The notes under the pieces: generated by a model
The model's database searches: none
What the model was told of the DNA's origin: nothing
What the model saw: the letters and a program-made list of their open reading frames with translations, nothing else
Translations under genes and position numbers: made by a program
Shown here: positions 1 through 59,018 of the stretch, piece by piece
Layout of the letters: each line of letters starts with the position of its first letter
How positions within the stretch are numbered: the first letter of the stretch is position 1
DNA from: a virus
Lineage: Duplodnaviria; Caudoviricetes
IMG/VR virus record: IMGVR_UViG_3300027858_000006
Location: 1 to 59,018 of that record
Length of the DNA stretch: 59,018 bases
Strand: one strand, 5' to 3'

Positions 1-719
1 TAATATTGTGTTTTCCCAAACAGATTGATTCGCTTCACCAGGGTCTCACGTAATACTCCGTCTACTAACACCGATGCACCGCCAGGATGGAATGATAAAA
101 ACATTTGGTGGTCACCCGTATCAATTTTTAATGCGTCTGGTACCTCTTTTATTTGGTTCTGCTGCACATCAATTTTATAAAATCGTTTGAAATATCGTAT
201 AATATTTTTATTTCGCGTATATTCAGCAGAATCATGAGAAAATACAAAAATCTCGGGCACATATTGTAAAAACTCTTCATAGTTGCATTCAGCAATTAAC
301 ATGAACAGATTGAATCTAGGGTCCGATTCATACCTAGATATTTCACGATATAGGCGCTCTCTTCGTTCTTTATTCATTAATGTGCCATACAAATCCTCAC
401 GTGTCTTGCGCTCAACACAAAGGCCTACAAACATATCATAATCGTCAAGATATGCCACATAGTCCCCCGTTTGTCTATACTTCGTGTCCTTTTTCTGTTG
501 CATGGGGATGCAACGCAGCTTTATCTCAGATTCCAGCCATGGGGTGGTTTCATTGTTTGCGACCTGTACAGAAATGTTTAATAGATTTGACCACTTGGTC
601 AATTGCCGGGAAAGCCGGGCATTTGTTTTGTCATAATCTGGGTGACAGTCTATCAGCCCGTTCAGTTCATCGTGTGTCTGTAGTATGTCATCCGCATAAT
701 CTTTAATTCCTTTTGTCAC
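1..719 (-). CDS. ERCC4/XPF-family structure-specific nuclease, N-terminal part (runs off window start)
   Basis: Not in ORF track; manual translation from GTG at 719 (SD GAGGTG) gives ...TGDYVAYLDDYDMFVGLCVERKTREDLYGTLMNKERRERLYREISRY..., the GDY-xn-ERK-x3-D ERCC4 motif; frame open to position 1. Confidence 0.75.
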   Translation of the reverse strand, partial: MTKGIKDYADDILQTHDELNGLIDCHPDYDKTNARLSRQLTKWSNLLNISVQVANNETTPWLESEIKLRCIPMQQKKDTKYRQTGDYVAYLDDYDMFVGLCVERKTREDLYGTLMNKERRERLYREISRYESDPRFNLFMLIAECNYEEFLQYVPEIFVFSHDSAEYTRNKNIIRYFKRFYKIDVQQNQIKEVPDALKIDTGDHQMFLSFHPGGASVLVDGVLRETLVKRINLFGKTQY

Positions 720-1563
720 TATCAACACCTCAAAACTACATATTTAACTGGATTTTCAGGGTCATAGTTATCTATTGTTTCTTCTGCATAGCAGACATTG
801 CCTGCTATTTCGTCAATTTTATTATCCTGCATCGCAACACCGACCGGAAGGTGTTGTGGCATCGTTTTTAATTCAGATATCAATTCTTTTACAGTTACCA
901 TTATATCGCCTCAGTGCTGCGGTGTGCTGCAATCAGTTCCTAGATCGGTATGGTCTACCAACTCAAGTAAAAATCTTGATACATGTGTTTCAACAATTGA
1001 ATATGGTATGAATACCCTTTTACCAGTATCAAGATTTTTCAGTTCATATCCTTTTTTAGAAATCATCATCATCCCTCCTAAATTCAATAAAATAACTTGC
1101 GACTATGCATTCATGACAATTCCCATGTTCACATATCTTACCAGAAATCTCACATCTGAATACTGTTTCAGCAAAACACAAAAAGGGTATTTGTATCATT
1201 ATGTTTCCTCCAGCTTTTCAATAATTTCTTTAAGCTGTTGCTTGCGTCCAGCCAGCTCTCCGCGTTGGAATTCAGTTAAAATAATGAATTCAGGTATTTT
1301 GGATTGAATATCTGTAATGTTGTTAGCTATTCGTTTTAGATCGGTTATCATGTCAACCATGTGTTCACCACCAGTTCATTGTTGTTTAGGTTCAGGTAAC
1401 CCTTTGTCTATGTCCTTAGACAATTCTATAATTTCCTGTCTGTGCATTTCGTCTATATTTCTGGAAATCAGTTCATCTAATCCTATACAAATATGTTCTA
1501 TGTTTTTAAACGTTAGACCTGAAATTGTATATGTTATACTCTCTTCACATTTTACCATTGTTG

Positions 1564-1947
1564 TCACCACCGTATTATTATACATTCTACTGGTTCTTTT
1601 GGCACACCATTCAATCTGAACAATACATCCCGCAGTGCCTCTCCTGTGGCTGGGCTGATGTGGTCATATTCTGCCAATCTCGCTGGATACCAGGATGTCC
1701 ACGTATGTAATATCCCTTCAATGAACATTCCATCATTTGTGATCTCGGTCGGGATCACATCAGATACAGTAACTTCTTTTCGCCATGACCATTTAGAGCG
1801 ATATGGAAGTCCCACCCACCCGTGAAATGTAATTACATCTCCTGGATTGATTGGCCTGATCGTTCTTATTGTCTGTCGGCACTTACCGTTCTGTACTGCT
1901 GTGATCTTAGGCTCATATGTTATAGCCATCACATGTCGTCTGGCCAT
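1564..1947 (-). CDS. ASCH/PUA-like domain protein
   Basis: GKCRQTIR...PGDVITFHGW pattern resembles the ASCH family; start moved to ATG 1947 after SD GAGGTGGTGG. Confidence 0.5.
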   Translation of the reverse strand: MARRHVMAITYEPKITAVQNGKCRQTIRTIRPINPGDVITFHGWVGLPYRSKWSWRKEVTVSDVIPTEITNDGMFIEGILHTWTSWYPARLAEYDHISPATGEALRDVLFRLNGVPKEPVECIIIRW

Positions 1948-2064
1948 GGTGTACCACCACCTCATTGTTTCGTCTGAATTCCAGGCAGGATAAAGGATCG
2001 TCCTGCTTGCTACATTCCTCACACGCCCACGTTACTCCGTGTGCGCTGCATCCTATGATCATGT

Positions 2065-2403
2065 TTATTCCCCCATGTTTACCATTTCCAGGAATGCCCG
2101 ATTATATGCTATCCATAGCCCTGTCCGTGGATTCAATTTATCTGTATATGATTTTGTGGCCAGCCCCTGAAAGTGTCGCACAACCGGGCGGTTCTTTCTA
2201 TGTATGACTAGCACAATTTCAACTATTGTATATTTCTCAATAGTTGTAACGTTTGAGATTATAACAATAGACAACATATCAGGTACATTAGCTCCATATA
2301 GCTTCCTACACGTGTTGCACATGCCTGGCATTAGATTTTTATACCGCTTTTTGTGTGCATTGAATAATTTAGCATTCAGTGCTGGTGAAAGAGTGTGGCT
2401 CAT
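2065..2403 (-). CDS. hypothetical protein (one CxxC)
   Basis: 112-aa ORF overlapping the stop of the upstream ATPase gene in the same operon. Confidence 0.55.
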   Translation of the reverse strand: MSHTLSPALNAKLFNAHKKRYKNLMPGMCNTCRKLYGANVPDMLSIVIISNVTTIEKYTIVEIVLVIHRKNRPVVRHFQGLATKSYTDKLNPRTGLWIAYNRAFLEMVNMGE

Positions 2404-3662
2404 GTAACCACCCTCCCGTCTTCGATATGAATTGCCACGTTGTCCATATCATTTATTACTTCCATCCACAGTTGATATTCATGTTCCTCTGCAAGGTCCT
2501 TCATTTCCTGCATACTGGAATCATCAAGCAGACTGGCATCTTTCAACCACAATACTTTCAGGTCTGGGTTTAATGCCATACCGATTCTTGCTGATATCTT
2601 GCGTTTTTCACCGTCCGATCGCTGGGAAAGTGGGATGCCCTCGAAAGTCACTCCGTTTTCATCAAAGCCAAGTCCAGGCACAGGCATATTCGCCCCCTGG
2701 ATGGTCTTGTCTTTTAATTCATCAATGGCAGTCATATCTACAGTCAGCGCCAGGCTATTTGCCTTGGTTTCGTTGATCTGTGCTAGCAATCTCCTTCGCT
2801 CTTGCTTTTCCCTGACATGCTGGTTAATTATCTCAGCATCCTCTATCTGACATTTGAACTGTTCCAGGTCTGGGTCTATAAGTGAATCGACGGTTGTTTG
2901 TAGAACATCAACATCGTTGTGTATTTGTGCTACAGTCTCTTGCTGATTACCTATTGCCTCTTGCAAGCGTTTGATCTCATCTTCCATTGATGCCAGTGTT
3001 GCATTTGCTGTTTTTTCCGATTCAATGAGATAAGATAAATCGATTCTTTTGTTCTCATTCGCTGCGATCTGCTCTGATGCCGCTTTCATTTTATCTGTTA
3101 TGTCAGCAGTACTTATCTCGTCGTCAGGAACCCCGAGCCGGTCCTGTATCCCCTCCATCTGTCCGGTAAGCTGCTTGATATCCCGATTTACCAGGGTACG
3201 CGTATCATACAGTTCCTTTCGCTCTTTATCAAGCTCATCGATGTCAATCGGAAGATTGATTAAACTTAACAGCACCTCTTTCTGCTGTTTATCTGACAAA
3301 CTCGCATACTGCATTGGGTCAAATGATATTATCCCCATAAGCCCATCCAATAGTTTTTGGGGACTTTTGTACACCATTCCCCTGTTGTTTTCAACGACAA
3401 GAGAAGATTTTTCATTTGTGAATTTCCTGGTAACGATTATGTCACCAAGATCAATAACAATCTTCCCAGAATCTGCGCCCTGCCGCACAGGCAAATGGAT
3501 GGCGTTTAGTGCCTTGCCGCTCATCCCAACCACAAAAGAATCAATTACTGTGCTCTTGCCTGCGCCGTTTGGGCCTGATAGGATAATTGTGTTACCCTCT
3601 GGTGTGATCTCTGCCGCTTCAATCTTCATGAAGTTTGATACGTTGAGTGATACTATGTTCAT
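2400..3662 (-). CDS. SMC/Rad50(SbcC)-like ABC ATPase
   Basis: Walker A GPNGAGKS, long coiled coil, signature-like RSDGE, degenerate Walker B/D-loop LWLKDASLLD. Confidence 0.85.
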   Translation of the reverse strand: MNIVSLNVSNFMKIEAAEITPEGNTIILSGPNGAGKSTVIDSFVVGMSGKALNAIHLPVRQGADSGKIVIDLGDIIVTRKFTNEKSSLVVENNRGMVYKSPQKLLDGLMGIISFDPMQYASLSDKQQKEVLLSLINLPIDIDELDKERKELYDTRTLVNRDIKQLTGQMEGIQDRLGVPDDEISTADITDKMKAASEQIAANENKRIDLSYLIESEKTANATLASMEDEIKRLQEAIGNQQETVAQIHNDVDVLQTTVDSLIDPDLEQFKCQIEDAEIINQHVREKQERRRLLAQINETKANSLALTVDMTAIDELKDKTIQGANMPVPGLGFDENGVTFEGIPLSQRSDGEKRKISARIGMALNPDLKVLWLKDASLLDDSSMQEMKDLAEEHEYQLWMEVINDMDNVAIHIEDGRVVT

Positions 3663-4420
3663 ATATTCATCTCCTCCGCAGATACTTCTCCAGCAGCCAC
3701 CATGTCAGATATTGCTCGGTTCTTAGCCCGTGTGTGTGCTGTTGCATATGTATCATGCTCTAAATGAGCAAAATTGCGCTCAGAGGTCGAACACATCCCA
3801 ACACCCTCTGTGGACCTACCATTTGGAGCATGGCATACTACTTTTATCTTCCAGGTCCACCCGTTTCCTTCTGAGTGTTGTGTTTGTACTTCTTCAACAA
3901 TCTTATCATTTAGATTGAAGAATGTTGCAAATTTACGCCATGCGGACTTTTTCTTGAAATCTTTATTCCCTATTTTTTGGAAATCTGATGGTTGTAATAT
4001 TGCTTTTTGGAGTTCCTGAAATTCATTCCATGCGGCTATTGCATTAGACGCAGACACCGCCGGCCTTACAATATCTGTTGTTGTAAGGACAGGTATAATA
4101 TCAGTAGTTGATGTTTGCTCTTCTTCTGGTTGCTCTGCCTCCTTTTGATAGTGCATGTCAGGTTCCTGCTGCCCAGGCATGGCCCCGGTCTTGGCATCTG
4201 CAATTATCTCTTTAACTGACATGATGGCCGGGTCTTCTGGGTCATCCACTCGCCCTGAGCCATCTTTGAAATATACTGATGTGCCATCGACAACTAGTTT
4301 CATATCTCCATGTGATTTGAAATATACCCCATCCGTTGGAGTAGATTCAAAACCGGATAGCTCGAGTGCATCTCTTACCCATTCATTCTGCTGCCCTGCT
4401 GTTGGTTCTTGATTATCCAT
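3659..4420 (-). CDS. putative single-strand annealing protein (Rad52/Sak-like)
   Basis: C-terminal GRSTEGVGMCS...ATAHTRAKNRAISD..GEVSAEEM pattern typical of phage SSAPs; adjacent to SMC-like ATPase. Confidence 0.55.
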   Translation of the reverse strand: MDNQEPTAGQQNEWVRDALELSGFESTPTDGVYFKSHGDMKLVVDGTSVYFKDGSGRVDDPEDPAIMSVKEIIADAKTGAMPGQQEPDMHYQKEAEQPEEEQTSTTDIIPVLTTTDIVRPAVSASNAIAAWNEFQELQKAILQPSDFQKIGNKDFKKKSAWRKFATFFNLNDKIVEEVQTQHSEGNGWTWKIKVVCHAPNGRSTEGVGMCSTSERNFAHLEHDTYATAHTRAKNRAISDMVAAGEVSAEEMNI

Positions 4421-4702
4421 TTATACCACCATCTCTCTTCTAAAATCTTTTGTGGTTTTAAAAACAACTTGTCCCTTACCAGATAGCAAAAGGCCGATCA
4501 TCAACGCCGCACAGTTCGGCATTGATCCAGATACCACAAATATTATCTCTTCGTCTAGTGATTCAATTGGGACTTTTGACAACACCCACTCTCTGAATTT
4601 TGTCATTGATTCTATATGCAGGGACTTATTCCCCTGATACTCTCTAATCTCTCCGACAGACGGAGGGATATTGTTTGTGTTTATACTTATTTCTAATGTC
4701 AT
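4421..4702 (-). CDS. small alpha/beta hypothetical protein
   Basis: 93-aa ORF abutting the SSAP gene. Confidence 0.55.
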   Translation of the reverse strand: MTLEISINTNNIPPSVGEIREYQGNKSLHIESMTKFREWVLSKVPIESLDEEIIFVVSGSMPNCAALMIGLLLSGKGQVVFKTTKDFRREMVV

Positions 4703-4727
4703 AATTTCATTTCCTTATATTATATGT

Positions 4728-4822
4728 TCGATGGCGCCGGATTTGAACCGGCTTCCCTTCACTCACTATCCTCAGCAGCAGATATCTACTGACTGAGTTG
4801 AAATATCAGTTATGTGCCATCG
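4728..4822 (-). ncRNA. tRNA-like element (acceptor stem + T arm, non-canonical D/anticodon region)
   Basis: Minus strand: CGAUGGC...GCCGG-UUCAAAU-CCGGC-GCCAUCG-A, a perfect 7-bp acceptor stem and 5-bp T stem with canonical T loop; no 7-nt anticodon loop found. Confidence 0.6.
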
Positions 4823-5060
4823 ATTGTGTGGGTGGTCTGCTGGCACCACCCAAGCCATCATTGCGGAATGATGTGGTTTCTGCATTACGTCAAATCATTT
4901 GTTACCTCCTTGTTGTTTCGATTATTGCCGATCTGCTGGGGCTGGAGAATCACAGTGTATAAACTGAGCCATTATTTTCATTAGTTTTTGATACAGTATA
5001 TTCTAGTTCCAAATTATCACCACCGTTATTTATATCTACTTTGATTATGTGGAGGGGATC

Positions 5061-5093
5061 GCACCACCCCGGATTTGAACACGGGTGTGGTAC
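5061..5093 (-). ncRNA. tRNA minihelix-like hairpin capped by a T-loop
   Basis: Minus strand GUACCAC-A-CCCG-UG-UUCAAAU-C-CGGG-GUGGUGC. Confidence 0.45.
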
Positions 5094-5142
5094 ATAGTGA
5101 GTGCTGGTATGCGGAAGAGAGAGACACATACCAGCAGATTGA

Positions 5143-5930
5143 TTATAACTCTAGGTCTGGTAAACCACTTACGATTCCCAGTACATAGTTTCGTTTCTCT
5201 TCAGATAGATTGAGTTCATCAGTGAGTGGCAGGCAGTCTGCTTTTGAGAGTCCCAACCCGACCGCAACATCACCGATCATAATGACGTATCCCCATGCGT
5301 TTCTTTTGTGGATTGTTGCCATTTCAATTGTCATGTCACCCTCCTAGACTTTCTTATAGTCCATGTTGGTTTTCGTTCATTTGCGGCACTTGTACGTTCC
5401 CACCGCCTGTTTTTAACACCCTCGGTTCCAAGTGGCATCATACCACCCAGTTGAATCTGTTTAAATCCCAATCGCTGTTGTCATCAACACAACAGCTATT
5501 ATCACACACTGGAGTATCACAATAATAATGGTCCTGTATTGGCACCCCATATGGCCGTGATTCAAACATGGCAAATTCACCACATTTTGTGCATATACAA
5601 TGCACTGATTTTACACAGTAGTTTATTTTCTGTTTATGAAGGTACTCCTCCATCTCTGCCATAACCACATCAGAAAGACGTGGGTTTAACTTGAATATGT
5701 TGTTGTTGTTTGTCATTTCATACCACCCATTGATGGATATAAGGATCATGTTTTTGTGGTTTCTTGCTTTCTAAACATTTCAACATTTTCATTAGTTTTT
5801 GATCAGATATTATATCTCCGTCTGAATACAGATTCCCCTTGCAGGAAAACTGATTCACCAAAATATCATTGTTATTTATAGATAAAATGATGTTTTTGTT
5901 TTTTCTCAATTGTTTGGTTCTGATTATCAT
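5143..5930 (-). CDS. cluster of small hypothetical early genes (5143-5334, 5438-~5749, 5718-5930)
   Basis: Closely packed leftward ORFs; the 5438 ORF is Cys-rich. Confidence 0.45.
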
Positions 5931-6074
5931 TTCATATCATTCCTGGGCGTTGCGCATTATTTTTACTTATGCGCTTTCGCCCTATACTCTAATACAACTC
6001 AATACTATATATAGTTTATGCTTACACCCTATTACCTAAAGTATATAACAAATGAGTGTGTATATGTACCTATC

Positions 6075-6320
6075 ATGACGTTTGAAAAAAAATATGATGA
6101 TAAAGATGTAATTAAAGCGATTAAAGTTTACAGTGATACAGCCACTGTAGCACTCATAGCAAAAGAAATGGATTGTGCTAAACAAACCGTAACAAATCTA
6201 CTCAAAGAGATGATGGTCAATGGTTTGGTTAAACGGATAAACCGTGGATCACATAAAAAACCTCAGTGGCTATATCGCCGGACAGCGAAGGGGATTCAGA
6301 CAACAGAGGTGATGGAATGA
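6075..6320 (+). CDS. winged-helix transcription regulator
   Basis: ATVALIAKEMDCAKQTVTNLLKEMMVNGLV HTH plus wing ending WLY; divergent from the leftward early operon. Confidence 0.75.
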   Translation: MTFEKKYDDKDVIKAIKVYSDTATVALIAKEMDCAKQTVTNLLKEMMVNGLVKRINRGSHKKPQWLYRRTAKGIQTTEVME

Positions 6321-6646
6321 GCGGAAGCAGGGAATATGCAATCGAGGATGCTGTGGATTTCAGGCACATGGTCAAAAACGGTATTGAGGCACAGGTAAAC
6401 TACCAGAACACTGTAATCAAGGCTGATACAGTGGGAAGTGTTGCTATGTTTTTAGGGATCAATATCAAAAAACACGTTATCCTGGTTGCCCAGGACAAGC
6501 GTGATAAGTTCCATGAGTATCCATTATTGGAATTGGTACTCGAAGGGCTTGACCTTGCGCCGCCAAGCAAGGTATACTATAAGTATAGGCGAGTGCTATT
6601 GGCTGATTTTGGTGATTTTGTGATCGGTATTGCTCCTGCGATTTAG
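6317..6646 (+). CDS. hypothetical protein
   Basis: ATGA overlap with the wHTH gene; SD GAGGTGA. Confidence 0.6.
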   Translation: MSGSREYAIEDAVDFRHMVKNGIEAQVNYQNTVIKADTVGSVAMFLGINIKKHVILVAQDKRDKFHEYPLLELVLEGLDLAPPSKVYYKYRRVLLADFGDFVIGIAPAI

Positions 6647-6853
6647 GTATATCCTATATATAACACAATCTATATATAGAATAACATCATAGTAGTAATT
6701 ACCCGAGAGGGTAGGAATGAAACAAAATATGATCAATGAAAAAAAAGCACACGAACTTCTTAGAATATATCAACGTTGCAAAAATAGAGAAGGGTTCGAG
6801 GGAGACCCGTATTGGGATGGTGCAATCCATGCAATATCGGAGGTTCTTGAAAA

Positions 6854-7204
6854 ATGACAACTGAACAAGGTGATTTACTCCGCTGCCTCCGGTGCGGGAA
6901 AGAATGGCATCAGGGGGGGCAGAATCCTCCTAAGAACTGCCGGTGGTGTATATCTCCACTCTGGAATTCTAAACCCAGTCGGCCGGCCACAGTGCAGCGT
7001 ATCCCAAAAACACTTGAAAATTCCAGCCCAGTGGATTTCTTCCAGGGTGTGCGGGTTTTGCACAAAAACGGCAGATATGGAACAGTGATCAGTCCTAAAA
7101 CCGGGATCGAATCGACTACGCTTGTTACCTTGATTATAGACAATCGAAGTATCATGACAAAAGTTCCGATTGAAAAACTTAAAATTGTCCAGGCGGTGGA
7201 TTGA
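6854..7204 (+). CDS. Zn-ribbon protein
   Basis: CLRCGKEW...PKNCRWCISPLWN; SD GGAGGT. Confidence 0.65.
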   Translation: MTTEQGDLLRCLRCGKEWHQGGQNPPKNCRWCISPLWNSKPSRPATVQRIPKTLENSSPVDFFQGVRVLHKNGRYGTVISPKTGIESTTLVTLIIDNRSIMTKVPIEKLKIVQAVD

Positions 7205-7323
7205 AATGATAAAAAGAAAACCGTGGCGTGGTTGCTGTGGCAACTGTAATAGGGCGCCATCATTGGCCGGACCAATTGGGAAAGATGGTTTATGTAGCTG
7301 GTGTCGTAGGAGGGGGTATACAA

Positions 7324-7873
7324 ATGACAGATAAATGCCCCAGATGTGGTAGACCTTTAGAGTATGAATCCCTGCCGGGTCCGATCCTAATACAAAAGGC
7401 GTGCCAGTGCGGCATGCCCGAGAAGATTATAACAGGAAAATCACAGATGAACAAGGCCCGGGTGGAAAGATGAAATGTAGATTTGAACTGTATTGCCACG
7501 CCTGCCATCACCAATGCCAGACCACAATGGTTATTGATTGTGATGGGGATGTTCCCGTCGATGCTCCGGATATATATAAAATGAATTGTATGCTAGGCGA
7601 CAGACCCGCCACCTGGGAATCTGATGATTTATGAACATTGAAGATTTAACCCCGGGCAATGTAGTGGAGTACCTTCACCCATACACCCGTATGGGCAAAA
7701 AGATGGGCGCAGACGACGCCAAGTTCGGAACAGGCAGGTTTGTTTCAATTGATAATAAAAATAGAATCCTGCTTGAAAACACCTTAGGAGATCAGTGGAA
7801 AATCTCTGAACACTGGATCAGGTGGGACCGAACAGAATATTATAAAGCATGTGATTTAAATGAAAAAATTTGA
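7324..7873 (+). CDS. three small coupled ORFs (7324-7473 and 7470-7634 Cys-rich; 7631-7873)
   Basis: ATGA-coupled ORFs with CxxC motifs. Confidence 0.5.
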
Positions 7874-8158
7874 GACAGAACAGTATGGGGGATATCTACA
7901 TATTTATGTAGACGGGTGGTCTATAAAAACAAAAGACAAAGACATTTGCAAGCGTGAATATAGTAAATGGCTTGATGAATGTAATGAAGATTAATTATTG
8001 AATAAAAGTGAGAGGTTGGGGCAGAGGAATGAACTGCCCCACTTGTTTGAAACAACTGTGGACGGGTAGTGACACCGTCCTGATTTTCAGGTTGGATGAA
8101 TCCAGTTGGATTACAATACCAAGTTGACACTGATCGGTTATATAGTTATTTATTCTAT

Positions 8159-8947
8159 TCAGTCTAACCCAGACGTAAGATGAATCCCTTTGTACCTCCG
8201 GAATTCATTATAATATTCCTCTGGCAGTATGTACATAAAATAAGGATAATTTGAAATAAACCCTAACTGCCTTCCTGTCAGTGCCACATCATATATCAAT
8301 ATCTCATAAATGTATCCTAGATATTGCTCTGGAACCCAAATATAATTAGGGTGCCCAATATAGTTTATCGCATTTGCCATTGACGTGGATACAGTATATG
8401 TTGTGCCACCTGCAACACCGTCTACATATCCTGAAATGGTGGTTCCGCTTCGCACCATTGCCACGCTGCTAATATCATTTGCTGCTGGACTGCAACCAAA
8501 ACTACCTTCTGTTGCTCCCCAATCAATCCCCAATTCACCCGAATTATTGTAATTATGTGAAAATATCGGACTACCATTATTTGAAATAATTGTTTTTGAT
8601 GTGGGTAGCCCACCAGCATCTGGTTTAATCACTGCAAAATATGTGAAATCACCAGTCACGATGTTGTGATTTAGTGTAGGTGTATCCACTCCTCCACCAT
8701 TGAAATATAATCCATCCTGTTTCCAGGTGGGATACGTTGAAGGCGAATCCACAAGATCACATGCAATCCTGTTGTTGCTCAAATCATGTGCTTTCAGCCC
8801 GGATCGCTCCCATAACGGCAATGCTAATACGGGCTGTGGCATCCCATACTTGCGACAGTTGAATGCCACTATCGAGCGCATGACACCAAGTGGCGCCTGC
8901 CATATGGGCTTGTTGTTAGGGTTCCAGGGCTGAGTAGGGATTATCAT
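8159..8947 (-). CDS. LamG/concanavalin-A-like lectin-fold virion protein (paralog of 15646-16476)
   Basis: DFTYFAVIKP...GYVDG...YLGYIYEILIYDVALT LamG-3 pattern; shares N- and C-terminal motifs with 15646-16476. Confidence 0.75.
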   Translation of the reverse strand: MIIPTQPWNPNNKPIWQAPLGVMRSIVAFNCRKYGMPQPVLALPLWERSGLKAHDLSNNRIACDLVDSPSTYPTWKQDGLYFNGGGVDTPTLNHNIVTGDFTYFAVIKPDAGGLPTSKTIISNNGSPIFSHNYNNSGELGIDWGATEGSFGCSPAANDISSVAMVRSGTTISGYVDGVAGGTTYTVSTSMANAINYIGHPNYIWVPEQYLGYIYEILIYDVALTGRQLGFISNYPYFMYILPEEYYNEFRRYKGIHLTSGLD

Positions 8948-9396
8948 GTAGTTACTGTATACGTTTTACACTTAAGTGTGTTTCCTGTTGCCGCCAGGGC
9001 CGCCCCTGTGCTGTTGACCACCACTGGAGTATATTTCACAGGATCAAGAAGGATGTGTGGTGATACCGCCAGGTGTGCTGCTGACGTTTCCGACACGCCC
9101 ATGGAGGCTACCAGATAATCAGATAATGGTAGGTCTGTTGTGCTCCCGTCCGTGCCGGTATCCGCATAGTTCGTGCCGTCGTAGCTCGGGACCAAATAGA
9201 CATCCACTGCTGGGTTGGTTTGAGATGACAGGTCTACAGACGCCAGGACTAATTCAAGTTCAACATATAAATATCGGTTCGTGCTGTTGTCTATTGCAGT
9301 CCCACCCACATTTACGGTTACATTAGCAAGTGAATTTAAGTCAGTATCCATGAGCGTCTGTTCATTGCCCGGGGCTGAGTATACCGAGTTAGTCAT
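8944..9396 (-). CDS. putative virion structural protein (beta-rich)
   Basis: Thr/Ala/Asp-rich, coupled to the LamG gene. Confidence 0.6.
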   Translation of the reverse strand: MTNSVYSAPGNEQTLMDTDLNSLANVTVNVGGTAIDNSTNRYLYVELELVLASVDLSSQTNPAVDVYLVPSYDGTNYADTGTDGSTTDLPLSDYLVASMGVSETSAAHLAVSPHILLDPVKYTPVVVNSTGAALAATGNTLKCKTYTVTT

Positions 9397-9761
9397 TAGT
9401 CTACATCACCTTCATAGCCATAGAATTCCAACTTAGCGGATAATTCAGTAGTTATTTTATCTCGCTCTGTTGCATATGCTGTTTCAACCTCTGATATGCG
9501 CTGTTGGTTTGTCAAATTAATACTGGAAAATTTGATAATAACTGCCTGCTCAACGATTGCACCAGATTTCATAGCTGCTATCTCAGGGCCCGGGATATTT
9601 ATCAAGTTGCTTTCGATTGCATCTGCACCGCCACTGTATGCTACAAGTGATTCCCTCCAGGTATTCCCGGCCGTGTTAGTTCCACCCGGAACGGGAATAT
9701 GGAATACAGCAGAAATTGTTTTATTGTCTGTTGCTACTTCTTGTATATGATAATCGCTCAT
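9396..9761 (-). CDS. hypothetical protein, probable fibre-module component
   Basis: Coupled ORF with SD AAGGAG. Confidence 0.6.
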   Translation of the reverse strand: MSDYHIQEVATDNKTISAVFHIPVPGGTNTAGNTWRESLVAYSGGADAIESNLINIPGPEIAAMKSGAIVEQAVIIKFSSINLTNQQRISEVETAYATERDKITTELSAKLEFYGYEGDVD

Positions 9762-9766
9762 GGTGG

Positions 9767-9877
9767 TTATCTCCTTCCTTTTGTTGACTGATTCCTACAA
9801 GTATCAGTTTGATTCCTGCCTCTCCCGCCAGACTTGCGGCCAGTCTGACTTCCGTCCTTTCGTCCGTGTGTTGTCAT
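9767..9877 (-). CDS. 36-aa basic Gly/Arg-rich peptide
   Basis: Manual translation MTTHGRKDGSQTGRKSGGRGRNQTDTCRNQSTKGRR; exactly fills the gap between neighbours. Confidence 0.5.
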   Translation of the reverse strand: MTTHGRKDGSQTGRKSGGRGRNQTDTCRNQSTKGRR

Positions 9878-10515
9878 TATTCGGTCCTCTGTATTGGTTT
9901 ATTGTTTCCAAAATACCAGCCGATTATGATCAAAGCCAATTCGTTTGGCATGGTTATTTCCTGCCCTATAATTGCTTGATATCCCGATACGAGGATGGTA
10001 GGTACCACCACAGACAGGGCGATTAGTTCATCAGTATTTTCAGATAGTATGCTCATAATTTCACTTATCCCAGGGCTTAACATTGCTTAGATGCAAACCA
10101 GAATCTAAATTCATCATTGCATCTTCAGCAAATTTAACCCTATTATCAGACGATTCGATTATTTGATCCAATACTTTTCGTATATGGTCTACTGTTGCCC
10201 GTTGTATTAGCCACCAATCATTTGTTTCAGTCATATGTGTTTTCACCTTAACCAGTTTCTCCAATCAGATAAATTTAAATCTTTCCATTGATGCCACTTC
10301 ATAGATAGAATGAATCCTGCGATTATCATTGCCAGCCCGTAATATTCATGGCCTGCCACGTCAAGCAGATCGTATCCATGATACTGGAACAAATGCTCAA
10401 TCAACAAAGCAGAACCACCTACTATAAGGACTAAAGATATCAGTTGCTTATAGTATGGATATGTCCTTTCTTTCTGTTCCTGAGACATCTCCCACGGAAG
10501 GGACGGGCCGGTCAT
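9877..10515 (-). CDS. small ORFs including two 2-TM membrane proteins (9877-10083, 10243-10515; holin-like) and 10061-10264
   Basis: Two hydrophobic segments in each membrane ORF; late-operon position. Confidence 0.5.
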
Positions 10516-10519
10516 GGTC

Positions 10520-12322
10520 TCAGTACTCTATGGTAGCCTCGTATTCCCCGTATGCCAAGCCCTCAAACACAACTACACCGTTGTCTCCTGTTGTGCCGGT
10601 AGTCATGTCATTTGTATCGTCTACCCGGGTCAGTGTCACCGAGCATCCCGCTTTTGGGGCGTCTGCGGTATCTACATATTCAAGTGATACCATGCCAACT
10701 GCATCGGGTACTACTATTCTCGTTTCTGTTACTTCGCTATCTACTGTGATTCTTGTTGTGTATTTCATTGTTTCTTCGTCTCCTGGGATTCCATCCCATA
10801 TCTGTATACGATCTAAAGCATAATATGTCATTTCGGTTGGGTGTTTTGCGCTGAAATTACCCTGGATTTTCATGTGATTTACTTTGGTACATGACCCTAT
10901 TTGCCCATCTTCTGCGATCCATTCTTTTGTTGTGTTTTCTGTAGTTTCATTTTCTACATCAAACCAAGCACGAATAATTCCATTATTGAAATCTATATAA
11001 AATGAAAACTTGTGCCATTCACCATCATATGCATTGTTTAGATCAACTGTTTCGCCTAACCACAGACCTTCATCCCCATGATAGAAAAACATCCTTGCTG
11101 AATCGCCGTTGCCATTATAGCCCAAATGCATAAATATTGAACCGTTTCCATCCGTGTTCATTACTATCCATTTACATCTACCCCCATCAGCAATTGTTTT
11201 AAAACCTTTGTTGAATCGAGCCCTGAACGTGGTGTATATTTCGCCTGTTGTAATGTCTCTACTCAGATATACGGAACCATCACCACACATATCTTCCCCC
11301 GCTCCGATGTTGTTAGCAGGCTGGACATGCCCTCGTGTAATTCCATCGACAGGTGGATTAAGTGGATATTCTGAACTGCACGATTGTAGCATGAACTTAG
11401 ATCCGGTTAATGGATGCCATCCATTGTACTCTTCAACTACTGTAGTAGCCTCTGCATGTTCTGTACAATATTCAGAGTACCCAGATGTGTAGATATATCC
11501 TGGCGTGCTATCAATGCTTCCGCCCCAGTCTTCAAAATCATAATCTAGTATTTTTTTCACACTGTTGGTTTCATCTGCATCAGGGATATCATCCCATATT
11601 TCCATGCTGTCCAGCCAAGTCATAGCTGTTCCTGTTCCACCCGTGCCGGATCGATTGCTTGGCCACCCTACCTGTACTAAACCAGGGCCGGGTGTGGGTG
11701 TTTTTCTATAACAAATCTCATTTTCTATTCGCTCGATCTGGCCATCTATTTTCAGCCAGAACACACCGGTTGATGTACAATCTGCAAATTCAGAACCACA
11801 TGTGCATTCAGTTGGTGTCCAATCCATAAATACTTCGAATGTATGCCATAGATTATCATCTAAATTTTTAGATGTTGGGAAGTATTTATTATATGTATAA
11901 CCATATGGATTTTGAGAGATAATTGAAAGCAACCAAGCTTGGGGTCCTAGTCTGGATAATGTAAGTACAAAATCCCCTTGATCTCGATAATTTACATATA
12001 ACTGTTTAGATAAATACCCACCCCAATTAATATCGGTCTCATATTTCTGTATCCATTTGAAATATGCTTTGGTTCCTATACCAGATTCCCTCAAATTGAA
12101 CCTGGATGTATTCCCTATGTTGGTCAAAACTCCAATTGTTCTTCCTGATGCAGATTTAAACAAATCTGTTGTTAGACTGTGCTGTCCGGTACAGGATTCA
12201 TCTGATTGAAAATTATTCAATAAGAATTTGTCCCTGTATTCCTGATAGTATGTTCCATACGATCTATCACCTACGCATTCGGTAAACGTTTCGAAATCTT
12301 CATTGAATATTAGATTTGCCAT
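10520..12322 (-). CDS. 600-aa protein with two tandem polysaccharide-lyase/ConA-like domains and a C-terminal Ig-like domain
   Basis: Repeat: DFE...DNLWHTFEVFMD...LDSMEIWDDIP and DFE...DGEWHKFSFYID...LDRIQIWDGIP; C-terminal GTTGDNGVVVFEGLAYGEY. Confidence 0.6.
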   Translation of the reverse strand: MANLIFNEDFETFTECVGDRSYGTYYQEYRDKFLLNNFQSDESCTGQHSLTTDLFKSASGRTIGVLTNIGNTSRFNLRESGIGTKAYFKWIQKYETDINWGGYLSKQLYVNYRDQGDFVLTLSRLGPQAWLLSIISQNPYGYTYNKYFPTSKNLDDNLWHTFEVFMDWTPTECTCGSEFADCTSTGVFWLKIDGQIERIENEICYRKTPTPGPGLVQVGWPSNRSGTGGTGTAMTWLDSMEIWDDIPDADETNSVKKILDYDFEDWGGSIDSTPGYIYTSGYSEYCTEHAEATTVVEEYNGWHPLTGSKFMLQSCSSEYPLNPPVDGITRGHVQPANNIGAGEDMCGDGSVYLSRDITTGEIYTTFRARFNKGFKTIADGGRCKWIVMNTDGNGSIFMHLGYNGNGDSARMFFYHGDEGLWLGETVDLNNAYDGEWHKFSFYIDFNNGIIRAWFDVENETTENTTKEWIAEDGQIGSCTKVNHMKIQGNFSAKHPTEMTYYALDRIQIWDGIPGDEETMKYTTRITVDSEVTETRIVVPDAVGMVSLEYVDTADAPKAGCSVTLTRVDDTNDMTTGTTGDNGVVVFEGLAYGEYEATIEY

Positions 12323-12376
12323 GTTAGTTCCTTTGCCTATGTGTCAACTGGTACTTTCTGCATGTTTAACCCACCT

Positions 12377-12697
12377 TTACAGCCTGACTTTTTGCTCTAA
12401 ACATTTTTTGATCCAGTCAACTGCTTCTCGGGTGCGTTCCACATGTGATTTGATTTCGGAAATGTCTTCATCGGTTTTATCGATTTTTGTGAACAGGATA
12501 TCTATCTTTTCAACTTCTTTATCTATGCGATCTTGGGCCAGACATGCGTGTTTATCCACACGTTTATTTATCCTTTCGTGCTCCTGGCGATCCCACCAAA
12601 AATAAGCACCCCAAGCCGTCATAAGAGCACAAAAAACTAAAGCGGTAATAACTGACATGCCACTGTTTTCAATTGGAACAATATCATAGAAGCTCAT
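12377..12697 (-). CDS. single-TM coiled-coil membrane protein (lysis-associated?)
   Basis: N-terminal hydrophobic helix followed by heptad repeats. Confidence 0.55.
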   Translation of the reverse strand: MSFYDIVPIENSGMSVITALVFCALMTAWGAYFWWDRQEHERINKRVDKHACLAQDRIDKEVEKIDILFTKIDKTDEDISEIKSHVERTREAVDWIKKCLEQKVRL

Positions 12698-12752
12698 GGT
12701 CGTATAGATATGTTTTTTATTTTATATATTTTTCGAGATAACATTCAGACGC

Positions 12753-13034
12753 TTACTTATATTCGTTGTGGATTATGAACGATGCGGAATCGCCGGAACC
12801 ACTCCAGCCGGATATCGATAAGTTTGCCTGGACGGTATACACTCCCTCCTGGTCAAAATCTCCTGCCACGACTGTATATTGAAGATAATTTGTATCGTAG
12901 ATTGATGCAGTCCACTCTACTTCAGTGCCGTCCGGTTTTTCAACTTTCAATATCGTGTTAGTTGCGGCTGAGATGTCTTCTTCACAATCTACAGTGATTA
13001 CAGTTCCAATATCACCTACATAGTTTTTTGCCAT
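12753..13034 (-). CDS. BppU N-terminal-like Ig-fold structural protein
   Basis: VGDIGT...KPDGT...LQYT...GDFDQEGVY.VQA pattern. Confidence 0.6.
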   Translation of the reverse strand: MAKNYVGDIGTVITVDCEEDISAATNTILKVEKPDGTEVEWTASIYDTNYLQYTVVAGDFDQEGVYTVQANLSISGWSGSGDSASFIIHNEYK

Positions 13035-13037
13035 GCT

Positions 13038-13256
13038 TCAGCCCTCGAATGCGAAATCAGATGTTACCGAAATTGTTCGGCTAAGTGGAGATGATAATAC
13101 AATCTCGTTGAATGCTTCCACGCTTGGTGGTACTTGTGCCGCAATACCCCGGTATAGCTCTACTATATGCTGTTTATCTACTCCTGATATAGTTCCATCC
13201 GCAATGGGTAATACTCTCAGAACAGATCGCCGCTTATCTTCTGAATCAATAGCCAT
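13038..13256 (-). CDS. hypothetical virion-module protein
   Basis: SD GAGGTGA; tightly packed in operon. Confidence 0.6.
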   Translation of the reverse strand: MAIDSEDKRRSVLRVLPIADGTISGVDKQHIVELYRGIAAQVPPSVEAFNEIVLSSPLSRTISVTSDFAFEG

Positions 13257-13267
13257 GGATAATCACC

Positions 13268-15643
13268 TCACGGACCGCTTACCATTTCCCCTTTCGTGAA
13301 CGTGGTTGCATCATCTGATACTGTAGCCTTTGCTATGACCGTTCCAGCATTGTTTTTCAAACTCAAAGTGGAGCTTGTCTGCGTTACCTCATTTCTGAAA
13401 TACATGTACATATACATTATAGCATCTTCAAGCGTGGGTGTGGCTGCGGGTGCGCCCTGTGCCATTTCGCTGATTGTATCGGTTTTGATCACATCAGATA
13501 CTTCTGCATTCACACTTGCCTTCATGGTTGCTGTGAGATCTCCACTAGATGGGGCATTAGTCAAATTTGTGACTGTAGCCAACGTACCAGCGGGAGCCAG
13601 TCTACTTGAAATAGTAGTATCTAGATTGGCAATTCTAGAATCACCCAGTGCTGTTAGTCCGGCCCCTGCAACCCCAATCTCTGTTGTATCTGTCTCGATA
13701 TCAGTTTGTTTATTTCTGATATGTTCTAAGGTGTCGGTTCCTGCTGCCCAGGTTGCGCCCTTTATCTCTGTAAAAGCTGCTACCATTTCTGTATTAGTAG
13801 GTGGGTCGTAGTCGGAGAGTGCTGTGTCAACTTCTGTATTTACATCTGCTGTGGATATGTTGTTTAGTGCCGCCACTGTGGCTTCAAGTGCGCAGGCATC
13901 AAGGATTGTGTCTAGTCTGCCAGCATTTGCCCAGTCTGTCTGTAATTTGTTGGTATCTATTAAGATAGCATCTACATTTGTATCAACCACGTCTACCTTG
14001 CCATCTGTTGTTGTATGGAGTGCTGCTGCTGTTCCAGCTACATCAGGAATTACTTTGTTTGGTGCATATAGAGCTTGTAAAGTGGCAAGTGTAACACCGT
14101 CTGCGCCCGTAATCGTGTCGAGGTCTGTCTGTGCTGTTGCCAGCGCTGCAGGTAATGTTGTCCCGGTGTCTGTAAGTACATCACTAACTGTTTTTGATAG
14201 TGATCCTGCTACAACGTGATCTGCAACCAACTCATCTAATACCGCATCAGCCACTTGTCCAGCGGTAGGTGCGGTTGTCCCTGGAGCAGTTACAAATGTT
14301 TTTACACCATCTCCTGCCAAAATTGTGAAGTCGGGAGCTGAATCAAGTGTTATTGTCTTTGTTGCACCCGTATAAGCCGAAACTTTCCGAACGCTAGGAT
14401 AATCGTTATTGGAAGCATCATATACCACAATTGCTTGATCTTTATATGCATCATCTATATCCGAACCTGCTGTTAATGTGAAGTGGGTTTGATCAGTTAC
14501 TGCCGCAATGGTTGTGTCTATCAACACATTCGGATTACTTGCAGCAGCACTCCATGCAGCATCTCCTCTATCTCTAATTGCTTGCAAGGAATCAGTAGTA
14601 TTAACAAATGTACTCCAGTCTGCAGTAGCTCCCAGAGATGCTAGCTTGGCAATAATAGAATTATCAACTACATCATCTGCATCTGCAACAGCTAAAAGAT
14701 GGTCAAGATTCAAAGCAACCATAGCATCATTACATTCACTCTGGATTTCTGTATCCCATGCACTATTCCAAGGCAATGCAGTAAGTCCAACACCAAGAGC
14801 CCCTATTCGAGCAAAAGAATCACCTGTTTGAACTGTATGACCAGTTAAGGTTGCTACATTCGTGACATTTGCCACCGTATCCGCTGCAGGATCGAAGTAT
14901 GAAGCAGCTACAAGCGTCCTGGCGTTGAACTCTGCTACAGTGGGTATATCTGCTATATCTGTAGGTAAGTTGGCAGCGTCAAGTTCTGCAAGCCTTGTTT
15001 CAGTGCATACAGATGCGAGTGCTACCGCGGCAGTAACCCTTGTAAGTAATGTATCAACGTTGGTGTCAACTGTTGAGATCGAATGGTCTAAAAATGCCGC
15101 TTTTGCATCAGTCCAAGTAACATCAGTAAGTGCAGTGGCCGCTAGAGCTGCGGAATCCGTCCCTCTCATGTCGGTATTAGTGGTAACGGTGTCGGTAAGG
15201 ACAACCCCCTGTACTTTATTGGTCGCAGGGTCATAACCAGCATCAGCAAAATCCTTTAGATCGGTTGCTGATTGGGCATCTCCGCCTATTTGCGTTATGT
15301 CTGCGGTAAGTACATCAGTTCCAAGAACGAGAGAATCATATACATTGGCAGGCACTATCATAAATTCTCTCCAAACTGCCAGGGCGCCAGATTCATGAAC
15401 GGAAACTCTTAGTTTTCCAAGTGTGCCTGTGTCTGTGGTATCAAGCGGCACTGAATAGTTTCCTACTTCCATATGCGTTGCGCCTGCTGCGTTGTTTGTC
15501 TGCGCAAATGCGCCCCCGTTTTTTGATAATCTTATATCTGCCTGGGAGATTGTAAGGCCGGTTTCTTGGGTATTGCCGTCTGTGCTATCCAGCATTGGAC
15601 CCATTACTATTGTTGCTGCTGTTGATTGTTTGAGAATGTCCAT
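13268..15643 (-). CDS. 791-aa Ala/Thr/Asp-rich fibre-like structural protein
   Basis: Low-complexity mosaic of short repeats (VDTNVD, VNxEV, TLATVTN); located in head operon. Confidence 0.65.
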   Translation of the reverse strand: MDILKQSTAATIVMGPMLDSTDGNTQETGLTISQADIRLSKNGGAFAQTNNAAGATHMEVGNYSVPLDTTDTGTLGKLRVSVHESGALAVWREFMIVPANVYDSLVLGTDVLTADITQIGGDAQSATDLKDFADAGYDPATNKVQGVVLTDTVTTNTDMRGTDSAALAATALTDVTWTDAKAAFLDHSISTVDTNVDTLLTRVTAAVALASVCTETRLAELDAANLPTDIADIPTVAEFNARTLVAASYFDPAADTVANVTNVATLTGHTVQTGDSFARIGALGVGLTALPWNSAWDTEIQSECNDAMVALNLDHLLAVADADDVVDNSIIAKLASLGATADWSTFVNTTDSLQAIRDRGDAAWSAAASNPNVLIDTTIAAVTDQTHFTLTAGSDIDDAYKDQAIVVYDASNNDYPSVRKVSAYTGATKTITLDSAPDFTILAGDGVKTFVTAPGTTAPTAGQVADAVLDELVADHVVAGSLSKTVSDVLTDTGTTLPAALATAQTDLDTITGADGVTLATLQALYAPNKVIPDVAGTAAALHTTTDGKVDVVDTNVDAILIDTNKLQTDWANAGRLDTILDACALEATVAALNNISTADVNTEVDTALSDYDPPTNTEMVAAFTEIKGATWAAGTDTLEHIRNKQTDIETDTTEIGVAGAGLTALGDSRIANLDTTISSRLAPAGTLATVTNLTNAPSSGDLTATMKASVNAEVSDVIKTDTISEMAQGAPAATPTLEDAIMYMYMYFRNEVTQTSSTLSLKNNAGTVIAKATVSDDATTFTKGEMVSGP

Positions 15644-15645
15644 TA

Positions 15646-16476
15646 TTAAGCTCCCATCATTTGTTTATAATGCTGCATGAAAACTGGAATTGTAACACCA
15701 GCGGGTGCAGCCAGCGGCTGTCCGTAAAGTTCTTGCGGTACTTGATACATGAAATAAGGGTAAGTATTAAGAAATTGTACTTGATATGGTGTAAGGCACG
15801 CATTCCATAAAATCGGATTGTTTATCAAACCCCCGAAAAATCGTTCTAAATCACTTCTTACACCAACTGTAAGGTTACATGATGTAGATGCAATTCCATT
15901 TGAGTAAGCTAATGGGTTTGCATCTAATAAACCATCAACATACACCCTCATGTATATTCCATCGTATGTACACACACAACGGTGTAATTTTCCGTCAACA
16001 ATATCAGTATTTCCATACAAACTCGAATAATTAGTGCCATCAGATGATAACCATAATTTTAATCTCTCTCCATCGGAATCATCTATATCCATCCGGTATT
16101 GACGTTGGCTTGTATCGGGATTCCACTTTCCAAATATATCTTTATCCGCTATTATACTTGTCGTGCTATATTTTATCTCTGCTGACATAGATATATGCGT
16201 GTTCGTTCCAGATATATCAATCGAGCCATGATTAGGAACGGTGATATAATCACTACTCCCATTAAACTCTAACCCAGCAGCACCACCCACCCACTCAGGC
16301 ACACCTACAAGTGTTCCATTGTTTCCATGACCACTAACGTCAAATGCCTCGTCACCATTGCCTTCCCAGAACGGCAAAGCCATAACCGGGACGGGCATAT
16401 TATATTTTCGACAGTTATAAGCAACTATCCACGGGTCTATGTTCCAGAGTCCAGGTTTGACATTAGCAGAATGCAT
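15646..16476 (-). CDS. LamG/concanavalin-A-like lectin-fold virion protein
   Basis: DVSGHGNNGTL...LEFNGSSDYI...HRCVCTYDG..MRVYVDG...FFGGLI LamG-3 signature. Confidence 0.85.
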   Translation of the reverse strand: MHSANVKPGLWNIDPWIVAYNCRKYNMPVPVMALPFWEGNGDEAFDVSGHGNNGTLVGVPEWVGGAAGLEFNGSSDYITVPNHGSIDISGTNTHISMSAEIKYSTTSIIADKDIFGKWNPDTSQRQYRMDIDDSDGERLKLWLSSDGTNYSSLYGNTDIVDGKLHRCVCTYDGIYMRVYVDGLLDANPLAYSNGIASTSCNLTVGVRSDLERFFGGLINNPILWNACLTPYQVQFLNTYPYFMYQVPQELYGQPLAAPAGVTIPVFMQHYKQMMGA

Positions 16477-16482
16477 GTGGTT

Positions 16483-17127
16483 CTATAGTCCTGTGTTCAG
16501 AGTATATGCTGAGTATGTATAAACATCTGGGCCGTCCGTATCATAATCGGCATTGTATACTATCCGAAGCCGACTGAGTGATCGACAGTTGATATTAAGT
16601 TTCCACTGTGCCACTACCTCGGCCCTGGCATCGTCTATGTCCATGATTACGGATGCGGCTGCGGTCTGTTCGTTAGCAAGCCCGTCTAATATCGTAATAG
16701 TATCGCCAGCATCTCCCGAGTTCGCTGTCTGGAATACCACTTCCGAATTTGCAACAGTCGTATTTTTGATGAACTTGAACTTTCCATCATTGTCTATTCC
16801 CGCTGTTTCGGGGTTGGTACAAGCGATTACCGTTTCATCCGCCGGTTCTGTAGCATCGAGAGCTAAAGGCGTAACTGGCGTACCGACTGGCCCCACTAAC
16901 CTCAGTTCATTCACCCAATCATCCTTTGCTGGGGATGCCTCACCAGTGGACTGAATGATTATTTCTGGCTGGCCGGTGCTGGCGACTGCTTCACCAAGTA
17001 CCGCTTTGATTGCAAGCGTTACCTCGTATGCGGTTGATACATCCAGTTCTGTACCCAGCCGAACGGCTGCATTAGCGGTAAGCGCCCATTCATCCAGAAC
17101 GGTTTGAGAACCTTTTGTTAGTGCCAT
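16483..17127 (-). CDS. putative virion structural protein
   Basis: Acidic beta-rich ORF coupled to neighbours. Confidence 0.6.
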   Translation of the reverse strand: MALTKGSQTVLDEWALTANAAVRLGTELDVSTAYEVTLAIKAVLGEAVASTGQPEIIIQSTGEASPAKDDWVNELRLVGPVGTPVTPLALDATEPADETVIACTNPETAGIDNDGKFKFIKNTTVANSEVVFQTANSGDAGDTITILDGLANEQTAAASVIMDIDDARAEVVAQWKLNINCRSLSRLRIVYNADYDTDGPDVYTYSAYTLNTGL

Positions 17128-17406
17128 TTAGACCACCAATCCTGCCTGTACATTTGTCACAGCATTGTCCAACGCAGGTGCAGTGAACAGGTTTTGCTCG
17201 GATTCATAGGCGTCAATGTCTGCTTGCATCAAAGCAATAAATTTATCGGTTTTATCTGCAACAGAATCCCCCGAACGATACTTGACTGAATAATCTTTAT
17301 TGATCAATTCCTCTGCCCCCTCACTTAGAACCATGTTCATAGTGATGTTCCACATTTTGTCCATGATTTTAGTAACTGATTTTTTTGTTACAGTTGCGAT
17401 CGCCAT
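17128..17406 (-). CDS. hypothetical protein, probable fibre-module component
   Basis: 92-aa ORF with SD GAGG. Confidence 0.6.
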   Translation of the reverse strand: MAIATVTKKSVTKIMDKMWNITMNMVLSEGAEELINKDYSVKYRSGDSVADKTDKFIALMQADIDAYESEQNLFTAPALDNAVTNVQAGLVV

Positions 17407-17430
17407 AATTATTCCTCATAATTCTATTGT

Positions 17431-18135
17431 CTACAGTCCGCCCATTTTATGAAAGTTCACATTACCGTGTCTGAGTGTATAATTACCAGTAGCTCCAACG
17501 TTTTTGATTATAAATGAAACTTTATCTCCTTCATTGATATCAAATATTGATGTTCCGGGCAAACATTCATATTGTGTTGCTGTTCCTAGTTTCTGCCTGG
17601 CCCTGCATTTATCACACGGTGTTTTGTTAATCATGAAACCCATTGTGAATATATGGCCGGTTGTGCCTGGCGTCAGTGTTGCAGACCAGTTGGACGGATA
17701 GTGACCGCTTGCGTTTGCACCGGCTGTTAGTGTCGCACCTCTGGCATACGTACCTGTGGCATCATCATTGGTATCCCATGCTTTGTCGATCTCGAAAGTG
17801 GTTGAGCTAGGTGCTGAAAGTACTTCATACAGATCGTTATAATTCGTAGTTCCGGTGATGCTTATATAGTCGCCTGCGGAGAGGTTATGTGCCGCTGTGG
17901 TGGTTACCAGTGTGGAGGCACCTCCATCATATGTCGCATATGCCGTTATGTCCGTTCCTCTCACACCGTCCGCAAACGTCCAGCCAAGATTTACCCCTGC
18001 TGTTATGTTGGCAGCATACAGGGCATGCCAGACGTCTGCTGTATCGATCACAGATTCAACCGTGTTAGAATATATGTACATCTCACCTGCTTTTTTCACT
18101 GTTGCAGGTGAGGCACGCTGGATAAAATCACCCAT
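17431..18135 (-). CDS. putative virion spike/fibre protein
   Basis: TTTAAHNLSAGDYISITGTTNYNDLYEV...TTFEI small beta module common in phage structural proteins. Confidence 0.6.
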   Translation of the reverse strand: MGDFIQRASPATVKKAGEMYIYSNTVESVIDTADVWHALYAANITAGVNLGWTFADGVRGTDITAYATYDGGASTLVTTTAAHNLSAGDYISITGTTNYNDLYEVLSAPSSTTFEIDKAWDTNDDATGTYARGATLTAGANASGHYPSNWSATLTPGTTGHIFTMGFMINKTPCDKCRARQKLGTATQYECLPGTSIFDINEGDKVSFIIKNVGATGNYTLRHGNVNFHKMGGL

Positions 18136-18141
18136 GATTAT

Positions 18142-18525
18142 CTACTCCGAGTATGTCACCATCAATGTTCCGCTTGTGGCCCCGACACGGATGGCTTTGA
18201 AATTTGCAATGTCTGAGGCACTGTTCAAAGTGATTACATCCCCCGCCTCTATCAGGTGTCCCTCGGTTGTAGTGGGATCTGAACCGTCTTTCCAGATACG
18301 GATTTGTGCGGTCTCAAGCGTCATTGTGGCTTTTGTGGCGTCACCGTATGTCCCAGATGTCAAGCCTATGGCAGAATCAGCAACGGTGACAATCTCGTTT
18401 GCGCTCGCTTCATTCCCTGTGGCGCCAACCCCTACATATAAGGGTTTGTCAGCGCTACCACCAAGGATATACCCATCGTTATCTATATTTTGAACTCTTC
18501 CTGCTTTTGTTGCTTCTACTACCAT
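18142..18525 (-). CDS. putative head decoration/structural protein
   Basis: IRIWKDGSDPTTTEGHLIEAGD pattern; downstream of MCP. Confidence 0.55.
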   Translation of the reverse strand: MVVEATKAGRVQNIDNDGYILGGSADKPLYVGVGATGNEASANEIVTVADSAIGLTSGTYGDATKATMTLETAQIRIWKDGSDPTTTEGHLIEAGDVITLNSASDIANFKAIRVGATSGTLMVTYSE

Positions 18526-18579
18526 ATTTAATCACCTTAATAATAATAAAATGTGGTGAGTTTTCACCCACCAGTACGC

Positions 18580-19071
18580 TCATGTCTTTGTCAATTCAAG
18601 CTGAAGGAGTACTTCTCCTGTGCCTGTTTTACCGCCTGCGCTAACAATGGTTATCACATCCCCCTCTGCTACCGCCGTTAGTAGTAATGTTCCTACTTGC
18701 CTGTATCCTGTTTCTTTACTGGCTTCTGATGCCACTTCATTCACAAAATAATCTACATCGTCAGTTCCTATGAACACTTTGCCGACACTGAGATTACTTC
18801 CTGCATCTGCGCTCGATGCTTCTGTGAACACGAAATTTGCAGCGGTTAGAGTATACGCCCTATCTGCTACGAAAACATGCTGTGTGACACCTGCGCCAGA
18901 CAAATCAACGGGGACCTGTGATGATACGACAACCGTTTCAAGGTCTGTCTGCATGGCATCTAGAACATCTTTTATTGTGGTATGACTTCCATCCACATTA
19001 CCGATAAGTGGGCAGGGTGCATTCGTCCCTACCTGCCTATCCAATAAGGTTATTCCACCTGCGTCTGCCAT
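18580..19071 (-). CDS. putative head decoration protein
   Basis: Beta-rich acidic ORF in capsid operon. Confidence 0.5.
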   Translation of the reverse strand: MADAGGITLLDRQVGTNAPCPLIGNVDGSHTTIKDVLDAMQTDLETVVVSSQVPVDLSGAGVTQHVFVADRAYTLTAANFVFTEASSADAGSNLSVGKVFIGTDDVDYFVNEVASEASKETGYRQVGTLLLTAVAEGDVITIVSAGGKTGTGEVLLQLELTKT

Positions 19072-19084
19072 GTGAAATACCCCC

Positions 19085-19570
19085 TTAGCTCACTGCTCTG
19101 GTTGCAACAATGATATTCACTTTATTAACAGTTGCATCCCCGAGAATGATACTATTCAATACATACAGCGCCTGTCCATCTGCGTGTGTGGCTGCGGTTG
19201 TGCCCATTGCACCCCTCCGGACCACCATGGTTGTATCAGTGTACTCCGATACTTCCATAATTTCATCATCGACACGGATATAAAACGGTGTCCCTGTTGC
19301 GGGCCACTGGGTTTTAGTCGATGTTGTTATGGTAACAGCCGTTTCGGTTGCTGTGACAGTTGCACCATGATTTATGGTAGTTGTAGGATACAGTGCTGCC
19401 GCTTCAGCCACGCCAGTAAGGTCCATTGTTGCGAACCACAATGCTGGATAACTCAACTCAATCCAGTCTGCCTGGGTGACTTTGTTCACTTCGAGTAAGT
19501 GTATAGACACATTGTCATTAGCTGAATCAAAATCAGATACGGGTGTTATCTGTGCTGCTGCCATGATCAA
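19085..19570 (-). CDS. putative capsid decoration protein
   Basis: IRVDDEIMEV...VRRGAMGTTAATHADG motif; immediately after MCP. Confidence 0.55.
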   Translation of the reverse strand: MIMAAAQITPVSDFDSANDNVSIHLLEVNKVTQADWIELSYPALWFATMDLTGVAEAAALYPTTTINHGATVTATETAVTITTSTKTQWPATGTPFYIRVDDEIMEVSEYTDTTMVVRRGAMGTTAATHADGQALYVLNSIILGDATVNKVNIIVATRAVS

Positions 19571-20616
19571 TCACATCCGTAAAGCATACCCATTCCTTCT
19601 GGGAACTTGTTCACCAAAGTCATGTAGACCTTCAAGAAGAACTTGTTAGAGTCGGTTGTCTGTGCAAGCCTCTGGAAAGTGATATCCTGTAATACCCGCT
19701 GTTCCAGGAAGTTTGTATTGATACACAGAATCCTTCTTGCGTCTGTGGTTGTCGGCATGAACTGACTTACAATCAATGGGAGCTCACCCACGACTGTATT
19801 TATCGAGAGTGCCTGCAAACCCCATGCAACTTTCGTATATGGATTACTATACCGAATGTTGTTGATGATCTGGTTTTTAAGATTGGAGGCCGTATACGGG
19901 TCTGTGATCAGCAGGTTCGGAGCGCCCTTATCGACAAAACAGTCATTTACCAGCGTGTCCACGTCTTCAAGTGTTGGAACTGCGCCGCTCATATTTGTGG
20001 TGTTCGCAGTCAATAGCTGAATCAGGCCGTCTGGCTGGTACTGGTTGGTGCCATTGTCGCCGTTGATCAGTGCTTCTTCAATTGTTTCATTGAGTTCCTG
20101 GGTTTTGGTCATCACGGCTCTGCGCATTGTGCTTTCAAAGTGCGCACCGCCGATCTCTGCTACACCGGTAACTCTGCCTGTGATCCTACAGTACCGTATT
20201 GTTGAAGATGCCAGTTCCTCGGTATCATCAGTTTCGGTGAGTGTCGGGTCTTCTGAACCCCATGCTGCTGCACCCCTTGCGGTCAATCTGAAGTAGTTGG
20301 CTGTAAGTCCGGTGTTGGTCACTTTGGGAATCAGGGCCTTGATTGGAGTGAATCTGCGTGTGATATCGATCACGCCAGAATCATATGCAAGTGGCATAGG
20401 CACATATCCCGCTGCTCCACTGGCCGCACCGACATTGGCCGCTTTCCCGAATGTGTTTTGTCTCCAGTCCTGTACTGCCTTGACCATATCAGGATAGTAG
20501 TCCTGTGCTGGCTGCATCGGGCCTTCGTACATTGTTTCGTTTGGAATGTCACCGAATGAAGATTTATAGACACTTGCTTCGTCTATCTCCCCGGGTGACA
20601 TGAATTGTCCGCCCAT
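19567..20616 (-). CDS. major capsid protein (HK97 fold)
   Basis: Follows protease and scaffold; AAWGSE, EEALINGD, PDGLIQ, INTVVGELPLIVSQFMP motifs; likely start ATG 20616 after GGGGGT SD. Confidence 0.9.
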   Translation of the reverse strand: MGGQFMSPGEIDEASVYKSSFGDIPNETMYEGPMQPAQDYYPDMVKAVQDWRQNTFGKAANVGAASGAAGYVPMPLAYDSGVIDITRRFTPIKALIPKVTNTGLTANYFRLTARGAAAWGSEDPTLTETDDTEELASSTIRYCRITGRVTGVAEIGGAHFESTMRRAVMTKTQELNETIEEALINGDNGTNQYQPDGLIQLLTANTTNMSGAVPTLEDVDTLVNDCFVDKGAPNLLITDPYTASNLKNQIINNIRYSNPYTKVAWGLQALSINTVVGELPLIVSQFMPTTTDARRILCINTNFLEQRVLQDITFQRLAQTTDSNKFFLKVYMTLVNKFPEGMGMLYGCD

Positions 20617-20617
20617 G

Positions 20618-21016
20618 TTATCTACCCCCTGCTTCAGGGAAAGAGGTATGGAATACACCCTTCATTACATCATACTTTCCAGGTTCGATCGTGCCGATGT
20701 CCTGTATACCTTTCAACATTGGCATGGATTCTATTGTTTCTACCTGCTTTTGAACTGTTTCCAGCTTCTTGGTTAGTTCATCTACAGTGCTCTTTTCAAC
20801 CAGGTCCGGCTTATCGGCTTCTGCCATCTTTTTGAACTCAGGGGCCATCTCATCTATCTGTCCCTTTAGTTCGGTGACGGCATCTGCCATCTTGTCAAAG
20901 TCTGCCTGCGGTACGGTAGGAACTTGTTCTTTTAACAGTCCCTCTACATTTGCCAATTTCTCAAAGAGAGCATTGTATTCATCTCTGGAAATCGGCTCTT
21001 TGTTTTCTGTTCCCAT
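20618..21016 (-). CDS. scaffold-like coiled-coil protein
   Basis: Charged heptad repeats; lies between protease and MCP. Confidence 0.65.
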   Translation of the reverse strand: MGTENKEPISRDEYNALFEKLANVEGLLKEQVPTVPQADFDKMADAVTELKGQIDEMAPEFKKMAEADKPDLVEKSTVDELTKKLETVQKQVETIESMPMLKGIQDIGTIEPGKYDVMKGVFHTSFPEAGGR

Positions 21017-21072
21017 ATGTTTATGCTCCTTGGTAGGATATCAGCCCGCACTTGCGGGTGTGAATGTGAAAT

Positions 21073-22143
21073 TCAGTCATCATAATCACCGAGCGTTTCA
21101 GTGATCTTTCTCAAACGATCGTTAACTTTCCCCATACGACTCGACAATGTGGAATAAATTGCCTTGTCTGCTTTGACTGTTTCTGTAATTTTACTCCCAG
21201 CACTTTTGTAATCCTTGTCCAGTTTCAGGTCCATCTTGATCATTTGGTCTGATATTTCGTGTTGTGCCGCATATAGCGATTTTCGTTCTAAGTTGAGTTT
21301 GTCTGTGAGTGTTTTATTTGCAGCAGTTTTGTGTCCCTTTACACCACTGCCCGGGCCACCCTTTAAGAAATCATCTGCTGCCTTACAAAAACCGTTAACT
21401 CCATTTTCATTACTTGATATATTACCACCTTCAAAACTATCTACTGCATCAATGAATTTCAGAACTGCTGGGTTTGGTTCTTTCTTATAATCCGGCTCAC
21501 CATCTGTTTCTACTTCATCATCCTGCGATATTGGGCAATTATCACCAACACAAGCAGCCTTCAATACCTGGAAAAACGAACCTTTTGCACTGGGTACATC
21601 TACAATAGAGGTTTCAAGCCATGATTTTACCACAATCTTACCGTCTTTGGATATTGTTTTGGCTTTACCGCCGATTGAAAAACCACGGAACAGACCTTCG
21701 TCTATCATACCCCTAAGCCATTCAAGTTTAGGACTTTTGCTGAGTTTGACCACAAGGAACGGTTTGGCTCCGAAGTTTGTAAGCCATTCCTTACCATCAG
21801 AATCTACATATTTCTCTACAACTTTCCCTATCGCACCTTTCCATTGTGGTGTGGTATCATGTAGGAGTTTGACTACAGGATTTTTCATATAGGTATCGAA
21901 CACGGCTTTGAGTGATTCCATATCCATGTTTTGTGAATCTTCATCCGTATCCCCATTGGACGCAAAACCAGCAAGATATAAGTGTCCGCCTTTATCTCCT
22001 ACTTTCTCAAATGTCATGTCATACTGCCAATCTATCATCTTTTCCACCTTGTTTTTGATTGAGGCACAGTACGCCTCTGGGTCATCCTTGTTTTGGTTCT
22101 TTTTCACACAATCATCGAAATTTGTATATTCTCCAAATGGCAT
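21073..22143 (-). CDS. prohead (maturation) protease, HK97/herpes family, with C-terminal extension
   Basis: GFAS..DTD, catalytic-type LLHD, GFSIGG and ETSIVDVPS motifs. Confidence 0.88.
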   Translation of the reverse strand: MPFGEYTNFDDCVKKNQNKDDPEAYCASIKNKVEKMIDWQYDMTFEKVGDKGGHLYLAGFASNGDTDEDSQNMDMESLKAVFDTYMKNPVVKLLHDTTPQWKGAIGKVVEKYVDSDGKEWLTNFGAKPFLVVKLSKSPKLEWLRGMIDEGLFRGFSIGGKAKTISKDGKIVVKSWLETSIVDVPSAKGSFFQVLKAACVGDNCPISQDDEVETDGEPDYKKEPNPAVLKFIDAVDSFEGGNISSNENGVNGFCKAADDFLKGGPGSGVKGHKTAANKTLTDKLNLERKSLYAAQHEISDQMIKMDLKLDKDYKSAGSKITETVKADKAIYSTLSSRMGKVNDRLRKITETLGDYDD

Positions 22144-22156
22144 TCAGTAGCCCCCA

Positions 22157-22816
22157 TTATCTTGCATAGTTTAACCCGCCCCTCTGTACATATTCAGGTA
22201 ATTCAAATAGTGGTATCTCAAAACAACGGTCATTGGGGCGAATATGAGGAATCATGTATTTGTCGCCTGTTTTAGGGTCGGTATACGGCTCATCAATCGC
22301 TGTAATTTGCCCGTCCATGCGTTTGCTGTCTTCGGCTGTCTTGTTGTCGAAATGTGCTTTCCATTGTCGGTATTTTGCGCCGCCTTCCTGCCAGCCGTCC
22401 CGCCTGCCTTCTTTCGTAGCAACCAATACTTGATCCCTGACTAATCGCTCAAGTTCCCATTCTTGGAATGAATCTGTGAATAGTGCTTTTACCCGTGTTT
22501 CGATCTGTGAAAGTGCTTCTTGCTCGGTCATTCCTGACTTGATAGCGGCATCCATCTCCTGGTATAGCTTGTCTGCATTGAATGCCAGATCGCCTTTTGC
22601 TCTGGCGATTGTACTCTCAGATAGTGCATGTGTGCGAAGCCCAATTGAAGCCAGTGCGTTTATATCTGGTTCGGGTGGTATTGTCATTTTCATATCGGCT
22701 GCGCCTGTGGCAAGTCCGAGTGAATATGCTTTGATTGCTGCGGATTCCATAAACTGGCTTAGTCTTGTGCCAATGATTTTATTGAGGATTGTACGGATTG
22801 TATCAAGTAGTGTCAT
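22157..22816 (-). CDS. MuF/SPP1 gp7-like minor head protein
   Basis: QWKAHFDNKT...MDGQI...PHIRPNDRC; lies between portal and protease. Confidence 0.75.
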   Translation of the reverse strand: MTLLDTIRTILNKIIGTRLSQFMESAAIKAYSLGLATGAADMKMTIPPEPDINALASIGLRTHALSESTIARAKGDLAFNADKLYQEMDAAIKSGMTEQEALSQIETRVKALFTDSFQEWELERLVRDQVLVATKEGRRDGWQEGGAKYRQWKAHFDNKTAEDSKRMDGQITAIDEPYTDPKTGDKYMIPHIRPNDRCFEIPLFELPEYVQRGGLNYAR

Positions 22817-24392
22817 ACAGTCGGTCCACCTCCTTCTTTGCCTGCTCCTGGAGTTCGGCTAACCAGTCCATAACCTCATCCATGGTTTTATCTTCAAGTT
22901 TTTTGGTCTTGATTGGCGTTTTTGGGCCGTCATATGCTGGTGGTTTAGGAACATATCCTGGTGTGCCTGAGAGTGCGCCCACATTTGCGGCTTTTAATGC
23001 TTCATCATCACCAAACAACGATTCCCAACCATTCTCTACATCTATGGCATCGTCACCGGTATCTCCATCTTCATCCTGTGATTCGCTGTCACCACTTGGA
23101 AGACTATACTTTTTATCTTCCCAGGTATCCAAGCCATCCCGTAACCGCAATTCATTTACTGAATCCAGGCCAGCCCCTAGCCTTGCGATATCGATGTCTG
23201 TTTGAACTTTCTTATCAGCAAGATCAATCTCATTAACAAACTCAAATTTCACATCGTCTGTAAAGTCAGACCAGACAACATGCCTGTTTAGCATGTCTTC
23301 AACAAGTTTTAGCCAAGGTCTTATCCCAGTAGACTTATGAATTTCCATTTGCTGGATACCTGTGGCTTTATTCAACTCTTCTGTAAATCCTAGTTCAGAA
23401 GGCGTTAAAGCAAACACCGCAAATACCATTTTAGCAAACCATCGCTGTGAATCAATAAACTGCATTTGCTGAGAAGTGAACGGCATGCTCTGAACCTTTG
23501 CACCGCCGCCGGTGACTATCCATTTGTTGTATTTTCGTGGACCCCGAAGTTTTGCTTCAAAGTATGCCTGTTGTCGTTTGAGTTCGTCCAGGTCCCGGAC
23601 GTCGGGTAAATCTATCTGGCCACCCACAAATAGCCCGTTCTTCCAGTATTTAGATTGTGCCAGCGTGGAATCCATCATATAATCTATAATCTGCTCTATG
23701 ATTTCTAAGAGTGCGATACCATATGGTCCCCTGCTCTGCGGGCTTTTCTGGAAATAGATAATTTCATCTGGACTGAATTCTATCGGTTTACCCTGTGGAT
23801 TAATCCAGGAGTACTGCCAGTATGTTTTTATCTGGCCAAACAGATTCGTATCCAGCATAAAGCTCCTACCATCCCGTGCGTATAATTGAACCGGCGGGAG
23901 TTTGGTACTTTTGAGCCTGTTGTTTTCTTTATCGTATGCGATTACTGGGTATGATTTTAGAATTACTCCAGCATCGTACTGGATGGCATCGGGTAATAAC
24001 ATTCTCAATACTTGTGAGAGTGGGTTATCCCACTGTTTACTATTAAAAAATTCTGTCGGTGTATCAATGTGTTCTTGCGGCACATCATCACCATTTTTCA
24101 CAGGTACGATGTTCCAATCTGCGCCTGCCAGCCGATCAACTATATGTTGTACGCACATGCGGACCCATACTGACTTTTCTAATGATTCCAGTCTATCAAA
24201 ATCAATATCCCGTGGTCTACCATATGGGGGAGCAAGCCAAAACGCATCTGTGAATACTGCCTTTCGCTTTATGCCGTCTTCATCGCCTGAATCCCACCAT
24301 GCACCGCCTGTGGTTTCCATGGAATCAAAGTCATACATCTTGATTCCCATTGCTGAACTGGCTTTTTGGATTAGTTTTTGGCGGAAATTCAT
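22803..24392 (-). CDS. portal protein
   Basis: WVRMCVQHIVDRLA, EIIYF...YGIALLE, FALTPSELG, SVNELRLRDGL; follows terminase. Confidence 0.9.
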   Translation of the reverse strand: MNFRQKLIQKASSAMGIKMYDFDSMETTGGAWWDSGDEDGIKRKAVFTDAFWLAPPYGRPRDIDFDRLESLEKSVWVRMCVQHIVDRLAGADWNIVPVKNGDDVPQEHIDTPTEFFNSKQWDNPLSQVLRMLLPDAIQYDAGVILKSYPVIAYDKENNRLKSTKLPPVQLYARDGRSFMLDTNLFGQIKTYWQYSWINPQGKPIEFSPDEIIYFQKSPQSRGPYGIALLEIIEQIIDYMMDSTLAQSKYWKNGLFVGGQIDLPDVRDLDELKRQQAYFEAKLRGPRKYNKWIVTGGGAKVQSMPFTSQQMQFIDSQRWFAKMVFAVFALTPSELGFTEELNKATGIQQMEIHKSTGIRPWLKLVEDMLNRHVVWSDFTDDVKFEFVNEIDLADKKVQTDIDIARLGAGLDSVNELRLRDGLDTWEDKKYSLPSGDSESQDEDGDTGDDAIDVENGWESLFGDDEALKAANVGALSGTPGYVPKPPAYDGPKTPIKTKKLEDKTMDEVMDWLAELQEQAKKEVDRLYDTT

Positions 24393-24653
24393 TTAGGCAC
24401 CGCCTTATAGTCCAAGCAGTGTGTAGTCTCATCTATTTCAATCGATTCTTTTATACACCTGAAATTAAGGTTGTGTACACAATCGGCTGCACCACAACCC
24501 ATGCGTTTAGCCATTTTGGTCATACAGACTCCTCATCTTTTTCTTGGTGCAACCACGCCATGTCAAAATGTGGGCATGACGGTGTACATTTTTTACCTAC
24601 TAAAAAACAATCATTGTCTGGTATTAACAGACCATGCCAATTTACCATTTTGG

Positions 24654-26282
24654 TCATGCTGACACCCCGATTAATTCAGTTGGGAATGTCTGAATTTTCT
24701 TATGGCAAACATCACAATATCCGTTCTTTGCAGGCATCCGGTTGGAGATTATACCATACTCTTCTCCACATTCACAGAATACATAATCGTAATCCTCTAC
24801 TGGTTTAATGGAATCCAATGGTGAATCTGAATTTATCAAACCGATTGTACTTACACTACCCAATGCAAGCCTGGTAACTGCAATTGCCACAGAATCAAGC
24901 ATATCATCATGTTCTGCAAATGGGAATTGCGCCCATTGCTGCCTAAACCCAGGCATACCTAGCATCTCAGTTTTCCTTAGAAGTACGCTTCCATTCTCAA
25001 AGTGTGGCGCTAGTGCGGTTAATTTCGTAATCTTGTCTTTGACTGTGAGTACACCAACAGCAGGAATCCATGTACTATCAGCTATGTGCTGCGCCATGGC
25101 TGCTTGATAGACATTATTCTCGATGAGTACCTCGGTAGCTCGCATCCCTGCGGCTGCCCACTCTTCATATGACGTGCAGATTTTATCATATGCTGTCGGA
25201 AAGTCCCATTTACCATGCCTAATCTCAATTATGTATAGCTTGCGCCTGTTGGCCTGATAGCCCACCAGAGCAATACATGTTTCATCAGCGTGTTCCTTTT
25301 CACTGATTGCCAGGTCTACACCTATATAGTATGTCAATTCATCCGGCAGGTCTGCCCAATCATAATACTGAAGCCAGTCAACATTCAAGTATTGGCCTTT
25401 CATGCCGGACGGGTCGTTCTGTTTTTCCCTGTCAAACATGATAGAACCGGCCTGTTGTCGATCAATCAATAGCTTCTTGATATCCCATACCTCTGGCCAA
25501 AGTACTTTTGAATCGCCAACAACTTCTACATCGCTTATGACTTCATTACCGTCTGAATCCGTGGTATAGATATATTCGTATGATTCCGGCCATTCTATAA
25601 TTGCTCTATCAATAGACCGGTGCCAGAGAGCATTATCTATCAACTGTTGATATAAGTCTGCGTAATGCTTTCTTGTACCAATTACAAACATCTGTGTGGT
25701 TGGCTCCACCAACTGCCCAATAGTCCCATAAAACCAGTTATTCATTGTTTCCATACGGGACTCTGTTTTTGTGTTTTCATCGTCGAGCATATCATCAATG
25801 ATGATTATATCAAAGTGCCCGCCAGTGATTGCTCCTAGTGCGCCAACTGCCTCAACAGTAGGGTCTTTGAGTTTACGCCCTGCGCTGTTCCTTTTACACC
25901 AGATCGCTCCGCCGTCACCTTTGTTGGTTATAAGCTCTCCATAATCATGTATAATAAGTTCATTGTGTTTGAGTTCGGTTCGGATTGTACCTAGTAGTTT
26001 GTTGGCCTGCCCTGATGTCTTACTGACCATCAAGACACGCACGTTTTGAATATTACATATTGCCCACACAGGTAAGGCATGGCAGAACACTGTAGTTTTT
26101 CCGTGGTCCCTAGGGCTCAATTGTAAGTGCCGATCTCTATCACAATATTTGTACCATCTGCCCTGGTGTGATGGAATGTTTAAGTCAAGATAATGTTTTG
26201 CAAAAAAAGCCTTTGAGTGCCTGGCAATGGTTTTTGGTGGTATGCTCTCAAGTGTTTTCAATTCTTGGGGACTTAAGGGCAT
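24654..26282 (-). CDS. terL: terminase large subunit
   Basis: Walker A PRDHGKTT, Walker B IIIIDD, RNase H-like GVDLA...DET...HDDMLDS; C-terminal Cys-rich tail. Confidence 0.95.
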   Translation of the reverse strand: MPLSPQELKTLESIPPKTIARHSKAFFAKHYLDLNIPSHQGRWYKYCDRDRHLQLSPRDHGKTTVFCHALPVWAICNIQNVRVLMVSKTSGQANKLLGTIRTELKHNELIIHDYGELITNKGDGGAIWCKRNSAGRKLKDPTVEAVGALGAITGGHFDIIIIDDMLDDENTKTESRMETMNNWFYGTIGQLVEPTTQMFVIGTRKHYADLYQQLIDNALWHRSIDRAIIEWPESYEYIYTTDSDGNEVISDVEVVGDSKVLWPEVWDIKKLLIDRQQAGSIMFDREKQNDPSGMKGQYLNVDWLQYYDWADLPDELTYYIGVDLAISEKEHADETCIALVGYQANRRKLYIIEIRHGKWDFPTAYDKICTSYEEWAAAGMRATEVLIENNVYQAAMAQHIADSTWIPAVGVLTVKDKITKLTALAPHFENGSVLLRKTEMLGMPGFRQQWAQFPFAEHDDMLDSVAIAVTRLALGSVSTIGLINSDSPLDSIKPVEDYDYVFCECGEEYGIISNRMPAKNGYCDVCHKKIQTFPTELIGVSA

Positions 26283-26396
26283 TGTGAACCTCTAACAATT
26301 ATTGAAATAATAGTTAACAATTCTAATTGTATATATTTAAAGTTTAGTTAAAATTTAAAAATACAAAAGCCTTTTATATTTTTAAAATTAATTATA

Positions 26397-28150
26397 TTGG
26401 ATATGATAAATTATGAATCCCCACTGGTGGGATATCTTTGTAACTTCTGTAACCACGCTCTTAGGTTGGTTGCAACCGATAAAGGTGATATGTGTTTTGA
26501 ATGTGATAATTGTCATTTTAATGAAGGCAGGATTAAGATCACAAATGATGTCCACAGGCAAGTAAATTGGACTAATGTGCACTTAAATTCGGTGCCCGAA
26601 GACAACGATATCAATATTGATTGTGACGCAATACTATCAAAAATAAAACAACTCGATATAGAAATAAAATATCTAAATCAACAATATGATATACATCGTG
26701 ACATACTGGTCTACTGTGACAAAACAAATGACGAATGGCTTAAAATCAATAAAACAGATTTTGATGAATTAAAAACACATATATATAATTATGGAAAAGC
26801 TGACTCTTATAAATTAGCGGTGCAAGAAGCACTCCGTATACAAAAAATTATTGAGACTTGTTTCTATGATTCCAATCAATGAAACCCAATACACCCGTAA
26901 TGAAATACCAACCAGCAAGCAAGCGGTATTTACATCTAAACTATCAAGCACCGGCCAGGGAATTGTACCCGCATCAATCAGGTCAGGAAAAGACACGGCT
27001 CCACAATTCAAACTGCCGCCTGGGTGCAAGGTCGAATTACAGATTAAGGCAGTGTACTATATGGTACGAAAGTGTTCAAAGTGTGGTGAAGATATTATAA
27101 TAGACGGACAACCGTATAATCATGAATGCAAGGAATGAACAATAATGGAAATATCTTATACATGTGAAAACTGTGGGTGTGTGGTTAAAGATGCCAACCA
27201 TACAATTAAACCACAGACAGATTTTAAGAAAAAAACATTGTTTGAAAAACAGTTGAAAGAAAACTATAAATCATTGTATGAATACACCAAGTGTAAACAT
27301 TATTTTGAATCGGTTGTTGATAATTTCAACAAAAACAAGCGAATATTTGATAAAAAATATACACTTGACGTAAATGTTTCTAATTCCGGTAATTTTTTGT
27401 CAATCATGCAAAACGGGGAAATAATAGATAATATATGGTATATTTTTAATTCAAATGTAATATTAATTGATTCTATGAATTATTTGTATATAGAGTGTCC
27501 TGTATGTAACAATAGAAAATATTTTAAACCTGTTTGTAATACAACTGATGATATAAAAGAGCCAGACCGTTCACAATCATATAATCATGAACTGGAGGAC
27601 GATTCAAAATGAATATTAAAAAACAATGCAAACAATGTGGAAGCAATATTGAAGGAAATGAAGACGAAATGCGCTTGTTGTATACAAATGATAAAAAAGA
27701 AGGTTTTTTTAAATGCCCGATGTGTGGTCACCACGAACAATTCAATATATTTATTCCTTGGTTTATGCAGAGAGATGGAGATAAAATATGAACATTCAAG
27801 AACTAATCAGCCTATTGTACACCATTGACCCAGATGAAATACTCTACTGCTTTCCGGAAACAGACGATGACGCCCAGGCACTAGCGGATGAATTCCCATC
27901 GATTCGTATAATTCAGGAACTTGGACGGTGGCTACCAGGTGGAACACGCACACCAGTTACAACCGCACTAAGTATCAAGTTTGATGTGGTGTGCATCCCA
28001 TCTGAACTATTAAATGAAATGTTGCCATTTGGCATAACCTGCTTAAAAAGAGGAGGGTATCTACTGTCTGACGGGTCAATAGAAACAAGAGGAAGTAAAC
28101 TTAAAACCGGTATTAAACAAAACGGGATATTCCAGTATAAAAATAAGTGA
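26397..28150 (+). CDS. opposite-strand accessory cassette of five ORFs (26397-26882, 26851-27138, 27145-27612, 27609-27791, 27788-28150), mostly Zn-ribbon proteins
   Basis: Overlap-coupled AT-rich ORFs with CxxC pairs between terS and terL. Confidence 0.6.
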
Positions 28151-28155
28151 TGTGG

Positions 28156-28689
28156 TTACTCAACTGCATCATCTGCTTTATCCCCTTGGTCTGGTTGTGA
28201 TGCCAGCCAGTCCCCAAACACACCTACTATTTTTTTATCGATATTAACATCATTGTGTTCAATTGTGCCCCGTAAGTCCACTTTCTGGATATCTTCACCA
28301 AGTACTTTTAATTTACTATCTATTATCTTAAGTTTCAATCCAAGCATGTCAACAAGGTCTTTTAATTTTTCAATGTGGATTATTGGAACCATTTTTCCAG
28401 ATTTATCTTTAGTAAATGCTGTGATAACTTCCTGGTCAATCATCATATCTAATTTACCAAGATCGATTAACATCTCTGCTTTTTTATCCACTACACCTGC
28501 AACATATTTTTCATCTATACCTGCAGCAATGTCATTCTCACGAATGGCACAACGCTCATCCCATTTAAAATTCTTTTTCCAAGCCTGAAGAGATTGTCTA
28601 CTCACTTTCATCTCTTTAGATATTTGTGAAATTGAACGATACTCATAATATAATTCGAATGCCTTTTCGTGTTTTTCTTGTAATTTCAT
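28156..28689 (-). CDS. terS: terminase small subunit (N-terminal HTH)
   Basis: KAFELY...SISQISKEMKVSRQSLQAWKKNFKW HTH, helical core, upstream of terL on the same strand. Confidence 0.7.
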   Translation of the reverse strand: MKLQEKHEKAFELYYEYRSISQISKEMKVSRQSLQAWKKNFKWDERCAIRENDIAAGIDEKYVAGVVDKKAEMLIDLGKLDMMIDQEVITAFTKDKSGKMVPIIHIEKLKDLVDMLGLKLKIIDSKLKVLGEDIQKVDLRGTIEHNDVNIDKKIVGVFGDWLASQPDQGDKADDAVE

Positions 28690-28806
28690 TAATATTTACA
28701 TGTGTTAAGAATATATAATGTTTTTTGACAGGGTGTAAACCTATATTCAAATAAATTTTTAAACAATGACATTAATATTAAAGTATAAATTTATGGACTG
28801 GTCATA
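28690..28806. promoter_or_regulatory. divergent late promoter region (head vs tail modules)
   Basis: AT-rich gap with TATA-like boxes between divergent terS and the first tail-module gene. Confidence 0.55.
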
Positions 28807-29436
28807 ATGAGTTATTGTACAAATGAGGATGTATATCGTAAAGCTGGAATTGATAGCACCGTAGTTTCAGAACTCGATGTAGAACGATTTAAAAAAGAAT
28901 CCGATGCTGAAATAGACGCAATGTATCAGAAATCATTTGGAAATGCTCAGTCTGAAACAGAATGGTTAGATGTCGAAAACCTGGATGAAGACGAAGACAT
29001 AGATACTATTTTTTTGGAGAAGCGCCCAGTACAGTCAATAACCTCTCTTGAATCTTATGATGTGACTGATACACTAGCTATCACTTGGACCACAGACGAT
29101 TATTGGTTAGATACGGGCATGGGGCGCATCCGGTTAAAATCTAAAACATTCTCACATCAGAATCACAGGATCAAGGCAGTGTATACGTATGGATATAGTG
29201 ATGTGCCTGTGAATATTGCTGCGCTGTCTGCTACAATTTGCGCTATGCGGGTGATGATTAATCAGATTGGCGGGACATATGATGATGTGACCTCATACTC
29301 ATTACCATCGGGTGTGACTATTGGCGTGGGCGAGCCGTACATGAACATGACCCGTGCTATTGAAAAACTCAAAAATGAAAGGGATGAACTTAAGAAAAAC
29401 ATCGGACAATTACGCACAAACCTACTGGCGGTATAA
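28807..29436 (+). CDS. head-tail adaptor protein
   Basis: MSYCTNEDV start, PVQSITSL, VYTYGYSDVPVNI motifs. Confidence 0.8.
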   Translation: MSYCTNEDVYRKAGIDSTVVSELDVERFKKESDAEIDAMYQKSFGNAQSETEWLDVENLDEDEDIDTIFLEKRPVQSITSLESYDVTDTLAITWTTDDYWLDTGMGRIRLKSKTFSHQNHRIKAVYTYGYSDVPVNIAALSATICAMRVMINQIGGTYDDVTSYSLPSGVTIGVGEPYMNMTRAIEKLKNERDELKKNIGQLRTNLLAV

Positions 29437-29844
29437 ATGACAACCAGCACCCAGATTAAAGGCCTATCAAAGCACATAACGCAGATATGGGGGCGCTGGG
29501 AGGGGATTGATATGACACTCCGTAAGGAGGTTGTTACCCTTGATCCAAACGGCCACCCCATAGGAGTTTCCCCCACAGACAGCACTATAAAGGGTGTAAT
29601 ATCTGCTGTGCCATTTGAACTGGATAACAAATTTGCAGGTCGGTTGGAAGACAGACAGATAAGGGGTGTGTTCCTATGGACCGGCGACAGCGCCACCATG
29701 CCGGAAGTTGATAACAAGATCATCGATACATCAGACGGCAGCAATGATATGTATGTCGTGGTTCGTATATTGTTCGTTGATAGGGATATCGATAACCCTG
29801 TGCTAATTACATGTGAACTAAGAGAAGTTCCATATGAGGCTTGA
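29437..29844 (+). CDS. head closure (stopper) protein
   Basis: Size, beta-rich sequence and position after the adaptor. Confidence 0.6.
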   Translation: MTTSTQIKGLSKHITQIWGRWEGIDMTLRKEVVTLDPNGHPIGVSPTDSTIKGVISAVPFELDNKFAGRLEDRQIRGVFLWTGDSATMPEVDNKIIDTSDGSNDMYVVVRILFVDRDIDNPVLITCELREVPYEA

Positions 29845-30394
29845 TATGCAACTAGAAGCTAATTTATTTGAACTTGAACAGAATGTAAAAACATACTCCC
29901 TGGGTGCACAACTACACATACAGGATTCGATGGGGCGCCTTGGTATTGAATCAGAAGCCGATGCCAAGAATACTATAAACACTTTCGTAAGCAGCAAAGG
30001 GCATAAACAAGGGGTCAATAGCGGATTGTTCCGTGATAGTGTACATTCCACACCAATTGAAGATGGTTATGGATTCAGGTTAAACGATGGTGTCCCATAC
30101 GGCATATATCATGAATTTGGAACCCAAGAACATTTTGTGCCGTTTGTGGATGCGTCAGGAAGCTTAACGGCCCTGGGTAAGTGGGCTGTCCTGCACTTTG
30201 ATGATTTAGGATTTAGTGTAATCGGGACATCAGGTAAAAAACTAAAGCGACCATCCCGGCAATCTCGGGAAGATGCTGTAAAGTCCAGGGGCGGCATGAA
30301 AGTAAGCCTGGATGAAATGGCACCGTTTAGAAAGGCACTTGAGCACGCTCAGAACATCGCACCGGACATCTTTAAAGAGGAGTTGGCTAAGTGA
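29834..30394 (+). CDS. HK97 gp10-like tail completion protein
   Basis: SGLFRDSV...VPYGIYHEFGT...PFRKAL motifs. Confidence 0.75.
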   Translation: MRLDMQLEANLFELEQNVKTYSLGAQLHIQDSMGRLGIESEADAKNTINTFVSSKGHKQGVNSGLFRDSVHSTPIEDGYGFRLNDGVPYGIYHEFGTQEHFVPFVDASGSLTALGKWAVLHFDDLGFSVIGTSGKKLKRPSRQSREDAVKSRGGMKVSLDEMAPFRKALEHAQNIAPDIFKEELAK

Positions 30395-31131
30395 CTGATA
30401 CAAGAGTATCACCCCAGGAGTTCATAACAGGTCTGCTTAGAGCAAACCTAACTGACTATAACGCAACAGCTAGGGCATCTGCGGGTTTATCTTCTAACTG
30501 GATATACCCAGACAGGCCGCTATTGGCTGCCATGATAGATAATGAAAACAACTTCCCTAGACTGTCAGTAACCCGTATGGATACCTCATCAAAGGGGGAT
30601 ATTGGTATGGGTGGCACTGAAACCGAGGACACCGTGATCCTGCTGGTAAACGCATATACTATCAAGACAAAGCTGTGTACGGTTCGTACTGAAACAAATG
30701 AATCTCATACTTTTGCAAGCGGTACGGATGAGTATACACTGGATGTCACGCCGGCCACCAACATCACTGAAGTAACAGGGACATTATCAAGCAGCGCACA
30801 CACGTTTATACTTGATACGGATTATCAATTGATTGATGCTGATTCAGACGGACGATTTGATTCTATCGACTGGGGGTTAGGTGGTGATGTACCAGATGAT
30901 ACCACCGACTTCTATGTAGATTATGTCAGGAAACTCGAAGGGGATATTTTAGCTGAGTACATCATAGACGATGTAAATATCTATTTACGGGATAACTGGC
31001 GGGATGATACAGTTCCAACGCTGTTTGACTATATCAACGTGCGGAAGTCTGCAATTGCTGATGAAATGAGCGGACGGATCAAGCGATGTGAGTTACAGAT
31101 TAGGTTGGGTGGCGTAAATATCAATGATTAA
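30391..31131 (+). CDS. tail terminator-like protein with inserted beta domain
   Basis: IYPD...FPRLSV motif; position before the tail tube gene. Confidence 0.6.
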   Translation: MTDTRVSPQEFITGLLRANLTDYNATARASAGLSSNWIYPDRPLLAAMIDNENNFPRLSVTRMDTSSKGDIGMGGTETEDTVILLVNAYTIKTKLCTVRTETNESHTFASGTDEYTLDVTPATNITEVTGTLSSSAHTFILDTDYQLIDADSDGRFDSIDWGLGGDVPDDTTDFYVDYVRKLEGDILAEYIIDDVNIYLRDNWRDDTVPTLFDYINVRKSAIADEMSGRIKRCELQIRLGGVNIND

Positions 31132-31174
31132 GCCAAGTGGCTGATAAATAGATTAAACCAAGAGGTACAACAAC

Positions 31175-32173
31175 ATGGCAGGAACAGAATACTTTTTAGG
31201 CAGGCGGTCTGTCTTTAACTATGCGGTTGAAGACGTTTCATATGGCACAAAAAACACAGCCACAACATGGGCATGGCCCGGTTTAGTCCAAAAGTGGACA
31301 CCCGGACCAGATTCACAAACATTAGAACCATTGGATCCAATGGATGGGGTAGATGAACGCACCGTAGGTGAATATTATCCAACAGTCCCAAAGTTTGGAG
31401 GCACCATAGAAATGTTAGTCCAACATATGCGATTCACAATGCTATGTATGGGGATGACTGATACGATCACAGGTGCTGGAGACCCATACACACACACAAT
31501 GTCTCTGGATAATGTGATGCAGTCGATGAGCTTCCAGACAGGACACCTACATACAGGAACCAACTTCGGGAAAGAATATACTGGATTAGTTTGCGGTAAG
31601 GGTGATTTCGCATTCACAAAAGGCGACTGGATGCGATTCAATGCGGACTTTGTGGCACAGAACGCAGTTAAGATCACATCATATAATAGTTATCAGGCGG
31701 CTGCATCTGGACTTAAGAAGTATACATCATCTGATATCAGGCCATACAGGAGCTCTGACCTCACATTAAAAATAAACGATGTGGATATCTGCGCTGATGT
31801 TACCCAGGCACGCTTAGGTTTTGATAATCAACTACAAGTAGATGAAGGTATGTGCCAGGCAGCCGGGGAACTCATTGCAGAACCAGCACCACAAGTTCAG
31901 TTATGGGACGCAGGCATAACAGTAAAAATGCATGAATCCGCATTATGGGATTTGTTTAAAGCCGGCGCAACGGTGAGCAACTGTTCATTTAAAGTGACCA
32001 ACGGCACACACTCGATTACATGGACCTTAAACGGCGTCAAAGTTGAGAAAGCCAGCGAGCCGATAGATATTACTCAAGGGCTTGTTATCCAGGATATAGC
32101 GCTCAAGGTTACAAGCGTGGATATCGTAGAGCTTGCTGAAACGTCAGTGGACTATGACGTGGTGTGTGCATAA
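31175..32173 (+). CDS. major tail tube protein
   Basis: FGGTIE, PYTHT, YTGLV, FDNQL motifs; SD GAGGT; synteny. Confidence 0.8.
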   Translation: MAGTEYFLGRRSVFNYAVEDVSYGTKNTATTWAWPGLVQKWTPGPDSQTLEPLDPMDGVDERTVGEYYPTVPKFGGTIEMLVQHMRFTMLCMGMTDTITGAGDPYTHTMSLDNVMQSMSFQTGHLHTGTNFGKEYTGLVCGKGDFAFTKGDWMRFNADFVAQNAVKITSYNSYQAAASGLKKYTSSDIRPYRSSDLTLKINDVDICADVTQARLGFDNQLQVDEGMCQAAGELIAEPAPQVQLWDAGITVKMHESALWDLFKAGATVSNCSFKVTNGTHSITWTLNGVKVEKASEPIDITQGLVIQDIALKVTSVDIVELAETSVDYDVVCA

Positions 32174-32179
32174 TAAAAT

Positions 32180-32200
32180 TATGGGTGTACCCACACCCAT
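32180..32200. terminator. hairpin between convergent tail-tube and endonuclease genes
   Basis: ATGGGTGT-ACCC-ACACCCAT 8-bp stem flanked by A/T runs. Confidence 0.5.
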
Positions 32201-32638
32201 TTATTTTATATTAATATAATACAGTTTATGATTATTGTCTGCATAAAAACGAGAACATACGTTAACAAGCCGTCCTTGATCATATATTATAATATCCTCT
32301 GTTAACCTAACATTTGGTGACATGGTTTCTGTGAAATTAAAAAATTGCCTATTATGAACTTTGTGATATTTTCGTGTGGCTTTGTTATGCGATTTTTTAC
32401 CAATGTCGGTTTTCTGATATTCTAATATCAAATTTAATCTGTTTTTTGATGCATTTGATTTATCCCTTAACTTTTGAGGGGACGTGGTACACACACCAGA
32501 TTTACGCAGGATTTTATGTAATTTTTGATGGCATGACCAGCACACCATCACAATTTCTTCGGGTTCATAACTTTTATGATGGTGAATTAACTTTTTATCA
32601 GTACATCCACACTTATAGCATTTGGTAATTTCGTTCAT
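32201..32638 (-). CDS. HNH-like endonuclease inserted antisense in tail operon
   Basis: CYKCG...LIHHHKSY...VCWSCHQKLH. Confidence 0.7.
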   Translation of the reverse strand: MNEITKCYKCGCTDKKLIHHHKSYEPEEIVMVCWSCHQKLHKILRKSGVCTTSPQKLRDKSNASKNRLNLILEYQKTDIGKKSHNKATRKYHKVHNRQFFNFTETMSPNVRLTEDIIIYDQGRLVNVCSRFYADNNHKLYYINIK

Positions 32639-32817
32639 GAGATATCAACAAATATTAATATGATGCGTTTGTATAAATATATATGCCCGTCCATAAATTG
32701 AGATATCAACAATCTGTTTTTTTTTGGATGGGCACAATATTTGCGCTTAAGCGGTGTATGGGTTGGTATTCTTTCCTTCCCTATACACTTTCCAATTAAT
32801 ACCAAGAGGTAAATAAA

Positions 32818-33216
32818 ATGCCAAGAGATAAAATAAACACAGTACCAGAGAACCTGCTTTTCGTGCCAAGAGGCGAAGTCGAAAAGGTTATAATGTTCCA
32901 AGGTGCAGAACTAAATCTAATACTCAAAATAATGACTAACAAGGAAGCCGATAAACTCAAAGAAGGGTTTATATCCATGGTTGGCCAGGATGTTGAAGTT
33001 GATACACCCGGACTTGCTGAAGAGATACTCAAAGTAGGTTTATTAGACATCAACACAACATTTAACGGTAAAACATGGCCGATCTTATCAGATCAAGAAA
33101 AACTTGATGCCATATCTTCAATGCATCCAGACCTCAGAGATAAAATATCCCAAGAAGTTATGGCAAAATCCTATATTTCCAGAGATGAAAAGGGTTTTTT
33201 ATCGAAGCGGTCTTAA
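32818..33216 (+). CDS. tail assembly chaperone (gpG-like)
   Basis: Between tail tube and tape measure genes; ends at slippery G GGT TTT. Confidence 0.75.
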   Translation: MPRDKINTVPENLLFVPRGEVEKVIMFQGAELNLILKIMTNKEADKLKEGFISMVGQDVEVDTPGLAEEILKVGLLDINTTFNGKTWPILSDQEKLDAISSMHPDLRDKISQEVMAKSYISRDEKGFLSKRS

Positions 33217-33389
33217 CCGATTTCGTACACCCGAGTATATTTCATTTGGTCAGGGTTGCCATGCTGGCATACCAACAAAAGAAATTACCATCTGAGATTG
33301 AGCAAGAACCTAACAGGAACATAGAAGCGTTAGAAGTTGTAATCAACGCTATAAAAGCAGAGGAACGGAGGCAATCAAAACATGGTTGA
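33192..33389 (+). CDS. -1 frameshift extension of tail chaperone (gpGT-like)
   Basis: GGGTTTT at 33192-33198; -1 frame open for ~63 codons (FIEAVL...KLPSEIEQ...RQSKHG*), ending over the TMP start. Confidence 0.8.
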   Translation, partial: GFFIEAVLTDFVHPSIFHLVRVAMLAYQQKKLPSEIEQEPNRNIEALEVVINAIKAEERRQSKHG

Positions 33390-34389
33390 AGTAGGAAGTA
33401 TGGAAATTGTGGGGTTGTTCAAAGACATGAATTTGTTTTCAAGCCTGACAAAACTTAAGACTGAATTAAATACCGTATCATCACATGTGAAGAGCACCAC
33501 CACTGAAATGTTAAGGATGTCTAAACAAACTCAAATTTTATCTGGTATTCTCGGGGCCATTGGGGTGGGTGGTTTTGCTGCTTTGCTTATGTCCATGCCA
33601 CGGGTTAGCACACAACTTGAGATTATAAGAATGTATCTTGAATTGATCGCTATGATTATGGATGAAACATTGGGGCCTGCTGTTGCGTGGGTGGCTGAAC
33701 AGTTTGGTAAATTATATAATTGGTTCAAAGCGCTTAGTCCAGAAGCACAAGGACTTATAACATGGCTTACGGTTATCGGCGGTGCGTTAATTAGCGGGTT
33801 GGGTATATCTGCGTTGTTAGGTAAACTTGGGTTATTAAAAGATGGATTTGTTTGGTTGCTGGGGGTACTGAAGCCGGTGGTCTTATGGGCTGGTAGGTTA
33901 TTGTCTGGTTTTGTTTCGTCTGCTGCCGGACCAATTATACTCACTGCCGCAATTGGTTTATTGATTAGTAAATTAACTATACTTTTATTAAAAAAAACAG
34001 GGCTGCTCGACTGGGCAACTGATATAGGAACCAAATTTGGGGGTATGATCAAAAATATAAAAGGAGCTGAAACAGCATTAAGGGGGTTGTTATCTGCTTT
34101 GGAAATGTTCCCAACTGGTAAGATATCTTCCATTTTACTTAAACAAGAATTCGCTCAACATGCAACAGGTGGTATTGCATCATATACAGGATTGCATCAC
34201 CTTGAAGCAGGCGAAACGGTTAGTATGAAAGGCACAGAATCATCCATATCTGCCAGCGGCGGAGACACAACAATCAATAATAATTACGATGGCGCCACGT
34301 TTGTACTTACCAATGGCCTGGATATTGACGACTTTATAGAACTTACCAGTCGCAAACAGTCACAAAAGGCCGCATGGAGTGGGTTTTAG
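33382..34389 (+). CDS. tape measure protein (short, 335 aa)
   Basis: Amphipathic/hydrophobic helices, C-terminal HATGGI...GETV...TTINNN; follows the chaperone. Confidence 0.8.
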   Translation: MVEVGSMEIVGLFKDMNLFSSLTKLKTELNTVSSHVKSTTTEMLRMSKQTQILSGILGAIGVGGFAALLMSMPRVSTQLEIIRMYLELIAMIMDETLGPAVAWVAEQFGKLYNWFKALSPEAQGLITWLTVIGGALISGLGISALLGKLGLLKDGFVWLLGVLKPVVLWAGRLLSGFVSSAAGPIILTAAIGLLISKLTILLLKKTGLLDWATDIGTKFGGMIKNIKGAETALRGLLSALEMFPTGKISSILLKQEFAQHATGGIASYTGLHHLEAGETVSMKGTESSISASGGDTTINNNYDGATFVLTNGLDIDDFIELTSRKQSQKAAWSGF

Positions 34390-35226
34390 ATGTTGCACAA
34401 AGAAGCCACAATAAAATATAAGGGATACGATCCTACTTTATTAAAACCAAAATCACAAAAACGGGTGTGTCGTGTGTGTGATATATGTGGCAACATAAGT
34501 TATGTTGTAATGGCATATTATAGCGATATATGTGTGTCGTGTGCGAGGAAGATATCTAAAAACATCGATGAATCAAACGGAATGTATGGAACAACGGGCG
34601 AAAAAAGCACGATGTGGGGTAAAACACACACACCAGAAACAAAACTGAAAATTAGTATTGCAAACAAAGGCAAACTAACTGGTGATAAAAACCCAGCAAA
34701 ACGTGTAGAAGTAAGACAAAAAATATCAGAGACAAAAAAAGGAGTGCCAAGACCCAACATGACTGGAGCAAACAGCCCGTGTTTCATCGCTGAACGACAC
34801 ACATTTTTAGATGAAAACCAAGGTAAATATTTTTGTAAATATTGTGGGGGCCAAATTGATATAAAGATTTGGCATTATACTTATGGGATTCCAAACTATT
34901 GTTCAAAAGAATGTCGTGGTAAAGATGGTGTTGGCGATAAAAACCCAAACTGGAAGGGGGGAATATCATCAGAACCATACTGTTTTAAATTTAATTATAA
35001 AGTAAAAGAAGAAGTAAGGGATCGACATAATCGGATGTGTTGTATTTGTGGTAAAAGTGAAAAAGAGAGTGGTGAAAAACTATGTGTTCACCACATAGAT
35101 TATAATAAAAACCAAGGATGTGATGATCATAAATGGATGCTTATTCCATTGTGTAGAATTTGCCATTCAAAAACAAATAGTAATAGAGACTATTGGGAGA
35201 AACATTTAATGGGGGTGTTGTCTTGA
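34390..35226 (+). CDS. NUMOD3 + HNH homing endonuclease
   Basis: HTPETKLKIS, NPNWKGG, CCICG...LCVHHIDYNK...LCRICHSKTN. Confidence 0.85.
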   Translation: MLHKEATIKYKGYDPTLLKPKSQKRVCRVCDICGNISYVVMAYYSDICVSCARKISKNIDESNGMYGTTGEKSTMWGKTHTPETKLKISIANKGKLTGDKNPAKRVEVRQKISETKKGVPRPNMTGANSPCFIAERHTFLDENQGKYFCKYCGGQIDIKIWHYTYGIPNYCSKECRGKDGVGDKNPNWKGGISSEPYCFKFNYKVKEEVRDRHNRMCCICGKSEKESGEKLCVHHIDYNKNQGCDDHKWMLIPLCRICHSKTNSNRDYWEKHLMGVLS

Positions 35227-35996
35227 GTAGTTGGAAGTTGGGCTATCCAAATGGGCTTGACACTGTCGCAAATGAAGCCGCTGGAACAGCCCTTTACGCG
35301 CCTTGGTCTGTAGAAGCACTGACATTATCCACTAAAACCACTACAGAGCGGTTTGGTGGTAAAATCACAGGTATAGCAGAAACCATTTTAACCGACACGG
35401 GCTCATTCTCAGCAAACCAGTTTGATGGCGGGTTTGTCAAAATACTATCTGGATCGGCAAAGGGCAACGCATATAAAGTCACAGCAACATCCACAGACAC
35501 CCTTACTGTAAAAGATATGGACGGGACCGCAGCAACCATGGTAACTGATGGCATGGCTGTAGACGATTATTATGAAGTAGTCACGGGTAGTACGTTATTT
35601 ACATTCCCAGCACAGCGTAACCCAGTGCGCAAAGATATTAAGATTGTTCCGCGTGGGAAATATAAACGGTTTCCTAGATATCAAGGTGGAGTTAATGTAT
35701 CGACTGGTAAGAATCCTGATGATATGGTTATTCTTGGGTATCTCACATCTAAGGCGGACCTATCAGAACTAATGATCATATGTAATCTTAAAATGGATTA
35801 TGCTGGATATGATGGTTCATACACTCAAGATGATTTAGCACCACTTGTCTTGGAAATGGGTGTAAACGACGCAGACCACCAGTATCTTGTTCATCTTATT
35901 GATATCAAAAAGATTGGCGCAGGAAAAAAAGCATCTATCATTGAAGTTATGATGCATTTCCAGCAGACTGCCATTATCTCATACAGAGGCGATTGA
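35223..35996 (+). CDS. distal tail (Dit-like) protein
   Basis: Position after TMP; likely TTG start overlapping the HNH stop. Confidence 0.55.
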   Translation: MSSWKLGYPNGLDTVANEAAGTALYAPWSVEALTLSTKTTTERFGGKITGIAETILTDTGSFSANQFDGGFVKILSGSAKGNAYKVTATSTDTLTVKDMDGTAATMVTDGMAVDDYYEVVTGSTLFTFPAQRNPVRKDIKIVPRGKYKRFPRYQGGVNVSTGKNPDDMVILGYLTSKADLSELMIICNLKMDYAGYDGSYTQDDLAPLVLEMGVNDADHQYLVHLIDIKKIGAGKKASIIEVMMHFQQTAIISYRGD

Positions 35997-37727
35997 ATGC
36001 CTGAATCATTCTCATATAACGGCACCACATATACAGTTACAGATATGAAAGTTGAAAGTGAAAACAACATGTTTGATATGTTCACATGCCGATTAAACGC
36101 ACCAAATGATACTGTACGGACTGCAATAGGACATGGCGGACACTTGATTGGATCACATGAAGTACTAATTAACGACAAAGACAATACCGAGATATTCGGC
36201 GGGTTCCTTGAGTGGGTAGAACAAGATGAAACCGACCTGACACTAAAAGGAAGAGATTATAAAGTATTATTATTAGATGAACGCACACCAAGAAACACTG
36301 AATGGATTAACCAGACTGGGTCCACCATCATCAATGCACTTTTGGGATACAGTACAAAAGTATCCGCTGGTACAATCACGTATACTGAGACAATTTCTGG
36401 CACTGCCAGATTCTCACATGAAAACCTGTTGCGTGCTGTTGCTACCATTTGCGAGCAGAACGATAAAGATTTTTGGGTGTGGAATGATTCTGGCACTCTT
36501 AAACTAAACGTTGGTGAAAGAGGCGCCGGGACGGTGGGATCACCAAACGCAACATACACCGCAGGTAAACAGATCGAGGTGGCGGCCGAAACAAAAACCA
36601 CAAACAAGGTTGTCAATCGCCAGCGGGTGTTCGGCGCAGGTGACGGGATCAACCAGATACAGGTTTGTGTACCTTGGATTGATATTAATGAGGTAGATAG
36701 TGACCGAAGTCAGGGGTTTGACGGGTCAAATGTTGATTGTGTACATGCCGCTGCAACTACAAGCCAGGGTGATGTTGGTATCATGGAAGGTAAGCCATAT
36801 ATTGATACTGGGATTGTCTCTACCGATATAGCAATTGCTACAGCGAAGGCAATATTGGATATTGCCGCACCCGTGGCAGATGTAAAAACATTAGATGTAG
36901 TATTCCTAAAATATGTTACTGGGGACAGTCTCGGCGACTGGATCAACATTATAGACCGGAAACAGGGCATTAATTCAACACTAAGAGTTAAAAAAATTAT
37001 CCGAAGTTACGAACAGTCTAACATCAGGATGGAATTTTACACCCCAGAAGAGGATATGTCACAGGCACTTGCACGCATCGAGAGAGATTCTGACCTGTCC
37101 AACCTCAACGGCATAGGCGCAACCAACCTCATCGAAATCAACTTCCCTGATATCTGTGACAACACACACCCATATGAGATGTGGTTTGAACTTCCTACTG
37201 AAGTTGAATTTATCAATAGAATTAAATTAACGTATATCGTGGATGACTACAGGGCATTCAGTGGGACTACAAGCGCAGGAACATCACACTCTCATACAAT
37301 CCCAATCTCTGTTGCCAAGACAGCAGCAGAGGGGGGTTCTGCTATAGGTAATTTAGGGGTGCAAACATGGAGCGGCACATCAAATAACATTGTATGCAAC
37401 ACTAACGTATCCAATCCTCCTACTGGTGCCGCTGAGGCAGCCCATACACACGATGTAGACTTTTCTATAACCACTCAGGCAGATTCGCTTACAGATGTGG
37501 CAATTTGGATAGATGATGGGTCTGGATATGTTGACCAAACTGTAGCCATTGAAACTGCTATTGGGCACGCATTAGGGACCACAGGTGAAACGGATATTCC
37601 TGTACAGGATTATATCAGCGCCACTGCTGGAATAAAGAAAATAAAGATTGTACCAACTGGCAGCAATAATGGGGAATGTAGGATCACAGGACTGGCAATG
37701 GTTATGTTCTATTTACAAAGCATTTAA
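35997..37727 (+). CDS. tail tip/baseplate hub protein
   Basis: FGGFLE...LKGRDY, VVNRQRVFGAGDG, SLGDWINI hub-like motifs; SHSHTI/AHTHDV fibre-like motifs. Confidence 0.75.
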   Translation: MPESFSYNGTTYTVTDMKVESENNMFDMFTCRLNAPNDTVRTAIGHGGHLIGSHEVLINDKDNTEIFGGFLEWVEQDETDLTLKGRDYKVLLLDERTPRNTEWINQTGSTIINALLGYSTKVSAGTITYTETISGTARFSHENLLRAVATICEQNDKDFWVWNDSGTLKLNVGERGAGTVGSPNATYTAGKQIEVAAETKTTNKVVNRQRVFGAGDGINQIQVCVPWIDINEVDSDRSQGFDGSNVDCVHAAATTSQGDVGIMEGKPYIDTGIVSTDIAIATAKAILDIAAPVADVKTLDVVFLKYVTGDSLGDWINIIDRKQGINSTLRVKKIIRSYEQSNIRMEFYTPEEDMSQALARIERDSDLSNLNGIGATNLIEINFPDICDNTHPYEMWFELPTEVEFINRIKLTYIVDDYRAFSGTTSAGTSHSHTIPISVAKTAAEGGSAIGNLGVQTWSGTSNNIVCNTNVSNPPTGAAEAAHTHDVDFSITTQADSLTDVAIWIDDGSGYVDQTVAIETAIGHALGTTGETDIPVQDYISATAGIKKIKIVPTGSNNGECRITGLAMVMFYLQSI

Positions 37728-37777
37728 ATAGTATAATAGTAATGTTTTATATACATATAAATAAAGGACTGATATAT

Positions 37778-38554
37778 ATGGTATTTGAAACACGGTTTAC
37801 AAACGATTTATTAATTTCAGAACTTCGCCGTTTCGTGAAAGAACATGGCCATACACCACGATATATTGACGTTGGTCGAAAGCACGGGTACCCATCAAAT
37901 GGCACATATGTGAAACGCTTTGGGTCATGGAATAATGCACTTGTTGCAGCAGACATAACCATTAATAACCTTCATAAAAGTAGTTTAGATGGTGAAGAGG
38001 TGTGTTTTGTTTGCGGCGGCCCAAAAAAACACCAGTGGTGTTATAATGTTGATGGTAACAGACTTTGTTCGAAGTGTTATAACACATCCAAAACAAAACA
38101 CAAAAATGGCAATTTAGATAGTATGTCTGGGGTCGGAAAAGGATTCATAAGTCAAAGAATTGTTGCAAAAACACTAAACATCCCATTAATAAACGATTGC
38201 AACTGTTCTATAGATTTCAAAGCACCATATGATTTATTCCATGATAAATATGGCAAAATCGACGTGAAAGCATCTGGTTTACGTACCAAATATAACAACT
38301 GGCAGTTTTATTTTAAAGCAAAAACAGACGCAGACATATATTTTTGTTTGGCATTCGACGAAGAATGGAAAAAAATAATGCGTGTGTGGGCCATCCCAAA
38401 CACTGGTAGATATCAAAGCTTAACTGGAATAACAATTACAAATAATATATCACCAATTTTAAAATATTCAAAATATGAAGCCAGTGCAGACAAATATGAT
38501 AAAGTGTTTCATTCTATGAGTATTGAACGGTGCACAGTTTTAAAAAACAGGTGA
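37778..38554 (+). CDS. homing-endonuclease-associated repeat + PD-(D/E)xK nuclease
   Basis: LISELRRF...YPS..TYVKRFGSWNNAL repeat, CxxC...CxxC, PYDL...KIDVKAS catalytic motif. Confidence 0.75.
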   Translation: MVFETRFTNDLLISELRRFVKEHGHTPRYIDVGRKHGYPSNGTYVKRFGSWNNALVAADITINNLHKSSLDGEEVCFVCGGPKKHQWCYNVDGNRLCSKCYNTSKTKHKNGNLDSMSGVGKGFISQRIVAKTLNIPLINDCNCSIDFKAPYDLFHDKYGKIDVKASGLRTKYNNWQFYFKAKTDADIYFCLAFDEEWKKIMRVWAIPNTGRYQSLTGITITNNISPILKYSKYEASADKYDKVFHSMSIERCTVLKNR

Positions 38555-38561
38555 TTATTCA

Positions 38562-39020
38562 ATGGTTACCACAGATACCAATTGGTTAGATTATGATAAT
38601 GCTCTAAATTTCGGGATTACTGTTTGTACATCAGGTACCAGACCTACTGCTGTAGATGGGCGGGCAATATATGAGACTGATACTGATAAGTTTTTGATAT
38701 ATGATGGTGCAGCCTGGGAAGAGATTGGTGGTTCCGGTAGTGGTGATTTTTATGCTGATGGATCTGTGCCCATGACTGGAAACCTACAGATGGGAACAAA
38801 CAAGATTACCGGGTTAGCAGCAGCGACAGCTAATGGGGATGCTCTTAAATATGAGCAATTGATAGGTGCTTATTTACCACTTGCTGGTGGAACTATGTCT
38901 GGAAATATTGTGATGGGTGATAATGACATCACCGGAGCAAACGACATTCAAGCTACGGCAAGCCAAGATTTAACATTAAAAGTATCAAGTGGTCGAAGTA
39001 TTGTTTTTGAGGCGGTATAA
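38562..39020 (+). CDS. short tail fibre/adaptor protein
   Basis: YETDTDKFLIYDGAAW, DGSVPMTGNL, YLPLAGGTMSGNI fibre motifs. Confidence 0.7.
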   Translation: MVTTDTNWLDYDNALNFGITVCTSGTRPTAVDGRAIYETDTDKFLIYDGAAWEEIGGSGSGDFYADGSVPMTGNLQMGTNKITGLAAATANGDALKYEQLIGAYLPLAGGTMSGNIVMGDNDITGANDIQATASQDLTLKVSSGRSIVFEAV

Positions 39021-40094
39021 ATGGTATCATTGAAATTCCTTCCTACAAAAGATGTATACATCAAAGAAGACACACCAGACACAAATATGAATAGTGTAGC
39101 TGGGCTTTATGTACAGGTTGGTGTATCATCTGGTGGAATCAGGCGGTCATTACTTGAGTTCAGTTTATCTTCTTTGATCGATGTACCAATTGAAAATATT
39201 AATACTGCAAAATTAACTATGTTTGTTAGTGGAAGCACACATCGTATTGTAGATATACAGCGCATTGACAATGACACTTGGACCGAAACTGGTGTAACTT
39301 GGAATAATCAACCAACAAGTTCAGATTATAATATTGAAAAAACATTTACAGACGGCTTTGATGAGAAATCAATAATGTCAATCATACAAAGTGCACTTAA
39401 AGACGGACATAATTATGTGGGCATTTTGATGAGATATATAAATGAAACTGCAAATGGAACACAATCACATACTCACTTTTATACAAAAGAATGGGAGTAT
39501 GCACCAAACAGAACATATTTAGAAGTTGAATATGACACATATTCACAGTCATTGACTTTCTATGGGTGCTGTCAAAATATTCTGAGAAAGGATGGCTGGG
39601 GTGAAATCACAATGACCGATCACAACTGCGCAGGCGGTGGATCGTGTGATGCTTGTACGTTCACATTTAAAACTAAATGGGGTTCGACTTATACAACAGT
39701 CTTGTTAAGTGAAGGTGATACACAACAATATGATAGTGGGGTAATGCACCACAGCTTCAAATTAGTGTCTGTTGTGGCAAGTTCGGCGTTTTGTGATTCG
39801 TTGGCATCTGCTACAGTGGAAGAAAGCTACTGGGAAGATGATTGTTATGTTAAAACATCAGGAGACAACGACCGTAACGGCAGAAGCTGGGCAGAAGCAT
39901 GGTCAACAGTAAATCAAGCAGCCAATGAAGCATTTGATGGTCAAGAGGCACATATCGGCTTCGGAACTTACAACTCAGAACCTGCCAATAATGAGATTGC
40001 GCCTGTGAATTTTGGAACAACAGGAATTAAATATACTCCTGAAACAGAAACCACAGGCGGAGGAACAGGATCAGCAACAGTGGAGAAAAATTAA
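39021..40094 (+). CDS. DNRLRE/CBM96-like domain tail protein (putative receptor-binding)
   Basis: DVYIKE..PDTN...RSLLEFSLS...AKLTMF...WTETGVTWNNQP. Confidence 0.7.
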   Translation: MVSLKFLPTKDVYIKEDTPDTNMNSVAGLYVQVGVSSGGIRRSLLEFSLSSLIDVPIENINTAKLTMFVSGSTHRIVDIQRIDNDTWTETGVTWNNQPTSSDYNIEKTFTDGFDEKSIMSIIQSALKDGHNYVGILMRYINETANGTQSHTHFYTKEWEYAPNRTYLEVEYDTYSQSLTFYGCCQNILRKDGWGEITMTDHNCAGGGSCDACTFTFKTKWGSTYTTVLLSEGDTQQYDSGVMHHSFKLVSVVASSAFCDSLASATVEESYWEDDCYVKTSGDNDRNGRSWAEAWSTVNQAANEAFDGQEAHIGFGTYNSEPANNEIAPVNFGTTGIKYTPETETTGGGTGSATVEKN

Positions 40095-40095
40095 A

Positions 40096-40263
40096 ATGAC
40101 ACAAATCAACCTATACGAACAACTAGGAAGCATCCAATTTCAGATAGATAAACTCCAGGAACAGAAAACACATATCATCAGGCAGATAGAAATACAAATG
40201 ACCATCAACTCAACTAAAGCGGAGTTATCAAAAGATACCGACACGCTCAATGCACAATTATGA
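40096..40263 (+). CDS. small coiled-coil protein
   Basis: MTQINLYEQLGSIQFQIDKLQEQK; end of tail operon. Confidence 0.5.
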   Translation: MTQINLYEQLGSIQFQIDKLQEQKTHIIRQIEIQMTINSTKAELSKDTDTLNAQL

Positions 40264-40382
40264 GATTTGCTTTAGTGTACCTGTGCACGGTTCTCTGTGT
40301 GTTTGCTTTCCGTCGTTTTCAAAAGTTCCATGCGCCGGGACTTTATATTTAAATTCCCGACCACATTTGGTACATTTCCACA

Positions 40383-40640
40383 TCAATATCCCTCAGGATA
40401 TTCTGGTTCATATGTTTGCTTGAATTTCGCATCTTTCACAGGGTAAAACTCACATTGTACGCCCTTAACAATCCAATCACTTGGTATTGCTGTCATATCT
40501 CCTTCTAAGGTTGGAATCTTGATTGTGGGAATATCTAAATCCACTTTGGCTTTTCCCATGGTGAATTCAAAAATCTCTTTTTTGTTTGATCCGGTGTACT
40601 GCACCGCATCTATCACCACTGGTTTTTTCCTAAATTTCAT
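40383..40640 (-). CDS. conserved phage protein (KFRKKPVVIEA family)
   Basis: MKFRKKPVVIDAVQY...TLEGDM...DWIVKGV..EFYPVK...F..TYE. Confidence 0.8.
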   Translation of the reverse strand: MKFRKKPVVIDAVQYTGSNKKEIFEFTMGKAKVDLDIPTIKIPTLEGDMTAIPSDWIVKGVQCEFYPVKDAKFKQTYEPEYPEGY

Positions 40641-40798
40641 TCTATCCACCTCGCATTTCATCGTCTACTATATTTGAGATGTGTAAATATGGGCATTTCT
40701 CAAACGACCCATCATCTTTTCTATATACACATCTGTATCCGATACACTTTACCAAGGAAGTGCACACAAAATTATCACATGGCATTATTCATATTTCC

Positions 40799-41610
40799 TT
40801 ATACTACACATAAATCTCCTTCTTCCATACAGCCCAATTGGTCAGCAATGCATTCTGCAATTGCTTCTTTGTCATTGTTATACTGCTCTGCAAAATACAC
40901 ATAAAGTTCCATATCTTCTTCTTTTTGATTTGCAATTAGACAATCCGTTGCACCACAAATCCAATATCGTTCCAAATTACACATGGCATCATTAAATGGG
41001 TTATCTGAATTACATACATTGAAACATATACACTCCATCGTTTTGCCACATATGTGACATTTGGTACGGATTCTGTATTCAGTGTATGGGGTTGAATCTT
41101 CACCGTCAGAGTTATAGGTAATGATTTTTAGCAGCGTACCGTGTTCTGTGTGTATTTTGGTTTTCGTTGACGTTTCAAATCTGCCTGTTTCACATGACAT
41201 TATCATTCCCTCCTGGATTCACCTGATACATATAGATTGCCTAGTCTAATATTTCCTGTCATTACCCGGCATTCCCGGCAGACTGGTAGACCGTTGTGGA
41301 TGCATCTTTGATCTCTATCATAGCATACATTCTGTTTTATCGTTACTGACATGATTCACTCCTCTGCGGGCATGAGCCATAATTCATGCATGGTTTCTGT
41401 ATCATAGCTACCTGGTTTCAATTCAAATGTTACCCGGTGTCCATTCACCCAAACAACACGTCCGCCTTGTGTTGTTATACCAATTGTTGGTTTTTTTGGT
41501 GATTGTTTTACCATATCACCAACTTTGAACCCGAATATTGGTGTAACATTTCCGTTGATTTTATCCTTATATTCCTTTGTAATCTCATATACTGTTTTAC
41601 TCATGTTCAT
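40799..41610 (-). CDS. small hypothetical early proteins (40799-41206, 41356-41610)
   Basis: Leftward ORFs with SD motifs. Confidence 0.5.
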
Positions 41611-41675
41611 TCCTCTGCTGTGTTTATATTCCTATTTTGGTTTATGTCATATAATAATACTTTGTATAGTTTTTT

Positions 41676-42068
41676 TTATTGTTCTTCAAACACGTTTCCA
41701 ATTATTTCATAACAATTCATGTTTGATCTGTAGAGATTGTATATTTTAATGTTGAGATCTTCTACAGAAATTCCACACCAATTTCCATCAAAACACACTT
41801 TAAAGTTGAAGCCTGTGTGTAAAGATTTTAAAATATCACTTTCATATATTTCGACGTTGTTTTTGTCTTTTATTCCTGTGAACTGCATTGGGATGAACCT
41901 TTCCGGATATATGCCAATATTCGCTTCTGAATGTGGGTCATATTCATTGAATTCATCAAATCCTATGACTGTCCCATTGAGCATCATTCCCATCTTATAT
42001 CCGCTCGTTAATTCATCATAAATCATTTTTTTGAATGATGTATCCCACAATCTAAATTTTAGATTCAT
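41676..42068 (-). CDS. YopX-family protein
   Basis: KFRLWD...MQFTGIKDKNNVEIYESDIL...EIIGNVFE. Confidence 0.9.
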   Translation of the reverse strand: MNLKFRLWDTSFKKMIYDELTSGYKMGMMLNGTVIGFDEFNEYDPHSEANIGIYPERFIPMQFTGIKDKNNVEIYESDILKSLHTGFNFKVCFDGNWCGISVEDLNIKIYNLYRSNMNCYEIIGNVFEEQ

Positions 42069-42071
42069 ATT

Positions 42072-42287
42072 TTATTCCTCTGTTTCGTTTATATTCTTGT
42101 CTTGGTTTTCCTCGATTTTATCTAACGCACCCATCAGCCTAATAAAAGTAGACATGTGCGGGTCCACCCTCCCAGATTCAAATCTTGATACATACGATTG
42201 AAACACATACGCTGCTTTAGCCAATTCTGCCTGGGTGACACCAAGCGATTCCCTGCGCTCTTTTATGTCTGCTGTGTTCATATTCAC
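42072..42287 (-). CDS. XRE-family HTH protein, copy 2
   Basis: IKERRESLGVTQAELAKAAYVFQSYVSRFESGRVDPHMST. Confidence 0.9.
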   Translation of the reverse strand: MNMNTADIKERRESLGVTQAELAKAAYVFQSYVSRFESGRVDPHMSTFIRLMGALDKIEENQDKNINETEE

Positions 42288-42302
42288 TCATCTGCTGTGT
42301 TT

Positions 42303-42518
42303 CTATTTGTAACAATTTAATAATACTAGTTTCAATATTCGGTTCTCTTCTATCTGATCCAGCGCATCCATCAACCTATTCATAGTTGACAAGTGTGGAT
42401 CAATCTTTCCAGATTCAACCCTGGACACGAACGATGGGAACACTCCAGCAACTCTGGCCAATTCTGCCTGGGTAACACCAAGTTCTTCTCTCCGGTTTTT
42501 TATTTCATTTATATTCAT
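42303..42518 (-). CDS. XRE-family HTH protein, copy 1
   Basis: IKNRREELGVTQAELARVAGVFPSFVSRVESGKIDPHLST. Confidence 0.9.
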   Translation of the reverse strand: MNINEIKNRREELGVTQAELARVAGVFPSFVSRVESGKIDPHLSTMNRLMDALDQIEENRILKLVLLNCYK

Positions 42519-42520
42519 CG

Positions 42521-42871
42521 TTATTCCTCTGTTTTACCCGGCCAAATTTGGTCATATATAGCCTGCACAACCTCTGTTGGTTGTGTTCTCATGTCCAAAT
42601 TATTGATCATATTCTGCATGATTCTTAAGTGCGCCTTTTCTTCAAGCTCAATCTCAAGTTCTGGTGTCCACTGCACCAGCTTTAATTTATGATATGAATC
42701 AATAATTCTACGATATCCATCTAAGTATAAAGAATCATCATCAAGCCTGACATATCCTTTTGGTGTGATTTTCTTTACTGTATGTAAAACATATATGCTA
42801 TTGTTAAAACCATCCTTTTTTGTGTATACTTTATCACCCTGTTTCAATGCTTTAATCCATTCATCATTCAT
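42521..42871 (-). CDS. SH3-like beta-barrel hypothetical protein
   Basis: LKQGDKV...TVKKITPKGYVRL; SD AGGTGA. Confidence 0.55.
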   Translation of the reverse strand: MNDEWIKALKQGDKVYTKKDGFNNSIYVLHTVKKITPKGYVRLDDDSLYLDGYRRIIDSYHKLKLVQWTPELEIELEEKAHLRIMQNMINNLDMRTQPTEVVQAIYDQIWPGKTEE

Positions 42872-43161
42872 TTAATATCACCTTATAGTTATACAATAAC
42901 GTTTAAGTTATATAACTCTTCCGATATCATCTTTGTCTATACCCCGGTCGCACACATTCAATCATCTTGTATCCACTCGACGGTATGCAGCCTTTATACA
43001 ATTTACATGATTGCCTCATACACAAATCACAGCCAACCACCCAGTGGATAAAAGGACAGTGGCATTTCCCATGGTTGTCGAGTTTGGTTAGAGTGGTTGG
43101 TGGTCCGGCTGGGGTTGTCATCGTTTACCATATAAGTGTGCAGTGGTTATCTTTAGACACT

Positions 43162-43374
43162 TCAATCATAAAAACCACGTTTCACTTTCCAGATTGTACT
43201 TAGTGCTGCGCCTGTTGTCTCATGTATCTCTTTTGGTTTCATACCAGCCACACACAACCGTTTTATTTCATTAACTTTGCGTGTCTCCAGTCGTGGGCCG
43301 CCCGCACGTGAGTTCATTTTTAATCTTACTACCCAGTCGTTAAATCCCTCTGCGTTCACTTCTATATTTACCAT
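43162..43374 (-). CDS. small HTH protein
   Basis: GMKPKEIHETTGAALSTIWKVK. Confidence 0.65.
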   Translation of the reverse strand: MVNIEVNAEGFNDWVVRLKMNSRAGGPRLETRKVNEIKRLCVAGMKPKEIHETTGAALSTIWKVKRGFYD

Positions 43375-43389
43375 TTGATATCACCATAT

Positions 43390-43805
43390 TCAATCTAACA
43401 AATCATCAAATTCAATCCATCCTCTTTGAATCATTAGTAATGCTACATATCCGAAAACATCAGACACGTCGTTCTTTTTTAACTCGCTTGATTGTTCGAT
43501 TCGTCCTAGCTTGTCATCTATCCTGTTACATATCTGGCTGTCGGCTGGCATGTTCGAGAATATCTGTTTTGGATATAGTGCGGAGTCGCCGTATCTTTTG
43601 TTTTTTTCTATTAAAAACTTTGAGAAATTACTAAACAGTGTGATTATATGTTGTTCAGTTGATGTCATTTTACCTTCTTTGATATCACCTTCTGGTTTCC
43701 ATTCTTCACAGTCTTGGCAATCATCACATGGAGTATATCCAGGATAATCGCCGCGGTATTTACATGTGTTACAATTCATTCTTTCTTGTTCCATTGTTTC
43801 CTCCA
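43390..43805 (-). CDS. DUF1599/nucleotide-modification-associated helical domain protein with N-terminal Cys motif
   Basis: EKNKRYGDS...RIDDKLGRI...DVFGY pattern; start uncertain. Confidence 0.6.
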
Positions 43806-43946
43806 TAGATGCGTTAGAATCGCCGTTTGTATGGTCATAGGTATGTTGACTTGCCATTATGTGTGTTTTGCCAGTGGTGGGCGTCTGAGGGGCTATGGTG
43901 CCCATGTGGTGGTATGAATTGAATTGCATCCCCGTCCACATTCCCA

Positions 43947-44468
43947 TTATACATACTTCAACAGCCCCCCGGGTTGCTCGAATATCGTACCATCCTGCTT
44001 CATCCTCAAGAGCATCTGTATAAGCTGCTCATGTGAGATGTCAATCCCTTTTGCGTAGATTGTCAAGTCCTGCTCGGTGATCCCAGGCAAGCAGGCATTC
44101 CGGATTAGTTTCATGTTATCTCGCTGGTTGTTGGTGCCGGGAATCCAATAATTCCAATCTATAGAAGGAACTGGCAGTTCATTTTGGATTAAGTATTCTC
44201 TTGTTGCCTGCAACACATCTTTTATATCTATCATAAGTATATCTTCAACTGCGCAGACTGCTATCCAGAATGCCCGTTCAGTCCATTTAGGATTACAGTA
44301 CAATTTATTAATATATGGTTCGTGAAATTGTTTGTGAATTTCGTTATTAAGTTTATATTGTAATATCTGGTATTTGTTACTATCAACTGAACATGAACAA
44401 CCATTTTCGGGTTGCTTAGGCATTGATATCACATCAATTTTAGAAAATATTTGGTCAAATTTACTCAT
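43947..44468 (-). CDS. origin-adjacent protein with C-terminal MCM/RPA-like winged helix
   Basis: C-terminus ISHEQLIQMLLRMKQDGTIFEQPGGLLKYV resembles the archaeal MCM C-terminal wH. Confidence 0.5.
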   Translation of the reverse strand: MSKFDQIFSKIDVISMPKQPENGCSCSVDSNKYQILQYKLNNEIHKQFHEPYINKLYCNPKWTERAFWIAVCAVEDILMIDIKDVLQATREYLIQNELPVPSIDWNYWIPGTNNQRDNMKLIRNACLPGITEQDLTIYAKGIDISHEQLIQMLLRMKQDGTIFEQPGGLLKYV

Positions 44469-44809
44469 TGTAACCACTCTTGTAACCATTTGTATCCACC
44501 ATGTAACCACCTAATAATTTATCAAAAACAGGCACAGAAGGCACTTTGTATCCATGTAACCCATGTAACCACCGAAAATGAACATATACTATAGAATTAT
44601 AAGAAAATATTTTCTCATGCGTGTGTATTGTTTTATTGGTTACAGTGGTTACATGGATACATATTATTATATTATATATTATATATATATATACCGCTAT
44701 CGCTTCTGTCTCTATTCTAACTGTCAAAAAGTGTAACCACCTGTAACCACTTACAAAGTTAGACAGTACCGTAGCATCGTGTTTTTGTGTGTTTGTCATT
44801 GTGGTTACA
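44469..44809. repeat. putative replication origin: ~13 TGTAACCAC-like iterons in both orientations around an AT-only tract
   Basis: Direct copies at 44469, 44481, 44491, 44502, 44547, 44555, 44564, 44732, 44742; inverted at 44637, 44645, 44653, 44801; pure A/T run ~44661-44693; directly downstream of the primase-helicase. Confidence 0.85.
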
Positions 44810-47636
44810 CGCCTCCTGATAGTGAATATTTTATACGAATCACACGAATTGGGTTTTTACTCCCCTTTAATCTTGCTGTTGTTGTGTTTCTATTTTTAGA
44901 TGTTTCGATCCAACCAAATCTATTCCAATCTTTAAGAACTCGCTCTTTCTCAAATCCTTCAACTTCACAGAAATATTTATTAAATACGGTTGGCAATATA
45001 TCAATATGATTAATATGAATGTCTCCATAATAATCAAAGGTTTTTTGTGATATTTCCATCCCGTCAGCATAAAAATATTTTTCCTTTTCATGAACCCATG
45101 AAATAAAAGAATCCCACGCTTTTTGACCATACCCTTTATCTGACATCATCTCAAGCATATCTCTCATGATACTAACACAAACCTCTCCTGGGTCCACAGG
45201 AGAGTAATTAGAATCAATTTCATGTAATACTGATTCAAACAGGTATCCAGCAGTACAGATTACCGCAAATGTATCACTTAATCTACCTCCAACATTTTTC
45301 ATATCTGCGCCAAGATGAACCTCTTTTGACAGGTCGTTGAATTTAATTTTTAATTTGGTATATGTTTTAATCCATTCATCTAAATTTAAAATAATATCTT
45401 TGATAATATACGGACCTATTGATCCATCACACCCAATTATATTTCTTTCAAATGATTTTACTATTTTTTCACTTTTATCATCATTTGCATCAAGACCATT
45501 AAATAATTGAATTACTCTGACATCAGCACCAGCAAATGTCGTATCTGATGTAACTGAATCCTCTCCAGATGTAAGACCAACCACTTTCCATTTGCGTGTT
45601 GTCCTGGTCCCCCCAGTTGCTTTGGCTCTGCCTTTTCCTGTTTCATTTGCTAACATATAGATTATTTTAATAATATCTTCTTTTTTAGACATTTGTGTTT
45701 CATCAAATGCAACAGGCAAGTCCTTACAAAACTGACTAAATTCTTCAGCATAATTTACAGTTACATTTCCAGAATTAGATAGTTTTAGTATATCTCCCCA
45801 TATTGATAATGCAAAGTTTACTAAAGTAGATTTGCCAGTACTGGTTTCTCCCCATTGATGAACTACAAAAGATTTAGCACCAAGTTTTTTAAGCAGTGGA
45901 GCCACAACAGATACATAACACATAAATCTTGCACGAGGATATGTCAATAGTTGTTCTGATGTCTTTACCCATTTTTTTGCGTTTTTGCATTGTGATGTAT
46001 CTAGCGCAGACATAACATTTTCATCACCGTTTAACAGAGTCACAGGCTTATAGGTAATTTTACCAGTGATGTTTTGCTCTATTATGTGGTCCCCATATAC
46101 AAACTTTTGATCATACCAACCCAACTGAGGAAACGCATGTGTGGTCTTAATCACAGACATATTATTAACTAAGAAACTTTTTAAATACATACAAATGTTT
46201 TTTGTTGTGCTTTCTTCAAAAAGAGCACCTTTATTAACCAGTTCTAAAACCCCTCTTTTTTGGAATGCATCGACCTGTGGAATTTCACAAGATACTAATC
46301 CATTGATATCATCTTCAAAACATATCTTTAATAATGTCGTATCATCACTAATATTTTTAATTCTTTCTTTTATCCATATTTTCGATGAAGATATTGGAGT
46401 ACATGTTTCAGTACCTTCTTTATCAAATTTTTGTAGAAACATTCCGTTATCTGAATGTATATAGCCTTCTGGAATGTCATATACAAAATCTCCCTCTAGT
46501 GTTTCAGTTTGTACCATCAGATCCCGTAGATCATCAGCAGAATTGTCCTTTAAAAAATCGGCAAGGTCTATTTTTTCAGTACCGGTTGGTTTAGGTAATT
46601 CAACCATACAAACATCTATACCTCGTCCTACAAGGTAATCTACGGTTGCAAGTGCGCCTTTAGAACCTGCACCGCTTTCATCATTATCATTACAAATATA
46701 AACTGTTTCAAGTCCTTTAACAAGCGAGTATATTTTATCATAATCCGATTTTTTGAACTGAACTGTAACAGGAGATACACACGGGAACCCTTCTTGAATT
46801 GCCATGATGCAATCAGTAACGCCCTCTGTTATAATACAGTTTTTTGCACCTCTCAGGCTGTTTTCGCCGTAAAAAACATCATTTTTCACACTCTGACTGA
46901 TGTATTCGCGTCCTCTGCCGTCTTCATTGTTTTGTTTATAAAGTATGTGCTTTTTATATTTGCCCAATTCATATGGCTTGTCTGGGGTTATCCCATCTAT
47001 TTTTCTGGCTATTGTATATTCCACTTTACCGTTTTTCCAATATGGAAATATATAACGCCCTTGATAAAAATCAAACCACCCATTGGTTGTTTTTATAACT
47101 AGCCCCGACTTTTCTATAATATCTCGGTGGAATATGCCATCCATAGCAGATTGCAATGACTTTCCATCAACTGGAGCAAATCCTATTTTTAATTGGTCAA
47201 TAGTTTCGTTTGATATACCCCATGTTTTTGTGATTTCATAGCGCATATCTTCGGTTAATTGAGTATGATAATATCCTGCTGCTGCCGCTAAAAACGAATA
47301 AATCTCATATGCTTCAGTATCGTATGTTTCATTTTCAAGAGTTACCCCGGCCATTTCAGCAGCAATCTTTAAGATTTGTTTAAAATCTTTTTTGACATCA
47401 AGGTTTTTATTATATGCAATCCAGTCATAAACATCCCCACCAATTCCTGATGCCCAGTCGTTCCATAATTGGATATTTTTATTTATGTTTAGTGATTTGC
47501 CTGACTTGCTTCCTGAGTTTATAGCCCCTGTATATTCCCCATTACCATGAGCAGTCAGATCAATAGTTTCCCCTATTAAGTCAACTATATCTAGCCTGTC
47601 TTTGATTTTGTCAATATTTGAGCGGTCTGCTGTCAT
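44805..47636 (-). CDS. DnaG-type (TOPRIM) primase fused to DUF927 + P-loop helicase
   Basis: GRYIFP, ITEGVTD, YICNDNDESG, DLADF; Walker A GETSTGKST, FDE, GKGRAK, LTSGE; likely start ATG 47636 after GGGGGG SD. Confidence 0.88.
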   Translation of the reverse strand: MTADRSNIDKIKDRLDIVDLIGETIDLTAHGNGEYTGAINSGSKSGKSLNINKNIQLWNDWASGIGGDVYDWIAYNKNLDVKKDFKQILKIAAEMAGVTLENETYDTEAYEIYSFLAAAAGYYHTQLTEDMRYEITKTWGISNETIDQLKIGFAPVDGKSLQSAMDGIFHRDIIEKSGLVIKTTNGWFDFYQGRYIFPYWKNGKVEYTIARKIDGITPDKPYELGKYKKHILYKQNNEDGRGREYISQSVKNDVFYGENSLRGAKNCIITEGVTDCIMAIQEGFPCVSPVTVQFKKSDYDKIYSLVKGLETVYICNDNDESGAGSKGALATVDYLVGRGIDVCMVELPKPTGTEKIDLADFLKDNSADDLRDLMVQTETLEGDFVYDIPEGYIHSDNGMFLQKFDKEGTETCTPISSSKIWIKERIKNISDDTTLLKICFEDDINGLVSCEIPQVDAFQKRGVLELVNKGALFEESTTKNICMYLKSFLVNNMSVIKTTHAFPQLGWYDQKFVYGDHIIEQNITGKITYKPVTLLNGDENVMSALDTSQCKNAKKWVKTSEQLLTYPRARFMCYVSVVAPLLKKLGAKSFVVHQWGETSTGKSTLVNFALSIWGDILKLSNSGNVTVNYAEEFSQFCKDLPVAFDETQMSKKEDIIKIIYMLANETGKGRAKATGGTRTTRKWKVVGLTSGEDSVTSDTTFAGADVRVIQLFNGLDANDDKSEKIVKSFERNIIGCDGSIGPYIIKDIILNLDEWIKTYTKLKIKFNDLSKEVHLGADMKNVGGRLSDTFAVICTAGYLFESVLHEIDSNYSPVDPGEVCVSIMRDMLEMMSDKGYGQKAWDSFISWVHEKEKYFYADGMEISQKTFDYYGDIHINHIDILPTVFNKYFCEVEGFEKERVLKDWNRFGWIETSKNRNTTTARLKGSKNPIRVIRIKYSLSGGV

Positions 47637-47766
47637 TACGAACCCCCCTGATATATAGACTGTGCTCGCACTCCACACAACACGGCATTTCTGGTAGACT
47701 GTCCGGATCAGGCACAGGGTAATTATTAGATAGCCTAACCTCACACGAAATGCACAAGTCGGCCAT
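47611..47766 (-). CDS. 51-aa CxxC...CxxC Zn-finger microprotein
   Basis: Manual translation MADLCISCEVRLSNNYPVPDPDSLPEMPCCVECEHSLYIRGVRNDSRPLKY; SD GGTGA. Confidence 0.55.
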   Translation of the reverse strand: MADLCISCEVRLSNNYPVPDPDSLPEMPCCVECEHSLYIRGVRNDSRPLKY

Positions 47767-47770
47767 GTTA

Positions 47771-47956
47771 TCACCACTTAGGAAATGTAACAGATATGTG
47801 ATTTGTATCAGTGTCTTCTATTTTACAATCTGGGTCGTTTTCGTCTATTTCCGCGCGTCTGATTTTTTCTTTGAGTTTATAATATTCCACTAAAGCTGGC
47901 GGAATCCTAACATATACGCTACCATTAAAACTTCGAAACGTGGTGGTGAGTTTCAT
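47771..47956 (-). CDS. AbrB/MazE-type DNA-binding protein
   Basis: RSFNGSVYVRIPPALVEYYKL; tandem ACTCATAA repeats just upstream (47965-47987). Confidence 0.75.
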   Translation of the reverse strand: MKLTTTFRSFNGSVYVRIPPALVEYYKLKEKIRRAEIDENDPDCKIEDTDTNHISVTFPKW

Positions 47957-48177
47957 AATATACTCATAAATAACTCATAAGTATATAAGAGTTTACATTA
48001 TTAAAAATTACTACTTTATTACGGCCATTGAATTACTATTGTGGTTACATAAACACCAACATCCACCATATTGCCGACGGCAGCAACATGGTATTATCAT
48101 AAATACCGTATCACATAAAAATCTGTAACTGATAACATCAAAAAATAAAGAGTAATTGGAAAAGTCACCCGAACGTA

Positions 48178-48852
48178 TCATGTTTTGTCATTCAGTAGAT
48201 ATGTAATTCTACAATTCCACAAATCCATGTGTACCATTCCGTGGCAGTGAATGCACACCGGGATTAATTTCCAGCGTATTCCTTCACATCCTTGGTTTTT
48301 GTCCATGTCAATATGATGGACGGACAGTTTTTTATACTGTCCATTTGAAGTTATATTTAGATGTTCTGGCAATCCACATATAAAGCACATTCGATCATAT
48401 TTCTCACGGTTAGATTCTTTACATGAATAATTGAATTGTGGACAATATGGTGAATCTGTTATATAACCTTCCCACTCATCATAAGATATGCCTTGTTTTG
48501 CTGCACTCATCCTTTTCTTTGATTTTTCAGTAAGTTTTTTGCCTTTTTTTGCATCACTTAGTTTCTTTCGTGTTTCTGTAGAAGTATGTTTTTTTATATC
48601 CCTCATTGTCTGCCTAAATTCGTCGGAACGTTTTTTACCTTTATTTGCTTCACTTATTTTATGTTTATGTTCTTTAGTAAGAATCCTACCTTTTTTTGCA
48701 CATGATCCACATAATTTTTTATGATATCTATATTGTGTCCAACGGCCGTTGCCACAACTATTACAATTGGTCCACACCATTTTACCCGATTGTGGTTTTA
48801 AATTATTTGGGTTATAGCCTTTATATTTGATAGTAGCTTCAATATTAATCAT
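48178..48852 (-). CDS. NUMOD3 + HNH homing endonuclease (paralog of 34390-35226)
   Basis: Shared N-terminus EATIKYKGYxPxxLKPxSxKxV; HKHKISEANKG; LSVHHIDMDKNQGC...VCIHCH. Confidence 0.85.
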   Translation of the reverse strand: MINIEATIKYKGYNPNNLKPQSGKMVWTNCNSCGNGRWTQYRYHKKLCGSCAKKGRILTKEHKHKISEANKGKKRSDEFRQTMRDIKKHTSTETRKKLSDAKKGKKLTEKSKKRMSAAKQGISYDEWEGYITDSPYCPQFNYSCKESNREKYDRMCFICGLPEHLNITSNGQYKKLSVHHIDMDKNQGCEGIRWKLIPVCIHCHGMVHMDLWNCRITYLLNDKT

Positions 48853-48973
48853 ATTATCAACTTCTTAGCAATGATATATATGCGTTGAAGATTAATATAG
48901 TTTTTGACGACTGGTATAATATCATCTTCTTAGCAAAGACTACTATTTTTCCAGTCGTCATTCTTAATTGAAT

Positions 48974-49327
48974 TTACTCAAAACTGTTGTTCTTTACGCG
49001 ATCAGCCAGCTCTTGCTTTTTTCCTGCGTTCCATCCGGCGATGTCCTGAATATATCCGGTAACTCTGGACAACTGAGTTACACCATGATTTGAACAATCA
49101 GGACACATGGGCTGGCCGCAAATAGGACAATTGAGAATTCCACCTACTAAATCCCGGCCGCATGCATGATGATTATATTCCACCCATTTACTTAAAGGAC
49201 ATTTTACAGGATCGTCTATGTTTATTTGCTCACCATCATTGAACTCATCCATCCATGCCAGGCATCTGTCGATAAACTCCTGTTTTGGTAATGCCATTGA
49301 TTCTTCGTGTGTGATTGGTTTATACAT
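48974..49327 (-). CDS. stand-alone class III ribonucleotide reductase (NrdD) C-terminal Zn/glycyl-radical domain
   Basis: CPICG..MCPDC...QLSRVTGYI....WNAGKKQELADR. Confidence 0.8.
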   Translation of the reverse strand: MYKPITHEESMALPKQEFIDRCLAWMDEFNDGEQINIDDPVKCPLSKWVEYNHHACGRDLVGGILNCPICGQPMCPDCSNHGVTQLSRVTGYIQDIAGWNAGKKQELADRVKNNSFE

Positions 49328-49625
49328 TATTTTTCACCAATATAGCATTTGAATTAATATGATAATACTGTTCGTATTACTAAAAATATAAAAATCTGTA
49401 ACCAGCAATAACCAAAAACAAAAAGTAGACCAAACGATGTACGCACACACCGCTATGAACTTAGCAATTTTACTTGAACCCTTCACTCAATCCACCGGAC
49501 TTTCATTGGAGCAATTATTTTCACAAACCACCACCTGAGGCGGTTCATGTCTGTATACTGCTCGGGAAATTCCATTGTTTGTATTGATTTGTTTCGCTCT
49601 ATTTTTAACTGTATATAATTCTGTA

Positions 49626-49916
49626 TCATTTGCTCCACAGGTCCCCGTCCTTATCTACCAGAGTTTTACCATCCCTCTCTAGTCGCAGGGCGCCCATAAC
49701 AGCTTCTAGATACACATATTCATTATCATATGTGTAATGCCCGACGTACAAATAATCATTTTCCTGTAGCGTGTACAGGCTATTTTCATCCAATCGCAAG
49801 AAAGAATCTGGATTTTTTTCTGACACGTATTTTCCTTGCGGTCCGTTGTCTGTACAGCCCATTGTTAGCGTTAACAACAGGATTATCAATATTGGTGTAA
49901 TGATCTTTTTATTCAT
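49626..49916 (-). CDS. small lipoprotein
   Basis: MNKK + hydrophobic stretch + lipobox-like TMGC, then a small beta domain. Confidence 0.75.
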   Translation of the reverse strand: MNKKIITPILIILLLTLTMGCTDNGPQGKYVSEKNPDSFLRLDENSLYTLQENDYLYVGHYTYDNEYVYLEAVMGALRLERDGKTLVDKDGDLWSK

Positions 49917-49919
49917 GGT

Positions 49920-50084
49920 TCATAGCTCCTGTATAGTCAAAACCCGTGTTTCAGTGTTATATTCAACAAGTAAACTTTCCTTAACTGGTAACTTTACTTG
50001 TTTCGCAAACGATTCCTTTAATGTGATCTGTTTGTTGCCGGATTTTCCATCATGCATCCGGCATGTCTCCTTGATAATTGTCAT
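49920..50084 (-). CDS. AbrB-like small DNA-binding protein
   Basis: GNKQITLKESFAKQVKL...LLVEY...VLTIQEL. Confidence 0.55.
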   Translation of the reverse strand: MTIIKETCRMHDGKSGNKQITLKESFAKQVKLPVKESLLVEYNTETRVLTIQEL

Positions 50085-50171
50085 ATAATCTATATAGTTA
50101 TACAAACCAATATATATATTTATGTGTGGTATCCAATAATTATATATATATCTATAACAATATAGAATACT
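50085..50171. promoter_or_regulatory. divergent promoter bracketed by an inverted repeat
   Basis: Two TATATATA boxes; TCTATATAGTTATA (50089-50102) and TATAACAATATAGA (50153-50166) match 13/14 as an inverted pair. Confidence 0.65.
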
Positions 50172-50525
50172 ATGAAGTCTATTATAATTGTATTGGTTTT
50201 ATCTATATTGTTAATGTGTATCGCTCCAGCATCCGCAGCATATAATATGTCTGATTTTATGCCCGAAGATCCGATACAGGATATGCAGGACATGGGGGTA
50301 TGGGAATATATAATTTTAATAATAGGGGTATTGTTTGTACTGGCGGTTGTGTCTTCTGCTGGGGCTATACTCATCGGGATGACACAGGGTAACATCGGTA
50401 GTATTATGAAATCAACCACAATGGCAAACCATGGGAGTTTTACAATCCTCAGAACTATCATAATGGTTATCGTGGCATTCATGGCGCTTGGTGTCATATT
50501 CTATTTCATCAATGGTGGAATATGA
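50172..50525 (+). CDS. VirB2/TrbC-like pilin candidate
   Basis: Signal peptide ending ASA plus two further TM helices; 117 aa; first gene of the operon ending in VirB4. Confidence 0.5.
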   Translation: MKSIIIVLVLSILLMCIAPASAAYNMSDFMPEDPIQDMQDMGVWEYIILIIGVLFVLAVVSSAGAILIGMTQGNIGSIMKSTTMANHGSFTILRTIIMVIVAFMALGVIFYFINGGI

Positions 50526-51468
50526 AAACCATTGTTTTTTTTTTCTGATTCTTTTTTTACCTTACATGGCTTCTGCTGAGTTTGATGATATATTTGATAT
50601 TCTTAATGAATCGATCTTAGATGAAGATTGGAATGTTACAATGGAATATCCCACCGCGATCCACGAAACTCAATCACATGAACATATCAGGGGGTGGGTT
50701 GATATTATAGGCTTTAATCAAACTGTTGAGATAAATGGAATTGAATATTATAACCAATCAGAACCCATTGTGGAATATAACGTATGGGGGGATGGTTTTG
50801 GATTTAATGATAATTTAGATTGGGTTGTAGTTGAAGACGACAGGACATATACAACCGGAAACATGACAACAGCAGATATCGATATTCATATGCTCTGGCA
50901 TGAATCCAGTCTGAGATGCAGGACTGTGATGGGCCATACATATTGCTGGATTCATAAAGATTATCATCATGAAAATACAACATTTTCAACAACCGAGCCC
51001 ACCCCACAAGCATATCCAAAGATTGAATCACCACAATGCTATATCACTATTTACAATAATTCATTTAATTCACATATAGAGGTTTTTGTACCCGTTGATA
51101 AATGGCAGAGTAAAGTAAAATACCAGTACAAAAATGAAACGATCATACGATTTAACCAGATCGGGATTATTGAAACCGGCGCAGCAAACATTTCATATAC
51201 AACTCAGTGGAGCCCACCAACAGACAATTTAAAATTCCTAAAAGACAGCATGATTATAACCTGCACCAACACCAGTCAGTTTAATCTATCTCATCTCAAT
51301 GTCACGATATACACACCATATGATAAAAAAAACATAACCGAGTACAATGTAACTGAAATTACTCATGTTCCCGGGAAAGAATTCTATCCATTCTTTTGGC
51401 CGTTCATTGCAATTCTGTTGGTTTATGGAATATGGATTAAATCAAATTTAAAGGGGTTGATGTTATAA
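50522..51468 (+). CDS. secreted, C-terminally anchored glycoprotein-like protein; 5-prime end frameshifted at a T10 tract
   Basis: Signal-peptide-like N-terminus, many N-x-S/T sequons, C-terminal TM; ATG 50522 is in frame only with T11 or T8 at 50535-50544. Confidence 0.6.
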
Positions 51469-52403
51469 AACTTATATATTTCATAGTAATTTTATTGATG
51501 CTAATCCCAGTTAGTTCTGCTGATATCTCTGATCTAATCCCATCAGCAGGCGCCCAGATGATCCACGATGGAATAATGTTCACATTGGTATCCATAGGTG
51601 ATTCGTGTATGGATGCCGGATTCGAAATCAATAATGTCACGAGTGGAGACGCATCAAACAGTACAACAATGAACGCTGTGTTCGGCGTTGCTACATGGAC
51701 ATACGACCCCTATGAAAACGAAGGCATCCGGGATATTATCAAATTGGTAATGTCTGTTTGGTTGATCTTGACAATAATACAGATATTAGCAGGGATCACG
51801 TGGGTAAACATCCATGATACACACCCCAATGCAGCAGAATCACTCTCATTTATAGCAGGAATTAACCACAATTCAACATTTAATAATTATATGACTGGAA
51901 TAAAAGATAATATATTCATAACAATGTTCTCGTATATTGGAATTTATTTAATATTATCATTAAATCTTGTTTTTACAAACATGATAATGTTTTCAATGCT
52001 TGATGTGATAGCTCCAACACCGGATAACATCATGCTGTATACAATGATGGGATTTACATATCTGGTAATGGCGTTCTTTTTCTTGATCCGGTTTCTGGTG
52101 ATCAATATCTTCGCTGCATTTGCTCCGATCCTTGGGGTGATGTACGGGAGTAATTATTTTACCAGGGCGATAGCAGTCAAATCATTTATATTTTTCTGCG
52201 CAATGGTATTCATGCAGACCGTGATTGTATTTTTTACATCAGTAGGACTCATAGCTATAAACGGAATGGGATTTGGATTCGCTTCTAGACCGGGTCCATA
52301 TATCGCATTGTGTATCCTGCTTGTTATAATTGCAGTGGTAATGATGGTCGGCTGGGCATTTATACGCAGATCAAGCAGAACAGTTATAAATTTAGTTGCA
52401 TGA
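51465..52403 (+). CDS. VirB6/TrbL-like polytopic membrane protein
   Basis: Signal peptide + ~6 TM helices; FFLIRFLVINIFAAFAPI resembles the VirB6 R...l....aPl motif; start ATA 51465 or TTG/ATG 51495-51498. Confidence 0.6.
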   Translation: MKLIYFIVILLMLIPVSSADISDLIPSAGAQMIHDGIMFTLVSIGDSCMDAGFEINNVTSGDASNSTTMNAVFGVATWTYDPYENEGIRDIIKLVMSVWLILTIIQILAGITWVNIHDTHPNAAESLSFIAGINHNSTFNNYMTGIKDNIFITMFSYIGIYLILSLNLVFTNMIMFSMLDVIAPTPDNIMLYTMMGFTYLVMAFFFLIRFLVINIFAAFAPILGVMYGSNYFTRAIAVKSFIFFCAMVFMQTVIVFFTSVGLIAINGMGFGFASRPGPYIALCILLVIIAVVMMVGWAFIRRSSRTVINLVA

Positions 52404-52413
52404 GGTTAAAAAT

Positions 52414-53274
52414 ATGTCAAAACATGAAAACAAAAGCGTTCCAAAATCATTAATCTATCACAGTAAAAATACAATTAGCATGTTCTCAAAACAGTGGCTA
52501 ACAGTAACATTATTATGGGCTTTTGTAATTGTGATTGTCTCGGGAATAATCATTAATTTTGTGCATAACCGAATTTGTCTTATATTGTTGTTGTGTGTGC
52601 TGATTGTGTGGATTATGCTATGGGTTAAATTGTTCAGGTCAGAGGCTGTGATCACTCGCACTATTTTAACAGTGAAGTACTATCTGCGCAAGGACGCAGG
52701 CATGACCTACCTGCCAAAATTCACAATGCAGCCGAAGGTCATTGAGAAATATTTCCCTGTGTTACATGTGCATGAAGGCGGAGTAATTGAATACACACAA
52801 AACCGATTTGGGGTGCTCATGGATATGGATACCCCACGGGTGGATAAAAACAACCTGGATACACATTTACATGGCATTACATCTACATTAAATTCATTAA
52901 ATCCAGGTGATGTTTTCAAAACGTTTGCGTGCTCTCGTTTGGTAACTCAAAAACCCATCCTGTCTGATATACTAGACTCCACCAATGACCCGGACAAATC
53001 ACAAACACAAAGAGATCATCTTTATTCAATGTATGACCAGCTCACTGATGAAAAAGAACATAATGATGTAGTACACTGGCATTCGTCAGCATCATTGAGT
53101 TTTAATAATTCTGTAAAATCTATTGAAGATGCCAGGATTGTATCACAAAACACCATCCCGGGTCTCACCAAAATCATTAAAAAATCCGGTGTGCGCTTAT
53201 ACCCACTCGAGGACCCAACTGATATCACTATGACATACTATCAAACAATCATGCAAAAGGAAGTGAAAATCTAA
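52414..53274 (+). CDS. PrgI/VirB3-like 2-TM protein with cytoplasmic domain
   Basis: Two N-terminal TMs, then EGGVIEY...FGVLM...LNSL; directly precedes VirB4. Confidence 0.5.
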   Translation: MSKHENKSVPKSLIYHSKNTISMFSKQWLTVTLLWAFVIVIVSGIIINFVHNRICLILLLCVLIVWIMLWVKLFRSEAVITRTILTVKYYLRKDAGMTYLPKFTMQPKVIEKYFPVLHVHEGGVIEYTQNRFGVLMDMDTPRVDKNNLDTHLHGITSTLNSLNPGDVFKTFACSRLVTQKPILSDILDSTNDPDKSQTQRDHLYSMYDQLTDEKEHNDVVHWHSSASLSFNNSVKSIEDARIVSQNTIPGLTKIIKKSGVRLYPLEDPTDITMTYYQTIMQKEVKI

Positions 53275-55694
53275 TGTGGATCACAGATAAGATACGGAAT
53301 GTTCAGCACCAGCACGGCAATGCAGTGGCCGCAGCAAAAACAGAGATATACTGGGATTCAATAGCCAAACAAATTGAACCCGAGCTCATCGAGGAGCTCC
53401 CTGGATATCTAGTGATCAACCAAGACACTTTTGTAAAATCTATCGTCGTTGGTATTCCAATTTCCAAAGCGGACGGCTGGCCTGCTGGTTTGTCTCCTGA
53501 ATTTCAGGACCAAATACTCGACACCGGTATGTCTGAAGGCTGCACAATATCGATATCTAGTACATTTATCCAAGTGCCACAAGATGAAGCCCTTGCATTG
53601 TTAGAGGGGGTTATGTTCAACAATAGCAGCAACAGAGAGATTAGTGCTACAAGGAACCCAGACGGCACCGCATCTCAATATTTAGAAGTAGATAAAAAAG
53701 GATATCTATATGACTATGAACAAATCAAACTAGGAACACAAAAAATGTTTCATGTTGCATACATCATCACGATATGGGCAGACGATATGGATACAATGTA
53801 TAGAGCAACATCACATATAGAATCCGTACTGGGTAGCCATAATATTTTAAAACAATATCCAATCCACAGGATGCTAGATGCGTTCCTGGCATCACTCCCG
53901 TTCCCAACCGTTGTTGATTTTGCATTTACTCAAATGTTATCGGGGTATGCCAGTATGTTGCCGTGCACCCGCAACCCCAACTCAAGAACGGACGACACCG
54001 GATTGTTGTTTGGGCACGACACCAAAACTAAAAACGAAGTCGTGGTTGACATAGACCAATTACCAGCAGGGCACATGATGTTGGTTGGCCCAACCGGCGC
54101 CGGAAAAACATATCTATTGTACCTGCTGCTTATGCGGTCATTTAGCCAACAAGGGAACCGGGTAATCCTTGTAAATCCCAAGAAAGACACAGGCACATCT
54201 TGTGAATCTATTGTGGAATATTTCAACAAAGATCAACAGATCGCATCGTTTATAAATATAGGACCAGGGTACAATAATATAAATATATTACAAATTCTTT
54301 TTGATGAAAATATTATATCATCTGGTACTTGGGACTCAATAAGCATGTATGATTATCAGAAAGTATTGATCTCTCAGTTTTTTCAAGTCTGGTTTAAGGA
54401 TACCTTTTCACCCAACATGGATAATTATCTTGATAAAACACTTACAGAAGTATGGAACGCACATGGGATATACAGAGAGAACCCTGAATCCTGGAATGGC
54501 GCAGACTGGCCGACCCTCTCAGACCTGCGGGCCAGGTGGGAACTGGACCTCAAAAACAAATCGAGAGATTATGTTACAGCCGAAGCCATGCTGAATAAAA
54601 CATTTATCCTTGGTCCAGATGGCCGCTTATCATACATGAACCAAAAAACCGATATCGACATCTCAAAAGATTTTATTGTATTAGATATCAGTAATGTTCC
54701 TGATGATATCCAGGACGCAATGAATATCTTTTTAACGGGAGTTATGGCCCTAAGATTCAAAACAGATGCAATGAAAAAAACCATCATTGCTATTGATGAA
54801 GCAGGGGTATTTTTCAGGAATCCCAAACTATCCAATTTTATATTGAAATTGATAACACAGGGAAGAAGTTTTAATATTTCACTTTGGTTGGCAACTCAGC
54901 AAATGGTCGACTTGAAAAAGGCCGACCTTATGGAAGAGGTCAGGACAAATATCTTCTTAGATGTAATCCTTGGAGCTAATTTAAAGGACGATACTATGAA
55001 ATATGTCCAGACATACTTCAACTTATCACAGAATGATGTGTCTAACCTGCTCGATGCTGACGTTGGTGAAGGTATCTTAAAAGTAGATGGTGAGAGTACC
55101 CCAGTCACCTTTAAATCTACATCACTTGAACATTCAATTATCAAAGGAAATTATCAAGAAAAAACATCTACTGATAGTGTTATCGTTACATTGCCCGAAG
55201 TTACAAAAATCACAAAAGATCAAGGTTTTTATGTTGATGATTGGATCGTGGGTAACTCACTTGAGATCATGCCAACACATGGATTTGAGCCACTTAAAGC
55301 ACAGAATCCCGTCGGTGCTGGTCAAGTGCGAGTATGGGTTCCAGCCGGCGCCGTGACCAACAACAAGATCATGAATCAATCGTTTGATCATTTCGCTACA
55401 GTGGTTATCATTGCTGGATACCTAGCGCAAAAAGGTTACACTATTGAGATAAATCACTGGAACGATGCAGACATTATAGCTACAAAAGATGATTATAAAT
55501 TAGCTATAGAGTACGAACGACCGGGCAGCCACACCGAGAAGGAACTTGTTGATAAGAAAATGCGAGCTGAAAAGCAACATGGGGCGGTGTTATTTGTTGG
55601 CCAATCCAGCAATATTAAACAACTTCGTTCAGTCGGAATCGCTGTGCAGCGAGGGGCTGAACTTGTAGAATACATAGATGAGATAAAAACATGA
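53274..55694 (+). CDS. virB4: VirB4-family ATPase with C-terminal PD-(D/E)xK-like domain
   Basis: GLLFGHD, HMMLVGPTGAGKT (Walker A), WPTLSDL, IVLDIS, IAIDEAG (Walker B), QGRSFNISLWLATQQMVD, GEGIL; tail DADIIATKDDYKLAIEYE. Confidence 0.8.
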   Translation: MWITDKIRNVQHQHGNAVAAAKTEIYWDSIAKQIEPELIEELPGYLVINQDTFVKSIVVGIPISKADGWPAGLSPEFQDQILDTGMSEGCTISISSTFIQVPQDEALALLEGVMFNNSSNREISATRNPDGTASQYLEVDKKGYLYDYEQIKLGTQKMFHVAYIITIWADDMDTMYRATSHIESVLGSHNILKQYPIHRMLDAFLASLPFPTVVDFAFTQMLSGYASMLPCTRNPNSRTDDTGLLFGHDTKTKNEVVVDIDQLPAGHMMLVGPTGAGKTYLLYLLLMRSFSQQGNRVILVNPKKDTGTSCESIVEYFNKDQQIASFINIGPGYNNINILQILFDENIISSGTWDSISMYDYQKVLISQFFQVWFKDTFSPNMDNYLDKTLTEVWNAHGIYRENPESWNGADWPTLSDLRARWELDLKNKSRDYVTAEAMLNKTFILGPDGRLSYMNQKTDIDISKDFIVLDISNVPDDIQDAMNIFLTGVMALRFKTDAMKKTIIAIDEAGVFFRNPKLSNFILKLITQGRSFNISLWLATQQMVDLKKADLMEEVRTNIFLDVILGANLKDDTMKYVQTYFNLSQNDVSNLLDADVGEGILKVDGESTPVTFKSTSLEHSIIKGNYQEKTSTDSVIVTLPEVTKITKDQGFYVDDWIVGNSLEIMPTHGFEPLKAQNPVGAGQVRVWVPAGAVTNNKIMNQSFDHFATVVIIAGYLAQKGYTIEINHWNDADIIATKDDYKLAIEYERPGSHTEKELVDKKMRAEKQHGAVLFVGQSSNIKQLRSVGIAVQRGAELVEYIDEIKT

Positions 55695-55795
55695 ATCATG
55701 CAATCGGAGATGTTATTACATGTTATTTTTAGAAAACAAGGGTTGTTTGGGCTGGAATCGCAGCGGTACATATATCATATCAGGGGACTGGAACA

Positions 55796-55981
55796 ATGAC
55801 TGAAGCTATAAAAAATGTTAATACAAAACTACCGCTTATCATACTGATACTGGTATGTATTTGTGTATGTGCATGTCTGTGTTATTTTATTTCGTGTGTA
55901 TTACATCTACCACAATTTACGGTTGTTCTGGGTGGTATATTGGCATCGTGGATGTTAGGAGTATATCTGATAACACGGTGA
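55796..55981 (+). CDS. small 2-TM membrane protein
   Basis: Two hydrophobic helices; end of the VirB4 operon. Confidence 0.55.
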   Translation: MTEAIKNVNTKLPLIILILVCICVCACLCYFISCVLHLPQFTVVLGGILASWMLGVYLITR

Positions 55982-56005
55982 CTTGTGTGGTTAAAAAAAA
56001 ACAAT

Positions 56006-56403
56006 TTAAATAATAATTTGTATGATTGATATTATCATACCTACTATTATTATAATCAAACCCAGCCAATGACACAGATTTGATCCCAGCGGCATGTCAA
56101 ATATATTGAATGTCATTCCCATTAAAAATAATATTAGTGCAGCTGGTAACCAATAATAAAACAAAACCAATGCTAGGAAATATATATTTACCAGTATAAT
56201 ATATTTCAAAAATGATATTATTGGCCAAATGGATTGTATTTTAACAACATAATTAAAATCCATGTCGTTAAAATCCCTCCGATAACCGAATATATGAGTT
56301 GGATATCATATAAATCAGTTATAATAGTCCCCAACCCCACACCAAATATAATCATAATCAATCCAAAGATTAATTCGGTGGCTATGTCTATTTCGTCGAT
56401 CAT
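56006..56403 (-). CDS. two small membrane proteins (56006-56263, 56218-56403)
   Basis: Almost entirely hydrophobic ORFs. Confidence 0.5.
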
Positions 56404-56863
56404 TTTATTTTACACCTCTGTTTTAACTAATCAGGTTGCAATACTTGTAACTCTAGGCAAAAATTATCATATTTATGCCCTTTATACAATGGACATTCCC
56501 GGCACTCGATTCCATAACATCCATTTTTCATAATCAGCTCTATTGCTGCTATGATTTTTTCTTTACTCATTGTTTTCCTCCTTGTATTTGATTAAATCAT
56601 TAATCACATCTGAGACGCTCATTAGTTTTGATGTGCGGTGATCCAATATCCACTCCCTCACAATGTCGTCAATTCTTACAACCTTTGACATTAGTATCAC
56701 CTCTTACGGGAATATACAGCATACCCGCCCTTGATTTTAATCACTCTTGCCCGGTATCCCTTGTTTCTGAATTCTTTGGCTTCATCTCTTGCATCTGTCT
56801 TCTTACCGAATTCATCTTCCCAGGTATACTCAAGTCCGTTGATTACTTTTTTTATTGCCATAT

Positions 56864-57136
56864 TCATTTCTCCATTTTTTTTAACATATCCTCGTGTGAT
56901 ATGCTCATTGTTTTTTTCACTGCGTCGTCTTTTTTCTGTCTTGCCTGTGCAACCTCATCAATTTGATCTTGTGTAATTCCTAGTTTGATGTTTGCAGACA
57001 TCGCAGACAGTTTGATGTCAAGGTTGTGTTTTACCCTGTACATCTTTTTAGCGTCGGTGGATGTATCCGCTTCAATAATCTCTGCTGTGTGCTTTTTGCC
57101 CTTTTCCATCACTTTCCATTGTTTAACCATTTTCAT
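56864..57136 (-). CDS. hypothetical protein
   Basis: SD GAGG and upstream TATA palindrome. Confidence 0.55.
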   Translation of the reverse strand: MKMVKQWKVMEKGKKHTAEIIEADTSTDAKKMYRVKHNLDIKLSAMSANIKLGITQDQIDEVAQARQKKDDAVKKTMSISHEDMLKKMEK

Positions 57137-57413
57137 TCCTCTTGTAGTATTTGACTACAATGTATACTATGTTATAATACTATATATAGATACCGTCACC
57201 TTTGCGTAGCGTTTATGGTAAAAAAGGCACATCAGCACAATATCATGTGCCCATGTCAATCTTCTAGTTTAAATCTGGTTTTACAATCAATACACTCAAC
57301 TTCATCATCACTTTCTGATATTGTAAAAACCAGACCACCACATAGACAACAGTAATCTATGTGTTCTAAATAATATCTAGATGTGTGTGGTGCCATATTA
57401 ATTATTCTATATA

Positions 57414-57767
57414 TTATTCAAAAACAAGCGGCTTGTTGATTTTAATAGCGTGGTTGATCAACTTGATATATTTATCTGACTGATCCAAATAATCTATTCC
57501 AAATCGTTTGATTTCATGAATTTCTTTTAACAGTTTGTGTAACTGATTAACAGTATACAATCCATCACAATCGGAATGACATAATATCAACTGAAATGGT
57601 TCATCAGTCCAAGGAGTTACCCCTCCAAATCCAACCATCTCGTTTAGATTAAAACCTACGGATTTTGCTATTTGTTCCCTCCAGTGGTGGTAACCACCAT
57701 ATGAGCCCATTTCTTCGCACATATACTCAGCAGATTCGTATTCACCGACACGTATATTCAATCCCAT
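57414..57767 (-). CDS. conserved phage hypothetical protein (HSDCDG motif)
   Basis: GSYGGYHHWR...HSDCDG; SD GGAGG. Confidence 0.65.
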   Translation of the reverse strand: MGLNIRVGEYESAEYMCEEMGSYGGYHHWREQIAKSVGFNLNEMVGFGGVTPWTDEPFQLILCHSDCDGLYTVNQLHKLLKEIHEIKRFGIDYLDQSDKYIKLINHAIKINKPLVFE

Positions 57768-57877
57768 GTTTCATTCCTCCTTTTCTCTTTCTACTTCTAG
57801 TTCCTGATCAAGTATTTGCAGTGCTTCATAGTGATAGTCTATTCTATCAATAACCGCCTGTGGTATTCTTGCCATAT

Positions 57878-58135
57878 TCATTCCCCAATCTCAATCACAT
57901 AAGCCCGCACCCACTTTCCAGCGAACCTCCTGCCTATTGAGATCTGTCCGTTTGTGGACACCGGGGTTTGTGATTCGGCCACTGTTAACAGGTCTGAGTT
58001 GGGGATATACACAGTGGTCCACGGTTCTCTAATTTCAACCGCACAGCGGTAATCAATCCTGTGTGCAATGTCTCGCTGCAGTCTTGCGAGCTCTTTTTTG
58101 CTTTGTGTTTCATCTGCTTCGATTATAATCTTCAT
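57878..58135 (-). CDS. DUF2080/AbrB-like domain protein
   Basis: C-terminal VSTNGQISIGRRFAGKWVRAYVI. Confidence 0.5.
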   Translation of the reverse strand: MKIIIEADETQSKKELARLQRDIAHRIDYRCAVEIREPWTTVYIPNSDLLTVAESQTPVSTNGQISIGRRFAGKWVRAYVIEIGE

Positions 58136-58170
58136 AAATATCACCAAAAAAATTTAGTTTGTATCATAAA

Positions 58171-58776
58171 TTATGACATGCAAACAGCACCCCATAGATA
58201 TTCCGCAATGAATTCTTGAATAATCTCCGTGGCATCTTCCGAATATTGATCCCACTCGTCGGGATTATCAACGTGAGTGTACCATATACCGCTGCCAATG
58301 TGAAACACATCTATCAATGAGTATATTTGATCAACATACATGTTGTACTTGTCCACCACATCTTGGTCATCTGGCTCCATATCATCACAATATGGCCTCA
58401 TGCCCGCCACCTCAGTTGTAGTGGTTTGATTGGGGTAAGGACAGCCGTACTTATTCCATATGTTGTTTATTTTTTCAACACATGAACTTAAAATTTCATC
58501 ATCCATTCCATGTTCAAATTCTGATTCCATGCTCATATTGTTTCACTCCTGGACTGCAAAACCATATACAATATCTATCAGTTCATCCCGTTTATACATT
58601 AGATAGTGTTCTCCCGTGATCTCTGTTACTTGTCTTTCCAATTCTTGGTTGGTCATTTTACTGACCTGATTATATAATTCTTCATTATTCATATTCATTT
58701 CATCAAACATTCCAGATTCGATGTCCCTGATTGCCGTTTCGGCTAGGACATCGATTTTTGTTATGATTTCGTTCAT
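58171..58776 (-). CDS. two acidic hypothetical early proteins (58171-58536, 58543-58776)
   Basis: Leftward ORFs downstream of a TATA palindrome. Confidence 0.55.
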
Positions 58777-58863
58777 TGTAATTTCATTCCTAGGACATTG
58801 TCCCATATACTACATTGTTTCATATCTATATATAGTTGTCGGACATTGTAGTATATTATGAAT

Positions 58864-59018
58864 TTATTTGTCGGTATCCAATATCTTTACATAGTTCCTG
58901 CGGCACCACTGCCGAACAAACCCAGAATACTTCTCAACAGCCCTACCCCTGCTTCCAACAAAAGATACCTGTATCCTGTTTTCTAATGAATTCATAGTTT
59001 CAATCTTAGATGCCTCAC
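58864..59018 (-). CDS. C-terminal part of the ERCC4-family nuclease begun at 719
   Basis: Open frame entering from the window end: EASKIETMNSLENRIQVSFVGSRGRAVEKYSGFVRQWCRRNYVKILDTDK*, resembling the final helix-strand-helix of ERCC4 domains. Confidence 0.6.
   Translation of the reverse strand, partial: EASKIETMNSLENRIQVSFVGSRGRAVEKYSGFVRQWCRRNYVKILDTDK

Follow-up and report, generated by a model that had tools for sequence, protein, structure and literature searches.

A portal protein tail that copies the capsid protein junction in a tailed virus, with a putative shared prohead protease site

Introduction

Why should the portal protein of a tailed virus carry, near its C-terminal end, a segment that also forms the start of the N-arm of its major capsid protein (MCP)? 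The question is raised by a stretch of 59,018 nucleotides from a member of the Caudoviricetes (Duplodnaviria; IMG/VR record IMGVR_UViG_3300027858_000006), the whole of which is called the window here. A preliminary description of this DNA had reported the 22-residue match, and we examined the match, its distribution among relatives, the prohead protease encoded nearby and the explanations which could account for it.

Results

Head genes and the portal/MCP match

All the head genes discussed, together with the features inside them, lie on the minus strand. The upstream end of the head module is the large terminase gene (24654..26282; Pfam PF03237). It is followed by the portal protein gene (22803..24392), whose product of 529 aa matches Pfam PF04860 (Phage_portal) at residues 77-417 with E 8.6e-31 and 107.7 bits, passing the gathering threshold of 39.1 for a portal, and also matches PHROG 2662 and PHROG 12, each a portal family. 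PHROG 2662 is a portal-MuF fusion family and matches the next ORF as well, a MuF-like minor head protein gene (22157..22816; 219 aa; Pfam PF04233, E 1.6e-08). Then come the prohead protease gene (21073..22143; 356 aa), which consists of a protease domain (residues 1-195) and a C-terminal extension, and a scaffolding protein gene (20618..21016; 132 aa). The scaffold matches Pfam PF06810 and PHROG 73 weakly, and its assignment is backed by where the gene lies and by relatives in which it is fused to the protease; its K102-G103-x-x-D106 motif is invariant.

The MCP gene (19567..20658) is an ORF of 363 aa matched to Pfam PF17236 (SU10_MCP) with E 8.2e-22 and 78.5 bits, which passes the gathering threshold of 24.1. 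Its true start is very likely Met15 of the listed ORF (about 20616), since the homologues (340-358 aa) begin there, and Lys72 of the ORF would therefore be Lys58 of the real protein. In the AlphaFold model the HK97 fold begins at about residue 99, and the fold is matched to the capsids of SPO1, T5/DT57C and SU10 and to encapsulins. A putative propeptide extends from Met15 to Gly71 (20446..20616), with a conserved Y-K-x-S-F-G-D-x-P-x-E-T motif, which the MCP of HSTV-1, an archaeal virus, also has, and then a variable linker. The junction and the start of the N-arm follow at residues 72-93 (20380..20445). It turned out that 118 of 120 homologues contain this segment, the two exceptions being truncated, and that K72, G84, P89 and D93 are invariant (33 homologues). 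In the model the segment is disordered, with pLDDT <50 and without secondary structure, and is therefore likely accessible. We found no cultured phage with this MCP; portals of cultured phages are at most 26% identical to that of the window, and their alignments end ahead of the tail.

Portal residues 467-488 (22929..22994) translate to KAANVGALSGTPGYVPKPPAYD, while MCP residues 72-93 translate to KAANVGAASGAAGYVPMPLAYD. Both the translations and whole-protein BLASTP (ungapped, pairwise E 4e-07) give 17 of 22 identical residues, just as the preliminary description had it. In a six-frame scan of the whole window, no further 22-mer reached 28 against either copy, 27 being the highest unrelated score; the portal copy scored 85 against the MCP copy, and its next-best match 22. 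The match is thus real and beyond chance. At DNA level the two copies have 46 of 66 bases in common, and the 17 identical residues use the same codon in 8 cases and a different one in 9, including Ser AGT versus TCA, a count which our recount reproduced exactly.

The portal copy is preceded by an acidic hypervariable linker (residues 418-466; 22995..23141), which separates it from the portal domain. Among relatives this linker is acidic, basic or interrupted by inserted domains, with variable length and content and an information content of about 1 bit per position. Behind the copy, residues 489-529 (22806..22928) form a basic stretch and a predicted amphipathic helix reaching the C-terminus of the portal, and they align across 15 relatives with pN/pS of 0.07-0.29. 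In portal structures in general, the C-terminal end faces the capsid interior.

Conservation and selection among relatives

The portal copy exists in 17 of 17 contigs which have an MCP at least 54% identical to that of the window and the portal end in view (the window, L001, L002+L087, L003, L052, L007, L010, L008, L021, L024, L013, L017, L044, L011, L012, L018 and L015, the last with a copy incomplete at the contig end). In the 15 complete pairs, the portal copy shares 9-17 of 22 residues and 30-46 of 66 bases with the MCP copy of its own genome, and identical residues with different codons are at least as many as those with the same codon in 11 of the 15. Besides, the portal copy has its own consensus, mostly L/V at position 8, T/E/K at 11 and mostly P at 12, and never the L or I of the MCP at position 19 (15 pairs). 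These features indicate that the portal copy is old and conserved rather than a recent duplication, in agreement with the earlier view that the codons have diverged too far for one. In six close relatives its pN/pS is 0.04-0.30 at pS of 0.46-1.05, from which we conclude that purifying selection maintains it.

The idea of a capsid-like segment would have been refuted by portals of close relatives lacking the motif or by similarity confined to the 4-5 cleavage-site residues. Neither is the case: close relatives and some fairly distant ones have the motif, and the shared residues (G10, G13, P18 and mostly D22) span the whole 22-mer instead of its first 4-6 positions. Co-variation of the two segments, also proposed earlier, gave a mixed outcome: the own-pair identity is 203 compared with 179.9 +/- 7.2 for shuffled pairs (p 0.0004, phylogeny uncontrolled), but the signal comes mostly from one deep split and therefore does not prove functional coupling.

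Not every relative has the copy. L019 and L020 contain the MCP motif and the protease motif without a portal copy, and most of the distant relatives likewise have the MCP motif or fold without it. L063 and L077, both distant relatives, keep just 4-5 residues of the motif. In a distant clade (L085; MCP 34% identical), a portal-MuF fusion copies the clade's own Lys-proximal variant, including its one-residue length difference in the Lys-proximal half.

The Lys-Ala site and the prohead protease

All 30 copies in the 15 MCP/portal pairs have both the Lys and the Ala. Among MCP homologues, Lys is followed by Ala in 116 of 118 and the residue at -2 is hydrophobic in 117 of 118. The clusters of proteins which carry the tail module (see below) behave similarly (Lys 38/38, Ala 36/38, hydrophobic -2 34/38), while their other upstream positions are hydrophobic in merely 0-16 of 38. 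In these carriers the information content rises from about 1-2 bits ahead of Lys to 4.3 bits at Lys, and in both the MCP and the carrier families strong conservation begins at this residue. The portal of the window itself has its hydrophobic residue at -1 (Leu466) instead of -2, which counts against reading the segment as a shared cut site.

The protease is matched weakly by the sequence libraries (Pfam S78_2, E 0.0093, under its cut-off). Its AlphaFold model (pLDDT 85.3) has T4 gp21 as the best PDB fold match (5jbl, E 3.9e-4, prob 1.0), followed by the HCMV, EBV and KSHV proteases of herpesviruses, and all 20 homologues compared keep D67, H95 and S156. Judged by this model, the head module includes a prohead protease of the HK97/T4 gp21/herpesvirus assemblin fold. 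The LKAACVG noted earlier is indeed present, straight after the last beta strand of the modelled fold; its KAACVG (residues 195-200; 21544..21561) is a candidate self-cleavage site at the end of the fold. Across the family the motif reads V-L-K-[AS]-A-[CG]-x-G-(D)-N-C-P, and it is kept in L019 and L020, whose portals lack the copy.

A second class of Lys-small-residue junction, called motif B (K-GGPGSGVKGHKT), lies in the C-terminal extension of the protease (21325..21363). In relatives, Lys precedes all 33 distinct instances, with a hydrophobic -2 residue in 32 of them, and linkers with motif B stand between domains of portal, MuF and protease extensions. Motif B shares the hydrophobic-x-Lys|Gly start. 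One short motif, hydrophobic-x-Lys followed by Ala or Gly, recurs across the MCP, the portal tail, the protease and the linkers, in flexible regions or where domains meet. K|AAxVG had been put forward as a maturation site shared by all three proteins. Of this, a putative Lys-Ala site common to MCP and portal is supported indirectly by the invariant Lys-Ala, the onset of strong conservation at Lys, the hydrophobic -2 residue, the disordered MCP segment and the adjoining protease of gp21/assemblin fold; the protease motif has just Lys-Ala-Ala and small residues in common with the MCP.

A mobile module and its carriers

Alignments identify the 22-mer as the front of a mobile module of about 62 residues, which comprises the junction motif, the basic stretch and the amphipathic helix predicted behind it. 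A profile search with this module gave 43 clusters at 50% identity. Besides portal tails, it occurs as a small separate ORF and within enzyme-carrying polyproteins. For instance, in L087 and L088 it stands apart, as a small ORF of its own behind an inserted domain, and is still under purifying selection, while long inserts separate portal and module in L098/P0130, P0128 and P0142. No portal domain was detected in 4 of 24 carriers scanned (P0127, P0133, P0134 and P0138); P0139 has no Pfam portal match, yet begins with the portal C-terminal end. The enzyme domains found in carriers are a zincin and a nucleotidyltransferase (P0138), a DRAT-like domain (P0139), a GNAT domain (P0134) and a JAB-like domain (L087/P0127), the last judged by eye from its motif. 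In the window the arrangement is simpler: the portal consists of a portal domain and the 62-residue tail, and the MuF protein of PF04233 alone, without an effector.

Discussion

A putative shared cut and its alternatives

To the explanation that MCP and portal share a putative cut after Lys, together with a copied downstream recognition or docking segment, we give about even chances. In the portal the module follows the variable linker and forms the C-terminal end, and its motif copies the junction of the putative MCP propeptide with the N-arm. The phage's own prohead protease would cut after the invariant Lys in both proteins, with the code hydrophobic-x-Lys|Ala; it may also cut itself and, in relatives, the enzyme domains which follow the portal, in each case at a related Lys|Ala or Lys|Gly junction. 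Trimming of the portal tail would accompany that of the shell and set free a peptide of about 62 residues or, in relatives, the cargo attached there. Downstream of the cut come a Gly/Ala/Ser-rich stretch and then G-[YF]-x-x-x-P-x-x-[YVW]-D, which may have been copied because they are recognised at the MCP junction, either by the protease or by a partner that portal and MCP have in common, for instance the scaffold. The active site of a protease usually reads about 4-8 residues, and the 21 conserved residues downstream therefore call for a further reason. The distal half would not be needed for every cut, since the protease's own site and motif B do without it, and retention of the module as a separate small ORF (L087, L088) counts against a tail which exists solely to be removed.

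In a rival explanation the segment mimics the N-arm as an address tag, binding what the start of the MCP N-arm binds (the scaffold or the inner shell face), so that the tail, and the cargo enzymes of relatives, are loaded or held in the head with or without the Lys cut. The module would then correspond, in this phage, to the capsid-targeting sequences of T4 or the cargo-loading peptides of encapsulins. We consider this possible, though well short of probable. It fits the distal half (G13, [YF]14, P18, [YVW]21, D22), which is kept although the Lys-proximal N-V-G is lost in L003, L007 and L010, and the module, which moves as a unit with its helix, accompanies zincin, nucleotidyltransferase, DRAT-like, GNAT and JAB-like domains or stands alone as a small ORF, and stays under purifying selection even apart from the portal. 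Positions 3, 15, 16, 20 and 21 co-vary with the MCP type of the same genome. In P22 and T7, scaffold-binding sites are described near the spine helix and N-arm, and portal incorporation as requiring portal-scaffold contact (PMC10275583). On the other side, MCP and portal copies differ systematically at positions 8, 11-12 and 19 and are therefore not interchangeable, and distant relatives keep the Lys-proximal part alone (L085) or only 4-5 residues (L063, L077), which is what a cut site, and not a binding epitope, would lead one to expect. A narrower form, in which an N-terminus exposed by the protease, as on the mature MCP, plugs into the N-arm site of the MCP (scaffold or inner shell), we regard as rather doubtful. 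If true, it would mean a capsid-derived address tag built by copying the shell protein's own arm, a phage analogue of the encapsulin peptides by which the portal tail (and, in relatives, enzymes that are to be injected) would be fixed inside the head.

The remaining explanations are much weaker. The preliminary description had suggested that the portal supplies capsid-mimicking arms; the twelve tails would then stay attached and serve as surrogate MCP N-arms at the sites of the missing pentamer, or nucleate assembly. In favour of this, what the portal repeats is indeed the start of the MCP N-arm, the 49-residue linker (portal 418-466) might let the tail reach the shell, portal vertices of other phages are described as needing extra contacts, and the portal-vertex protein of P74-26 threads an N-arm into the MCP beta sheet (PMC12407722). 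However, a cut at Lys-Ala would sever the arm from the portal, the module is found in a separate ORF behind an inserted domain (L087, L088), behind long inserts (L098/P0130, P0128, P0142) and in 4 of 24 scanned carriers without a detected portal domain, and the portal copy is missing from L019, L020 and most of the distant relatives, which do have the MCP motif or fold. Since the module also works detached from the portal, the suggestion finds no support here, and we hold it to be very unlikely. Proteolysis might also play no part at all, with the segment as a shared structural or binding element, e.g. for a common chaperone-like partner, and Lys-Ala kept for contact. Conservation does cover the whole 22-mer beyond the junction. 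Nevertheless, conservation that starts at Lys after a variable stretch, with a hydrophobic -2 residue, is a pattern typical of a processing site and is seen in motif B as well as in two unrelated families; the N-terminal region of the MCP is conserved and leads into a variable linker ending at Lys, like a propeptide, and a prohead protease is encoded, all of which makes this explanation very unlikely. Chance resemblance, or a functionless decaying relic of duplication or gene conversion, is extremely improbable: short Gly/Ala/Pro-rich segments can look alike through composition, but the pairwise E value, the copy in every one of the 17 relatives, the 43 module clusters, the low pN/pS and the diverged codon usage all speak against it.

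Comparison with known systems

The putative shared cleavage code would be a variation on a known prohead-protease theme. In SPN3US, the prohead protease cuts the MCP, the portal, ejection proteins and itself at one short motif (PMC10052503), and those of T4 and phiKZ do likewise (PMC9026906). The window fits this scheme as described for T4 (gp21, L/I-x-E), phiKZ and SPN3US (gp245, A-x-E), in which one protease of gp21/assemblin fold reads one motif. The differences are that the putative P1 residue here is Lys and theirs Glu, that the SPN3US portal is described as losing an N-terminal propeptide while the portal of the window is marked at its C-terminal end, and that the similarity here runs 21 residues past the presumed cut, into the helix, forming a portable module.

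The mature domain of the HK97 MCP (281 residues) lies behind a scaffolding domain, and the linking N-arm is flexible (PMC10275583). The window's MCP is modelled with the HK97 fold and also has an N-terminal part ahead of a flexible N-arm, whereas this phage additionally has a separate scaffolding gene. In HK97 the gp4 protease cuts after a Lys, which removes the scaffolding domain of the MCP and exposes the N-arm, and to our knowledge no junction copy has been reported on the HK97 portal.

Capsid and scaffolding proteins of 80alpha share the leader of ribosomal protein L27, which is cut by the host protease Prp (PMC5744158). There, as here, assembly proteins which are not homologous have a conserved sequence in common at a single cleavage site, putative in our case. 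The 80alpha leader is described as N-terminal and on the removed side, and its protease is Prp of the host; in the window the conserved part comes after the Lys, mainly on the downstream, retained side, and the phage has a protease of its own, presumably the one which acts, so that it does not belong with leaders of the Prp type.

The P74-26 portal-vertex protein of a Thermus phage, whose extra N-arm joins the MCP beta sheet and compensates for the missing penton (PMC12407722), is the nearest precedent for the arm model of the portal vertex. As described, it is a separate protein which binds the shell from outside, neither part of the portal nor a copy of the MCP N-arm.

Polyvalent proteins packaged in phage heads (Iyer, Burroughs, Anand, de Souza and Aravind 2017; PMC5512222) resemble the relatives, which string enzyme domains behind the portal, the MuF protein and the protease. 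At least two effector or enzyme domains in one polypeptide beside packaging genes, the mark of such proteins, are found in relatives and not in the window, and the part of that article covered makes no mention of the junction copy or motif B. Finally, the capsid-targeting sequence (CTS) of T4 internal proteins is a short peptide which loads unrelated proteins into the prohead and is coupled to the protease cut (PMC9026906), and the module here similarly accompanies varied enzyme domains. The CTS is a 10-residue N-terminal propeptide and is removed (PMC9026906), while the module is C-terminal or internal, has about 62 residues, keeps its conserved part after the presumed cut and copies the MCP.

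Conservation of the portal copy

The C-terminal region of the portal protein contains a 22-residue segment (residues 467-488; 22929-22994, minus strand) that resembles residues 72-93 in the ORF for the major capsid protein (MCP) (20380-20445, minus strand). Both translations in the preliminary description were reproduced as written, and so were its 17 identities over 22 residues (E 4e-7 for the pair by BLASTP) and its count of different codons at 9 of the 17 identical residues. When all six frames of the whole window were searched, no other 22-mer came anywhere near either copy in score.

To place the copy among relatives, we assembled related loci by aligning MCPs and portals with viral, metagenome and genome contigs and by searching whole records. 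The copy exists in all distinct contigs (17 of 17) which have an MCP at least 54% identical to that of the window and a portal end in view; in one of them (L015) it is cut off by the contig end. Among the 15 complete pairs, the portal copy shares 9-17 of 22 residues and 30-46 of 66 nucleotides with the MCP copy of its own genome. All 30 copies have K1, A2, G10, G13 and P18, and 28 of them have D22. The portal copies have a consensus of their own, with mostly L or V at position 8, T, E or K at position 11, mostly P at position 12, and F or Y at position 14 (13 of 15; Ala in two), and the L or I of MCP at position 19 was never found there in the 15 pairs. This distinct consensus indicates that the MCP and portal copies are not being homogenised.

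Further away, two contigs with MCPs 48% identical (L019 and L020) have a portal from which the copy is absent. In a distant set of nine contigs (MCP 27-38% identical), six contain nothing copy-like, two (L063 and L077) have only Lys-Ala and 2-3 residues matching their own MCP, and the portal-MuF fusion of L085 copies its own clade's variant of the Lys-proximal 17 residues, extra residue included (local alignment score 58 vs a shuffle maximum of 53). We conclude that the copy is a real, ancient and selected feature.

The two copies were also compared for co-variation by permuting the MCP copies among the 15 genomes. The own-pair identity sum was 203 vs 179.9 +/- 7.2 for shuffled pairs (p 0.0004, in a test which takes no account of shared ancestry), and an earlier shuffle test with 12 pairs gave p 0.013. 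Positions 3, 15, 16, 20 and 21 carry the signal, most of which is one deep split that separates a V-P-M-P..A-Y-D type from an A-x-T-P-x-V-W-D type; L085 represents a third type. Because the signal rests mainly on this single split and L085, we did not accept it as proof of coupling; the sequences are consistent with coupled evolution of the two copies.

One more candidate copy was rejected. K-A-I-R-V-G-A-T-S-G (18181-18198, minus strand), located 17 residues before the C-terminal end of a 127-aa protein of unknown function (ORF 18142-18525), is similar to the junction's first 10 residues. It is kept only in L086, a 59,785-base contig from a Planctomycetota MAG bin which is the closest relative in the genome collection (MCP 89% identical), and the proteins of other relatives end differently. 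Since conservation is limited to this closest relative, the likeness is probably due to chance.

The MCP segment and the head module

The window is a complete virus record of 59,018 bases, in which the head module is located on the minus strand in the order large terminase (24654-26282), portal (529 aa; 22803-24392), MuF-like protein (22157-22816), protease (21073-22143), scaffold (20618-21016) and MCP (19567-20658). There is a 14-base overlap between the portal and MuF-like genes (22803-22816, minus strand), and both ORFs match PHROG 2662, a portal-MuF fusion family, indicating that the window has the split form of a gene which is fused in L053, L069, L076, L085, the haloarchaeal virus HSTV-1 and Arthrobacter phage Sonali. 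In HSTV-1 and Sonali, we found no segment common to the portal-MuF fusion and its own MCP (local alignment scores 43 and 47 vs shuffle maxima of 66 and 63, respectively).

The MCP belongs to the Pfam family SU10_MCP, and its true start is probably Met15 of the listed ORF. In the AlphaFold model (pLDDT 71.9), the HK97 fold begins at about residue 99; the motif falls within residues 70-98, a stretch that lacks secondary structure and has pLDDT <50. The fold matches the capsids of SPO1, T5/DT57C and SU10 as well as encapsulins. Searching the MCP profile against PDB sequences gave no match at E <= 0.01; above that limit only SPO1 Gp6.1 appeared (E 0.29), with the N-arm outside the alignment.

Of the 120 MCP homologues that matched best (identity 91% to 47%), 118 contain the segment, the remaining two being N-terminally truncated. 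In an alignment of 33 sequences, every one has K72, G84, P89 and D93, and there are no conserved columns between residue 37 and the Lys. Of the 118 homologues, 116 have Ala directly after the Lys and 117 have a hydrophobic residue at -2 (L 49, F 44, I 18, V 4, Y 2). Near the N-terminus a conserved motif, Y-K-x-S-F-G-D-x-P-D-E-T, is followed by a linker of variable length up to the junction, so the layout looks like propeptide, linker, junction and N-arm. In the form Y-[KR]-x-S-F-G-D-x-P-[DN]-x-T-x-Y (20500-20616, minus strand), this motif is common to the MCP of HSTV-1 (L111:9575-10816), which is very distant from the window's MCP outside it, and it may be an old propeptide element common to bacterial and archaeal viruses.

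For the cultured phages, tblastn with the MCP gave no match. The portal matched 673 records, in which identity stays <60% and query coverage never reaches 80%; the best 25 of them have identities of at most 26%, and their alignments stop near residue 420-432, short of the tail. No cultured member of this phage group is found among these MCP and portal matches. A further MCP homologue (P0017) carries the name of a Candidatus Dojkabacteria MAG.

Junctions in the protease and scaffold

The protease is barely detected by sequence libraries, and its domain obtained only a spurious glycosidase match among PDB sequences. Its AlphaFold model (pLDDT 85.3) matches the fold of T4 gp21 best (E 3.9e-4), followed by herpesvirus proteases, and 20 homologues all have Asp67, His95 and Ser156. 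The K-A-A-C-V-G noticed previously is indeed present directly after the last strand of the protease fold. Of 17 homologues, most have V-L-K-[AS]-A at the end of the domain, even where the portal has no copy. The family-wide form, V-L-K-[AS]-A-C-x-G-D-N-C-P with two Cys, exists in the window (21529-21561, minus strand) and in ORFs of 16 loci; in one sub-clade (L004, L007, L008, L009 and L010), the Cys pair is lost and V-L-K-[AC]-A-G is retained.

Another motif, K-G-G-[PV]-G-S-G-[IVQ]-K-G-H-[RKT]-T (motif B), recurs between the domains that extend the protease, portal and MuF proteins, as their linker. Its single instance in the window is located in the protease extension (21325-21363, minus strand), and it is also found in L001, L007, L010, L017, L087, L088 and L100, as well as in the proteins P0127, P0133, P0134, P0138, P0139 and P0141. 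The Lys occurs in each of the 33 distinct instances, 32 of which have a hydrophobic residue at -2. Motif B may be a second class of cut site, or it may tag the beginning of every cargo domain.

In the scaffold, which is fused to the protease C-terminus in L012, L013, L016, L019, L020, L063, L077 and L085, an invariant K-G-x-x-D occurs after P-x-[LMIV] (20699-20713, minus strand), with Q as its fourth residue in 9 of 11, and a conserved C-terminal end then follows. The scaffold K-L-A-N-V-E-G was rejected as a site, with conservation confined to close relatives and Val24 alone invariant.

The module and its carriers

After the 22-mer, the portal tail continues with a basic stretch and a helix-like segment, which can be aligned across 15 relatives and together with the 22-mer form a module of about 62 residues. 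Comparing six close relatives gave pN/pS values of 0.04-0.30 (22-mer) and 0.07-0.29 (remainder of the module), with synonymous sites close to saturation. A profile of the module searched against 1.84 billion cluster representatives obtained 43 clusters at E <= 0.001 (19 at E <= 1e-10), one of the 43 being an MCP fragment, and the small carriers may partly be gene fragments. With portal residues 450-529 as the query, a set of 5.8 billion proteins gave only 5 proteins. Over 38 carriers, the Lys has an information content of 4.3 bits and the 15 positions preceding it have about 1-2 bits each; 34 of the 38 have a hydrophobic residue at -2, compared with 0-16 of 38 for other upstream positions. The window's own portal has its hydrophobic residue at -1, not -2.

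A Pfam scan found a portal domain in 13 of 24 carriers, and the module is located at or near the C-terminal end or is followed by further domains. Other carriers are strings of enzyme domains. P0138 contains two zincin-like H-E-x-x-H regions and a nucleotidyltransferase. The order is portal C-terminal end, domain, module and DRAT-like ADP-ribosyltransferase in P0139, zincin-like region, module and GNAT domain in P0134, and module, motif B and JAB/RadC-like domain in P0127. In the contigs L087 (9001-11381) and L088 (807-3216), the JAB-like domain is joined to the portal through motif B, and the module has a small ORF of its own, in which it follows a Cys-rich part and purifying selection persists. 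The JAB-like domain, about 190 aa with an H-N-H-P...S-x-x-D motif from which the JAB/RadC-like name was assigned by eye, had no match in Pfam, PHROG or NCBIfam. In L101 (9001-11137), an intein-like insert with a LAGLIDADG-type endonuclease splits the portal gene inside the conserved G-F-T-E-D-L-N; P0166 has a weak match to Pfam LAGLIDADG_3.

Interpretation of the portal tail

The HK97 maturation cut falls after a Lys, and portal C-termini point to the capsid interior. The junctions of MCP, portal, protease and scaffold, and motif B, fit a single putative code, hydrophobic-x-Lys followed by Ala or Gly. As far as the sequences can tell, the most economical account would have every one of these junctions cleaved after its Lys by the prohead protease, with the portal tail as a copy of the junction of MCP, and the feature is most likely a shared maturation junction on a portable module. 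The preliminary description had proposed such a shared K|A site together with portal tails serving as surrogate N-arms at the portal vertex. The cut-site half gains indirect support from these results, and the vertex half is unsupported, since cleavage at the Lys would release the arm, and the module, found also in proteins with no detected portal domain, stays under selection when separated from the portal.

For the distal half of the copy, two explanations compete. The protease might use it for extended recognition or docking, or it might mimic the MCP N-arm toward a shared partner; for the latter, the scaffolds of P22 and T7 are described as binding near the N-arm, and portal incorporation as requiring portal-scaffold contact (PMC10275583). 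One complex prediction, covering two MCP cores (residues 94-363), the scaffold and the portal tail as partner, scored 0.00 and 0.00, which speaks neither for nor against binding. That the module is an address tag, an N-arm mimic holding the portal tail or cargo inside the head, seems rather unlikely to us. Under the preferred reading of a Lys|Ala maturation junction, hydrophobic-x-Lys|Ala/Gly would be the cutting code of a large, wholly uncultured phage group, and the mature ends of its shell, portal, protease and cargo proteins would become predictable, which would help to annotate portal, MuF and protease polyproteins in metagenomes. The reach of the copy past the predicted cut and its travel with the helix offer a testable handle on substrate choice by head proteases and on the addressing of proteins to the head interior, and a short natural tag loading or trimming proteins inside an HK97-fold shell would serve the engineering of capsids and encapsulin-like containers.

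Comparison with known systems

In the open-access PMC and bioRxiv literature, we found no publication describing a portal with a copied MCP junction or N-arm, and nothing relevant for T5. Several systems are described in which one site serves more than one head protein: SPN3US gp245 (PMC10052503) and T4 gp21 (PMC9026906) each use one short motif to cut the shell, portal or internal proteins as well as themselves, and in 80alpha capsid and scaffold share a leader with a single cut site (PMC5744158). By analogy, a common cut motif on several head proteins, as predicted here, is an arrangement of a known kind. Additional N-arms are reported to reinforce the portal vertex in P74-26, where they come from a separate outer protein (PMC12407722), unlike the portal-borne copy of the window. 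The proposed sharing of a cut site by several head proteins resembles the arrangement in SPN3US, T4 and 80alpha; unlike in those systems, the copy extends 21 residues beyond the predicted cut and moves with the helix as a unit, which is its unusual feature.
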